From Scenedesmus sp. PABB004 (lineage: Eukaryota), in NCBI GenBank assembly GCA_014905635.1, contig JABVCE010000011.1, positions 248,001 to 312,000 on the forward strand: a stretch of DNA of 64,000 bases, in the 5' to 3' direction. Under the pieces are notes generated by a model. That model was not told where the DNA came from, made no database searches, and saw nothing but the letters and a program-made list of their open reading frames with translations. This document shows, piece by piece, positions 1 through 64,000 of the stretch. A program made the position numbers and the translations under genes. Each line of letters opens with the position of its first letter. Position 1 is the first letter of the stretch.

Positions 1-419
1 GCGCATGTTGAAGCCGACCTGCGGCGCGCGCGGCGCAGGGCGGCGGTCGGCCGCTGCTGCCGCCGCCGCCGCCGCGCTGGCGCCCGCGTGGCCGCATGCG
101 CGCCGCCGCCGCCGTCGGCGGCACCGTGGGTATCATATCCTCGTGGAAGCTGCCCGTGGTGAGCACGTTGACCAGCGAGCTCTTGCCCGCGTTCTGCAGC
201 CCTATCAGCGACAGCTCCATCTCGCGCTTGAAGAACAGGCTGCCGGGCCGCGGTCGCGGCGGGCACCCACCGTGAGCGGACGCAGCGCGGGAGCGGCCAC
301 GCCCTGCCGCCGCGCCTCGGGAGGCCCCGCGCGGCCGGCCGGGCGCCGCGATGCGCGGCCCCGGCCCGCGCGTCGCACCTGCGCAGCCAGTCCAGTATCC
401 GGGCCCACCAGCCCGACAT
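1..419 (-). CDS. ARL8: Arf-like small GTPase ARL8 (5' part; runs off window start)
   Basis: Exons 419-379, 239-125 and 18-1, joined by GT-AG introns, give [58 protein letters not shown], which contains the ARL8 amphipathic helix, P-loop and switch I. Confidence 0.95.
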
Positions 420-793
420 TCTGACTGCTGGGGCGCGACGGCGCGCGAGCGGGACGCGATGGGAGCTCGCGAGCTGCTGCTGCTGCTGGCAGCGGCGGCG
501 GGCGTGCGAGCTCGTGCGCTCGTGTCGCGCTGGCTGGAGGGGCGGAGGCCTCTGGTGTCTGGTGCGTGTGTGCCACGACCGGTGCAGCAGCTCGGCGGCG
601 CGGGGGCGACGAGCGTCACGCGCCAGGGTTCAGGGCCAGTGCAGCGCGGGCGGGGGGCGGCGCCGCGCGTGAGTTGCCGCCCCCGGGCCGCGCCGCCAAC
701 AGCCAACCTTGCTTGCAGGGAGGGACGAGGTGCACAACGCGGCCAGCCCGCCGCCGCCGGCGGTCAACCCAACCCCAGCGCACGGACGCGCGC

Positions 794-3700
794 TCAGCTC
801 GGCGCGCCAGCGTCGTCGCTGCGCCGCGCCCCTGTGGCGACGAGCGACCTTCGCGCCGCGGCGGCGGCGCGCGCGGCGTAGGGCCCGCCGCCGCCGCCCA
901 GCAGCACGGACGCGCGCGCGCCGCCGCCGGCGCCGCCGCTGAGGCTGAGCAGGGCCACAGAGCCCCGCGGCGCCACGGCGCTGCCGCCGCCGCCCCACCC
1001 GCTGCCGCCGCCGGCGCTCATGCTCGCGCGCGGCCGGGCGCGCGCGTCGCCGAACACGCTCGCGCGCGCGACGGCGGCGCCCGGCGCGGCGGCCGCGTCG
1101 CCGGCTGCCAGCGCGGCACGCAGCGCGTCCAGCTCCCTGCGCAGGCCAAAGTTGTCGGCGGCGAGCTGCTCCGCGGCGCGCTTGGACGCCTGCGCGGGCG
1201 CGGGCGGGTGAGCGCGTCGGCGGCGGCGCGTGCTGCCTCGGCACCGCGCCGGTCGACCAACGCCACGAGCGCAGGCAGCGCCGCCGCCCCGCGCGCGCCG
1301 CCGCGCCGCCGCCCGCGCCTGCGCGTCGGCGAGCGCCGCCGCGAGCTCCTCGGCCGCGCGCGCGGCGGCCTCGCGCGCGCGCCGCGCCTCGTCCACGAGG
1401 CGGCGCCGCAGGTCGGCGAGCTCGCTGTCGCGCTCGTCCGAGGCATAGTCCCAGCGGTCGCTGTCGCCCGGCGCGGCGCCGCCGTCGCGCTCGAGGCGGA
1501 TCGCGCGGTCGCGGCGCCGGTCCACGCGCGAGCGCACCTCGGCCAGCGCGGGCCGCGCGTCAAAGCCGCCGGCGTCCGGCCTGGCGCGCGGGGCGCGGGG
1601 CGCGGGGGGTGGGCGCGTGCGGTGCGCCGCCGCCAGCACGCGTGGCGCGCGCCCGGCGCGTGCGCCCCCGCCGCCGCCGCTCACTCGGGCTCGGGGGCCG
1701 GCGAACGCCGCGCGGCGCCGCCGCCCGCGCTGCTCTCCCGCGCGCGCGCCGGCCGCAGGCTGCCGGGCATGGTGGCCGGGCGCTGCGCGCGCGGCCCGAT
1801 CGGCGGCAGCGCGCCGCCGGACCACGACTTGGCCGACGCCGCCACCGCCGGCGGCGCCGGCGCGGCCGCGGCGGCCGCGGCTGGGTCGTAGCCAAGCAGC
1901 GCCCCGCCGCCGCCGCGCTGCTTGGCCTTGATGTCCCTGCACAGCGGCGGCGGCGGGCGCGGCGGCGGCGGCGCGCGGCGGCGGGGGTGGCGGCGGTGAG
2001 CTGCCCTGGGGACCGCCGGCCTGGGCCGGTCGCGGAGGCGGGGCCCTGGGGCACTGCCGCCGCCGCCGTAGGCTCCCACGCGCGAGCGCAAGGAGAGAGA
2101 CGCGGGCCAGCGCACCTGAAAAAGTATGAGATGAGGCCGAGGTCGGCGGGCGTGCCCACGTCGCGCGTGCTGCGCGGGTCGAGCTCCTCGCCCGTCTGCG
2201 CCCCGTGCGCGCGCGTCCAGCGCGCCTCGGCCGCGTCGGCCGAAGACACCTGCGTGCTGGCGCTCGGCGCGGCGCGGCGCGCCGCCTCCGCCGCCGCCGC
2301 GGCGTCCCGCATCGCGGCGAGCTGCCGCTGCGCGTCGCCGAGCGCCGCCGCAGACGTGGCCTGCACGTCCGCCAGCTGCGCCGCGGCCTGCTGCAGCGCC
2401 GCCTTGTCTGACGCCTGCTGCGCCGCCGCCTGCTGCAGCGCCGCCTGGCTCTGGGCGGCCTCGGCCGCCGCCGCCGCCTGCGCCGCCGCCAGCGCCGCAC
2501 CCTGCGCCGCGTGCCCGTCCTGCAGCGCAGCGTGCGCGGCGCGCAGCTCGTGCAGCTGCGCCTGCTCGGCTGCCAGCGTCGCGGCGAGCGCCGCCTGCTC
2601 GTCGCCGACGGCCGTCGCCGCTGCTGCCGCCGCCGCCAGGGCGGACTGCAGCTGCGCGTGCTCGGCCTGCAGCTGCGCCAGCTCTGCCGCCGCGCGCGCT
2701 GCCTCCGCACCGCTGCCGGCCTGCAGCCGGGCGTGCTCGCTGCGCAGCTCCTCCAACTCACCCGCCGCGCGCTCCAGCTGCGCCGCCCGCTCCCGCGCGT
2801 CACCGGCCGCCGCGGCAAGCTGTGCCTCGACCTGGGCCAGGCGGCCCTCGGCCGCCGCCTGCTGCGCCTCGGCCGCCGCTCCAGCTTCCAGCGCCGCCGC
2901 CAGCGCGGCCTGCAGCTCTGCGCCGCCGGCGCTCGCGGAGGACGCGGCGCTGCGTGCCGCCGCGAGCTCTGCCTGCGCGGCATGGAGGCTGGCCTCCGTC
3001 GCGGCCTGGCAGCCCCGCAGGTCGGCGAGCTCCTGCAGCGCGGCGCCGAGCGCTGCCTGGTCCGTCTGCGCCCACGCCGCCGCGTCGGCGAGGCGCTGCT
3101 GCAGCACGGCGATGACCAGTCGCTGCTGCTGCCAGCTGCGCAGCACGGCCGTTGCCTCGGCCAGCACCGCCTGCAGCCCCGCCATGTGCGCCAGCGCCGC
3201 CGCGCCGCAGCCGGGCAGGCTGGCACCCACGAAGCAGACGCCCGGGTCCGGCGCATGCGCGGGCGACACTGCAGCGGCAGCTGCCGCGGCGCCTGCTGCC
3301 GCCCCGCCCTGCCCAGGCGGCGCCATGGCGTCCACGGTGGCTGCCCCTGCAGCGCCCGAGACGCCAGCCGCCGCCGCCGCCTGCACGCCCGAGCGCGCCG
3401 AGGCCGCCGCCGCCAGGCCGGCAGCGGTGGGTGCGCCGCCCGACAGGCTCCACTCAGCGCCACCGTCGCAGCTGGCGCCGGGGGTGGCGGGCACGAAGGG
3501 CAGCTGCTGGGACCCGCCGAGCAGGCTCTTGCGCCGGGACGCGGCGCCCTGGGGCGTGGCTGCGTCGGAGCCCGCGTCCGAGCCCGCTCGCGGCAGCGAC
3601 AGGCTCGGCCGCCGCACGCAGCTGCGTTCGGCCGCCGACTCGGCGCCGCCGGCACAGCTGCGCGTGCCAGCGGCGCCGCCGTGCTGCCGTGGGTCGCCGC

Positions 3701-5403
3701 CGCCGGCGTCGGGCACCGCGACGCCCTGCGCTGCCAGCGCGTGCTCCAGCGCCTGCGCGTCGCCGCCCGCTGCCGCCGCCTGCGCGGCCAGCGCCTCGAT
3801 TGCCTCCAGCGCCGCGCTGGCCTCGCTGGCCCCTGCGGCAGTGTCGCCGCTGCCTGCGACGCCACGCCCGACCGCGCTCGCCAGCGCGCTGCCGAGCTGC
3901 GCCAGCCGCGCCGCCGCCGCCGCCGCCGCAGGCCCGCCCCCGTCAGCCGCCGCGGCGTCCGCGGCGGCCGCCGGCGCGCCATCCCACCGCGCCGCCTGCA
4001 GGCAGCGCACGAGGTGCGCCGCCGTGCCGAGCAGGCCCTGCCACGCGCCGAGCAGCGCCGCCTGGCTGGCGGCGTCCAGCGCCTCCACGTCCTCCGCCTC
4101 CTCGCCCGCTTCGCCCTCCCCTGCGCGCGCCGTGCCGCGCGGCCGGCCGCGTGAGAAAAGGCTCGCCGCGCAGCCGGCCGCGCGCCGCGCGCCGCCCGAG
4201 GCACGCGCTGCGCCGCCGCACCCTCGCGGATCGGCGCCAGCTGGCTGTGCCGCGCCGCGCCGCCGGCGGTCACCGCCGCCTGCAGCGACCTGAGCGCCGC
4301 CTTCTTGCGGCGCTGCAGCTCGCGCCGCCGCCGGCGGATGAGCTCTCTAAAGTAGCTGTCCAGCGGGTGCTCCGCCTGGGCCGCGCCGGTCTCGGGGCTC
4401 CTGCGCGCGCGGCGCCGGCCGGCCCGCCAGCGCTGGGGCGCCGCCGCGCGGCGCGGCGCGGCGCGGCGCGGCAGCTGCGGCCGCGCGGTCGCCGCCGGGC
4501 CGGCACCTGAAGTGCACCGCCGGCCCGCCCGGCGCGTCCTCGCGCAGCTCCTCCGCCCAGCCGGGCGGCAGCGGCGCGCACAGCGCCATCTCCGCCACCT
4601 GCGGCGCGGCGCGGCACGGTGCAGGCGCGCGCCCTGGGCCCTGCCGCGCGGCCGCTGGCTGCCGGCCGCCGGTTTGAACGCGAGCGCTGTGCGTCCGCCC
4701 ACCTGCCAGATGTAGGGGTCCTCGTCCGGCTTGATCGCCAGATAGAGCCCCATCTGCTGCACCTGCGGCGGCGGTCGGAGCGGCCGGACCGTGCGCGCTG
4801 TGGTCGCCCGCGCGGCGGCGCGCGGCACGGCGCCGCGCGGCGGCGCGCGGCACGGCGCCGGCGGCCGGCACTGACCTCGTCGGGCGACGGCGGGCGCTCG
4901 GCGGCGTGCGCCTTGATCGCCGCGTAGCCGCCGCAGTCCATGAACATCGCGCCGCGGTAGTACTCGTGCACCGGGTGCCGCGCGTGCGCCGCGCCGCCGC
5001 GGTCGGTGAACGTCCTGCGAGCCCCGCAGCCGCCGCGGCGGTGGGCCGCGCGCGGACGGGTGGACGCAAGCGCGCGCGCGCGAGGCCAGGGGCGGCGCGC
5101 GCACCAGCGGCCGGCCGCGGCGTCGAACTCGGCGCGCCAGCCGCGCGGCAGGCTCTCCGGGCGCAGCAGGTCGTCCACCAACTTCATCCAGCGCGCATTA
5201 GACTGGGTCGGGGGGCGGGGGCAACGCGGCGGGCCGGGCGGCGGGCTGGGCGCGCGCGCTGCGGCGGGCGGCGAGGCGCGCGCGCAGGCGCGCTCGGCCC
5301 GCCACCGCCGTGGCCGCACCGGGTCCACGCCCAGCAGCCGAGCGGCCGCGGCCACCTCTGGCGGCAAGGCCTGCCCGCCCGGCGCCGGCGGCAGCGGCGC
5401 CAT
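794..5403 (-). CDS. CEP164-like protein: two tandem WW-containing modules followed by a long Ala/Gln coiled coil
   Basis: Spliced N-terminus reads ...ARLLGVDP/SNARWMKLVDDLLRPESLPRGW...HARHPVHEYYR, then EVQQMGLYLAIKPDEDPYIWQVAEMALCAPLPPGW...AEHPLDSYFRELI, resembling the CEP164 N-terminal WW region. The large exon (~2117-4100) is heptad-rich. About 9 introns; some internal junctions are uncertain. Confidence 0.6.
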
Positions 5404-5732
5404 GTTGGCCGCTGCTCCGCCGCGCCACGCCTGCGCCTGGGGCGCGGCCAACGACACGCCCAGCCGCGGATTCAGCCAACCACAGCTCAGCGCCGCCTCT
5501 GCATGGCTCCCGGCCCGGCGCCGCCGCCGCTGACCGCCGCGCCGAGAGCGGACGCGGGGACCGGGCACGGCCTACGCAGTGGTGCGCCTGGGGCGGGAGG
5601 CTACGAACGAAGCAAAGCTGGCGGCGGCGGCGGCGGTCGGAGCTCAAACCGCGGACAGCGGGCGCCGACGCTGGGGGCGGCTACAGGCGGGCCCCCACAC
5701 AACAGGCTGCCTTGCCTCAACTCGCGATGCCG

Positions 5733-6224
5733 TCAGCCGACCATCGCGTCGTCGCCGTCGCCGTCGCCGTCGCCGCCGCCGCCGCCGCCCGCGAGGCGCG
5801 GGCACCACGCCGCGAGGTGCGCGTCGCGCCGCTGCGCCAGCACGACGCCGCCGCAGTCGGGGCACGCCCAGCTGGAGCCGTCGGCGAGGGCCAAGCTTGG
5901 GAACTCGCCGCGCCCCGTCTCCTGCGGCCGGCGGCGCGCCGTGCCCGCGCGTGGGCGGCGCGCGCGGGCGCGGCGGCGCGCGGCGCAGCGCGCCGCACTC
6001 ACGTCCAGGATGGCCGCGCCTGCGCCCGCCTGCCGCTGCTGCTGCTGCAGCTGCTCCGCTCGCTGCTCCTCTGCTCGCTGCTCCTCTGCTCGCCGCTGCT
6101 CTCGCTGCTGCGCCGGCGGTTGCGGGCCTCGCTGCTGCGCGCCCTGCGCGGCGGCGGCGGGCGCGGGCGTCGGCGCAGCGCCTGCGCAGCGCCGCGCCGC
6201 AGCGCGTGCGGCCGCGCCCCCGCA

Positions 6225-6280
<56 letters not shown>

Positions 6281-6629
6281 GCCGCCTCCAGCGACACCGC
6301 CGAGAGCAGCGCCGAGATCTCGTCCACCGGCGCGGCGCGCTGCGCGTGGTACGCCGCCGCCGCGCCCCGCAGCGTGGGCAGCACGCCGGCGTCGCCGCGC
6401 ACGAGCTGCAGCGCCGCGACCACGTGCTGCGGGCGGCGCGGCGGCGGGTGCCGCGTCGGCGGCCACGCTCGGCCGGCCGGCCGAGCGGCGCGGCGCGCCG
6501 GCGGCGGCTGGGCGCGCGCGCCTGCAGCGCCTGCGCCGCGTTGCCCGCCGCCAGCGCGGCGCGCGCCGCCGCCAGCAGCGCCTCCACGTCGGCCGGGCCG
6601 CCGCCCGGCGGCGGCGCCGGCGGGTGCAT
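5733..6629 (-). CDS. Conserved plant/algal protein with C-terminal C2HC zinc finger and polyQ tract
   Basis: Spliced: MHPPAPPPGGGPADVEALL...AQALQ/HVVAALQL...VDEISALLSAVSLEAAQ(n).../AILD/ETGRGEFPSLALADGSSWACPDCGGVVLAQRRDAHLAAWC (CxxC...H...C). The first intron, 6427-6521, is GC-AG. Confidence 0.75.
6226..6279. repeat. (CTG/CAG)n microsatellite encoding polyglutamine
   Basis: About 18 consecutive CTG triplets on the + strand. Confidence 0.9.
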
Positions 6630-7111
6630 GCGCGCGAGAGAGAGCGAGCGAGCGGCGGCGCGCTGCCTGCGCGCGAGCGCTGCTGCCGCTGCGCGTCGCC
6701 GCCGGCAACTGAGGCTGGCACCTGGGGCTGGTGGTGGGGGGGGGGGCGGTGGTCTGGAGGACGCCTGGCGCGGCTAGACTGCTGCTGCTGCGTCTGCTCC
6801 GCTCCCGCGCCTGCTGCTCTCCCGCGCCTTGGCCCCATCAGTCTGCCCTCGACGCCAGGCAGCCAGACAGACCGCGCGCGAGGTAGCCAGCCCAGGCAGC
6901 GCCGGCAGCCCCCCGGGCAGCAGCGCCAGCCCGCGTCGCGCCGGCAGGGCGCCCCCACGCGCGCCGCGGCGGGCCGTGCATGCCAGCGGCGCGCCCAGCG
7001 CAGGGACGCCAGCCCGCGAGCCGCCGGCTGCGCAGCGGCAGCGGCGGCAGCAGCAGCAGCGCGGCGGCGTGCGCCCTCCTGCTCCTTGCGGCGGCCCTGC
7101 AGCCCGGCGCC

Positions 7112-7566
7112 ATGGCGGCCCTGGCCACGAGCGGCGCGCCGATCGCGGTCGGCGCGCAGCTGGAGGCGGCGCTCGCGCCGCTCGACGCCGGCCTGGTGCG
7201 CCGCCGGCCGCCGCTGCCGCCTGCGGCCGCCGCGGCCGGCTGCTAATGCCGCGACCGCCCGCGCAGGCCAGCGTGGTGCGCGCCATCGCAGCCTCGGTGG
7301 TGGACATTTCGGTGGGCCCCGCCGCGGGCGGCGGCGGCGGGGCAGCGGGTCGTCGGCGCCAGCAGCAGCCGCAGCAGGGGCAGCCGCCCGCGCTGACCGC
7401 CCCGCCGCCGCCGCGCCGACGCAGACGTCGCTGCGCACGATGGAGTTTGACGACGGCGCCGCCGGCAGCACCAACAGCTTCGGCGACGACCAGCTGCAGG
7501 CGCGCGCACGGCGCGCCGCCCGCGCAACCGCCGCCGCGCCCGGCCGCCTGCTGGCGGGGGGCCGGT

Positions 7567-7645
<79 letters not shown>

Positions 7646-8957
7646 TGCCACCACCAACGCGTCGCCGCCGCCGCCGCCGGTCGCCGCCCGGTCGCCGCCG
7701 CCCGGTCGCCGCGCAGGCAGACATCCACGCCGACGAGGCGATCTTTGCCCGCCTGCGCGCCTGCCCCGCGGTCGCGTCGGCGAGCAGCGAGGAGCAGAGC
7801 GACGTGCTGCCAATGAACCCGGGCGGCGCGTTCACGGTCGCGTTTGACCCCCTCGACGGCAGCAGCATCTTTGACGCAAACTTTGCGGTCGGGTCCATCT
7901 TTGGCGTCTGGCGCGGCGACACCCCGCTCGGCCAGACCGGGCGCGGCCAGGCCGCGGCGGCGTACTCCGTGTACGGCCCGCGCACGCTGCTGGTGCTCGC
8001 GCTGCCCGCCGCCGGCGGCGGCGGCGGCGGCGCGGCGGCGGCGGCGGCGGGCGAGGCGGAGGCCGGCGCGGGCGCGGGCGAGCAGCAGCAGCAGCAGGCG
8101 CAGCAGGGGCAGCAGCAGGGGCAGCAGCAGGGGCAGCAGGCGCAGCAGGCACAGGCGCAGCGGCAGGATCGGCAGCAAGAGCAGGGGGCGTGCAGCAGCG
8201 GCGCCGACCCGGCGCAGGCGTTTGACGTGCTCGAGTTTGCGCTCTGCAGTGTGCGGCAGGTTTGGCAGCTGCGCCGAGTGCACACGCGGCTGGGCAGCAA
8301 GAACAACGTCGCGCCTGCCAACATCCGCGCCGCGGCGGGCAACGAAGCGTACGCCCGCCTGCTCAACGCCTGGATCACGGGCGGCTGCAAGCTGCGCTAC
8401 AGCGGCGGCATGGTGCCGGACGTGCACCACCTCCTCGCCAAGGCGAGCCGCGGCAGCGAGCGCGGCGGCGGCCGGCAGCCGCGGGCGCCGGCGGCATGCG
8501 GCGCGCGCGCGCGGCAGCGGCGGGCGCGGCGAGCGACCCGGCCGCGGCCCACGCCGCCGCCGCGCCCCGCCCGCGCCCCGCCCGCGCCGCGCGCCGCAGG
8601 GCGGCGGCGTCTTCTGCAACCCCAAGTCGCCCGCCGCGCCCGCCAAGCTGCGCCTGCTGTACGAGTGCGCGCCGCTGGCGCTCATCATCGAGGTGCGCAC
8701 CGCGAGCCCGCGGCAGCGACACGGCCGCAGCGCCGCGCGCCCGCGGCCGCCGCGCACGCGCGCGCGGCCCAGCGCGCCCCAGCCGACAGTGCTGCGGCCC
8801 TCGCCCGCGCCGCGCGCAGGCCGCCGGCGGCGTGTCGCACGACGGCGCGGGCTCCATGCTGGACGTGCGCATCGGCGACACGGGCGCGCGGAGCATCATC
8901 GCCCTCGGCTCGCGGCCCCAGGTGGAGGCGTGCCTCGAGGCGATGCGCGGCGGCTGA
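7112..8957 (+). CDS. Sedoheptulose-1,7-bisphosphatase-like enzyme (class 1 FBPase family)
   Basis: Spliced motifs NSFGDDQLQ/ADIHAD, ASSEE, VAFDPLDGSSIFDANFAVGSIFGVW, YGPRT, LRYSGGMVPDV, GGGVF.NP..PAKLRLLYECAPLALIIE/AAGG. An in-frame upstream ATG lies at 6980. GC-AG introns at 7500-7716 and 8443-8599. Confidence 0.9.
7568..7645. repeat. (GCC)n microsatellite in SBPase-like intron
   Basis: About 25 perfect GCC units. Confidence 0.9.
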
Positions 8958-9360
8958 GCGCGCCGGCTCGGTGCGCGGGGGAGCTCGGCATCCAGGGAGC
9001 TAGCGACGCGTGCCGGGGCGCGAGGCAGAGGGCGGGCTTGATATCGGGTCGCGCGCTGCGGCCGCGCGGGTGGCCCCGGCGGGCGGCGGCAGCGCGTGTG
9101 TGCCCCGAGCGGCGGCGGCAACCGCCCGGCCGCCGCACCGCCCTCAGCTCACAGCACCAGAGCCGGACCACCACTGCGCAGCCCCGCCGGGGTCTGGCGC
9201 TTCTAGGTCGCTGCCGCCGTTGCCGCCGCCCAGGCCGCGCCCTCCGCGCCGCCCCGCACACAGCCCGCCCGCGCCCCCGTGCCGCGGTCCCGCTTCATCC
9301 CGCCACCGCACCGCCGCTCGCCCTCCCGCGGCCCCAGCGCGCCGCCGCGGCGCCGCGCAG

Positions 9361-11173
9361 ATGGCGTGCCCGCTGCTCGCGGTGCTGGCGGCGCTGAACG
9401 ACGATGCCTGGTCGCAGGTGCTCGCGCCCAAGCTGCTGGAGGACGGGGGCAGCGCCAGGGCCTTCGCTCTGGCCTGCAGGGAGGCGCGGCGCCTGGTGCG
9501 TGGCGGCGATCATGCCGCGCGACGTCCGGCCCCTGCCCGGGCGCCGCGTTGACGACCACCGGCGCTGGCTGTCCACGCTGCACGAGCGCTTCGGCGCCTG
9601 CAGCCGCGTGAGCTTCACAATCGCCAGCTCTGACGACGCGGCGCTGCACCTGCCCGCGCTGCTGCCAGCGCTCGCAAGGTGGGCGCGGGCGCGGCGGCTG
9701 CGGCGCGCGGCGCGGCGCGGTCGTCTGCGATGCGTGCGGCCCTGCAGCAGTCGGCGTGCCTGCCCGCACCCGGGAGGGGCCGGGAGTGCCGCTGATGACC
9801 GCCACCGCTGCCCGCCGCCGCCGGCCGCCCGCAGGCTGCCGCGGCTGGACACGCTGCGCCTGGAGGCAGCAAACGGCCAACTCAGCTCGCCTGAGAGCAT
9901 GGCGCCACTGCTCTGGGCGGTGGGTGGCGAGCTGCCGGGACTGCGGGCGCTGGAGCTCAAGCCAGTGGGCGGAAGCTGGGAGGGCAGCGACGCGGCGTGG
10001 CGCGCGATCGGCCGCGGCGCGACGCAGCTGACGCGGCTGGCTGTGGAGTTTGATGGCATGCAATGCCTCATGCTGGAGCACCTCTCGTCGCTGTCCGCCC
10101 TAAGCGCCCTGGCGAGCCTGTCGCTGGCCGAGTGCCTCGCGGCCGGCGGCCAGCAGTAGTACGGCTGGCTCGGCCGCCTGGCGCCGTCGCTCACGCACCT
10201 CGAGCTGCCCCTGGCCCGTGACCGCGCCGGTCTGGCCGCCGTCGCCGCTTGCACTGGGCTGCGGAGCCTGGCGCTCTGTGGTTGCAGAGATGGTTACATT
10301 GATGGTTACAACCAGGCAAGTTTGAGCGCGGCCGAGTGTGGCGCGCTGTCGCACCTGGTCGCGCCGACGCGGCTGGACCTTCTGTGCGTTGAGCAAGGCT
10401 CCGACCCGGCCCTGCTGGAGGCGGCGGCGGCGCTGCCGCTGCTCGCCGATCTGTGCGTCGGCGTCATGTCGCGCGCCGCGCTGCCGTGCCTGGCGCGCAT
10501 GACCGCCCTGACCAAGCTGAAGGGCTCGTGGACGTGGGACGGCGACGCGGCGGCGGGCCTCGTCCCGGCGGCGTGCCCGTCGGTGGTGGAGCTAGCGGCC
10601 CGGGGCGACGTGCCGTGGGCGGCGTTCCCGGGGCTGCGTGGGGCACACTTTTTGTCCTTGAATTTTGATGTGCGCAGCCTGCAGGCGCTGACGCAGCGCT
10701 GCACTGCGCTGATTTCGCTGCGCTTTGACCACGTGTCTGGCGACAGTGCCAAGTGCACGGCGGCGCTGCGCGGCCTGGCCCGCCTGCCCGCGCTGCGCGA
10801 GCTGGGGCTCAGCGTTGGCTATGGCAAAGAGGCCGCAGCGCTGTGGGACGTGACCCAGCTCACGCGCCTGGAGCTCGGGGTGTGCCAATTTGAAGACAAG
10901 ACTCGCTCGTTTCACGTGAAGCCATCTGACCTCGCCCTGCTGGGGCACAGCATGCCTGCGCTGCGCGAGCTGACAATGACCTGGCTGAGCAGCGCCGCCC
11001 TGTCGCTGGCCGACGGGGCGATGCTGCTCAGGGCGCTGGCGCACGTCCCGCGCGTCACGCTGCGCGTGAGCGGCGCCGAGGCGGCGGCGCTGCGTGCGGC
11101 GCTGGCGCGCAGCGATGCGCGCGGTTGGCCTCGCCCCGAGGAGCTCGTCCTGCCGCTCTTTGTCGAAGAGTGA
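9361..11173 (+). pseudogene. LRR (RNI/F-box-LRR-like) family copy 1, disabled
   Basis: Starts MACPLLAVLAALNDDAWSQVLAPK; intron 9679-9834; repeated LxxLxL motifs. Relative to the copies at 48205/54237 it lacks 8 nt (ACGGCAGC) at ~9499, causing a frameshift, and has TAG at 10157-10159 where paralogues have TCG/TCC/TGC. Confidence 0.8.
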
Positions 11174-11473
11174 TGCCGAGGCGTGCCCGTGCGTCAGGCC
11201 TTGCGGAGCTGGGGTGCGGCGCCGGCCGTGCCTGGTTGGTGCGCCGCTTGGTGTTGGGCGGCTGAGGCGGCCGCGCGGACGTTGGCCTCGGCGCCGTCGG
11301 ATCAGAGTCAACAGTGCAACCGCCCCCCTGGTTGCCTGCCTGCCTCCCCAGCTGTGGGCCGCGCCGCCGATTGCCCCGGCCTGCCTGTGCATTCGCCCCC
11401 GCGCGCGCGGGCCAAGAGATGCGATGCCCGCCCTCCGCCCTCCGCCCCCCCCCCCAGAAACAGCCCCGCCCGC

Positions 11474-14400
11474 TCACACGCCGCTCACGCCGTCGCGCAG
11501 CGCGACGGGTGGCCCGCCGCCGCCCTCCTCGCGCAGTGTGAGCAGGCCGTACGCCAGCATGGCGGCCTTGAGCTGCGGGCTCGCGCCGAGGCGGGGCAGC
11601 AGCTCCGCGGCCGCCGCGCGCGCGTGCTCCAGCAGCGCCGGCGCCGCCTGCAGCTCCTGCCAGGTGAGGCTGGTGAACACGGACGACTTGCCGCTCTGCT
11701 TGGTCCCCCACACGTCGCCGGGGCCGCTGCGGCGGCGGCGGGCGCGGCACACGCGTCGGGCGGCGGCGCGCGGGCGCGGCGGCGGGCGCGGTGCGGCGCG
11801 CCCCGCGCCGCCTGCGCCAGCGACCCCCGGCCGCCGCCCGCGCCGGCGGCCCCGGCCGCCGCCCCGCCCGCCCGCGCCGCGCCCGCCCGCACCGCATGCG
11901 CAGGTCTGCCTCCGCGATCTCCAGCCCGCTTCTGCTGCGCTCGAGCACGCGCAGCCGCGCCGCGGCGGCGGCCGCGCCGGGCTCACCGTCGGGTGGCGCG
12001 AAGAGGTAGCAGCGGCTCGCGCGCGCGCCGCGCCCGACGCGGCCGCGCAGCTGGTGGAGCTGCGCGAGGCCGAAGCGCGCCGCGTTCTCAACCAGCATCA
12101 CGCTCGCCTCCGGCTCGTCGATGCCGACCTCCACCACGGTCGAGCTGATGAGCACGGGCGCCTCGCCGCTGCGGGGCGGCGCGGGCGCGCGTGGGCGGGC
12201 GCGTGGGCAGGCAGCGCGGGCGGGGCCGCGCCGCGCGCCGCGTGCTGCGCAGCCGCCGCCGCGCGTCCCCGCGCACCTGCTGAAGCGGCGCAGCACCTCT
12301 GCCTTCTCCTCTCCGCGCATCTTGCCGTGCAGCAGCCCGATCGCGACGCCGCCGAACTCGCCCGCCGCGGTGAGGCGCGCGTGCTCCTCCTGCGCCGCGC
12401 GCACGCCCGCAAGCGCGTCGCGCTCGCTCTCGTTGACCAGCGGGCACACCACGTACGCGCGCCCGCCGGCGCGCAGCTCGTCGTGGATCGCCGCGCACAC
12501 CTGGCGGCGGCGCGGGGGGCGCGCGCGCGTCCCGCGCGGCGGCTCAGGAAGGGACCTCCGGCCGGCGGGCGCACGCACGCGCGCCGCTGCGCCGCACAGC
12601 GCCCGCGGCGCCCGGCGCGCGCGCGCGTCCCCCGCACCTCGCGCCGCGCCGCGTCGCTGTCGACGACGACGCGCGTCGCGACGGGGCTGCGCCCCGGCGG
12701 CATGGCCGCGATGGTGCTGAGCTGCAGGCCGCCGTAGTGCACGAGCGCGAGCGTGCGGGGGATGGGCGTCGCGGTCATGAGCAGGAGGTGCGGCGGCGCG
12801 GGCAGCTCCTGCAGCAGGCGCTCGCGCTGCTTCACGCCAAACCTGCGAGCGCGCGCGGGCGGCGTTTGGACGCCGCGCCGTGCTCGGTGCGCCGCGCGGC
12901 CCAGCGCGCCGCCGCCGCGCGGCCGCGCGGCGCGTGGCCCTGCGGCCGCCGCCCCTGCCCCGCTCACTTGTGCTGCTCGTCGACGACCACGAGCGCGAGC
13001 TTGCGCCAGCGCCGCACCCAGAGCGCGGCCTGCGTGCTGACCAGCACATCGAGCTGCCCCTCGGCGACGCGGCGCTTGACCTCCTCGCGCTCCTTCGCGC
13101 GCCCGCTGCTCGTCAGCAGGCCGACGCGCGGGCGCAGCGACAGCGGGAGCCGCTCGGCGATGCCCGCGAGCGTCGCCGCGTGCTGGCTCGCGAGCAGCTC
13201 GGTCGGCGCGAGGAGCAGCGCCTGGAAGCCTGCGCACGCGCAGGACGGCGGCGGCGGCGGCGGCGGTGGCGGGCACGCTGAGCGGCGCGCGGGCAGCATC
13301 ACGGCACGCTGAGCGGGCGGGGGCACGGCCGCGGCGCGCGCGCGCGCACCCGACCCCGCCGCCGCCAGGCACGCGAGCGCCGCGACCGCGGTCTTGCCGC
13401 AGCCGACGTCGCCCTGCAGCAGGCGCAGCATCGCCGCCGGGCCGGCCATGTCAGCGAGGACCTCGCCCAGCGCGGACTCCTGGTCGGCGGTGAGACTGAA
13501 CGGCAGCACGCGCCGCGCCGCCTCGACAAGCGTCCGGTCCGTCACAGCGTGGGCAGGCGCGCCGCCCGGCGCCGGCGCCGGCGCCTGCGGCGGCGCCTGC
13601 GCCACGGCCGCGGCGCCGGCCGCCCCCTGCAGCGCCCGCCCGCCGCCGGCCTCGACCTTGGCCGGACGGCCCGCGCGCTTGGCCGGCGCGGGCGCGGGCG
13701 TGGCCGCCGCCTCGTCGTCGCTGCTGGCGCCGCTCGCGCTCGCAGTGGACGCAGCGGACGACGGGGCGCCGCCGCCGAGCAGCGAGACGCCGCGCTGCAG
13801 CCAGTACCGCTCCAGCAGCTGAGCCATCTGCACCAGCACCAGCTCCTGCGTGCGGCGAGGGGACGGGGCGCGCCGGCCGGCCGGTGGCGTCGGCGCGCGA
13901 CGCCGTCGCCGCGGCGCGCGGGCACGCACGCCGCGCGAGCGCGCGGCAGCCGGCGGCACACACCTGGAACGCGAGCCGCCGCCGCGCGGCCGCGTGCGCC
14001 TCGAGGCTGCGCGGGCGGTGCAGGTCGGCCAGCGCCTCGGCCAGCCCCGGCAGCCGGTAGCTCGCGCGCATGCCGGCGGGCAGCAGCTCCGCCGCGTCGC
14101 GCGCCGCGACCATGTCGAGCGCCCTGCGCCGGCGGCGGCGCGCTCGGCGGCGGCCGGACGGCGCGCAGCCGCGTGGCGCCCGTTCCGCCGCGCCCGCCCT
14201 GCTCACTTGTCGGCCACGCCCTTCTGCCGCCCCCGGGTGCGCCAGTCCTCGGGCTTGAGCTCCTTCACGCCTTTGTACACGGCAGCCAGCCGCGCGCCGT
14301 CGCCGCCAGCGCCGGCGGCGACGCTGCTGTCAGGCGGGCCCGCCGCGGCCTCGTCGTCGCCGTCGCTCGCGCCGCCGTCGGCCGCAAACTCCAGCGCCGG

Positions 14401-17400
14401 CGTCCCGACGGTCTCCCACGTGCACAGCCGTTCGCCTGCGCGCGCGCGCGGGGGGGGGGGGGGGGTGCGGCGCAAGGTGCACGCGGCGTGGGCGCCGGTG
14501 GCATGGGCACCGGCGGCGCCGGGCGACGGGGCTGCGGTGGGGCTGCGGCGGCGCGGCGCCGGCGCGCGCACCGTACGAGAACGGCGACGCCAGCGGGCGC
14601 ACGCGGCCTGAGACGATCACGGGCGTGCCCGCCGCCCGCGCCGCGACGGCCGCCGCGTGCGCCTTGCGGCAGGCCGACAGCGCCGCCTGGGCGTTGAAGC
14701 TGAACTCCCAGCGCGACGCGCGCAGCAGCACGGGGCCAGCCTCGGGCGGGTCGGCCGGCACCTGCCGCGCGGCGCGGGGGGCACACGGCGCGGCGCGCTC
14801 GCGGCGGCAGGCGGGCACGCGCCCCGAGGCACGGCGGGCCCGCCGCTGCGGCGCGCGGGGCCCCTTAGAGATCTGCAAGGCTCACCTCGAAGATCGCGGT
14901 CCACACCGCGGCGGGCTTGCCCGGCCAGGGCCGCGGCGCGATCGCGCCGACGCACCTGCGCGGCGGCGGCGGCGGCAGCGGCGGCGGCGCGCGGTCGGCA
15001 GGGCACGCGCCGCCGGCAGCGCCGCCCCCGCTCTCGAGCGTCAGCCGCACTTGGCAGTGAGCTCAACGAGCTGCGTCTGCTCGCCGTCGTCCTCCTCCGA
15101 CTCGTCGCTGCTGCTCGCGGCGCCGCCGGGCGCCGCGCCGCCTGCCGCAGAGGGCGGCGCAGCGGCCGCGTCGTCGCCCGCGGCCGCGCCGACGCTGATG
15201 CGGTCAGCGTGCACCGCGATGCGCGGCGCGCACATGAGCACCTGCGCGGCGGGCAGCGGCGGGGCGCGGCCGCGGCGCGCTCGTCGGCGCCCGGCGCGGC
15301 GGCGCCGGCGGGAGGGGCGCGCGGCGCCGCGGCGGCATGTCGGGTGGTTTGGGAGTGCCGCTGCCCACGGCAGGCGCAGCGGCCCTTGTCTCCGCCCGGC
15401 GCGCTGTGGGCCGGCGGGCCGCCGGGGCAGCGGCGACGAGGGTGCGCCGCCGCCCGCGCGAGGGCAGCCGCCGGCCGGGCAGCCGGGATGCCCGCGCGAG
15501 CGCGGGCGCGGGCGCGCCTGCGCCTGCGCTGGCACCGCCGCCGGCCAACCCACCTTCAGCACGTTGGTGAGCCCCGCGGAGCGCAGCTTGTCCCGCTGCG
15601 TGGGCGAAAAGGCCTTGCACTCGTCCACGGCGGCGCTGAGCGGCGCCCACGCGGCCGCCAGCTCGGCAGAGTCGAACCGCAGGTCGCGCTCAGACAGCGA
15701 GCCCAGCGCCACCGACACACCCGCCTCGACCGCGGCCGCGTCAACCGGCAGCAGCAGCGGGTCGGGCTCGCCCGGCGCCAGGGCCGGCGCCAGGGCCGGC
15801 GCGGCCGCACTCTCGGCGCTGCGCCCGCCACCGCTGCCTGGGCCCGGCGCGGAGCCCGGCGGCGCCTGCTGCTGCCGCTGCTGCGGCTGTCGCTGCTGCG
15901 GCTGCTGCTCCTGCTGCTGCTGCTGCTGCTCCTGCTGCTGCTGCTGCTGCCTCTGCTGCCTCTGCTGCTGCCGTGCCTGCTGTTGCTGCTGCTGCGCCTG
16001 CTGCTGCCGAGGCGCCAGCTCGCGCCTCTGACCAGCCACCCGGGCGAGCTCCGCCTCGCCGCGCTCCAGGAGCGCGTGCGCCAGCTCGTGCGCGTCCATG
16101 CCCGCCGCGCTCGCGTGGCCGCCGCCCGCGCCGTCCTGCAAGCCGTCCTGCAAGCTCATCTGAGCGAGCCTCCCAAACACCTCCAGGTTGACACGCACGT
16201 CGTCCAGCGCCCTGCCGCAGCGCGCGGCGGCCGCGCGTGAGCGGGCGCCGGAGCGCGCAAGCGTGCGCGTGCGCAGCAGCGCCGCCACCGCGGGCTGCCG
16301 CAGGCCGCCGGCGCGCACCGGTGTGCATTGTTCTCTGGGATGCCGAACGCCGCGCGCAGCGTCTGCAGCTTGGCGTTGGGCCAGCCCGCGCCGTCCTGCA
16401 GCGGCTGCGCCAGGCGCAAGGTGTCCAGCGTCGGCCACGCGCCGGCTGCGTCCGGGTGTGCGCCCTTGGGGCCCAGCAGCTCCTGCAGGCCTCGCAGGCG
16501 CAGCGCCGCCGCCCAGGGGCGCAGCACGTTGAGGTCAAACCTGCGGCGGCGGAGATGCGAGGCGGGCGTCGGCAGCGGCGCGGCGTGGCGGCGCCGGCAG
16601 GCGCGGGCAGGCGCGCGGCGGACGCCGGCGCGCCCAGCGGGCGCCGCACCGCCTGATGTTGTGCCCGGCGAGCACCAGCCGCGCGGTGCCGTCGGGCGCC
16701 GCCTCGCACAGCGCCGTCAGCCACTGCACCCACTCCAGCAGCACCGCCGGCAGCGGCGCCGCGCCCGAGACCATGTCCCAGTGGATGCCGGTCACGCGGG
16801 ACGCCTCTGCGTCAATCGCCGACAGCGGCCGCACCATGCGGCTGAACGGCGGCGTGGCCGCGTCGCCGGCGCACGCGGCGAGCTCGGTGACGTCTTGTGG
16901 CGGCTCTGCGGGGCCCGGCGAGGAAGGGAGGACGGCGGGGTGAGGGCAGCGGCGCTGCGCACGCCCTGGCAGCGCGGGCGCCGCCGCCCTCGGGCCGTCG
17001 CCCTCGGGCGACGGCGGCATGGGCAGCGTTGCGCCCAAGATTTGCCGCGCGCCGCGCGCCGCCGCTGCGCGGCGCTCACGCGTGCCGCAGGTCTCCAGGT
17101 CGAAGCACACCAGCCGCACCGGCCCCGACCGGCTGACCGCGGCGAGGCGGTCCACCGCGGCGGGCAGCAGGCGCGCGGCGCGCTCCCACTGCTCGTGCAG
17201 TGCGGCGTCGCCCCAGTCCCTCCAGCCGGGCAGGCCAGCCAGGCCGCGCGTGGCAATGGTCTCCAGGTGCTCCTGGCAGAGCGGGTGCGGCATGTGCGTG
17301 CCGCCGGCTGCGCGCGCGTGCGCGGCGGCGCCGCCGCGCCAGCTCGCGCCGGGCTGCGGGCGGGCGCGAGGGCCGCCCACGAGCGGCGGGCCGCCGCGGC

Positions 17401-18203
17401 CAGGGGGGCCGCTCCGCGGCCGCGGGCGGACGGGGCGCGGCGGTGCGGCGGCGCTGCTGCTGTGGCGCGCTGCGGACGCTGCCGCCGCCGCGTCGCCGCC
17501 GCGGCCAGGGAGCGGTGTCGCCGCCGACGCCGCCGCTTGCAGGTCGCCCTGGGCGCCGGCGCCCTTGGACAGCAGGGTGCTGACCTGCAGGGGATGCAGC
17601 AGCTCCTGCTGTCGCTGCTGCAGTGTCTGCTGCTGTGTCTGCTGCTGCTGCGCCTGCTCCTGCTGCTGCTGCTGCTGCGCAGACGCCACCGCCGACTGCA
17701 CCGACCTGATCGTCGAGCGCTGCGGCCGCCGGGCGTGCGGCGACACCGGCCTGCTGCCGAGCGGCGCCCGCTGCTGCGCGTGCTGCTGCGCCCCCGCCTG
17801 TGCGGCGGCGGCGTCGCGGGCGGCGGCGGCGGCGGCGGCTGCGGCGCCGCTGCAGCGCCCGCGCCACCCGTGCGCGGCTGCTGCTCGCCGCCGGGCGCGT
17901 GCGCCAGGCACCGCGCCGCCGCGCCGCGCTGCGCCGGGAGCAGCAGCCGACGCGCAACAGCCTGCGGGAGAGGTGCCGGGCGCGGCGAGGCAGCGCGTGA
18001 GCAGGGGCGCCGCGTGAGCTGCCGCCGCTGCCGCTGCCGCGCGCTGCGCCGCTGCCGCCCGCGTCCGCCCCGCGCCGGCGCGGACGCGCCTGAAGGCCCA
18101 CGCAGAGGCCGCCCAGGCCGGCGAGCATGACGGGGCGCGTCACGCCCGGCCGCGCCGCCAGGGCGCCGCGCGGTGGGGGCGTGGCGCGCGGCGGCGGAGG
18201 CAT
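11474..18203 (-). CDS. RECG: Organelle-type RecG DNA helicase with N-terminal DEDDh (DnaQ-like) 3'-5' exonuclease domain
   Basis: RecG motifs ARRRLAFQ/EL, LPFSLTADQ, RLLQGDVGCGKT, APTELLASQH, VVVDEQHK/FGVKQR, MTATPIPRTLAL, AYVVCPLV, LLHGKM, STVVEVGID, FGLAQLHQLRGRVGRG, GLEIAEADLRMR/GPGD. Exonuclease motifs FDLETCG, AGHNIR/RFD, DTL, HR/ALDDV. The start codon and first exon (~17900-18203) are uncertain. Confidence 0.9.
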
Positions 18204-18642
18204 CGCCCGCCGCCGCCCATGCGTCGCGCGGCGCTGCCCACGCGCGCGGCCTCAGGCGCCGGGCATGGCGTGGTGCTGCAACGCGTGACTCCTGGTGGCG
18301 CCCGGCTGCGCGGTGCCCTGCCGAGGCCGCTGCGCAGCTGCTGCTGCCGCTGCCGCTGCCGCCGCGGCTGCTGCCCGCCCGGCCGCCGCTGCTGTGTGCT
18401 TCAGCCGCGCGCCTGGGAGGAGCAATGACGCTGCTGCGGGCGCGGCCCCAAGGCGATCAGAAATGCGCGGGCGGCGCGCTTCGTGCGGTTGAACGGCGGC
18501 GCAGCGGCCGCCTGTTTTCACGGCGCCGCTCCCGCAGGGCGCACAGCCAGGGCTCCCCACAAGCCGCGCCCCCGGCGCGCTGGCCGACGCCGCTCGCCCC
18601 GGCGCCGCTGCTGCCGGCGCGCCGCCAAGCGCACACGCAACC

Positions 18643-20882
18643 ATGCGGCTCAAGTTGAAGCACGCCGGCTACCCCCGCGCCCCAGCGCACAGGGTGGAGC
18701 TGCCCGGCGGCGCGACGGTCGCGGAGCTGCGCGCCGCCGCGAGCGCAGCACTGCCCGCGCTCGCCGGGGCGCGGCCGGAGGACGTGGTGCTGTCGCTGAA
18801 CCGCAAGGTGCGCCGTCGACGTGCCAGCGGGGCGGACGCGCGGGCAGCCGCGGCAGCGGCGGCAGCAGCGGGCAGCGGCCGCAGGAGCAGCAGCGGCGGG
18901 GCGCATGCATGCGCGGTCCGCCGCGCCCGCACTGCGCCGGCGGTGCTGAGGAGCGCCTCTGCTCTGCCCTCTGCAGGATGCGCTCGGCGGCGCCGGCGGC
19001 GAGGAGACGCTGGCGTCGCTGGGCGTGTGCTCGGGGGACCTGCTGTGGGTCCTCGCGCCCGCCAGCACCGCGGCGCCCGCGGCGGCGAGCGCCGCGCCGC
19101 CAGCGGCGCCTGGCGCGGCGCGCGCGGCGCTAGCCCCGGCCGATGAGCCCATGGGCGAGGCGGAGCCGCCAGCAGCAGCACCGCCCGGCGACGCAGGCGC
19201 GAGCCCCGGCGGCGCGGCGCTGCGCGCCGGCGATGCTGCCGGGGCGGCGGGCGCCGAGGCCGCAGCGGTGGCGGCCGAGGCGGCCGCGACGGCGGCGGCC
19301 GAGGCGGCCGCGGCGGCGGCGATCAAGCAGCTTGCGCAGGCGGTGCCGGCCAAGCCGTGGGTCCCGGACCACCTGCAGCGCCTGCTGGACGCGCTGACGC
19401 CGCCGCAGACGCCAGCAGACGGCACGGCGGCGGCGGTGGCGGCGGCCCTCACGCCCGCCCAGGCGCTGCTGCTCGCGGCGCACGCAGCGATGGCCGAGTG
19501 CGGCTTTGCGCCCGCGGTGCAGCCGTCGGGGCTGAGGGCGCTCCTGCAGGGCGCCGGCGGCGTGTGGACGCTGGCGTACGCGCTGCCGGACCCCGGCAGC
19601 GGCGGCGCCGGCGGCGGCACGAGCAGCGGCGCGAGCAGCGGCGTGGGCGCGCAGGTGAAGGCCGTCGACATGGGCCACCACCTGGTGCTGGCCGGCAGTG
19701 TCCACGGAGGGGCGGCGGGCGCGGGCGGCCGGCTGGCGGCGACGCTCACGCTGGCAAAGGCGCAGGTGGCGCCGCCGCAGGTGCAGCAGGTGCAGCAGGC
19801 TCAGCAGCAGGAGGCGGCGCAGCAGGGGATGCAGCAGGACATGCAGCAGGACATGCAGCAGCAGACGCAGACGCAGCAGCAGGGGATGCAGCAGCAGCAG
19901 CAGGCGCAGCAGCAGCAGCAGCAGCAGCCCGGCTGGCCGCTGTGCGCGTACGCGGCGCTGCCGCAGCTGTACCTCTCGCTGAAGGATGGCCTGGCCCTGC
20001 GCCTGCTCGTGGCCGCGTGCGCCGCGGCCGGCCGCGCGCCGCCGCTGGGCCTGACCAGCCTGCCGCACGAGCTGCAGGAGGCGGTGCTGGCGTCGCTCGA
20101 GGTACGCGCCGCAGCGCGGCGGCCGCGCGGCACGCGGGGCCGGCCGGCCGCGCCCCGCGGGCGCGCCGCCGCGCACTCAAGCGCCGGCCGCGTGCGCGCC
20201 GCAGGCGCGCGACCTCGCGGCGCTCGCGTGCGCGTGCGCGCCGCTGCGCCATCGCGCGAGCGCCGACGCGCTGTGGGAGCCGCTGTTTGACCGAGAGTTC
20301 CCACCGGCGCCGGCGGCGGCGGGCCCCGCCGCCGGCGGCCTCGCGCACGCGCTCGCGCACACGCTGGCGCAGCTGCGCCGCGACGCGCCGCGCCACGGCT
20401 GGCGCTGGGCGTTTGCCGCGGCCTGGGCGGCGCGCGCGCGCCTGCGCGACGAGGAGCGGCGCCGCGCGCGCGGCGCCGCGCTGCACCACCACCGCCCGCC
20501 CCACCCCGGCGAGATGCCGTGGGGCCCCTTCCGGCCGGGCCGCCCGCTGATGCCGCCCGGCATCGTCGGCGGGGACTATGATCGCTTCCCCGGCGGCCTG
20601 GGCCTTGGGTTTGGCCCCGGCGTCGGCTTTGGCCCCGGCGGCGGCGGCCTCGGCGGCGGCGGTGGCATCATCCACCTGGGCGGCGGCCTCGGCGGCGGCG
20701 GCGGCCTCGGCGCCGGCGGCGCGCTCGGCGCCGGCGGCGCGCTGTTCTCGGGCGGCGGGCGCGGCTTTGGCGTGGGCCTTGGCGGCGGCGGCGGCGGCCC
20801 CGGCGCGGGCGGCCTGGGCGTGCCGGGGCTCGGCGGCCGGCGGCGCGAGGGCGGCGGCGGCGGCAGCACGCGCCTGCGCTGA
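18643..20882 (+). CDS. FBXO7/SKIP22-like F-box protein (Ubl - FP/PI31-like - F-box - Pro/Gly tail)
   Basis: N-terminal Ubl MRLKLKH...VVLSLNRK/...TLASLGVCSGDLLWV; LLLAAHAAMAECGF; LYLSLKDGLALRLL; F-box LTSLPHELQEAVLASLE/ARDLAALACAC; C-terminal PPGIVGGDYDRFP. Confidence 0.85.
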
Positions 20883-20911
20883 CCTCGTGCGCGGCAGGAG
20901 AGCGGGCGGGG

Positions 20912-20981
20912 CGTTGCTGTTGTTGCACGTAGGCTGCTGTTGCAACCTAGGCTGCTGTTGCAACCTAGGCTGCTGTTGCAA
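20912..20981. repeat. 18-bp tandem repeat (TAGGCTGCTGTTGCAACC) between convergent genes
   Basis: Units start at 20930, 20948 and 20966 (partial), with a degenerate unit upstream. The three main units each contain the palindrome TTGCAA. Confidence 0.85.
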
Positions 20982-21011
20982 TTGATCACGCGCGCACGCG
21001 TGGCGCCCCCG

Positions 21012-21581
21012 CTACAGCCCCTCCAGGTGGGGGCTCGCCGCCAGGGCCGCGAGCGCCGCCTCCATGTCAACGTCCACCTCCGGCGGGCCGCCTTCGCTCA
21101 CACCGCCGTCGCTCGCGCCCACCGCAAAGAGCCCGGCGCCGCCGACGTCGGCGCCGCCCGCCGCCACGAGGCCGTGCTCGACCTCCATCGCGCCGCCGCC
21201 GGCCTCCTGCGCCGCATCGCCGCCCTCGCCGCCCTCGCCGCCCTCCGCGCCGCCCTCCGCGCCGCCCTCGCCGCCGCCCTCCTCGCCGCCGCCGCCCGCC
21301 GCCTCGGCCTCGATCGGGTCGCCGCTGGCCTCGCCCTCCCCGGCCGGCGCCCCGCCGTCCGCGGCCGGCGGCTCGCCGTCCTGGCCGCCGGCGGCGAGCA
21401 GCAGCAGCGCGCCCATCGCGTCCTCGCCGGGCTGGCTGGGCTGCGTGAGCTGGCCCACAGCCAGCGCCTCGGCCAGCGCGCCGCCGCCGCCCGGCTCCTC
21501 GCCGGTGCCCTCGTCGCCCTCGCCGCCCTCGCTGCCGCTGCGCTCGTCGCCCTCGCCGTACTCGCTGTCCGAGCCATACGC

Positions 21582-21622
<41 letters not shown>

Positions 21623-24124
21623 CGGCGAGGCTGCTGGGGCTGCCGGTGCCGCCGGCGTCGCCCGAGCCGGTGCTGCCGTCGACGTCCGCGGCCGCGCGCT
21701 CCGCGGCGGCGAGCAGCGCCTCGGCCATGCTGCGCGCGTCCTCGTCGTCCATCGCCGCGTCCGCGGCGGCGGCCGCCGCTGCCGCGGCGAGCGCCGCGGC
21801 GTGCTCGGCGCGCGCCGCGCGCTTGAGGTCGATGCGCTCGCTGCGCCGCCCAGGCTCGGTCAGCCGCGGCGCCGCGGGCGCGCGCGGCTTGGCCGGCGGG
21901 CGCGGCGCGTAGTCCCCGCCGCTGCGCCTGACCCCGCTGCTGCGCCGCCGCCCCGAGCGCGAGCGCGGCGCGGGCGGGCGCGGCACGAGCGGCGGCGCCG
22001 GCCGGGGCGCGCCGGGGCCCTTGAGGTGCACGCGGCGCAGACTCATGACCAGCTGCTCCTGCGGGGCGCGCCGGGCGGCGCGGCGCGGCGCGGCGGGCGG
22101 GCGGCGGGAGCAGGCGCTCAGCGTGCGCGCAGCGGCCGGCGGGCGGCGGGCGGCGGGCGGCGGCGGAGGCGGCGGGGGCGGAGGGGCGGGCGGCGCACCT
22201 TGGGCATGCTCGGGTCTGCCAGGTAGGCGTGCAGCGGCGCATAGATCTCAATCTGCCGCGGCGCGGGGCGGGGACGAGGGCGCGCGCGCGGGCGGGCGAG
22301 CGGGCGCGGGCGGGCGGGGCGGTCGGCGCCGGGCAGCCGAGCGCGCGCGCTCCGCCGCCACGCGGGCGAGCACGCGCCGCCGCCGCCGCCGCACCTTGAA
22401 GTTGAGGATGGTGTTGGGGCCGCGCGTGTGCAGCGCCATCACGTCGTGCGCCTTGGCCGCCTGCAGCTGCGCGCGGCGGGCGCGGGTGCGGCCGGCGCGG
22501 CGGCGTCGGCGTCGTTGTGCGGGGGTGGCGCCGTCGGCGCGTGCGGCCGCGCGGCAGCCGGCGCCGCACCTCGCTGTCAAAGGCGCCCAGGTAGATCTGC
22601 TTCTTGCTGTCCCAGATGTGCGCCTGCGGCGTGGGCAGCGGCAGCGGCGGCGGCGGCGGCGGCGGCGTGAGCGCGCGCGCCGCGCGGGCGCGGGCGCGTG
22701 GGCACGGGCGCCGCCCCGCACGCGGGCGGGCGCCGCGGGCGCGGCGCCGGCGCACCTCCCAGCGCCGCGTGCGCTTGTGCTGCGTCGTGCCGCGGTACGT
22801 GCTGATCGTGCCAGTGGCCTTGCGGACGCGGATGCCGTGCGGCGTCTGAGTGAGTGGCGGCGGCGGCGGCGCGCGGTCGGCCGGCGGCGCGGCGCGCGGC
22901 TGCGGGCGCGCGGCCGCGGCGCGCGCGCCGCACCCGGCCGCTGCTGAGCGCGGAGAGGCTCTGCTCGTCGCGCGTCTCGTCGGCCTCGTCCGCCGAGACG
23001 GGCTTCTGGATGACGGCGACGAGCTTGTCCTCAAAGTCAGCCATGCTGCCCGTCTTGGTCGTCATCGGCAGCGACAGCGCGTCCAGCAGCGCCGCCCACG
23101 GCCCGGCCGCGAGCGCGGCGACGGCGCGCTCCTTGCGGCGCGAGAGCGCCTCGGGCGTGTCGGGCTCGGGCGACCGCGGCGGCGCCGCGAGCGCCGCGTG
23201 CGCCCAGGCCGAGCGCGGCTCCGCGACGGGGCGGCTCGGCGCGGGCGCCGCCGCCGCCCCGGCCGCGCCCGCCATGTGGCCGGCCGGCTTGCGCTTGCCG
23301 GACTTGCGCTTGCCCGTGGCGGCGCCGGCGGCGAAGCGCAGGCCGTGCCGCTCCGCGCGCGCCGCGGCCGCCGCCGCGGCCGCCGCCGCGGCGGCGCGCG
23401 CGTGCGCCTGCTCCGCCTGCCGCGCCGCCGCGCGCGCCGCCTGCTCGTGTGCCTTTTGCATCGCGCGCGCCTGCCGCTGCGCCTCCCCGCGCGCCGCCTG
23501 CTGCAGGCTGCCCACGAGCGCGCCCAGCGCGACCGCCACCTTGCTGCGCTGCGCCGCGGGGCGGCGCTCGCGCGCCGGCGCGCCGCGATCTGGGCCGCCG
23601 CCCTCGCCGCCCCCGCCCCGCCGCTGCTTGTCCTGCTGCTGCTGCTGCCCGTCCTGCTGCGCCCACGCCGCCGCGCCCTCCGCGTCCTGCATGTCCACGT
23701 CCTCGCCGTCCGCGGGCGCGTCCGCGTGGCCGCCGCGCTCCGCGGGCGGCGCGCTGCGAGTTGCGCCGGGCGGCTGCGCGCCGCCCTCACTCGCCGGCGA
23801 GCCCGTGTCGCGCCGCTCCTCGGCCGCGTCCAGCCGCGGCCGCTTGGCCTCACGGCCGGGGCTGCCGGCCGGCGCCGGCGCCGACGCGGGCGCCGGCGCG
23901 GCTGGCGGCGGCGGCGGCGACGCAGCAGCAGCGTGGTCGCTGCTCCCCGCGCCGCCCGGCGCCGGCTCCCGGCGCGCCTCGGCCAGCCCCGGGGGCGGGC
24001 TGCTGCTACCGGGCACCGGCTCCGCGCCGTCCTCGCCCGGGGGCGTCGGGGCCGCGCCCGGGCGGCCGCGGTCGCTGCTGTCTGCGTGCTGCATCTCGCC
24101 CGCCTCCGCCTCTGAGCGCTTCAT
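21012..24124 (-). CDS. AP2/ERF transcription factor (AP2-subfamily-type domain, acidic Gly/Glu C-terminus)
   Basis: Spliced domain STYRGTTQHKRTRRWE/AHIWDSKKQIYLGAFDSE/LQAAKAHDVMALHTRGPNTILNFK, followed by the linker-like KEQLVMSLRR. Confidence 0.9.
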
Positions 24125-25138
24125 GGCGCCGCCGCCGCGCTGTTGACCGAACGCGGCGATGTCCGCGCGCGCGTCGGGCAGCCGCTGGGCCTACGAGGGC
24201 CCGGAGGAGCCGCTGCGGGCTCGCTGCGCGCCAATCTGTCGAGCGCCCCGTCGGCGCTGTGCTGTCTGGATCACCTCGGCGCCCCGCGCGAGGCGCGGGG
24301 CAGCGATCGACCGTCCTCCTGGCCCTGCGCGCTGGCCCTGGCGCGGCGCACGCCAGCGCGAGGCGGGGAGGAGCAGATGTGCGCCCTCACGGCGCCTGTG
24401 CGGCCCCGGCGGGGCGGTCGGAGCGCGCGGGCGGGCGAGTGGCGATGCGGGGATGGCTGCGCCGCCGGCGGGGCGGCCCATGATCGCTGGAGCACAGGCG
24501 CGGTCCAGCGAGCGGCGGCGGCACGCTGCGCGCGTGCGCGTCCATGCCGGTCGGCGGCGGCGCCGCGCAGCGCAGTGCCGCAGGGGCTCTGACTCCGTGG
24601 CGCACCACACCACTCACCCCCGCGCAGTCGCAGTAGGCTTGCCTCGCGCCGCCGCTGCAGCGCGCGCTGCGCCGGCGCGTGGCCGGCGGCCGGGGCCCGC
24701 AGCAGCTGGCGGCGCGCAACCCGCGGTCCCAGCGGGAGCTGCGGCCACAGGAGCTGCGGCCGCAGGCACAGGCAGCTGCCGCGGTTGACGGCGTCAGCGC
24801 GGCAGCAGCTGCCGCACACACGCGCACCGCCGCCTCAAAAGCCGGCGCGGCGCGCCGGCCAGGCACCACACTCTCTCTGCTCCGGCTCCAGCACGCTCGT
24901 CGACGCCCTCCGCCACCAGGTGGGCGCGGCTGCCTCGGCGATGCCCCGGACCCAGCAGCGCGCGATCAGGCCGCCAGGCGCCCCGCACAGCCTCCTGCAG
25001 CGCGGTCTGGCCGATTCACACGCGTCCGCGCTGCGCCGAGCCGCGCCGAGCGCCGCCCACCCGCCGCCGCCGCTGCTGCCACAGGTCCAACCGCGCCAAC
25101 CACCGCACCGCCGCCTGCACACCACCACCTACACACCA

Positions 25139-26026
25139 ATGGCTCCCCCCGCGCGCACCTGGATGGCTCTGGCCCTGCTCGCCGTGCTCGCGTCGGCGGG
25201 AGCGGCGACCCTGCCGCCGCTGCCGCTGAGCGGCAAGCCGGAGCCCGGGCACCACCACCCGCTGGCGCCGCTGAGCGGCGGCGCCAAGGGCCTGCCGCTC
25301 GCAGCAGCCTTTGAGGCCCACACCAAGCCCGGCCACGCCGCCCTCACGCGGGCCAACCCCAGCGCGCCGCCCAAGCCCGACCTCGGGGCCATCAAGCACG
25401 CGCTCCTGGCCAAGCTCGCCGCCACCGGGCGCCTGGCCGCAAAGCCCCGCGCGCCGGCCCTGCCCCTGCCCCTGGCCGGCGCGCGCGCGCGGGCCGCGAG
25501 CGCCGCCGCGGCCGCCGAGCTGCGCGTCGCGGGGGAGATGCTGGACGCCGCCGCGCCGCACCAGCGCCGCGGCCTCAAGGGCAGCAAGGGCCACGCGCAG
25601 CACGTGGACCTGCCCCTCGGCACCAACCCCTCGGCGCCGCCCACGCTCCCGGAGCAGCCCAAGCACGCCAAGCACGCCCAGAAGCACGCGCAGCACGTGG
25701 ACCTGCCCCTCGGCACCAACCCCTCGGCGCCGCCCACGCTCCCGGAGCAGCCCAAGCACGCCAAGCACGCCCAGAAGCACGCGCAGCACGTGGACCTGCC
25801 CCTCGGCGCCAACCCCTCGGCGCCGCCCACGCTCCCGGAGCAGCCCAAGCACGCCAAGCACGCCCAGAAGCACGCCAAGCTCGAGGCGCCCCTCGCCAAC
25901 CCCTCGGCGCCGCCCACGCTGCTGGAGCACGCCAAGCACGCCAAGCTGGGGAAGAGCGCCGCCCGCGGGCAGCAGCAGTCCGGCGCGGCCCTGCTGGCCG
26001 CCGCGGGCGCGCTGCCGCGGCCCTGA
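25139..26026 (+). CDS. Intronless secreted His/Lys/Pro-rich repeat protein (unknown function)
   Basis: Signal-peptide-like start MAPPARTWMALALLAVLASAGAA; strong GC3 codon bias; RRGLK motif; then 31-aa repeats HAQHVDLPLGTNPSAPPTLPEQPKHAKHAQK. Confidence 0.8.
   Translation: MAPPARTWMALALLAVLASAGAATLPPLPLSGKPEPGHHHPLAPLSGGAKGLPLAAAFEAHTKPGHAALTRANPSAPPKPDLGAIKHALLAKLAATGRLAAKPRAPALPLPLAGARARAASAAAAAELRVAGEMLDAAAPHQRRGLKGSKGHAQHVDLPLGTNPSAPPTLPEQPKHAKHAQKHAQHVDLPLGTNPSAPPTLPEQPKHAKHAQKHAQHVDLPLGANPSAPPTLPEQPKHAKHAQKHAKLEAPLANPSAPPTLLEHAKHAKLGKSAARGQQQSGAALLAAAGALPRP
25592..25945 (+). repeat. 93-bp coding tandem repeat, 3 near-identical units plus 1 degenerate
   Basis: Units start at 25592, 25685 and 25778; a degenerate unit starts at 25871. 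Confidence 0.95.
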
Positions 26027-26355
26027 GCGGGGCGCCGCCGCCGTGCGCCAACGATTGCTGTGTGACTGACATTGCGGGCGGCCCTGTGGCGCCTGGCAGG
26101 TTTCATTGATCCCATTTGACTTTGCCTGTATCTGCGCGCAGCGGCGCCTCTCTCGAGACGCGCCGCGCCGCGCTGCTGCGGCGGCCCCGTGGCCGCTGCT
26201 CTGTCGATTGATTGATTGATCCTTTGATTGATTGGGCCCTGAGCGTGTGTGTGCGGCGGATCTTCTTTTCCCCGTCGAGTCGCCGCCCGTGCGGCCGCCG
26301 CGCACCATCAGCGCGCGCGAGGTTGACCTGGTGCGCGGGCCGGCGAATGGCCGCG

Positions 26356-26360
26356 TGTAA
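26356..26360 (+). promoter_or_regulatory. Candidate chlorophyte polyadenylation signal TGTAA
   Basis: TGTAA lies 330 nt after the stop at 26026. The same motif occurs at 28756-28760 and 59574-59578, each downstream of a + strand stop codon. Confidence 0.5.
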
Positions 26361-26662
26361 GCCCCCGGCCACCGAGCTCGCCCCGCAGCATCAACGCCAG
26401 CCGCACGCGCGCGCGGCTGCGCGCTGGCAGCGGGCTGAACCGCACTTTTCGAAAAGCGACGCGCGCGGCGCTGCGGGCCCAGAGCTCGGCGCGGGGGCCA
26501 GCGGCAGCAGCCCCCAGCGCCCAGACCGCTCACCCTCCGCCCGCGGCCTGCGCACGCTCCAGCAGCCCGGCCGCCGCCCCCGCGCAGCGCCCGCGCGCAG
26601 CGCCGCACCGCTCCGGCGCGCCCCGCCCCTCCTGCGCCTGCTCCCCGCGCCCCCGTGCCGTC

Positions 26663-28467
26663 ATGGCGCGCTCTCCGCGGCCGCTCCGCCTGCTGTGCAT
26701 CACGGCGGCGGCGCTGGCGCTGCTCGCGCCGCGCCGCGCGTCGGCGGGCGGCGGCGCGCTCGTGGACGCGCTCGTGCCGGACGCCCTGGCGTCCCAGCTG
26801 TCGGCGGCGCTCTCCTCGGGCGAGCTGCCGGTCAGCCAGCTCGACCTGCCCGTCTGGCGCCCGCCGGCGGGCGCGTGGCCGATGCCGACGCCGCACAAAG
26901 ACGTGCTCAACTTCAACACCTCCGTCCGCGTCGGCAAGGCCGCCAAGGGCGGCGTCATGGTGCTGGACATCCAGTGAGGCCGGGAGCCGCGGGGCGGCCC
27001 AAGAGGGGGGGGGGCAGGCCGCACGCGCTAGCCTTGCGCGCGCGGTAGCCTTGCGCACGCCGCCGCACACCCCCGTGTGCCGCCGCCGCCGCACCCCGCG
27101 CGCGCGTCGCAGCTTCAAGCCGCTTGCGGGCGTGAACAGCAGCCACGTGGTCTGGCTCTTCAACAACCTCCACGTGCGGGGCGGGGCACGGCAGGGCGCG
27201 CGGGGCACGACGGGGCGCGGCGGCGCGCGCACGCCGCCCCGGCGCTGCCAGTCAGTGACGGACACCGCAAGCCGCCGCTTGCGCCGCGCCCGCGCGCCGC
27301 AGCACAACGTGACGTACGTCGACCCCGCGGCGGGCACGCGCCGGCCTGTTCCCATGTACCTGCTGTTCCACCCGATCGACCACCTCTTCCACACCGCCAG
27401 CCCGCCGGGCGTCGTCAAGGCAGGCACCAAGTTCATCTGGTGAGTGCCTGGAAGCCGCTGCGGCGCGTGCGGCAGCGCCGGCGGGCGCTGGCGGCGGCGC
27501 CGCGGCGCGTGCGCGCACGCGCGAGCCCGCCGCCGCCTGCCCGCCCCGCGCGCGCGCGCGCGCGCGCACGCGCAGGTGCGAGCTGCCGCTGACGGGCTGC
27601 ACGTACCAGCCGGCGAGCGCGACCGAGCCCTGGGTCTGCCCGGCCGCGCGGCGCGGCTTTGTGCGCGCCGACCCTCCGAGCGCGTGGGGCCCGGTCATGC
27701 ACACCAAGGTGGAGCAGGAGGTGGTGGCCTTCAACGCGTCCACGATGCAATTTGTGGCCAAGCACTACAACCCGGCGTGCGGCGCCGCGGCGCGCGCTGC
27801 GCACGCTGTGTGCAGCTGCCCGGCTGCGGCGCGACCCGCGCGTGCACTGCCGCCGACCGCCGACCGCCGACTGCCGCCGCAGGTTTGGCGGCGACGGCGT
27901 GCGCACCGTCACGACCGTGACGCACAGCTGGGCCGACTCGCCGCAGGGCCTGCGCCTGCGCACGCAGATGTGGTGCGGCGTCACAGCCGGCGCGGCCTTG
28001 GGCCGCAGCGCTTGCGGCCCCCTCGCGCCTCCCTCGCGCCACCGCCCCGCCCGCCCGACCGCCCCGCCCGCCCAACCGCCCCGCCCGCCCAACCGCCCCG
28101 CCCCGCCCACCTCGCAGGATGGGCCTCATGGCTCGGGGGAGCCACTCCGCGTTTGACACGAGCCTCGTCGGCGTCGCGGCCAACCACGTCATCGCGGCCA
28201 GCTACGTGGGCGGCGCGAGTAACGTGCCCCCGGGCAACGTCACCGCCGCCGCTTACATGGCGGTGCACCACTACGTGCAGGCGCGCGAAGCCCGGCCGCC
28301 CGCACGCACGCTGCGCTTGCCGGCGGCGCAGCGCGAGACCGCGTTGGCCGGCGCGGCCGACCGGCAGACGGCGCGCCGCCGCCGCCGCTCGCGCGCGCGC
28401 GCAGGAGTATGGCGGCACGCGCTTCTGGCTGCCGGCGGTGTACAACAGCCGGCCCCGCGCCACGTGA
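26663..28467 (+). CDS. Secreted DAPG hydrolase (PhlG)-like metallohydrolase
   Basis: Signal peptide, then spliced LAGVNSSHVVWLFNNLH, MYLLFHPIDH, FIW/CE, VTHSWADSPQGLRLRTQMW/MG and VHHYVQ/EYGGTRFWLPAVY. These match the PhlG pattern Y..WHP..H / E / H...RSRFW / H...E...FLP.LY. Six introns, the last (28281-28404) GC-AG. Confidence 0.65.
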
Positions 28468-28775
28468 GCCCGGCGGGCGGCAGGCAGCGAGGGGCGCAGG
28501 AATAAGGGCCCCGGCCGTCCCGGCGGCGGCGCCGTGTGCGGCGGCGCTTGACCGGCAGTGCGCGGGCGGGGGCGGCGTGCATCGACGCCACGAGCTCTCG
28601 GCAGCAGCGCGCTGGAAGGCTGCATGACGATCGCAGGTGTGGGACGCAGGGGGTCAGGGCAGGACGGCGCGCGGGCATGGGTTTTAGTGCAGTGAGGTTT
28701 TATCTACCTTAACCTCGGCACCGCGAGGGCGCCCTCCGCGCCCAGCGCGCGCGCGTGTAACCGACCGAGCGCAGC

Positions 28776-30664
28776 TCACTCCGCGGGCGCCGCCGCACCG
28801 CCCGGCGGCGCCCGCGCGTCTGCGCGCCGCGCGGCCAGGACCGCGCGCGCCGCCGCGACGCCCGTCGCGTGCGCGCCGTGCACGGTGCCCTGGTTGGCCG
28901 CCGACGCCGCCTCCCCCGCCCAGAAGAGCGCGCCGCACGGCTCGGCCAGCGCGGCGATGTGTGCGGGCGTGGCGCCGGGGGGCATGCACGCGAACGACCC
29001 CCGCGCCCAGGGGTCGGCGCCCCAGCGGCTGACGAGCGCGGCGCGCGGCGCCCGCGCGGCGCGCTCGTCGCCCGGGCACATCGCCGCGACGACGCCGGTG
29101 ACCTGCGGGGCACCGCGGCGCGGCCTGGCGTGGCGCGCCCAGGGCTCGCGCGGCCGGCCGGCGCGCAGCCGCGACCGCGCGCGTGCGCGCTCGGTGCGCG
29201 CGCCGCGGACCGCACCTGCTCGACGAGCGCGGCGCCGCAGTCGGCGCCCGCGGCCCACGCCGGCCCGCCCGCGTTGAACGCGACGAGCGCCGCCGGCGCG
29301 GCGCCGCCGCCGAGCCGCTCCGCGTACAGCGCGGCGTTGAACAGCTCCTGCCAGCGCCCGGCCAGCGGGTCGGCCGCGGGGGCGGCGGGCGGCACGCGGT
29401 TGAGCCACGCGCGGCGCGGCCAGAAGGGCGCGGCATCGTACAGCAGGACCACCTGCAGCGGCGCGGCGTGGAGGGCGGCGCGGGGGCAGCGTGGAGGGCA
29501 GTGCTTGCGCGGGCGGCTAGGCGCAGATGGGCCGTGCACGCCCAGCGCGCAGCGTGTGCACACAGCGCACACAGCGCGCAGCGCACAGCACGCCCAGCGC
29601 GCGCAGCGTGCCTTGTCGAGCAGTCCCACGCCGAGCGCGTCGATCGCGGCGGCCTTGCCGGCCGGCAGGGGCGGCTCGAACAGCGCGCCGTGGCAGGCCT
29701 TGAGCACGCCCAGCGGCAGCGTGACGACGGCGTGCCGCGACGTGAACGCGGCGCGCCCGCCCGGCGCCGCCGCGACGACGCGCACGCCGGCGGGGCCGTG
29801 CGCGACGCGCGCGACCGCGTGCCGCAGCCGCACGGCGCCGGACGGCAGGCGCGCGGCCGCCGCCGCGACGGCGGCGCCGAGGCCGCCCGCGACGAGCGCG
29901 TGCGCCCCCGGGCAGGGCGCGTCGTGGTCAAAGAAGCGCGCGCACAGCGCGTCCGCGCCGGCGCCGTACTCCTGCTCTATACGCGTGTTGACCATCGCGC
30001 CCAGCCACGCGCGCTCGCGCGGCGTCAGCGGCGGCGCCTGCGCCGCGGCCCACGCGTCGCGCGCGGCCGCGACCGACTGCGGCGGCGCCGCGCCAGCGCC
30101 CGCGCCGGCGCCGGCGTCCGCGGCGGCGGCGGCGTCCTGCAGGCGCGCGAGGTGCGCCTCGAAGCCAGCAAACAGCCGCTCGCACTCGGCGCACTCGTCC
30201 GGGCTCAGCGGCGAGCCGTCCGCTGCGTGCAGCGCGTTGTCGGTCGGCGCGGTGGCCACCGTGCGCAGGCCCGCGGCGGCGGCCGCCGCCGCCACCGGGT
30301 TCGCCGCCGGGTCGTCGCCGTGAATCCAGCTGCATGGCGCGATGCGGCGGCGGCGGCGGCGGCGGCGGCGGGGCGCGCACGGCGGTCGGGTCGGCCGGGG
30401 CGCGGTCGCGCGCCGCCGCGTGGCCCGCCTGCCCCCCCCCCCCCCCCCCAAACACACACCTCGCCCCGAGGTCCACCACCGCCGGCGCGTCGCAGCCGGG
30501 CAGGTCGAGCTCCACCGTGTGCGCGCGGCCGCCGACGCGGCCGCGCGCCTCCAGCACCACCACGCGCAGGCCGGCCGCGTGCAGCTCGGCCGCCGCCGCC
30601 AGGCCAGCCATGCCCGCGCCCAGGACCAGGACGTCTGCGTCCTCCTCAGTGGGCGGGCTGCACC

Positions 30665-30702
<38 letters not shown>

Positions 30703-31841
30703 GGCCGCTCCTGCTGCTGCGACCGCTCCTGCTGCTGCGGCCGCTGCTCCTGCCCCTGCTGCTCCTGCGCCGCATGCTGCTGCTCGCACCCTTGCTGGCG
30801 CCGCTCCCCCTCCTGCTGCTGCCGCGCCTGCTCCTGCACAAACTCGCGCACCGCGGCGCGCAGCACGTCCCGCGACTTGGTGTAGTGATACTCGAGCTGA
30901 GCCTGGCAGTACGCGTGCCTGCGGCGCCAGGCGCAGCGGCACGCTCATGTCAACCGGCGCGCCGAGCCTTCGCATCGCCGGCGCCGCGCCGCCCCCGGCC
31001 GCGCCGCCCGGCGCCCCTCACCGCGGGTCGGTGCGGCGGCCGGCGATCGCGCGCAGCGCCGCCCACTCGCGCCAGTGCTTCGCCCACGCCGCGAGCCCGC
31101 CCAGCGCCGCCAGCCGGCCGACCTCGGCGGCCGCTGCGGCCTCGAGGTCGGGCGCGGGGCAGGGCAGCGGCGCGCAGGCCGCCGCCGCGTCGGGGCCGGG
31201 CGCGTCAAAAGTGACGACCGCGCGCAGCGCCAGCCACGGCCCCAGGCGCGCGTGGACCGCGAGGTGGCTCGCCGGGCTCACAAACGCGAGCCCCGAGACC
31301 TCCGCCGCGCGCAGCATGTCAACGAAGCGGCCCCCGGGCCCGCGGCGTGCCCGAACCGCACCGCCACGCGCACGCAGCGCGGGCAGCGCGGCGCGCCGCC
31401 GCCGCCGGCCGCGCCGCCGCCGGCCGCGGCGCCGCTGCCCCCGCGCGGCTCGCCGCTCGGCGCGCCGCTCGCGCCGGCGGCGCAGTGCGCACACGTCGCG
31501 GCAGCGGCGACCGCGGCCGCGAGCGCCGCCTCCACATAGTCGTCCAGCGGGTGCGGCGCGGCCAGCGCCTCGGGGCGGGCCGCGAGGTGGGCGAGGAAGG
31601 GGCGCCAGAGCGCCGCGCCGTTGCCAACCAGCACCGCGAGCGCGTCCGGGCGGCCCCAGTCGGGCAGGCGCCCGTCCGGCGGCGCGGCCGCGTTGAACGC
31701 GGCGGCGGGGAACGGCTGCGCGACGGTCAGGCCCGCCGCCGCGAGCGGGCCCGCGAGCGCCGCGGTCAGCGCCGCCCAGGACGGCGGCGGCTGCTGCTGC
31801 TGGTGCTGGGAATCGCAGCCGCCGTCGCTGCTGCCGGGCAT
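28776..31841 (-). CDS. CblC/MMACHC-like domain fused to FAD-dependent amine oxidase (polyamine oxidase/LSD-like)
   Basis: The N-part has LAVLVGN..LW..F, HPLDDYV, MLRAAEVSGLA, VHARLGPWLALRAVV, HWREW..LR and Y...QLEYHY. The same exon continues without a stop through a Gln-rich linker into VLVLGAGMAGLAAA..L...VVVLEARGRVGGR, DLGAS/WIHG, VVTLPLGVLK, RWGADPWARGSF and WAGEA....GTVHGA. It needs a 1-nt correction at the C5 run 31331-31335. Confidence 0.8.
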
Positions 31842-32285
31842 GCCGAGCTGTGGACGCTGGCGGCAGAGCACCGCCGCCGCCGCCGCCGCCGCGGCCGCTG
31901 CCGCCGTCGCCGCTGCTGCCGCTCCCGCTGCTGCTGCTGCCGCCGCTGCGGCCGCGGCTGCGGCTGCGGCTGGCGGCGCCAGTCACATCTGCCACGCACA
32001 CGCAGAGTTAGGCGCGCTGGTGCTGCTGCGAGTGGGAACACCACACAACAGAACGCCGCCGCCCCGCGAGCGTCACTGTGTTCAAACTTGGTTCAAACGA
32101 TCATCAGGCTTCACGCGCCATCCCCTGCTGCCCGCAGCCCACGCGCCCGCACTCCTCGCGACGCCCAGGCCCTCCCGCTCGCAGGTCGACGCCCCGCCCG
32201 CTCTCAGAGCCGAGAGCCCGCGCCATCGCCCTTGCCCAGCAGCCCCGTCGCGCAGCGCCGCCCAGCGCCGCCGCAGCCAGCCAGG

Positions 32286-33903
<1,618 letters not shown>

Positions 33904-34436
33904 GCGCCGCACTGCCGGGCGGGGCGGGGCGGGGCGGCGCCAGCAGCTGCTGGCGCGGCGCGCCGCCGCGCGGGGGGGAGCAGGCGCCCTGTGTATGTGA
34001 ACAAACTTGCATCGGGCGTTGCATCGCCGCCAGCAGCCTGGGGGGTGATGCTGCTGTTCGACTGGTGCTGGTGACGCGCGCGGCGGCGCGCGGGCGGCGG
34101 CGCGGAGCGCCGAGAGAGCCGAGCGCGCGGCGGCCAGCCTGGCCGCACGGCTGGTAACGAAGCTGCCGCCGCCCCCCGCGGGCCTTGAGAGCTCCGCCCG
34201 GCCCGGCCAGAGCTGGGGGCGCGCCCGCAGCGAGCGCCGAGCGCCGCCGGCTGCGTCGTGACCGGTGCAAGCGGATGACGGTCATCGCCAACCGCCGCCG
34301 CGCGCCGCCGCACCCCGCAGCGCACCGCGCTGCGCCGCCAGTCGCACGCCCGCCATGCCGCCGCGCCCGCGCAGCCTGGCAGGCGCCGGGCGCGCGTGAG
34401 CGCCGCGCGAGCAACTGTCGCCCGCGCGCCGCGAAA

Positions 34437-37325
34437 ATGCACGACCGGCGCGGGCGCAGCGGCGTCAACACGAACGGCGTGGTTAATCCTGACGCGCTGG
34501 CGCCGCCCGCGCCGGGCGCCTCGCGGCGCAGCGGCGGTGGCTCGCAGCGACCCCCGACCTGGGCGCTGGGCTGCGTGCTGGGCCTCGCCCTGCTGGCGAC
34601 GTGGAGCCTGGGACGGCTGTCGGCGCACCACCTCGCCCTGGGCGCGTCAGGCGGCGCCGGCGGCGGCGACGGCGGCGCGGCGCTGCAGGCGCAGCTCGCG
34701 GCGCTCGCCGAGCAGCAGGCCGCCACGCTGCAGCTGCTGCGTGGGTTGAGCCTGCATGCCAACATGTCCGCGCCGCTGGGCAACGCCAGCGCGGCCGACG
34801 AGGCGCCGCCGGGCAACGCGTCGGCCGGCGCCGCCGCGCTGCCGGCGCTCGCGGCGCTGCCGGCGCTGACCAAGCTCCACAACGCGGTGCTGCGGCGCAG
34901 CAAGGACTACGACGCGCACCGCGCGACGCTCGGGGGCCTGCTCGGCCGCCTCGTGCGGCTGCCGCCGGGCGACGCGGCGGCGGTCGTCGCGGCGGCGCGG
35001 CGCGCGGAGCGCGACCCGCTGCGGCGCTTTGCGTTTGAGCTCTACGGCCTGCTGCTGCGCAGCGAGCGCCTGGTGCCGTGCCGCGAGGACACGAGCTTCG
35101 TGCCGTGGGACGCGCGCGCCTCGGTCGACACCTGGCCCGCCGAGGCTCGCGAGGCGGGCGCGGACGCGGCGGGCGAGGAGTACGAGTCCGATGCCGACGC
35201 GGCCGCTGCAGAAGCGGCAGCTGCAGCTGCAGACGCCGAGGCTGACGCGGACGCCGACGCAGACGCGGCAGCTGGAGACGGCGACGGCGGCGGCGGCGGC
35301 GGCGCGCCGGGCACGGCGCGCGTGCTCAGGGACGTCAGCCGCAGCGGGCGCAGCAGCGCCGGCGGCGGCGGCGGCGGCGGCAGCAGCAGCAGCAGCAGCA
35401 GCAGAGGCGGCGGGAGCGCAGGCGGCGGGCCCGCGCCGCCGCGCCCGCCGCCGGCCCCGGCGGCCGCTCCGCCGGGCGGCGGCGCGGCCGCTGGCGGCGC
35501 AAAGGGCGGCGCCGGCGCCGCGCCCGGCAGCCCGGCCGCCGGCAGCCCGGCCGCCGGCAGCCCAGCCGGCGGCGGCGGCGGCGGCCCCGGGCGTTACTTC
35601 ATCGCGACCAACCTGCGCGACAACGGCGAGCAGATGCCGCACTTTGTGCTCTCCCTGCTGCGCACGCTGCTCGCCGTGCCGCGGGGCCGCGCGTTCGTGA
35701 GCGTCTATGAGTCCAACAGCGACGACGGCGCGCACGGCTGGATCGACGTGCTGGGGCTGGCGCTCAACCTCATCGGCGCGCCGTCGCGCCTCGTCGCGCG
35801 CGGCGGGCTCGTGCGGCGCGAGGGCCAGCACCGCATCCAGTACCTCGCCCAGGCGCGGCGCGGCGTGGCGCGGCGCGGCGCGTGGCTGCGCGGCGCGTGC
35901 TGCGCCGGGGAAGAAATGAAGAGCCCCGCCCGCGCGCCGCCGCCGCCGCAGGTGCGCAACATGGCGCTCGCGCCGCTCTATGAGTTCCACGCCGCCGGCA
36001 GCGCCGCCGCCCCTGCTGCTGCTGCCGCTGGCAGCGCCAACGCGAGCGCCGCGGGCGCGGGCGGCGCGCGGCGCGGGCGCGCGCCGGCCGCGCCCGGGTC
36101 GCTCGCGTGGGCGCCCGACTACGTGGTGTTTGTGAATGACGTCTTCTTCTGCCCCGGCGGCCTGCTGCGCCTGCTCACCTACCGCGCCGACATCACCTGC
36201 GGCACCGACTGGTGGCAGAACAAGGGTGGGTGACGGCGGCGGCAGCGCGGCCGGCGGCAGCATGGCAGCGGCGGCGGGGGCGGCGGCGGGGCGGCAGCCG
36301 CGGCAACCGCGGCATGCTGACGCACGCGCCGCCGCCGCGCGCGGGCGCGCGCGGCGCGCAGACGCGACGGTCGCGCTGCCGGAGCGCCTGCGCAGCAAGG
36401 CGCACGCGCCCAAGCCGGCGCTGCCGCCGGAGCTGCGGCTCGAGGCGCCGCTGCCGCGCGGCGCCGCCGAGTTGGGGGACGCAACAAACCCCATCGTCTT
36501 TTACGACATCTGGTGCGGGCGCGCAAAGCACTTGCGGCGCACGCGCGGGGCGCGGCGGCGCTCGTGGCGCACGCGCGCGTGCCTCGCTGCGTCAGCGTCC
36601 GCAACGGCGCGCGCGGGGCCGCCTGCCCGCCCACCCGCTGCCCGCGCGCCCGCCCGCGCGCACGCAGGGTCGCGCGGGACGTCGCGGGCGACAAGTTTTG
36701 GTGGGCGCACCCGTTTGTCACGCACGAGCCCTCGGCAGCCGCGTTTGAGAAAGGCGAGCGCGGCGGCGGCGCTCGGGGCTCGCCGGCGCGCCGCGCCGCA
36801 CCGCGCCGCCCTGTGCGACCCGCCGCCGCCGCCTCGCCGCCGCCGCCGCCGGGCGCAGGCCTCCCCATGCGCGCGAGCTGCTGCTGGAACGGCCTCGCCG
36901 TCCTCCGCGCGGCGCCGTTTGCGGCGGGGCTGCGCTTCCGCGCGCACGAGGACGGCGAGTGCGCGGGCAGCGAGTGCAGCCTGCTGTGCGACGACTTCGC
37001 GCGCCTCGGGCTGCGCCGCGTCGTCGTGGACGCGGGCGTGCAGCTGGCGTACGACTACGGCCTCGCGCGCGAGATGGCGGCGGTTGGCGTGGAGGGCGTC
37101 GGCGCGAGCAGCTGGGCGCAGGTGCTCGCGGCGCGCGGCGCCGCGGCGGCCGGCGTCGCGCCGGACTACGACTCGATCGAGTGCTGCGGGCTGCGCCCGG
37201 GCGCAAAGTGGGTCAACTTTTTCCGGGACTGCGCGCCGCGCAGCGTGCTGGAGACCAACTGGACCGCCGCGGCGCTCGCGCGCGGCGGCGACGGCGGCGG
37301 CGAGCGGCGGCGGCGGCGGCAGTAG
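34437..37325 (+). CDS. GT69 / CAP59-like alpha-1,3-mannosyltransferase (type II membrane)
   Basis: N-terminal TM, YFIATNLRDN, FVSVYESNSDD, RIQYLAQ/VRNMALAPL, VVFVNDVFFC, FYDIW/VARD, SCCWNG, ECAGSECSLLCDDF. GC-AG introns at 35853-35951 and 36754-36858. Confidence 0.92.
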
Positions 37326-37846
37326 CGCATGCGCGTGCGTGCGGGGCGGGGGGCAGTGGCGGTGGGGCGGTTGCGGTGGGGAGGAGATTGTGTGGGTGTG
37401 CTTGCAGGATTGCAAGCGGGAGCGTGGCCGTGGCTGAAGGCATGCAAATGTGGGAGAGCCAGCCAGAGGGGGCCATGGGCTTGGGCGCGATGCCATAGCC
37501 ATATGGCGCATGCATGCGCGAAAAACGAGCGTCGGCTGGGGGGCGACGCAAGCAGGAGGCGCGCGGCGCGCGCGGCTCAGCAGGCGCAGCGTGCTGCTGC
37601 GCCGCCTCTGAGCGTGCGCGCCCGTGCGTGCATGAGAGTTATTTCGCAAGTGCAATGAACGAACGAGTCCCCTCGAGAGCTCCGCCGGCGGCACCGCGCT
37701 CCCTTCCGCTCCCCGCGCCGCCGCCCCAGCCGCGCTCACGGCCGCGACGAGCGTGCCAGCTCCCCGGCGGCGCCGCCGCCCGGCCGCGCGCGCGTGCGCC
37801 TGCGCCCGTGCACGCCCCCGCATGCGCGGCGGGGGGCCGCCTGCGC

Positions 37847-38297
37847 TCAGCGGATGATCGGGACGTCAAACTCGCGCCGCTTGAACTGCGGCGCGTGGTG
37901 CAGTCGCGGATAGGCGATTCCGTAATGCAGGCCCAGCGCGAGCCTCTCCGCGCCCTCGCGGAGCCGCGTCTCCACCTCCTCCGCGCCCGTGAGGCCGCGG
38001 TGCTGCCGGAAGAGGCGGCCGGCCTCGTCGCGAATGTAGGCCGCCTCCTGGCGGGCGCGCGGGCACGGGCGTTGGGCGAGCGGGCGCGGGGCGCGGCGCG
38101 CGTGGGGCGCCCGCCGCCTGGCGCGCGCTGCGGCGCGCGTGGGGCGCCCGCTGCCTGGCGCGCGCGTCCGCGCTGCGCGGCCAGGCGCCGGCCGCGCGCA
38201 CCTCCTGCGGCCCCGCCCAGCGCGCCGCCGCGCGCAGCAGGGCGCGGTAGAGCGCGCGCGCGCGTGCCGGCGCGGGCGCGCCGGCGGCGGAGCTCAT
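37847..38297 (-). CDS. LYRM1: LYR-motif protein, LYRM1-like
   Basis: Exons 38297-38202 and 38047-37847 give ARALYRALLRAAARW..E/EAAYIRDEAGRLFRQH...RLALGLHYGIAYPRLHH. Confidence 0.88.
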
Positions 38298-38742
38298 GCG
38301 CGCGCCGCCAGCAGGCCGGCAGGCAGTGGCCCCTGCTGCCGCGCCTGCTGCTGAGCCTGCTGCTGAGCCTGCTGCCGCGCCGCCGGCCGCTGCCGCTGCC
38401 GCTGCTGCTGCGCCCGCCGCTCCTGCTGCTGAGCTCTGGCGCGTGCGCCGTCGCTGCCACCGCTGCCTTTGGGAGCGTGAGTGGGGTGTGGGCGCGGCGG
38501 GCCACAAGCAGGCGGCCGGCGTCGGCGCCGCGTTCGCTGAACCCACTCGTCACGACCCGCCCGCCGGCCTCCTGCGGCCGCCGCCACCCCGGGTGCCCAC
38601 AGGCGCAGCCGCGACCGGCAGCGCCCTCCAGGGCGCCGGAAGCGAGGGCGCCGGCATGAGCCGGTGACGCACGCAGCGCCAGCAGCAGCAGAGCAGCAGC
38701 CTCCGCCGCGCCCGCCGCGCCTGCCGCCGCGCCCAGGCCGCC

Positions 38743-40127
38743 ATGGCCGCCGGCCCAGCAGCCGGGCCCGGCCCGTCCGCGGTGGCGGATTGCGGTCAGG
38801 GCGCGGCGCCGCCGGCCGCGGCGGAGCGGCGGCGCGAGCAGCAGCAGCCGAGCGGCGTGCGGTGGCGGCCGGCGACGCGCGAGCTGGTCGGCGGCGTGCT
38901 GGCGGGCGCGGTGAACGTCACCAGCGGGTACCCGTTTGACACGCTCAAGGTCCGCCTGCAGGCGGGCCGCGGCGCGTACGCCGGGATGACAGACGCCGCG
39001 CGCGCCATCTGGCGGTCCGAGGGGGTGAGCGCGCCGCGCCGCGCCGCCGCGCCGCCACGAACGCGCCGCCGCTGCGCCCGTGCCGGCCGGCCCGCCCCAA
39101 CGGCGCGCCGCCGCCGCCGCCGCCGCCCGGCAGCCGCGCGGCTTCTTCCGCGGGCTCTCGGCGCCGCTGCTCGGCGGCGCGGCGGAGACGGGCGTGAACT
39201 ATCTGGTCTACTCCCGCGTCCTCGACGCGCTGGCGCAGCGGCACGCGCCCGCGGCGCCCGCGGCGCAGCCGGCGCAGCCGCCGGCGCAGCCGCCGCCGTC
39301 GCCGCCGCGCGGCCGCGGCGCGCCGCCGCTCGCCGCGGTGCCCGTGGCGGGCGCCGTCGCGGGCGGCGCGCTGGCGCTGATCCTCTCGCCGACCGAGCTC
39401 GTCAAGTGCCGCATGCAGATGGCGCAGTTTCGCTCGCCGCTGCACTGCCTGCGCGACGTGCTCTCGAGCGAGGGCGCGGCGGGGCTCGCGCGCGGGCTGG
39501 GGCCCACGCTCGTGCGGGAGGTGCCGGGCAATGCCATCTTTTTCACTACCTATGAGGCGCTGCGCCGCGCGTGGCCCGGCGCGCGCGGCGGCGCGCACGG
39601 CGGCGGCGACCACGGCGGCGGCGCCAGCGGCGGCGAGCGCGGCGGCGGGCTGTGGCAGGCCGTGGCCGATGCGGGCAGCGCGATTGTCTGCGGCGGCGCC
39701 GCCGGCACCGTGGTGCGCCGGGCGCGCAGCGCGCGGCGCGGCGCGCCGTGTGTGCTGCGCGCGCCGTGCGCCGCGCTCAGCCCGCGCCCGCGCCGCCGCC
39801 GCCGCCGCCGCCGCGGCCGCGGCCGCGCAGATGTGGGCGTCCGTGCTGCCGCTGGACGTGGCCAAGACGCGCATCCAGACCGCGCGCCCCGGCAGCTCGT
39901 GGGACACGGGCGTGTGGTCGCAGCTCGTGATGCTCTGGCGCGAGGGCCGCGCGCGCGCGCTCTGGGCGGGGCTCGCGCCCACGCTCGCGCGGGCGTTCCC
40001 TGCCAACGCCTGCCAGTGGCTCGCCTGGGAGCTCGCGATGCACCGCCTGCTGCCGCCGGCGGCGCCGGACGACGCGGGCGAGCTGGCGGCGCGGGCGGGC
40101 GTGCTGGCGGCCGGCGCGGCGCCGTGA
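38743..40127 (+). CDS. Mitochondrial carrier family protein (basic amino acid/carnitine carrier-like)
   Basis: Three Px[DE]xx[KR] signatures: YPFDTLKVRLQ, SPTELVKCRMQ and LPLDVAKTRIQ; also REVPGNAIFF and RAFPANA. Two GT-AG introns. Confidence 0.93.
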
Positions 40128-40498
40128 TGTGCTGCGGCTGCGTGTGCGCCCTCCCCCCTCCCTGCGCGGGCAGCCCTGTGTTGCCGTGCGGCGCGTGCGG
40201 GACCTGAATTCTTTGTTCGTAGGAGCGAGTTTTCGGCGGCGCGGGGGTCACCGCGCGCAGCTGTCGGCGACGAACCGCGCGACGTGCTGTGAACCGCGCG
40301 TCGCTGTGACTGCGCCTGGCCTTAACCACATCCCCGGGCACCTCCGCCCCGATCCCGCACGCGCTCTGTGCCCCCTGCTGGTCTGCGGCAGACCGGGGCA
40401 CGGCGATGGCCGCTGCTGCTGCCGCCGCAGCCGCCAGCCCCGCGTCGACCCGGCTGCGCGCCAGCCCCCACTGAGCGGCAGCCGCGCAACTCGCCCGC

Positions 40499-42994
40499 AT
40501 GGCTCGCCACGCCGCCCGCAGCTCGCTGCGGAGCTCGCTGCTGCCGGCGCTGCTGCTGCTGCTGCCGCAGCCGCCGGCGCGGCCGCCGCTGGCCGCCGCG
40601 CAGCCGGCAGCCGCGCAGCCGGCAGCAGCCGCGAGCGAACTCCGCATCCCGCGCGTGCTGCACCGCAACTTCATGGCCGGCGCCGACGCGCTCGCGGCCG
40701 AGGCGCGGCGGCCGGGGAGCGGCTTCCGCACGCACTGGCTCGCGAGCTGCCGGGTGCCCGTCGCCGCGCCGCCGCGCCGCCGCCGCCCGCCCGCCCGCCC
40801 GCCCGCGCCGCCGGCCCGACGCCGCGCGCCGCGCGCAGACGCACAACCCGGGGTGGGCGGAGGTCGTGTGGGACGAGGGCGCGGTGCTGGCGCTGCTCGC
40901 GGAGCGCTACGCCTGGGCGCTGTCCGCGTACGTGAGCTACCCGACGCTCGTGCAGCGCAGCGACCTCGCGCGCTACGCGGTGCTGCACGCGCACGGCGGC
41001 GTCTACCTCGACGCTGACGTGAGCCCGCAGCGGCGGCGGGCTCAGGCTTAGGCTGCCGCGCGGCGCGGCGCGGCGCGGTCGGTGTTCATACACTCGGCTT
41101 GGCGCCGCCGCCGGCAGGTCGAGTGTTTCGCGCCGCTCGAGCCGTCGCTGCGCGGGCGCGACCTGGTGCTCAGCTGCGAGTACCCGGGGCCCGGCGGCTC
41201 GCTGCACAACGCGGCGATGGCCTCGGCGCCGGGGCACCCGTTCTGGCTGGAGGTGCTGGCCGAGGCGCTCGCGCGCGCGCCGGCGCACGCGCACACGCGG
41301 GCGGCGCCCGCGCGCCCCGCGCGGCGCGCTCGCGCGCCTCGCGGCGCGCGGCGCCGCCGCCGCGGCGGCCGCGTGGGCGGCGCGGCCGTGGCGCGACCCG
41401 GTCAACGACGTGCTGTGGAGCACGGGGCCGATGCTGCTGACGGACGTGTACAGGCGGCGCGGCGGCGCCGCGGCCGCGTGCGGCGCGAGCGGCGGCGCCG
41501 GAGGGCGCGCCGACCACGCGGCGCCGCTGGGCGCCTGGTTCACGCCCTGCTTCTGGCGCGACGACGCCTGCCAGCGGTGAGCCTTGACAGCGCAGCGCGG
41601 CGCCTGAGGGTGCGGCGCCTGTGTTTTTGCGGCCAGCCCCGAGCGGCGCCGCCCTGGCCGCGCCGCAGGCGCTGGAGCACGCAGCACTTTCTGCTCATTC
41701 GCAACGCGACCGCCCCCGCCGCGCTGGCGGACGAGCTGGCGGGCGCGCCGCGCGCGGCCCCCTGGCTGCCGTGGCTCTGGCGGCGCCCCGTGGCGCCGCC
41801 GCCGGCGCCGCCGGCGGCCGGGCCGCCCGGCGCGGTCGTGGGAATGCATCATTACAGTGCCTCCTGGACCAACTGGGACCAGAGCGCCCGGCACGCCGCG
41901 GCGGCGGCGCTCGACGACGAGGTGCGACCGGAGCGAGGGCAGCGCAGGCTCGCAGCGGCGCGTGGGCCGGGCGCGCGGGCACGCCAGGGGCGCTGAGCGC
42001 CGCCCGCCCGCCCGCCCGCCCGCCCTCGCAGGCGTCCCGCGTCGCGCGCCACTTTTTCCTGGAGAGCCCTGCATTCATCGAGCACCACTGCACCGGCGCG
42101 CTGCTGCCGCCGTATGGCGGCGGCGATGGCGGCGCTGCGCCGGGCAGCTGCAGCGGCAGCGCGCACGGCGGCAGCGAGGCCGGCGGCGGCAGCGGCGCGG
42201 CCTGTGCTGCGGCCGACGCAGGCGACCCGGCGCCGCTGTGCTGGGAGTTTCTGGCAGACGTGGCGCCGCTGGGCGGCTGCGCCGTGGTGTCGGTGCTCGC
42301 CGGCGCGGCGGCCGACGGCCCCGGCGCCGGCGAGGCCGAGGCGGCGCTCGCGGGCCGCGGCTGTCACGTGATCGTGGCCAGCCCCGACGCGGCGCCGCCG
42401 CCGGCGCTCGCCGGCGCCGCCGCCGGCGAGCGCGTCGTGCACGTGCGCGGCGCGCTGGCCGGCGGCGGCGGCAGCGAGGCGGAGGGCGCGGGCGCGGGCG
42501 GCGGCGGCGCGCCGCGCCTGGCGCTGGCCGAGCTGCTCGCGCGCGACCCGCGGCCCCGGGCGGCGGGCTGCTCGGCCGGCTGCCGCTGCGGTGCGTGGGG
42601 GCGCGGGCGCTCGCTGCAGCGCGCGCCGCGCGGCCGGGGCGCCGCGCGGCCGCGCCCACGCGCCACGCCGCGCCCGCCGCCCGCGCACAGGCGCGTGCTG
42701 CGCCTCGCCTGCGGCGGCGCGTGCGGGCTCGCCGCGCTCGCGTCGCTCGCCGCCGACGCCGACGGCGCCGGGCCGCTGCGCGGCGTCGAGGTGGTGCTGC
42801 TGGAGCTCGACGCCGCCACCGCGCAGCGAGACAGCGGCCGTGCTGCGGGGCGCGAGTGGGCGGCCGCGCTGCGCCTGCTGCGCCAGGCGCACGGCTTTGC
42901 CGGCGTCCTGCGCGCGGGCGCGCCGGGCGGCGGGGTGCGCCTGGCCTGGGCGCGCGCGCCGGGGCGGCTCGTGCCCCGCCCGCCGCCGTCGTGA
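40499..42994 (+). CDS. GT32 (DXD) glycosyltransferase with degenerate C-terminal methyltransferase-like domain
   Basis: IPRVLH, HNPGWAEVVWD, QRSDLARYAVLHAHGGVYLDAD/VEC, NAAMASAPGHPFW, STGP..LT, HHYSASW. An apparent 1-nt frameshift lies near 41315; the C-terminal exon structure is uncertain. Confidence 0.8.
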
Positions 42995-43216
42995 CGCGTA
43001 ACGACGGCATCGCATGCCGCCGGGTCTCGCGCTCCGCTGCGCGCCGCCAGTCCTCCCGCCCGCAGCGTCCCGCAGCAGCCCGCCGCGAGCGAGCAGCCCG
43101 CCGCCGCCGCCGCGCGCGTCGCCGCCCGCGTCGCCGCGCCGCACGCGCGCCAGGCCGCGCTCGGACGCGTCGGATCCCCCCGTGGAGCGCGTGAGGCGGC
43201 CGCGGAGGCGTCCAAC

Positions 43217-46200
43217 ATGGCGGGCGGCGCGCTGGCAGCGGCGGGCCCCGGCCGCGCGGCGCTGTACACTGGCCGCACCACGGCCGCCGTGGTCCTCATC
43301 GCCGTGGTCGCGGCGTCTGGGGGCCTGCTGTTCGGGGTGCGGCGCGGCGCTGCGGCGCGCGGTGGCGCCGGCGGCTGCGCGGCGCGCCTGCTGAGCCCCT
43401 GCACCACGCACCCCCGCAGTACGACAACGGCGTGACCGGGGGAGTCATCTCCATGCACGGCTTTGCGTCCCGCTTCTTCGTGCGTGCGCACGCGCGCCGC
43501 GCCGCTCGCTGCGCCAGCACCGCGCCCACAAACGCGCCGCGGCCGGCCGCAGCCCGAGACCCTCGACGGCAGCGCCGGCACCAACGGCTACTGCAAAGTC
43601 CGGGCGGCGGCGGAGTGCCGCGCGAGCGGCCGGGCGGGCTCGCGCGCAGCGCGCGCAGCTGGCTGGCCCGCCCCGACCCGCCCCGCCCTGGCTGCCCTCA
43701 CGCGCCGCGCAGCACGACAACCAGATCCTGCAGCTGTTCACCTCCTCCCTCTTCCTCGCGGGCGCGTTCTCCGCGCTCGTTGGCATGGTCACGTGCAAGC
43801 GCTACGGCCGCCGCGTGACGATGGTGGCCGGCGGCGCCGCGTTCATCATTGGTGCGCGCCGCGCCCCCCGCAGCGCGGCAGCTGCTGCCGCGCCGCGCGC
43901 GCGCCGCCCGCGCGCTCGTTTGGGGCGCCGCCGAGCGCCGCCCGCCTGCGCCCTGTCGCGCCGTGCACGGCGCGGCGGCGGAACGTGCCGCCGCCGCGGC
44001 GCAGGCACGGCGCTCGTCGCGTCGGCCTTCCACATCGCGCAGCTCGTCGTCGGCCGCGTCGTGCTCGGCGTCGGCGTCGGCCTCGCCACGCAGGCGCGCC
44101 GCCGGGCCGGCCAGGCCGGGCGAGCGCTGGGGGCCGCGCCTGGCCGCCTTCGCCGCCGACGGCCGGCGGCGACGCGCGCGTCGCGCCGCCACGCAGGCGA
44201 CGCCGCTGTTCCTCAGCGAGATGGCGCCCCACCGCCTGCGCGGTGCGGGGCGGGGCGTGCAACACCGCCGCGCCGCGCCGCGCCGCGCTGCGCAGCACGC
44301 CGCGCCGCGCGCCGCCGCCGCCCCTGCGCGCCGCGGCCCGCGGCCGACGGCGCCGCGCGGCCCCTGGTCGTCGTCAGGTGGTCTCAACATCCTCTTCCAG
44401 CTGGCAGTCACGATTGGCATCTTCGCGGCGCAGCTCATCAACTACGGCACGCAGGCGCGCCGCCGGCAGGGCCGGACTCAGGACCCGGGCCGCGCCGCGA
44501 TGCCGCCGTGCCACCGCGCCGCGCCGCCGGCGCCGCGCCGTTGTGCCGCCGCCAGAACCTGCCCTGGGGCTGGCGCCTGAGCCTCGCGCTCGCGGGCGTG
44601 CCGGGGGCGATGCTCTTCTTCGGCGCCCTCGCGCTGCCCGACACGCCAAACAGCCTCATCGAGCGCGGTGCGGCGCGCACGACCGCGGCGCGCCGCGCAG
44701 CATGCCCGCGCTGCCGCAGTGCGCGCGAGGGCGCCGCGCCACCGCCGCCGTCAAGCGCGCGCCGCCGTCCCCAACGCCCCGCGCGCCGCACAGGCAAGCT
44801 CGCGGAGGGCGAGCGCGTGCTGCAGCGCATCCGCGGCACCAAGGGTGCGCGCCGCGCGCCCCGCCGCGGCCCGCGTCCTCGGCTGCGTGCTTGCGCACCG
44901 TCCTGAGCCGCGCGCCGCCGCTGCTGCCGCCGCCCGCCCCCACGCGCGTCCGTGGGCCACCGCCGTCCTGCCCGGCCCTGCCGCTGCCCCCTGCAGACGT
45001 GACGGTCGAGCTTGAAGATATCGTCGATGCAGTGAACGTCGCGCACGCGCTGCCGCGCCCCTGGGCCACCATCATGCGCCGCCGCTACCGCCCGCGTGCG
45101 TTTCAACGCGCAAATTTGCGCCGCGCGCCGGCCCGCGCGGCGCAGGCCGCAGGCCGCGCGCCGCGCCGGAGCTCCGCGCGCTGCCGCCAGCTCACCCGCC
45201 CGCCTCCGCTTGCCTCGCTGGCGCCTCGCGACGGCGCCCTCCCGCCCTGCCTGAACACACAGAGCTGATCATCAGCATAATGATTCCCATCTTCCAGCAG
45301 GTGTGTGTGTGTGTGTGTGTGTGTCTGTGTGCAGCGCCGCGCCGCGACGGCTGGGCGGGCACGCGCGCGGCGGGCTCAGCCGGCGGGCTGGCGCGGCGGG
45401 CTGACCGCGCACCGCGCCGCCGCCCCGCGCCGCAGTGGGTCGGCATCAACGCCGGTGCGGCGCGCGCCCCCGCCGGCCCCCCGCCACGCGCCCAACGCGC
45501 GCCAGCTGCCGCCGTCCTGACCGCCGCGCCGCCGCTGCCCCCTGGGCGGCGCCGCCCAGTCATCTTCTACGCGCCCCAGCTCTTCCAGACCACCGGCGCG
45601 GGCGCCGACGCGGCGCTGCTCAACACGGTGCGCGCGCCGCGCCCGCCGCGCCACCCCCGCCGCCGCGGCCTCGAGCACGCTGCTGCCACCTCCGCCGCGG
45701 CGCCGCAACGGCCCCCCTGGCCCGCCGCCGCCGCCGCGCCTGGCAGGTCGTCATTGGAGCGGTCAACGTCGCCGCGACCGTGGTCGCCGTGCTCGTCGTC
45801 GACACGTGCGGCCGCGGCGCCCTGGCCCGCGGCCGCGGCGCCGCGCCCGGGCCCGCCGCGCCCCGCCTGGGCTCACGCTGACGGCGCCTCGCATCCCCCC
45901 CCCCCCCCCCCCAGGTTTGGCCGGCGCTTCCTGCTGATTGAGGGCGGCCTGCAGCTCGTGGCCTGCGAGGCGCGCGCGCGCGCGCGGACGCTGCGCGGCG
46001 CGGCCGCGCACGCCGCACGCCGCGCGTGTGGCGGCGGCGGACCCGTGCGCGGGGCCGCCCCGCGCCGCCGCCCGCCTGACTCTGGCGCCCGCGCCGCGCC
46101 GCGGCGCGCCGCGGCAGATCATCGTCGGCGCGCTCATCGGCGCGGCGCTCGGCACGAGCGGCGTCGGCGCGCTGCGCCCGCGCCCCGCGGAGGCGACGAT

Positions 46201-47565
46201 CGCGTTCGTGTGCCTCTGTGTGTGCGGCGGCCGCGGTGGCGCCGCGCGCGCGCGGGCGCGCGCGCGCCGCGGCGGGCAGGCGGGGGCGCGCGCACGCGGC
46301 AGGGGCGGCGGCCGGCGCCGGCACGCGCCAGCCACGGGCTTGCGCTCACCGCCGGCGCGCCGCCCCCCGCACGCAGACATCGCCGGCTTCGCCTGGTCCT
46401 GGGGTGCGTGGGGCGTGGAGAGCCCCGGAGCGCACCGGGCCCGAGGCGCCGCGCCGCGCCGCAGCGTCCTCGTGGCGCCCACCGCCGCGCGCGCCTCCGC
46501 CCGCGCCACGCGCCGCGCTCACCCCACAGGGCCGCTGGGGTGGCTGGTGCCGAGCGAGATCCAGCCGCTCGAGACGCGCGCGGCGGGGACGGCGATCAAC
46601 ACCTTCACCAACCTGCTGATGACCTTCGTGGTGAGTGCAGTGACTGGACAGTGTGCCTGCACAGCACTCAACGCGGGGCTCAGCTGAGCCCGACTGCTGC
46701 AGCCTGCAGGCTGCGCAGGCTCTCGCGCGCGCGGCGCGGGCCGCGCCTGCCGCCGTGCGCCGCCGTGCGCCGCGCCGCGCGCCCGCCGACCCCTGCGGCC
46801 CCGCCCGCGCGCGCCCTGGGCAGGTGGGGCAGACCTTCCTGTCGATGCTGTGCGCGATGAAGTTCGGGGTGCGCCGCCGCCGCTGCCCCCCCCCCCCCCC
46901 CCCTCCCGCCCGCCCGCGCGCTTGTGCGCGGCGACGCAGCCCGCGCCCGCTCAGCTTCCACCGTGCCACCTCGCCGCCCGCAGGTCTTCCTCTTCTTCGC
47001 CGGCATCGGCCTCATCGCCGTCGCCTTTGCCGCAGCTCTCGTGCCGGAGACCAAGGGCGTGCCTATCGAGGAGATAGAGGCGCGGCGGCGCGCGGCGCGG
47101 CTCGGCAGCGCCGCGCGGCCGCACAGGGAGCTCCCGGGGTGCCGCACACCCGGCCCGCCGCGCGGTGCCTGCCGCAAACAACAGCATCCCACGCCGCGCA
47201 CGCGCCACGACGTGCTCGCCGCCGCGCCGCCGCGCGGCGCGCAGGAGACGGTGGTGCACCGCCACTGGTTCTGGCGCCGCGTCGTCGCGTCGGCGCCGGC
47301 GCCGGACGTGGCGCGCTCCGCGTCGAGCCTGGTGCAGGTGCGCCGGCGCGCCGCGCCCGCACCGCGTGGCCGCAGGAGGCTGGCTGCCTGGGCAGCCGCG
47401 CCGCTCGCGCGCCGTGCCGCCCCCGACGACGACCGCGTGCCGCCGGCTGCGCGGCAGGTGCGCCACGGCCCGGGCGGCCCCTCCCTCGCCCTCGTGGACT
47501 CGAAGGTGGACGGCGGCGCGCGGGCCGGTGCGCGGGCCGGCGCGCCGGCGGGCCTGCAGCCTTGA
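43217..47565 (+). CDS. MFS sugar porter, HUP/STP-type hexose:H+ symporter
   Basis: AASGGLLFG/YDNGVTGGV, LQLFTSSLFLAG, YGRR, PLFLSEMAP, FQLAVTIGI, GWRLSL, PDTPNSLIERG, FQQ/WVGINA/VIFYAP, FAWSW/GPLGWLVPSEI, PETKGVPIEE, HWFW. About 20 introns. Confidence 0.96.
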
Positions 47566-48204
47566 TGCGGCCGCCGGCTGCCGAGCCCGGCGGAGGGGCG
47601 GGGGCCGCGTCCGGCGCGCTGCGCGCGAGCGCCCGCGGGCGGCGCGTGCCTGGCGGTTTGATCGATGCTTCTTTTGCGAATCAATCAGTCTCGGAGGATT
47701 GGAGGCCTTGCGGCGCGTTGCGAGCAGGCGGCGCATGTTGCACGGCGCATGCTGCACGGCGCGCGCGCAGTGCACGCGCGCGCGGCCGCGCGGGCGCGCC
47801 GCGATTTTGCTTGGCGTGGCGCCGCCGGCATGCACGTCGCCTTGCTGTGTCTGACTTTTGATGGCCGTCGCGTGGGACCGGGTTTGCGCCGCCGCCGAGT
47901 TTTTGCGCGCGAGGTTGGAGAGTTGACGAGCGGCGCACAGTGCAACACACCGGCCTTCCCCACACCGGCCTCCCCCCCCCCCCCCCCCGGCAGCGAGCGC
48001 CCGCGCCAGCCACGACCCGTTCCGCCCCGCCGGGGTCTGGCGCTTCAAGACCGCTGCCGCCGCTGCCGCCGCCCACGGCCGCGCGCCTCGCGCCGCCCCG
48101 CGCACAGCCCGCCCGCGCCCCCGCGCCACGGTCCCGCTTCATCCCGCCAGCGCACCGCCGCTCGCCCTCCCGCGGCCCCAGCGCGCCGCCGCAGCGCCGC
48201 GCAG

Positions 48205-49967
48205 ATGGCGTGCCCGCTGCTCGCGGCGCTGGCGGCGCTGAACGACGACGCCTGGTCGCAGGTGCTCGCGCCAAAGATGCTGGCGGACCGGGGCAGCGCC
48301 AGGGCCTTCGCGCTGGCCTGCAGGGAGGCGCGGCGCCTGGTGCACGGCAGCGTGGCGGCGCTCAAGCTGCGCGACGTCCGGCCCCTGCCCGGGCGCCCCG
48401 CCGACGACCACCGGCGTTGGCTGTCCACGCTGCACGAGCGCTTCGGCGCCTGCAGCCGCGTGACCTTCACAATCGCCAGCTTTGACGACGCGGCGCTGCA
48501 CCTGCCCGCGCTGCTGCCGGCGCTCGCGAGGTGGGCGAGGGCGCGGCGGCTGCGGCGCGCGGCGCGTCGCGGTCGTCTGTGCTCCGTGCGGCCCTGCAGC
48601 AGTTTGCGTGCCTGCCACGCGCCCGGGAGGGGCCGGGAGTGCCGCTGCTGACCCGCCGACCGCCCGCAGGCTGCCGCGGCTGGACGCGCTGCGCCTGGAG
48701 GCAGCAAACGGCAACCTCAGAGCGCCAGAGACCATGGCTCTGCTGCTGAGCACGGTGGGCGTCCAGCTGTCAGGCGTGCGGGCGCTGGAGCTGGAGCTGT
48801 GGGGCAGCAGCTTGGAGGGCAGCGGCGCGGCGTGGCTCGCGATCGGCCGCGGCGCGACGCAGCTCACGCGGCTGGCTGTGGAGTTTGATGACCAGGACCG
48901 ACGCGTCACGCTGCAGCACCTCTCGTCGCTGTCCACCCTCAGCGCTCTGGCGAGCCTGTCTCTGGCCAAGTGCCGCGCGGCCGACGGCCAGCAGTCGTAT
49001 GGCTGGCTGGGCTGCCTCGCACCGTCGCTCACGCACCTGGAGCTGCCCCTGGCCGACGACCGCGCCGGCCTGGCCGCCGTCGCCGCCTGCACGGGGCTGC
49101 GGAGCCTGGCCCTGTCTGGCAGGAGCGATCAATTGGGGCTGAGCGCGGCCGAGAGCGGCGCGCTGGCGCGGCTGGCCGCGCTGACGCGGCTGGACCTGGC
49201 CGGTGAGCAAGGCTCCGTCCCGGCCCTGCTGGAGGCGGCGGCGGCGCTGCCCCGGCTCGCCGAGCTGCACGTCCGTGGCCTGTCGCGTGCCTCGCTGCCG
49301 CACCTGGCGCGCATGACCGCCCTGACCAAGCTACAGGGCTGGTGGAACGGCGAGCAGGCGGCGGCCGGCCCAGTGCCGGCGGCGTGCCCGTCTGTGGTGG
49401 AGCTGGCCGGCGGCGGCCGTGGCACGCCGTGGGCAGCGTTCCCGGGGCTGCGCAATATCAGAATTTGGGACGACGAGATGCACGCGCGCCACCTAAGGGC
49501 GCTGGCGAAGCACTGCACCGCGCTCACGGCGCTGGCGTTTTGGGGCGCTGACGGGGTCGACGACGAGGGCGTGGCGGCGTTCCAGAGCCTGGCGCGCCTG
49601 CCAGCGCTGCGCGTGCTGGACGTGCAGGGCACCTGCGAGTTTGAGCACCTGGCCGCGCTGTGCACAGGTCACGCGCCTGGCGCTTTTTTGGCAGCCCTGT
49701 GCGGCGAGCCTGGCCGTGCTCGGGCGCATGGCTTCGCTGCGGGTGCTCAACGTGGACTTCATACCTGAGCATCTCATTGACGGCGATCGCACGGCTGGCC
49801 TCTCCGCGGGCAACAGCGCGGCGGTGCTGCTGAGCGCGTTGGCGCACGTCCAGCGCGTCGCGCTGCGCGGCCTGGGCGAGGAGGCCGAGGCGGCGCTGCG
49901 GGAGGCGGGGTGGCATGCAGACGCGTACGGGCTACCGAAGCCTAGAGTGCTGGACATCCTTGAGTGA
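48205..49967 (+). CDS. LRR family copy 2 (frameshift near 3' end; truncated product or pseudogene)
   Basis: MACPLLAALAALNDDAWSQV; intron 48531-48669; LRR motifs. The frame shifts at ~49660-49666: the main frame stops at 49768 while the homologous tail QVTRL...ALAHVQRVALRG lies in another frame ending at 49967. Confidence 0.75.
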
Positions 49968-50069
49968 TGGTTGGCTGCGCGGCCGATGGGCGCGGGCAAC
50001 GACGAGCTGCGAGCAACGGCAGGGAGTCTGTTGCCCCTCCCTGCCCTCGCGTGAGCAGCGCGCCTTTGC

Positions 50070-50421
50070 TCACGCCGCCGTCAGCCGCGCCGCGAGCGCC
50101 TCGCAGGCGGCGCAGCCGCACGACGCCAGCAGGCCGCGCGTCTTCGCGCGCGCGGCGGCCAGCGCACTCGCCGCGCACGCCAGCGCTTCGCGCAGCGCCG
50201 CGCCCTGCGCCTCCAGCGTGCGCGACGCGTCCGCGAGCTCCCTCACGCGCTGCAGCTTCCGGGCCTTACTCGTCTTCGCGGCCGCCCGGTTGCTCAGCAC
50301 CCGCGCGCGCTGCTGCTCGGTCAGGCCGCGCAGCTCGGCGCCGGGGGCGGCGGCGGCGGCCGCGGCGGCGCCGCCGCGCGCGCGCCCCGCGGCCGGACTG
50401 GCTGGGCGAGGGCGGCGCCAT
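50070..50421 (-). CDS. Small bZIP transcription factor
   Basis: RARVLSNRAAAKTSKARKLQRVRELADASRTLEAQGAALREAL is a basic N-x7-K region plus Leu heptads. The ATG at 50421 needs a 1-nt correction (probably the C4 run 50385-50388) to be in frame. Confidence 0.7.
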
Positions 50422-50931
50422 AATCTCACTCGGGGGCGGCCGGGGGATTGCTGCACGCCGGCGGCTGCACGCTCGACGCACTCGGCGCACGGCGATTCGA
50501 GCGCGCCGCGTTTCAGCGGAGCGGCGCAGGCGGCGCCGCGCACTTGCACACGAACCGTGCACCGTCAGGGCGGCCTGACCAGACGACCCCCCGCAGCGGC
50601 AGCCGCGACCGGCACGCGCGGCCGAGCAGCAGCCGCGGCAGCGGCCGCCGCCGCCTGGCGCGCAGTCGTTCAGCCGTGCCGGCCCGCCGACCCGTCGCTG
50701 TGGGACGACGACACGCCATCGCCTCACGGCCTCACGCCGTCGCGGCTCGCCGGCGGCGCGGCCTTGAGCACGCGATCGCCTCGGCAGGCGCTCCCGGCCG
50801 GGAGCCGGGCTCCACCGCGCGGTCGCTTCCTTTGAGGCCTCTGCACGTGCAGCAGCCGCAGCGTCAGACGCAGCCACAGGCGGCGGCAGCAGCAGCAGGC
50901 AGCAGCGGCGCCGCCGCTGCCCAGCTCGACC

Positions 50932-53036
50932 ATGGCGGCGGCCGTGGCGGACGGCCGCGATGGCGCCACGTTCGAGCTCACCGAGGTGGGCTGCGCGGGT
51001 CTGGCCAGCGGCGGGCGGCAGCTGCGGCAGCGCCGTGCGCGGCAGCTGCTGCTCGCCCTCGCGCGCCGCTCGCGCCCGCCGCGCGCCCGCCCACGCGGTG
51101 CGCCGCGCAGGCGAGCATGCGGGAGCGGGAGGAGCAGGAGAAGCTGCTGCGCGAGTTTGAGATGCGGCGGCGCATCCGCGGCACGGTCGTGCCGACGGAC
51201 GACGGCAAGGTCCGCGCGATGCTGCGCGCGCTCGGCGAGCCCATCACGCTGTTTGGCGAGAAGGAGGTGCGGCGGCGCCGCGCGGGGCGCGCGGCCGCGC
51301 GCGCGGGCAAGCGGCGCGGCGCGGCGCGGCGCGGGCGCCGACGAGCGCGGGGGCCGACGAGCGCGCGCCGCCTCCGCCGCCGCCGCAGATGGAGCGGCGC
51401 GAGCGCCTGCGCAAGGTCCTCGCGGAGCGCGAGGCGGCGGGCGAGGGCGCGCCGGACGGCGCGCCGCTCATCGGCCAGGTGCGCGCCGCCGGGCGCGCCC
51501 GCGCGCCCGCGCCGCCGCGCCGCCGCCGCCGCCGCCGCCGCCTGCGCGCCGCCCAGCAGCGCGCCGCGGCCCCCGCGGCCCCGCCCGCCGCCGCGCGCGC
51601 CCACACACAAACACAAACACACAAACACACACAAAACACACAAACACACACAAAACACACAAAACACACGCGCGCGCCCAGGTGGTGGTTGAGGAGGTGG
51701 TCATGCAGCGGGAGCTCTTCTACACAGAGGGCAGCGACGGCCTCGTCGCCGCGCGGCGCGCGATCGCCGCGTGGTCGCTCCCGCGCGCGGCGGCGCGGCT
51801 CGCCGACGCGCGCGCACGCGTCGGCGGCGGGCTCGAGACGCTCAGGGTGCGCGTGCGCGCGCGCGTTGCGGCGGCGGCGGCGCGGCTGCGCGTGGCTGCG
51901 CGCGGCTGCGCGCGGCTGCGCGGTGTGCCATGTCGGTGTGCGTGCGCGTGCGGCGTGTGCGGCGCGCGGCGGGGGGCGGGGACGACGACGTTATCCGCGC
52001 TTCTGAGGCTCGTCAGTGACGAAGCGATAACACAATGGTTGAATTTCTTGATCTGAGCCCGCGCCGCGCGTGCCTGGGGGGCGTGCCGCGCCTGCTGGCC
52101 GCCTGCGTGGCTGGGTGCTTGCACCGTCGCGTTGGCGCGGCTGCGCGGAGGGCTGACGCCGCTGACGCCGCTGACGCCGCGCCCGCGCGCCCGTGCCGCG
52201 CACGCGCCCGCAGGCGCTCGACGGCGCGCACGCGGCCTCCGAGTCGGCGGCGGCGCGGCTGGCGCAGATCTCGAGTGAGATTGGGGACGACCGGCCCATC
52301 CAGGGCGTGGCGTTCTCGCCGGACGGCGCGATGCTCGCGACGTGCGGCTGGGGCGGCAACGTCGCGCTGTGGACCGCCGACGCGTCGTGCCGGCGCGTGT
52401 GGGCGTTCCGCGGCGCGCCGGAGCGCCTCACCGGCGTCGCGTGGCACCCCGACGCCGCGCCGACGCCGCACCTGCAGGTGCAGGACGGCGGCGGCGACGG
52501 CGGCGACGGCATGCCGGGCCAGGAGGGCCCTGGCGCGGCCGACGGCGACGGTGGCGGCGTCGTCGCGCTCGCGACAGGCTGCGCCGACGGCACCGCCGCG
52601 CTGTGGACGGAGCGCGGCCGGCAGCTGCGGAAGCTGGAGGGCCACACGGACCGGCTCGGGCGCGTGGCGTTCCACCCCATGGGCCGCCACCTGGTGCGCC
52701 GCCCGCGCCGGCCGCGCTGCCGGCCGCCGGCCGCCTGCGCGCCGTGCTGGCGGCGCGGCGCGGCACCGCCGCAGCGCCCGCTGCCCTCGCTCGCCCACGC
52801 CCGCGCGCACGCGCCCTCACACGCGCGCGCGCCTGCGCCGCCGCCGCCGGCAGGCGACGGCGAGCTACGACATGACGTGGCGGCTGTGGGACGTGGAGAG
52901 CGGCAGCTGCCTCATGGAGCAGGAGGGGCACAGCCGCCAGGTCTACGCCGTCGCATTCCACCCGGACGGCTCGCTCGCCGGCTCAGTCGGCCTCGACGCC
53001 TATGGTGCGCGCGGCCGCGCCGACCGCCGACCCGAT

Positions 53037-53092
<56 letters not shown>

Positions 53093-53946
53093 ACTCTCTC
53101 TCTCTCTCTGTCACTCTCTCTCTCTCTCTGTCACTCTCTCTCTCTCTCTCTCTCCCTCTCTCTCCCTCTCTCCCTCTCTCTCTCCCCCTCTCTCTCTCTC
53201 TCTCTCTCTCTCCCCCCCCCTCAAAACTCTCTCTCATCCCCAAACTTCTTGCCCCGTGCTCGCGCAGGCCGCGTGTGGGACCTGCGCACGGGGCGCAGCG
53301 TGCTGGTGCTGGCGGGGCACGTGAAGCAGGTGCTGGCGATCGACTTTCACCCCGACGGCGTGCACGTGGCCACGGGCGGCGACGACCACCAGGTCAAGGT
53401 GCGACGCACGCACCCAGGACGGGCGGCGCCCTGGCGCAGCCGGGGGTGCGGCGAGCTGCGCTGCCGGGCGCGGCTAGCTGGGCGCCGCCGCCCGTCCTCC
53501 GGCGCCGCGCGGCGCGGCGGCGCGCGGCCCAGCCCGGCGCTGCCGAGCGGTGCGTGCCGCGCCGGCGCCGCGGCGCGCAGGTGTGGGACCTGCGGCAGCG
53601 CAAGGACATCTACACCATCCCCGCCCACTCGAGCCTCGTCAGCAGCGTGCGCTGGCAGCCCGGGAGCGGGCACACGCTGCTGACGGCGGGCTACGACTGC
53701 CGCGCAAAGCTCTGGAGCGCGCGCGACTGGCGCTGCCTCAAGGTGCTGAGCGGGCACGAGGGCAAGGTGATGGCCGCCGACCTCTGCCCCACTTTCACCG
53801 GGCGCGGCCCGCCGGCGCGCCCCGGCGGCGTCGGCCTCGGCGGCGCGTGGGAGGCGCTCGTGGGCAGCGTGAGCTACGACCGCACGATCAAGGTCTGGGC
53901 GCCCGAGGAGGAGCCGGCGGCCGGCGGCGACATGGAGCTCGCGTGA
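50932..53946 (+). CDS. PRPF4: U4/U6 snRNP WD40 protein Prp4
   Basis: SFM motif [49 protein letters not shown], and WD repeats ([56 protein letters not shown]). Confidence 0.96.
51601..51670. repeat. AC-rich microsatellite in PRP4 intron
   Basis: Imperfect (CA)/(ACAAAC) repeats. Confidence 0.8.
51976..52062 (+). ncRNA. Intronic box C/D snoRNA, U36a-like dual guide for LSU rRNA
   Basis: An AT-richer island in the long PRP4 intron. It has a terminal stem GCGGG/CCCGC, degenerate box C ACGACGA (51982), guide TTATCCGCGCTT + D' CTGA (52003), C' GTGACGA (52016), and guide TGGTTGAATTTCTT..+ D CTGA (52053). Both guides are antisense to the conserved LSU stretch GUGAAGAAAUUCAACCAAGCGCGGGUAA. Confidence 0.85.
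53041..53220. repeat. (CT)n microsatellite in PRP4 intron
   Basis: About 180 bp of CT repeat interrupted by GTCA and CC. Confidence 0.95.
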
Positions 53947-54236
53947 GCCGCGAGCGCGGCGCGGCGGCGCGCGTGTTGGCCCCGAGCGGCGGCGGCAACC
54001 GCCCAGCCCATTGCCCTCAGCACCTCACAGCCATCGCCCGCTGGCCTGCTGCGCCGCCCTGCCGGGGTCTGGCGCTTCAAGACCGCTGCCGCCGCTGCCG
54101 CCGCCCACGGCCGCGCGCCTCGCGCCGCCCCGCGCACAGCCCGCCCGCGCCCCCGCGCCACGGTCCCGCTTCATCCCGCCAGCGCACCGCCGCTCGCCCT
54201 CCCGCGGCCCCAGCGCGCCGCCGCAGCGCCGCGCAG

Positions 54237-56418
54237 ATGGCGTGCCCGCTGCTCGCGGCGCTGGCGGCGCTGAACGACGACGCCTGGTCGCAGGTGCTCG
54301 CGCCAAAGATGCTGGCGGACCGGGGCAGCGCCAGGGCCTTCGCGCTGGCCTGCAGGGAGGCGCGGCGCCTGGTGCACGGCAGCGTGGCGGCGCTCAAGCT
54401 GCGCGACGTCCGGCCCCTGCCCGGGCGCCCCGCCGACGACCACCGGCGTTGGCTGTCCACGCTGCACGAGCGCTTCGGCGCCTGCAGCCGCGTGACCTTC
54501 ACAATCGCCAGCTTTGACGACGCGGCGCTGCACCTGCCCGCGCTGCTGCCGGCGCTCGCGAGGTGGGCGAGGGCGCGGCGGCTGCGGCGCGCGGCGCGTC
54601 GCGGTCGTCTGTGCTCCGTGCGGCCCTGCAGCAGTTTGCGTGCCTGCCACGCGCCCGGGAGGGGCCGGGAGTGCCGCTGCTGACCCGCCGACCGCCCGCA
54701 GGCTGCCGCGGCTGGACGCGCTGCGCCTGGAGGCAGCAAACGGCAACCTCAGAGCGCCAGAGACCATGGCTCTGCTGCTGAGCACGGTGGGCGTCCAGCT
54801 GTCAGGCGTGCGGGCGCTGGAGCTGGAGCTGTGGGGCAGCAGCTTGGAGGGCAGCGGCGCGGCGTGGCTCGCGATCGGCCGCGGCGCGACGCAGCTGACG
54901 CGGCTGGCTGTGGAGTTCACTGGCGTGCAACGCATCACGCTGGAACACCACTCGTTGCTTTCCGCGCTGGGTGCCCTGGCGAGCCTCTCGCTGGCCGGGT
55001 TCTGCGTGACTGACGGCCGTCAGTCCTACGACTGGCTGGGCGGCCTGGCGCCGTCGCTCACGCAGCTGGAGCTGCCCCTGGTTCGTGACCGCGCCGGCCT
55101 GCCCGCCGTCGCCGCCTGCACGGGGCTGCGGTGCCTGGCCCTGGATGGCGCAAATGATCAATTGGGGCTGAGTGTGGCCGAGTGCGGCGCGCTGGCGCGG
55201 CTCGTCGCACTGACGCGGCTGGCCCTTCTTGGCTATGAGCAAGGCTCCGACCCGGCCCTGCTGGAGGTGGCGGTGGCGCTGCCGCGGCTGGCGGAGCTGC
55301 ACGTCGCCGGCCTGTCGCGCGCCTCGCTGCCGCACCTGGCGCGCATGACCGCCCTGACCAAGCTTGAGCGCTCGTGGATTTGGGACGACGCGGCCGCGGG
55401 CCTCGTGCCGGCGGCGTGCCCGTCTGTGGTGGAGCTGGTCGGCGTCGGCATCGTGCCGTGGGCGGCGTTCCCAGGGCTGCGAAGGGTGCGGTTTTGGGGC
55501 CGCATGGAGGCGCCGCACCTGCAGGCGCTGACGCAGCACTGCACTGCGATGACGGCGCTGCGCTTTGCCCGCGTGCACGGCAGCAACGCTGCGTGTGTGG
55601 CGGCGCTGCATGGCCTGGCCCGCCTGCCCGTGCTGCGCGAGCTGGACATGGACGCGTCTGCGTTTGACCACCTGGCAGTGCTGAGCGCGGCCACCCAGGT
55701 GACCTGCCTAGGGCTGAGGATTGTAGACAAAGGCGAGGTCCCTTTCACCGCGGCGAGCCTGTCAATGCTCGGGCGCATGGCCTCGCTGCGGGAGCTCATG
55801 GTGAGCTTCCCGCAGTGCAGCGGCGGTGCGCTCAAGCTTGCCCCAGGCGACGACGACGTGGCGGCGCTGCTGCTGCACCTGCAGCACGACAGGCGCGTCG
55901 AGCTGCACGGCGTGGGCGCCGAGGCCGAGGCGGCGCTGTTGTTGGCGCAGGCACGCGCCGACGCATGCGGCCTGCCGCGCCTGCCCCGCGGAGCTCGTCG
56001 TGGTGAAGTGAAGGCTGGCTGCTGGTTGGCGCGGCTCTTGCGTGCGCCACGGCTCTTGCGCGTGCCGCGTGCTGTGTCCGCCGCATGCTGTCGAGTTGAC
56101 CAGGTGGTTGTGGGCAGGGGCTGGCCTGCGCGCCGGAGGGCGCGGTCGGGGTGGCGCCGCTGCCATTCACTCCCCGCACCCCAGCAACAACCGCACGGGG
56201 CGCGCGCCGGCCACGAACCGCCCCTGTGCCCTGCGCCCTGCGCCGCCGTGGTTGCAGCGCGCCCCTCGCGCCTCCAGCCCGCACATCCCACCGGGCCCCC
56301 CGATCCGCCCCGGGCCGCCCTCGCGACGCCGCTCGGCCTCCCGCGCCCCCAGCGCGCCGCAGCAGCAGCAGGCACTCCGCAGCGGCCGCTGCCGCGCGGC
56401 TCTCCGCGGCTGCGGTGA
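54237..56418 (+). CDS. LRR family copy 3 (4-nt insertion at extreme 3' end extends the frame)
   Basis: Same start as copy 2; intron 54563-54701; intact LRR region. An extra CTGC at ~55981 bypasses the homologous ending PAELVVVK* (56011), so the frame runs on to 56418. Confidence 0.8.
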
Positions 56419-56425
56419 CGCGCGG

Positions 56426-57630
56426 ATGCTGATGGGATCGTCAGCTCTCGCCCAGCTCCGCGCACAGGCCTGCTGCGCCGCGCCGGGCCCGCGGCGGCGG
56501 CAGCAGCGGCACGCGCCGCGGGGCGCCGCGGGGCGCCTGCGCGCGGCGGGCGAGCGGGAGGGCGCGCCGGGCGAGCAGCAGCAGCGGAGGCTGTTTCCGC
56601 CCGCGCCCTGGGACGTGTGGTGAGCCGGGCCGGCGGGCGCTGCTGGTCGCCGCAGCCTGTCGCGGCCACTTCGGGCGTCAAGGCGGCCCTGACCGTCGAC
56701 TGCAGCCTGTCGCCGCGCTGACTGAGCGCTCGTGCGCACGGCCGCAGTCACGCGCCGACCCTGCCGCACGGCGCCGCACGCAGGGAGTTTGTGCTGGTCA
56801 CGGGAGGGGTGTGGGTCGTGAACCAGACCATCCCCGGCGTGCTGCTGCCGTCCGCGGCGGCCCTGCAAGCCGTGCCGGTGGCGGCGCTGCCCCGCGCGGA
56901 GCGGGTGCGCTCTGGCTGCCCCCGCGCGCTGGCCGCGCGCCACGCCGCCCCCGCGCCGGCCGCGCGCCGACGCCCCGCGGGCCGCGCGGCGCACGCAGGA
57001 GCTGCTCGACCTGGGGGCGCAGGTGCTGCAGTGCGGCAGCACGTGGGCGATCCTCGCGTCGGCGCGCGCGCGGCACGCGCCGCTGCCGGCGCCGTGGTTC
57101 TCGGCCCGGCTCGGCGCGCTACCCGCGCTGCAGGGCGTCGCCGCCGCGGTCACGGCGGTGGGCTCGGGCCTGCTGCTCGCGGGCGCGCTGACCGGCGGCC
57201 ACGTCGACGGCGCGGGTGCGGCTCGGAGGGAGGTGGCGGGGGGCCTGCGCCTGCGCCGGCGCGCGCACGCCGCCGCCGCCGCCGCCGCCGCGCAGAGGAG
57301 TGGCGGCACCTCGCGGGCCTGCGCGCCGGCGACGCCGGCACCGCGGCGGTCGTGCTCGGCGCGCTGCTCCTCGCGCCCACGCTGGAGGAGGTTTTCTTCC
57401 GGGGCTACGTGCTGCCCAGTCTCACCACGTGGACGCACCCCGCCGCAGCGACGGTGCTGTCGGCGCTGTTCTTCGCGAGCGCGCACCCCTCGGACGCGTT
57501 CGCGGCGGAGCTGCTGCTCGGCTGCGTGTTCGGCGCCGCGCTGCTCGCGGGCGACGGCAACCTGGCGGTCCCGCTGCTCGCGCACTCCCTGTACAACGCG
57601 TTTGTGCTCACCACCGAGGCGCTGCTGTGA
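56426..57630 (+). CDS. CAAX prenyl protease 2 / Abi (CPBP) family membrane protease, probably plastid-targeted
   Basis: Transit-peptide-like start, APWDVW, APTLEEVFFRG, SALFFASAH, AHSLYN. Three introns. Confidence 0.9.
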
Positions 57631-58209
57631 GGAGCGGAGCTGGTTTTGGAGCTGGTTGCGGCTCTGGGGCGCAGCCAGCCTGCGGCGGCCGTGCCACTGG
57701 CATTCCAGCGGCCGCCGCGGGGCAGTCACGGTGCCAGGGCCTTGAAAACCCTGCGGCCGCCCAGCCGCCGCGACGCTCCGCATCGTGCGCTCAGCTCGTG
57801 GACCGTCCACTCCGCTCGCCCAGCTCGAGCGTCCACGCACGCGCAGCGCGGTCGCTCCACGCCGCCGCCGGCAGCGGCTGCCGCCGCCGCCCTTCGCCCA
57901 GCCGCGCCTCCAGCCGCCGCTCGACCGGCTCCGCACCCAGGTCGCCAGTGCGAGGCGGCGGGAGCAGCGCAGCAGCCGGGCCCGCGCGGGGTCGACGCGA
58001 GAGGTGGGCGCATGCGCGGTGGTCGTGGCCGCCGTGCAGCTGTGGCGTGCCGTCGGCCACGTCAGGGATGCGCAGAAGCTCGTCGGTGCCGGCCGCGCAC
58101 GAGCCCATGGGGCTCCGTCCGCCCGCTCACGCCGCCGCCGCTGCTCGCCGGCCGCCGCCGCGCCGCGCCGCCGCCGCAGGCAGCAGCGCCGGCCGGGCGC
58201 CACTACCCG

Positions 58210-59497
58210 ATGCAGGCCAGCCTGGTCAGCGCTGGGCGCTGCCGCGCGGCGCAGCCGCAGCGGCCGCGGCCGCGGCGGCGGCAGGCGCCGCGCCGCCCGC
58301 TGCTGCCCTGCCGCGCGGCGCCGCCGAGCGGCGGCGGCGCGCCGCAGCAGACCGACGCGGAGCTTGAGCGGCTGCGGCAGCAGGGCGGGTACGGCTACGC
58401 GCCGCCGCGCGGCGGCGCCGCGCCGCCGCCGCCGCAGCAGGCGGCGCCGCAGCAGCAGCAGCCGTGGAGCTGGAACGCGCCGCCGCAGCAGCAGCAGGCG
58501 CAGCAGGTGCAGGGCCCCTGGGCGCCGCCGACCGACGCGCGGGGCGGCGGCGCCGGCCGCGGCGGCGGCGGCGGCGGCGCCGGCGGCGGCGGCGACGGCG
58601 GCGGCGGCCTCTCTGGCTACACCAAGGCCCTCATCGCCGCCGCGTTTGTGACCGGCCTCGGCGCGGGCGTCTACTTTGACGCGGAGATCAACCTCAGCCC
58701 CAACCAGGCGCGCGCGCGGGGCGCCCGCTCGCGCCGTGCAGACGCCGCCGCGCGTCCTCCTCCTCCGCCCGCCGCGCAGCGCCTGCCCGCCGCTGCGCAG
58801 CCCGCGCCCGCCGCGCGCGTCGGCGCCGCGCACGTCACCGCCACGCCCAATCGCCGCCGCGACCGCCGGTATCGCCGCCGCCTCGCCGCAGGTCGCGTCG
58901 ACGGAGATCATCGACCGCCGCACGCCCAACGCGGAGGTGTGCATGGCGTACGGCTACTCGGCGATGGTCTTTGACCAGCGCGTGTTTGTGACGTACAACC
59001 CGTTCAACCTGTACGTCACGCAGCCCGAGGTCAAGCCCGGCTGCATCCTGCGGCGGTCAAACTTCAACGTCCTGGAGCGCGAGAAGCTCGTGACAGACAA
59101 GCAGGCGCGGCGGCGGCGGCGGCGGCGGCGGGCGCGGGGCGGCGGCGGGGCGGCGGCGGGCGGCGGCGGCGGGGATGGGGCGCGGGCGCGCGGGGGCGGG
59201 GCGGGCGGGAGCGGGCGGGAGGGGGCGGGAGCGGGGAGTGGGGGCCGCGCCGCGCCCGGCGCCCGGCGCCGACGCGCGCACGCGCGCCGCCGCTGGCGCG
59301 GGCGCGCGCAGGTGGAGTCCTGCAAGAAGCGCATGAACACGTTTGGCTTTGTCGGCGACCTCGCGGCCGACCCCGAGGTCTCGTGCGTGTACCACAGCGA
59401 GGAGGCGGAGAACCAGTACCTGCTCAACCCCGAGAAGGCGCTCAACCTCGGCGAGGGCCCGCCCGCGCCCGCCAAGGCGCCCAAGCCGGGCGAGTGA
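58210..59497 (+). CDS. DUF3172-family plastid protein of cyanobacterial origin
   Basis: AFVTGLGAGVYF..NQ/VASTEIIDRRTPNAEVC..YGYSAMVFDQRVFVTYNPFNLYVTQP..KPGCILRRSN...CKKRMNTFGFVG. Both introns (58708-58891, 59105-59311) are GC-AG. Confidence 0.85.
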
Positions 59498-59881
59498 CCG
59501 GCGGCGGCGGCGTCACCAACCGGCGGGGCGGCGCGACCGGGGGACGTGTGCAGCGGCCGCCGCGGCGCGCTGGTGTAATCATGCTGCTTGCCGGGGAGTC
59601 GCGCGCGGGGGGGCGAGGGGCGTGCGCGCGCTGGGTTGGGGCGACCTGCGCGCGGCCCGCGAGCCAACCGGGCGGGAGTGCCGCCGCCGCCGCGGCACCT
59701 CACCCGCCGCTCCGCGAGCGCGCCCGCCAGCCTCCACCTCGGCTTCGCACATCGCACGCACCCACCCAGCCCGCCGCACAGCAACGAGCACGCAGCGCAG
59801 CAGCAGACACACCCGGCCGCCGGTCGGCGCGCACGCCCAGTCCGTGCAGACGTACCGACTGCACCCAGTGTGAACGGCTTT

Positions 59882-61795
59882 ATGGCGCCGCGCGCAGCGC
59901 TGGCGCTGGTCTGCGCGCTGCTGGTCGCGGGCCCCCTGTCCAACGCGGCCGCGCAGGCGGTGAGCGCAGCGTCGACAGCTGCCTGGGCGCCTGGCACGCC
60001 CGATCAGCGCGCCCGCGGTGCCTGCGCTGGCCGCCGGCGGTCGCGGCGAGTGCCATCGTCCCGTGCTTCGCAGCACGCGCGAGCGCGCCCCCCAGCCGCC
60101 GCCGCGCCAGCCGGGCGCCGCGGAACTCGAGCGCACTGCGCCCGCGCCACGCCGCGGCCGCCCAGGGCAGCGGCGCCGGGCCCAACGGCGCCGCCTCGCC
60201 CAACGCCGCCGCGTCGCAGACGGCCGGGCGCGGCCTGCTGCAGAGCTCGCCGTCCCCCAGCCCAGAGCCTGCGAGCCCCAGCCCTAGCCCAGGTGGGCTG
60301 CGGCAAGGCAATGGCGCGCGCCCTGGCCTCGGCGCGTTGGCTCACGCGCGCCGCCCGCGCTGGGGTGCAGAGCCGGCGAGCCCGTCGCCGTCACCCGAAC
60401 CCGCGAGCCCATCCCCGTCACCCGAGCCCGCCAGCCCGTCGCCGTCGCCCGAGCCGGCGAGCCCGTCGCCGTCGCCCGTGCCGGCGAGCCCGTCGCCGTC
60501 GCCCGAGCCGGCGAGCCCATCGCCGTCGCCCACGCCGGCGAGCCCCAGCCCTGGTGGGCCCCCGCGCGCAGGCGCAGCTCGGGCGCGCGCACGCCGCCCG
60601 CCCGCGCCGCCGCCGGCGCCGACGCCGCCGCGCGCCCGCCCGCCCGGCAGAGCCGGCGAGCCCCTCGCCGTCGCCCGCCAACGCGAGCAGCCCCAGCCCC
60701 AGCCCCGGCCCGGTGCCGCCCGTGGGGCAGGTCTGCTTTTACGATCGCGAGTGTGCCGGGCTCATGGAGACGTTCTCGCGCACCTGCGCACAGGTGTGCG
60801 CGCGCTGCTTCGTGTGCCGCCTGACCGATGCTGCGGGGCGGGCGCCGAGCCTCAGCTGGCTGCAGCAGGCGCGCCGCGCCGCCTCACCGCCGCCTCCGCG
60901 CGCACCCCGCCCTGCCTCGCCGCCGCCGATGCACAGGCGTTCTGCAGGAAGCCGGCAGCCAACAGGGCCGGGACCTGCCGCCTCTTCTTCAACGACGCCG
61001 GCAGCCGCTGCGCGCTGCCGGGGCCCCGGCGGGCGCGCGGGCGCTGCGACGGGCGCGGCTTCTGCAAGGCCTGCCTCGGCGACGCCGACTGCGGCCGCGA
61101 CACGCCGTTCTGCGCGGCGCTGTCGCCGGGCGCGTCGCGCTGCGTTGCGTGCACGGCGGTCGGCGGCGCCGACGCGGCGTGCCCGCTGGCGGCGCCCTTC
61201 TGCACGGCGGCCAACACCTGCGCGCAGTGCCTCGCGCGCGGCGCGCTCGACGCCGCCTGCCCGGCCGAGCGGCCGTTCTGCTCCAGCACCGGCACGTGCA
61301 TCGAGTGCGCCGCCCGCGGCGGCGCCGACCCCACCTGCCCGCCCGAGCGGCCGTTCTGCTCGCGCGCCAGCACGTGCGTGCCCTGCCTGCGCAACAGCGA
61401 CTGCCCGGCGCGGCCCTGCTCGACCGGCGTCTGCACGCGCGGCGCCAACACCTGCGCGTGAGTGGCTCGCGCGGCGGCATCACGCGCGCGCGGCACGGCC
61501 CCGCGCCGCGCCTCGCGGCTGCACGCGGCGCCCACCGACACCCACCCCGCCCTTCCCCTGCCCGCCCGCCCGCGTGCGCGCCAGGTACGTGCCCCGCCGC
61601 GCGGGCGCCAACTGCGTGAGCCTCGACGGCGTGCCCGGCCTCTGCGGCGGCGCGGTCGAGCCGCGGTGCTGCACGCTCGCCTCGGGCGGTCGCGGGGCCG
61701 TGTGCAGCGACAACAGCGAGTGCTGCAGCCGGCGCTGCCTGTTCTTCGGCGACCCGGCCACCACGGCGGGCCGCTGCGCCCCGCCCAAGGCGTGA
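59882..61795 (+). CDS. Secreted HRGP-like protein: (Ser-Pro) shaft plus Cys-rich repeat head
   Basis: Signal peptide MAPRAALALVCALLVAGPLSNAAAQA, RGLLQ, EPASPSPSP repeats, then CxxxxPFC...CxxC modules and a terminal CSDNSECCSRRC. Confidence 0.8.
   Translation: MAPRAALALVCALLVAGPLSNAAAQAVSAASTAAWAPGTPDQRARGACAGRRRSRRVPSSRASQHARARPPAAAAPAGRRGTRAHCARATPRPPRAAAPGPTAPPRPTPPRRRRPGAACCRARRPPAQSLRAPALAQVGCGKAMARALASARWLTRAARAGVQSRRARRRHPNPRAHPRHPSPPARRRRPSRRARRRRPCRRARRRRPSRRAHRRRPRRRAPALVGPRAQAQLGRAHAARPRRRRRRRRRAPARPAEPASPSPSPANASSPSPSPGPVPPVGQVCFYDRECAGLMETFSRTCAQVCARCFVCRLTDAAGRAPSLSWLQQARRAASPPPPRAPRPASPPPMHRRSAGSRQPTGPGPAASSSTTPAAAARCRGPGGRAGAATGAASARPASATPTAAATRRSARRCRRARRAALRARRSAAPTRRARWRRPSARRPTPARSASRAARSTPPARPSGRSAPAPARASSAPPAAAPTPPARPSGRSARAPARACPACATATARRGPARPASARAAPTPAREWLARRHHARAARPRAAPRGCTRRPPTPTPPFPCPPARVRARYVPRRAGANCVSLDGVPGLCGGAVEPRCCTLASGGRGAVCSDNSECCSRRCLFFGDPATTAGRCAPPKA
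60370..60552 (+). repeat. 27-bp coding tandem repeat (EPASPSPSP)
   Basis: About 7 units of GAGCCGGCGAGCCCGTCGCCGTCGCCC, with more copies in the flanking exons. Confidence 0.9.
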
Positions 61796-62411
61796 ACCCA
61801 CCCCTGCTGCCTGCATCCCCGCTGCTCCTAAACTCGAACCTGTCGTCGCTGATTCGCTGCTGACTGACTGACTGTCCCGCACCTGAGAAGCTAGAGTGAG
61901 AAAACACACGTTTCATGCACCTCGCACTTGGGCACGACAACCACCACGCTGGCCGCGGGACTGACTGCGCGCCGGCGCCGCCGCCCACGTGCGCGCCGGG
62001 CGCCGCGCGCGCACCGCGCTGCGCGCACGCATTCGCCGCGGGCGGCCGCCCGCGATTTCATCGCCCCCATGGTCGCGCCCCCGCTGGACGGTGATCGCAG
62101 CGATTCCTTGATGGCTTGCGCGCGCTCGCTTCCCTGCCTCCCTCCCTGCTCGCTGCTGCTCTGTCGCGCCGCGGGCCAGCTGGAAACACAGACTCTCGGT
62201 CGGCACGTTGCATCCAGGCGCCCCGCCCGCCGTCCCACCCATCGCACCCAACCGGCCGCTCAGCGCCCACAGACAGAGCAGCAGCGCGTGCGCCCGCCGT
62301 GCCGCGCCACACCAGCCGCGCCACGCAGCCCTCCACACCCGTCCCGGCGTGCGCCGCCGGCTCCCGTGGGGGGCGCCTGCTGGGCGGCATGCGCCAATGC
62401 TCGGGCACCCA

Positions 62412-64000
62412 CTACGCGATGGTGCTGTGCACAATGAGCTCCGCGGGGCGCGGCAGGCCGCACGCGTCGGCGCACGACAGCGCTGCACGCAGCGCGCCCT
62501 CGGCCTCAGCGCCCACCCCGCGCAGCATGACGCACCTGACGTGCGCCAGCGCGCCCAGCAGCGCCGTCCCCTCGGCCGGCGACGTGCTGGCGGAGCCGCC
62601 CGGCCAGTCCACCTCGAGCGCGCGCAGCTCGGGCATGCTCCGCCCCAGCGCGGCCATGATCAGCGGGGGCACTGACGTCGGCTGCGGCAAAGCAAACTCG
62701 CCATTGTCATCAACTCTGAGATCATCGATGCAGACACGCAGGCGCGTGAGCTGGGTGACCTCGTACAGCGCCGCGGCCTGCTCGCAACACTTGATGGTGA
62801 GCTGCAGCTCGCGCAGCGCGGGCAGGCGGGCCAGACCGCGCAGCGCCGCGACGCACTCCAGTGCGTCGCCGCTCCAACGCATGCCGCCGACGCCCAGCGC
62901 CGTCAGCGCAGTGCAGCACTGCGTCAGCGCCTGCAGGTGGTGCGCCGCCATGTAGCCCCGAGACTGCATCCTCCGCAGCCCTGGGAACGCCGCCCACGGC
63001 ACGTTGTCGCCGCCGACCAGCTCCACCACAGACGGGCACGCGGCCGGCACTGGGCCCGCCTCCGGTGCGTCGTCGTCCCATATCCACGAGCCCTGCAGCC
63101 TGGTCAGGGCGGTCAGGCGCGCCAGGTGCGGCAGCGCGGCGCGCGACAGGCCGGCGACGTGCAGCTCCGCCAGCCGCGGCAGCGCCACCGCCGCCTCCAG
63201 CAGGGCCGGGTCGGAGCCTTGCTCAACGCACAGGAGGTCCAGCCGCGTCAGCGCGACGAGCCGCGCCAGCGCGCCGCACTCGGCCACACTCAGCCCCCGT
63301 TGATCGGTCCTGCCAGACAGGGCCAGACTCCGCAGCCCCGTGCAGGCGGCGACGGCGGCCAGGCCGACACGGTCGTCGGCCAAGGGCAGCCACAGGTGCG
63401 TCAGCGACGGCGCCAGGCCGCCCAGCCAGTCGTAGCACTGCTGGCTGTGGGGCTGACGGGACCCGGCCACCGACAGGCTCGCCAGGGCACCCAGCGCGGA
63501 AAGCAACGAGAAGTGCTCCAGCGTGACGCATTGGCCATAGAACTTCGCAGCCAGCCGCGTGAGCTTCGTCGCGCCGCGGCCGATCGCCCGCCACGCCGCG
63601 TCGCTGCCCTCCCAGCTGCTGCCCCCCAGCTCCAGCTCCAGCGCCCGCAGTCCCGGCAGCTCGCCGCCCACCGCCCACAGCAGTGGCGCCAGGCTCTCAG
63701 GCGAGCTGAGTTGGCCGTCTGCTGCCTCCAGGCACAGCGTGTCCAGCCGCGGCAGCCTGCGGGGCGGGCGGCGGCGGGCGGGGTCAGCCGCGGTGCTCTA
63801 AGCACTCCGCACAGCGGGCGCACACCGTCTGCTTCTGCCCAGCTGCCGCGCCACACACACGGGAATGCCGCGCCGCGCGCGCCGCGCCCGCGCCCACCTC
63901 GCGAGCGCCCGCTGCAGCGCGGGCAGGTGCAGCGCCGCGTTGTCGGAGCTGGCGATTGTGAGGCTCACGCGGCTGCAGGCGCCGAAGCGCTCGTGCAGCG
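62412..64000 (-). CDS. LRR family copy 4 (5' end outside window; visible part intact)
   Basis: LHERFGACSRVSLTIASSDNAALHLPALQRALAR / intron 63757-63897 / LPRLDTL...; open to TAG at 62412; same intron position as the other copies. Confidence 0.85.

Follow-up and report, generated by a model that had tools for sequence, protein, structure and literature searches.

The first enzyme that incoming vitamin B12 meets in eukaryotes is CblC (MMACHC), and decyanation by the human protein uses reduced flavin and requires an external reductase. Oxidases of the PF01593 family, for their part, normally hand their electrons to O2, producing H2O2. B12 dependence is common among algae, in which the intracellular handling of the vitamin has been little studied (PMC11439496), and the CblC protein of Trichoplax undergoes, with NADH and FAD, spectral changes that suggest a flavin-linked reduction of aquacobalamin (PMC11910325). 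We found no published fusion of MMACHC to an amine oxidase in the literature, leaving aside the supplementary lists of algal CblC homologues that accompany the former report (PMC11439496).

We analyzed a window of 64,000 nucleotides from the alga Scenedesmus sp. PABB004 (contig JABVCE010000011.1, positions 248,001 to 312,000), belonging to a nuclear, intron-bearing genome of ~80% GC. A model based on homology and splice sites defines a gene of five exons on the minus strand (31841..28776), the read-through protein of which (851-852 residues) is composed of a CblC domain, a Q/E/R-rich linker and an FAD amine oxidase. This three-part architecture is new, and both of its constituent families are already known. 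On balance, and by a somewhat better than even judgment, we favor a genuine lineage-specific fusion, in which a single transcript would encode the CblC domain, a disordered Q/E/R-rich linker and an oxidase of the polyamine-oxidase type. The features of the gene are given below in the order in which they are read.

31022..31841, minus strand: exon 1, with the ATG at 31841 and most of the MMACHC/CblC domain, split over two frames
31841 to ~31336, minus strand: frame A piece of exon 1, 92.2 bits, positions 4-99 of the CblC-family profile A2
31331..31335, minus strand: G5 homopolymer run, at which the frame moves one base inside the CblC domain, as if one base were missing
~31338 to 31022, minus strand: frame B piece of exon 1, 119.6 bits, profile A2 positions 114-212
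30919..31021, minus strand: intron 1, GT..AG, 103 nt, with an aperiodic codon signal
30828..30918, minus strand: exon 2, first part, the CblC C-terminal helix (…YCQAQLEYHYTKSRDVL…), 20.6 bits, profile positions 217-241
30648..30827, minus strand: exon 2, linker, low-complexity and Q/E/R-rich, ~60-65 residues, containing (CAG)12
30460..30647, minus strand: exon 2, last part, FAD-binding Rossmann beta-alpha-beta unit (DVLVLGAGMAG…VLEARGRVGGR…DLGA), PF01593 6.1e-13, PF13450 3e-12
29612..30329, minus strand: exon 3, oxidase substrate and FAD domain, PF01593 1.3e-12, profile positions 195-285, its last residue the conserved Lys
29216..29452, minus strand: exon 4 (VVLLYDAAPFW…), 79 residues, GC3 0.99, placed by colinearity and canonical AG and GT splice sites
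28776..29102, minus strand: exon 5, C-terminal FAD-binding part of the oxidase (…FWAGEAAS…GTVHGA…), PF01593 9.4e-15, profile positions 363-443

The gene ends at a stop codon in exon 5 (28778-28776, minus strand). GC3 lies between 0.95 and 0.99 across all exons, and the introns are devoid of codon periodicity. The donor of exon 3 is a non-canonical GC (AAG|GCACGC) that was placed by homology and is needed for intron 3. Exon 4, scanned alone against Pfam, has no match, and its 79 residues suit the 77-position gap between PF01593 positions 286 and 362.

The read-through model holds a complete MMACHC/CblC domain at residues 22-297, which matches profile A2 (243 positions, built from 20 relatives) with 259.6 bits (E 1.3e-81) over positions 4-241. 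Since the frameshift and an intron interrupt the domain, the composition of which is also extreme, its pieces were scored separately, and the three of them (92.2, 119.6 and 20.6 bits) are colinear on the profile. Profile A2, in turn, matches human MMACHC (PDB 3SC0) with an E-value of 2.9e-18 over chain residues 8-234. The earlier note had read the N-terminal part as CblC/MMACHC-like and proposed an HMM search of it against MMACHC. A direct match was not obtained: the frame B piece falls below the 27-bit gathering score of PF16690 (11.4 bits, E 0.24), the frame A piece has no match in the direct PF16690 scan, and the match of the window piece to 3SC0 is weak (E 0.65). Since these direct Pfam and PDB scores are weak, membership of the MMACHC family depends on the intermediate family profile, and by that route the assignment is supported. 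The gathering score of PF16690 is reached by nine of the 12 relatives scanned, with one below it and two without a match. An Atlas feature search grouped the frame B piece with PF16690 clusters (scores 0.96, 0.94 and 0.93), and a search with the same piece retrieved 337 relatives at E<=1e-3 (best 2.6e-31, 57% identity), the nearest of which share 40-57% identity with it. By way of the family profile, and as judged from sequence, the N-terminal domain is a member of the MMACHC family.

Compared with MMACHC/CblC proteins (PF16690; 3SC0, 3SBZ and 3SOM), the match spans the whole domain through the profile and includes the …HP.FGPWFALR.VV… and …HWR.W..LR… blocks and the C-terminal Y..Q..Y motif. 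The Arg residues of …WLALRAVV… and …WAALRAIAG… occupy the same profile columns as those of human …WFAIRGVV… and …WTYRDAV…, and are candidate counterparts of R161 and R206 among the arginines of the human GSH/ligand pocket (R161, R206 and R230); the column of the third pocket Arg shows no conservation in the family profile. In contrast to the known proteins, the window protein has a ~37-residue Gly/Ala-rich insert in mid-domain and runs on for 554 residues past the domain, into another enzyme, and the assembly shows a one-base frameshift inside the domain.

This frameshift, which the earlier note had flagged at 31331-31335 and had listed, if real, among the findings that would speak against the fusion, is indeed present in the assembly as a shift of one base at the minus-strand G5 run, and the frame from the ATG, as assembled, ends at a stop (31280-31278) after 187 codons. 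Homopolymer runs are the usual place for assembly indels. The family alignment passes unbroken across the run with no residues lost, and the upstream side is undecayed (92.2 bits over 96 profile positions); because conservation is good on either side of the break, a base missing from the run through assembly error seems likelier than a real mutation. Were the frameshift real, the locus would hold a recently inactivated fusion gene, or would yield a truncated product only, such as one starting at the internal Met of …FVDML… and composed of the C-terminal half of CblC and the oxidase. The shift does stand in the sequence, frame B offers an in-frame Met immediately after it, and the absence of further stops carries little information, since 80% GC keeps long frames open by chance. 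We nevertheless regard this reading as unlikely, given that the shift is the single disruption in ~850 codons, that it falls in a homopolymer run across which the alignment is continuous, and that the part before the break (profile positions 4-99, 92.2 bits) is conserved like the rest. A small intron skipping the frameshift was also considered and rejected, as the sole nearby GT..AG pair would delete …RF.H……FVDMLRAAE, a conserved block. Should the frameshift be an assembly error, the gene would come out split or truncated wherever this genome is annotated automatically.

The two domains meet in exon 2 (30918..30460), which carries both the last conserved helix of CblC (QLEYHYTK) and the FAD-binding GAGMAG strand in one frame, and which sits inside the open frame 29928..30944 of the minus strand. 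Its translation leads from the CblC C-terminal motif (HAYCQAQLEYHYTK...), through a Q/E/R-rich linker with a run of 12 Q, to DVLVLGAGMAG. Between the CblC motif and the Rossmann strand the exon 2 frame contains no stop codon, and no in-frame Met was found in it ahead of the M of GAGMAG. The junction is thereby as first described: both motifs in one exon and in frame, a polyQ linker joining them, and neither a stop nor a separate ATG before the Rossmann strand. An open frame alone is weak evidence, because open frames come cheaply at 80% GC. The C-terminal motif is no chance resemblance: among the 13 relatives of alignment A1, 10 have their conserved C-terminus in line with it, and it accounts for the 20.6-bit match to the family profile (positions 217-241 of 243). 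Through that profile it is also aligned with …RYSEEQKAYF… of human MMACHC. A start of the oxidase inside intron 1 was likewise considered and rejected, the ATGs there being out of frame with the Rossmann strand.

The motif comes back into register with the family upon splicing of intron 1, the retention of which leads to an immediate TGA stop (31020-31018) overlapping the donor site. This overlap invites the view that the transcript is alternatively processed, with retention of intron 1 giving a short stand-alone CblC and splicing giving the fusion. The models of the three closest relatives (P0001, P0002 and P0003) end at the very point of intron 1 (…TDPR/…TDPK); because they stop exactly there, the position of the intron is apparently common to them, and read-through models would therefore arise easily at this place. 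Such truncated database models may, however, be mere prediction errors, and a protein truncated at the intron would be deprived of the conserved C-terminal helix, which 105 of the best 150 relatives possess. We consider alternative processing distinctly improbable.

The linker has a GC3 of 0.95 and a GC2 of 0.37, as in the flanking coding parts. It is a CAG-repeat region and hence a possible site of mis-assembly. One may accordingly ask whether two unrelated CAG-repeat loci were joined by the assembly within the linker (~30650-30830), in which case there would be no fusion in the cell. Such a chimera would be in keeping with the low complexity of the CAG/CAG-like repeat and with an architecture found in no other organism (among the best 150 relatives and in the search of longer proteins). 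It would have to explain, on the other hand, why frame and codon periodicity are carried through the repeat, why no stop follows the CblC tail here, whereas the relatives end 1-87 residues past the motif, and why the oxidase has no separate start codon ahead of the Rossmann strand. A chance join would require all of these features simultaneously, and we hold a chimeric origin to be highly unlikely.

The identification of the C-terminal part as a flavin amine oxidase (PF01593), proposed from the beginning, is upheld by Pfam matches that follow the profile in order: exon 2 with 49.3 bits (positions 1-44), exon 3 with 48.2 bits (195-285) and exon 5 with 55.3 bits (363-443), all of them exceeding the 19.8-bit gathering score. 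The FAD-binding GxGxxG is present together with the acidic residue that closes the second strand (DVLVLGAGMAG…VVVLEARGRVGGR), and the terminal K of exon 3 (…GLLDK) is aligned with the K of SMOX 7OXL (…GIGTTDK) and of LSD1 (…GFGNLNK), the conserved active-site Lys near flavin N5, corresponding to K661 of LSD1 and K300 of maize PAO. The nearest solved chains to exon 5 are spermine oxidase 7OXL (2.5e-8), monoamine oxidase 8P84, maize polyamine oxidase 1B37 and LSD1, and the best solved relatives of exon 3, PAOX 5LAE and SMOX (E 4.7e-8 and 9.7e-8), are too distant for a substrate to be assigned.

Like the polyamine and spermine oxidases and LSD1 (5LAE, 7OXL, 1B37 and 2V1D), the window oxidase has the Rossmann GxGxxG…E…GGR signature. 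It further resembles them in the DLGASWIHG formed at the spliced junction, in the C-terminal FAD motif and in the typical length of the domain (~487 residues), and differs from them in being without its own start and N-terminus, in place of which it is preceded by the CblC domain and the polyQ linker. The matches to solved chains are modest (E 2.5e-8 to ~1e-5 per exon), and the substrate is not assignable from them. Taken together, these matches identify the C-terminal part as a complete polyamine-oxidase-like FAD amine oxidase of PF01593. The window oxidase has neither a SWIRM nor a tower domain, and is therefore not an LSD1-type protein.

The spread of the architecture was assessed among CblC relatives. 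None of the best 150 of the 337 relatives retrieved at E<=1e-3 with the frame B piece is fused to an oxidase (0/150), and each has a length of at most 440 residues. Of these 150, the 105 that extend to the domain's end stop 1-87 residues further on (median 4), compared to 554 residues here. Likewise, no amine oxidase was found within the flanks of 160 CblC-like loci from bacteria or metagenomes (0/160). Long stop-to-stop frames preceding CblC-like genes in bacteria were considered as potential fusions, but the 13 that were scanned presented no Pfam domain except PF16690. The stand-alone algal and bacterial homologues (P0001-P0150 and L001-L160) are all single-domain, with the oxidase neither fused nor nearby. 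Word-indexed searches of longer proteins with the frame B piece and with exon 3 returned no matches, nor did one of proteins of 589-2000 residues with profile A2, which thus showed no fused form, a blank being weak evidence in all three cases. The fusion, on this comparison of sequences, looks confined to this lineage. The earlier note had left a choice between a functional link of B12 processing to amine redox chemistry and a recent read-through fusion of neighbors. The comparison gives no support to a conserved link, with 0/150 relatives fused and 0/160 loci with a neighboring oxidase, and is better fitted by the lineage-specific part of the read-through option.

According to the lineage-specific fusion that we favor, loss of the stop codon and of the intervening DNA would have brought the last exon of a CblC gene, until then stand-alone, together with the first coding exon of an amine-oxidase gene, the CAG repeats spanning the space between them. 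Each domain would retain its ordinary chemistry: the CblC domain would take the upper ligand off incoming B12 and pass reduced cobalamin to methionine synthase, and the oxidase domain would oxidize a polyamine-like secondary amine at its FAD. Most likely, the fusion would give co-expression and co-localization of the two activities rather than a new reaction.

A more speculative reading, to which we assign a low probability, is that the two activities are coupled, the FAD reduced by the amine feeding decyanation or aquacobalamin reduction by CblC, so that the protein would act as a self-sufficient cobalamin reductase. Fusion to a flavoenzyme is a classical Rosetta-stone pattern, and the need of human MMACHC for reduced flavin and an external reductase would give such a partner a role. 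The Trichoplax CblC spectra with NADH and FAD (PMC11910325) point in the same direction. The pairing is unconserved, however, both among the best 150 relatives and at the 160 loci, and the long low-complexity linker gives no hint of a fixed interface. Moreover, H2O2 from PF01593 oxidases would damage reduced cobalamin. The proposal of a self-sufficient cobalamin-processing enzyme, in which an FAD domain tethered to CblC and reduced by a polyamine-like amine would be the dedicated electron donor for the reductive removal of the B12 upper ligand, is very improbable in our estimate.

CblC naturally fused to a flavoenzyme would offer a Rosetta-stone hint to the redox partner or the pathway of CblC. 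If the proposal of a dedicated electron donor were true, it would name a physiological redox partner of CblC, and it would link the provision of B12 for making methionine and SAM to the turnover of polyamines, a consumer of SAM. If the fusion is merely a neutral, lineage-specific join, it would show the ease with which multi-domain genes are born in extremely GC-rich, stop-poor genomes.

Inspection of the minus strand between 32100 and 28700, together with its stop-to-stop frames, yielded a five-exon model of the fusion gene, joining an MMACHC/CblC domain to a FAD amine oxidase.

Exons of the fusion gene
31841..31022, minus strand, exon 1 (first in-frame ATG at 31841)
30918..30460, minus strand, exon 2
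30329..29612, minus strand, exon 3
29452..29216, minus strand, exon 4 (79 residues)
29102..28776, minus strand, exon 5 (stop codon 28778-28776)

All five exons present a third-position GC of 0.95-0.99 and a second-position GC of 0.41-0.74, the signature expected at such composition (G+C is ~75-83% along the whole window), and the four introns are devoid of this codon periodicity. Introns 1, 2 and 4 have GT..AG borders, and intron 3 requires a GC donor (AAG/GCACGC). The splice choices of this predicted model are supported by homology. Removal of intron 1 brings …TDPR next to HAYCQAQLEYHYTK and returns the C-terminal block of the CblC family to register; if the intron is kept, the frame ends immediately (TGA 31020-31018). 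The models of three database relatives end exactly at this position, suggesting that they share the intron position with the fusion gene. With intron 2 removed, the product reads …VDLGA-S-WIHG…, and exon 3 closes with a Lys whose counterparts in the alignment are those of spermine oxidase (…GIGTTDK) and LSD1 (…GFGNLNK). In oxidases the conserved Lys is followed by a …vvL.F….FW block, and the same block opens exon 4.

The frame of exon 1 moves by one base in a run of five G (31331-31335), separating an upstream frame A from a downstream frame B, and translation from the ATG as written would stop after 187 codons. The family alignment crosses the break with no residues missing (…VRFGHAAGPG/GRFVDML…), a single extra G restores the frame, and conservation upstream equals that of the downstream part; we therefore favour a homopolymer assembly error over a real lesion as the probable cause. 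Intron 2 has ~16 consecutive C on the plus strand (G on the minus) at 30440-30455, together with a (GCC)n-type repeat at ~30343-30375; length errors are likely to occur in homopolymers of this kind, as is suspected for 31331-31335.

The CblC pieces of the fusion gene, searched alone, match the Pfam MMACHC/CblC family PF16690 (E 0.24) and human MMACHC (3SC0, E 0.65) weakly. With the 106-residue frame-B piece as query, exhaustive HMMER searching returned 337 relatives at E<=1e-3, 27 of them at <=1e-10, the best with 57% identity (2.6e-31). Among twelve relatives scanned, nine reached the PF16690 gathering score, one fell below it and two had no match. A profile built from 20 relatives (A2, 243 positions) aligns with chain residues 8-234 of human MMACHC structures (E 2.9e-18). 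When the gene was read through the frameshift with X and then spliced, residues 22-297 of the model matched positions 4-241 of A2 (259.6 bits, E 1.3e-81), so that the comparison with MMACHC proposed in the earlier note, weak when made directly, holds by way of A2. The pieces also match A2 separately and in order: frame A at 4-99 (92.2 bits), frame B at 114-212 (119.6 bits) and the start of exon 2 at 217-241 (20.6 bits). Furthermore, the frame-B piece fell among PF16690 clusters in an Atlas feature search (scores 0.96, 0.94 and 0.93). The terminal motif previously described as CblC-like is therefore the real C-terminal helix of the family, and sequence comparison establishes the N-terminal domain as a complete MMACHC/CblC domain.

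Three exons match PF01593 in profile order: exon 2 at 1-44 (6.1e-13), exon 3 at 195-285 (1.3e-12) and exon 5 at 363-443 (9.4e-15). Exon 4, without a match of its own in domain searches, fits a 77-position gap in this alignment. The domain carries the Rossmann motif, the conserved Lys and the C-terminal FAD motif, and its closest solved chains are N1-acetylpolyamine oxidase (5LAE), spermine oxidase (7OXL), monoamine oxidase (8P84), maize polyamine oxidase (1B37) and LSD1. By these motifs and matches it is a polyamine-oxidase-type FAD amine oxidase, too distant from solved chains for substrate assignment.

The two domains meet in exon 2, which lies within a single open frame (29928..30944) and runs from the CblC tail through a Q/E/R-rich linker of ~60-65 residues, including twelve consecutive Q, to the strand DVLVLGAGMAG. 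This frame has no stop, and no Met ahead of the M of GAGMAG; the one-exon, in-frame junction with a polyQ linker reported earlier is thus real in the assembly. Since the ATGs within intron 1 lie in a different frame, the oxidase can only be translated, on this DNA, as a continuation of the CblC frame.

The best 150 of the 337 relatives are 76-440 residues long; 105 of these 150 cover the family profile to its end, with tails of 1-87 residues beyond the domain (median 4), compared to 554 in the fusion gene. An A2 search among proteins of 589-2000 residues found nothing, a blank that is weak evidence. Stretches with CblC-like genes passing tblastn numbered 155 from genomes and 311 from metagenomes, and we analyzed 160 loci on metagenome and prokaryotic genome contigs, mostly of Myxococcota, Acidimicrobiia and Proteobacteria. 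These score up to 272 bits on the algal-family profile, yet often fall under the PF16690 gathering score. None of 8101 open frames (>=80 residues) around them matched the oxidase part (phmmer, E<=1e-3), tblastn for it at the same loci was blank, and the 13 longest CblC-containing frames held no other Pfam domain. The Atlas presented no cluster with both families among the matches listed. The fusion is absent from everything examined: the best 150 relatives, the 160 loci and the Atlas matches listed. Uncultured Myxococcota, Acidimicrobiia and Gamma/Deltaproteobacteria commonly carry CblC/MMACHC-like genes (e.g. loci L081, L083 and L087), and PMC11439496 describes CblC as widespread in algae. 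The literature searched on MMACHC, CblC or PF16690 with algae, Chlamydomonas, amine oxidase or fusion gave no account of the architecture.

The window also carries nuclear genes with introns, encoding PCNA, fructose-1,6-bisphosphatase, a mitochondrial carrier, a sugar transporter, a WD40 protein and a CAP59-like glycosyltransferase.

Other genes of the window
32287-33900, plus strand, PCNA (PCNA_N 1.3e-30, PCNA_C 1.3e-20)
35553-37310, plus strand, CAP59-type glycosyltransferase (cryptococcal mannosyltransferase 1-like, PF11735; two exons, 1.3e-10 and 8.8e-11)
9334-11119 (plus), 48172-49931 (plus), 54213-55980 (plus) and 62463-63998 (minus), a leucine-rich-repeat-like gene present as four paralogues

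PCNA and the fusion gene are arranged head to head, with ~446 bp between their ATGs (~32287 and 31841), and therefore probably share a bidirectional promoter. The four leucine-rich-repeat-like paralogues have nearly identical N-termini (MACPLLA.LAALNDDAWSQVLAPK…), and the stretch 48172-48561 of one copy has no Pfam match. A short direct repeat of cgccccgcccgcccaac-like units occupies 28030-28115 (plus strand), with an exon starting just downstream at ~28120.

Taken together, the CblC-amine oxidase fusion is confirmed as an observation, the identities of both domains of this predicted gene product are established, and the architecture has no counterpart in anything examined. The fusion would have arisen when the CblC stop codon was lost along with the DNA separating it from the first coding exon of the oxidase. 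From established knowledge together with PMC11439496 and PMC11910325, each domain would probably keep its family's chemistry, the CblC domain stripping the upper ligand from incoming cobalamin and passing reduced cobalamin towards methionine synthase, and the oxidase domain oxidising a polyamine-like amine at FAD. The flavin-linked chemistry of CblC makes it attractive to suppose that the reduced FAD of the oxidase supplies the CblC domain with electrons; against this stand the lack of conservation of the pairing, a long linker of low complexity and the production of peroxide by the oxidase family, and we regard such electron feeding as quite improbable. Rather, the fusion would mainly couple the expression and location of its two domains.
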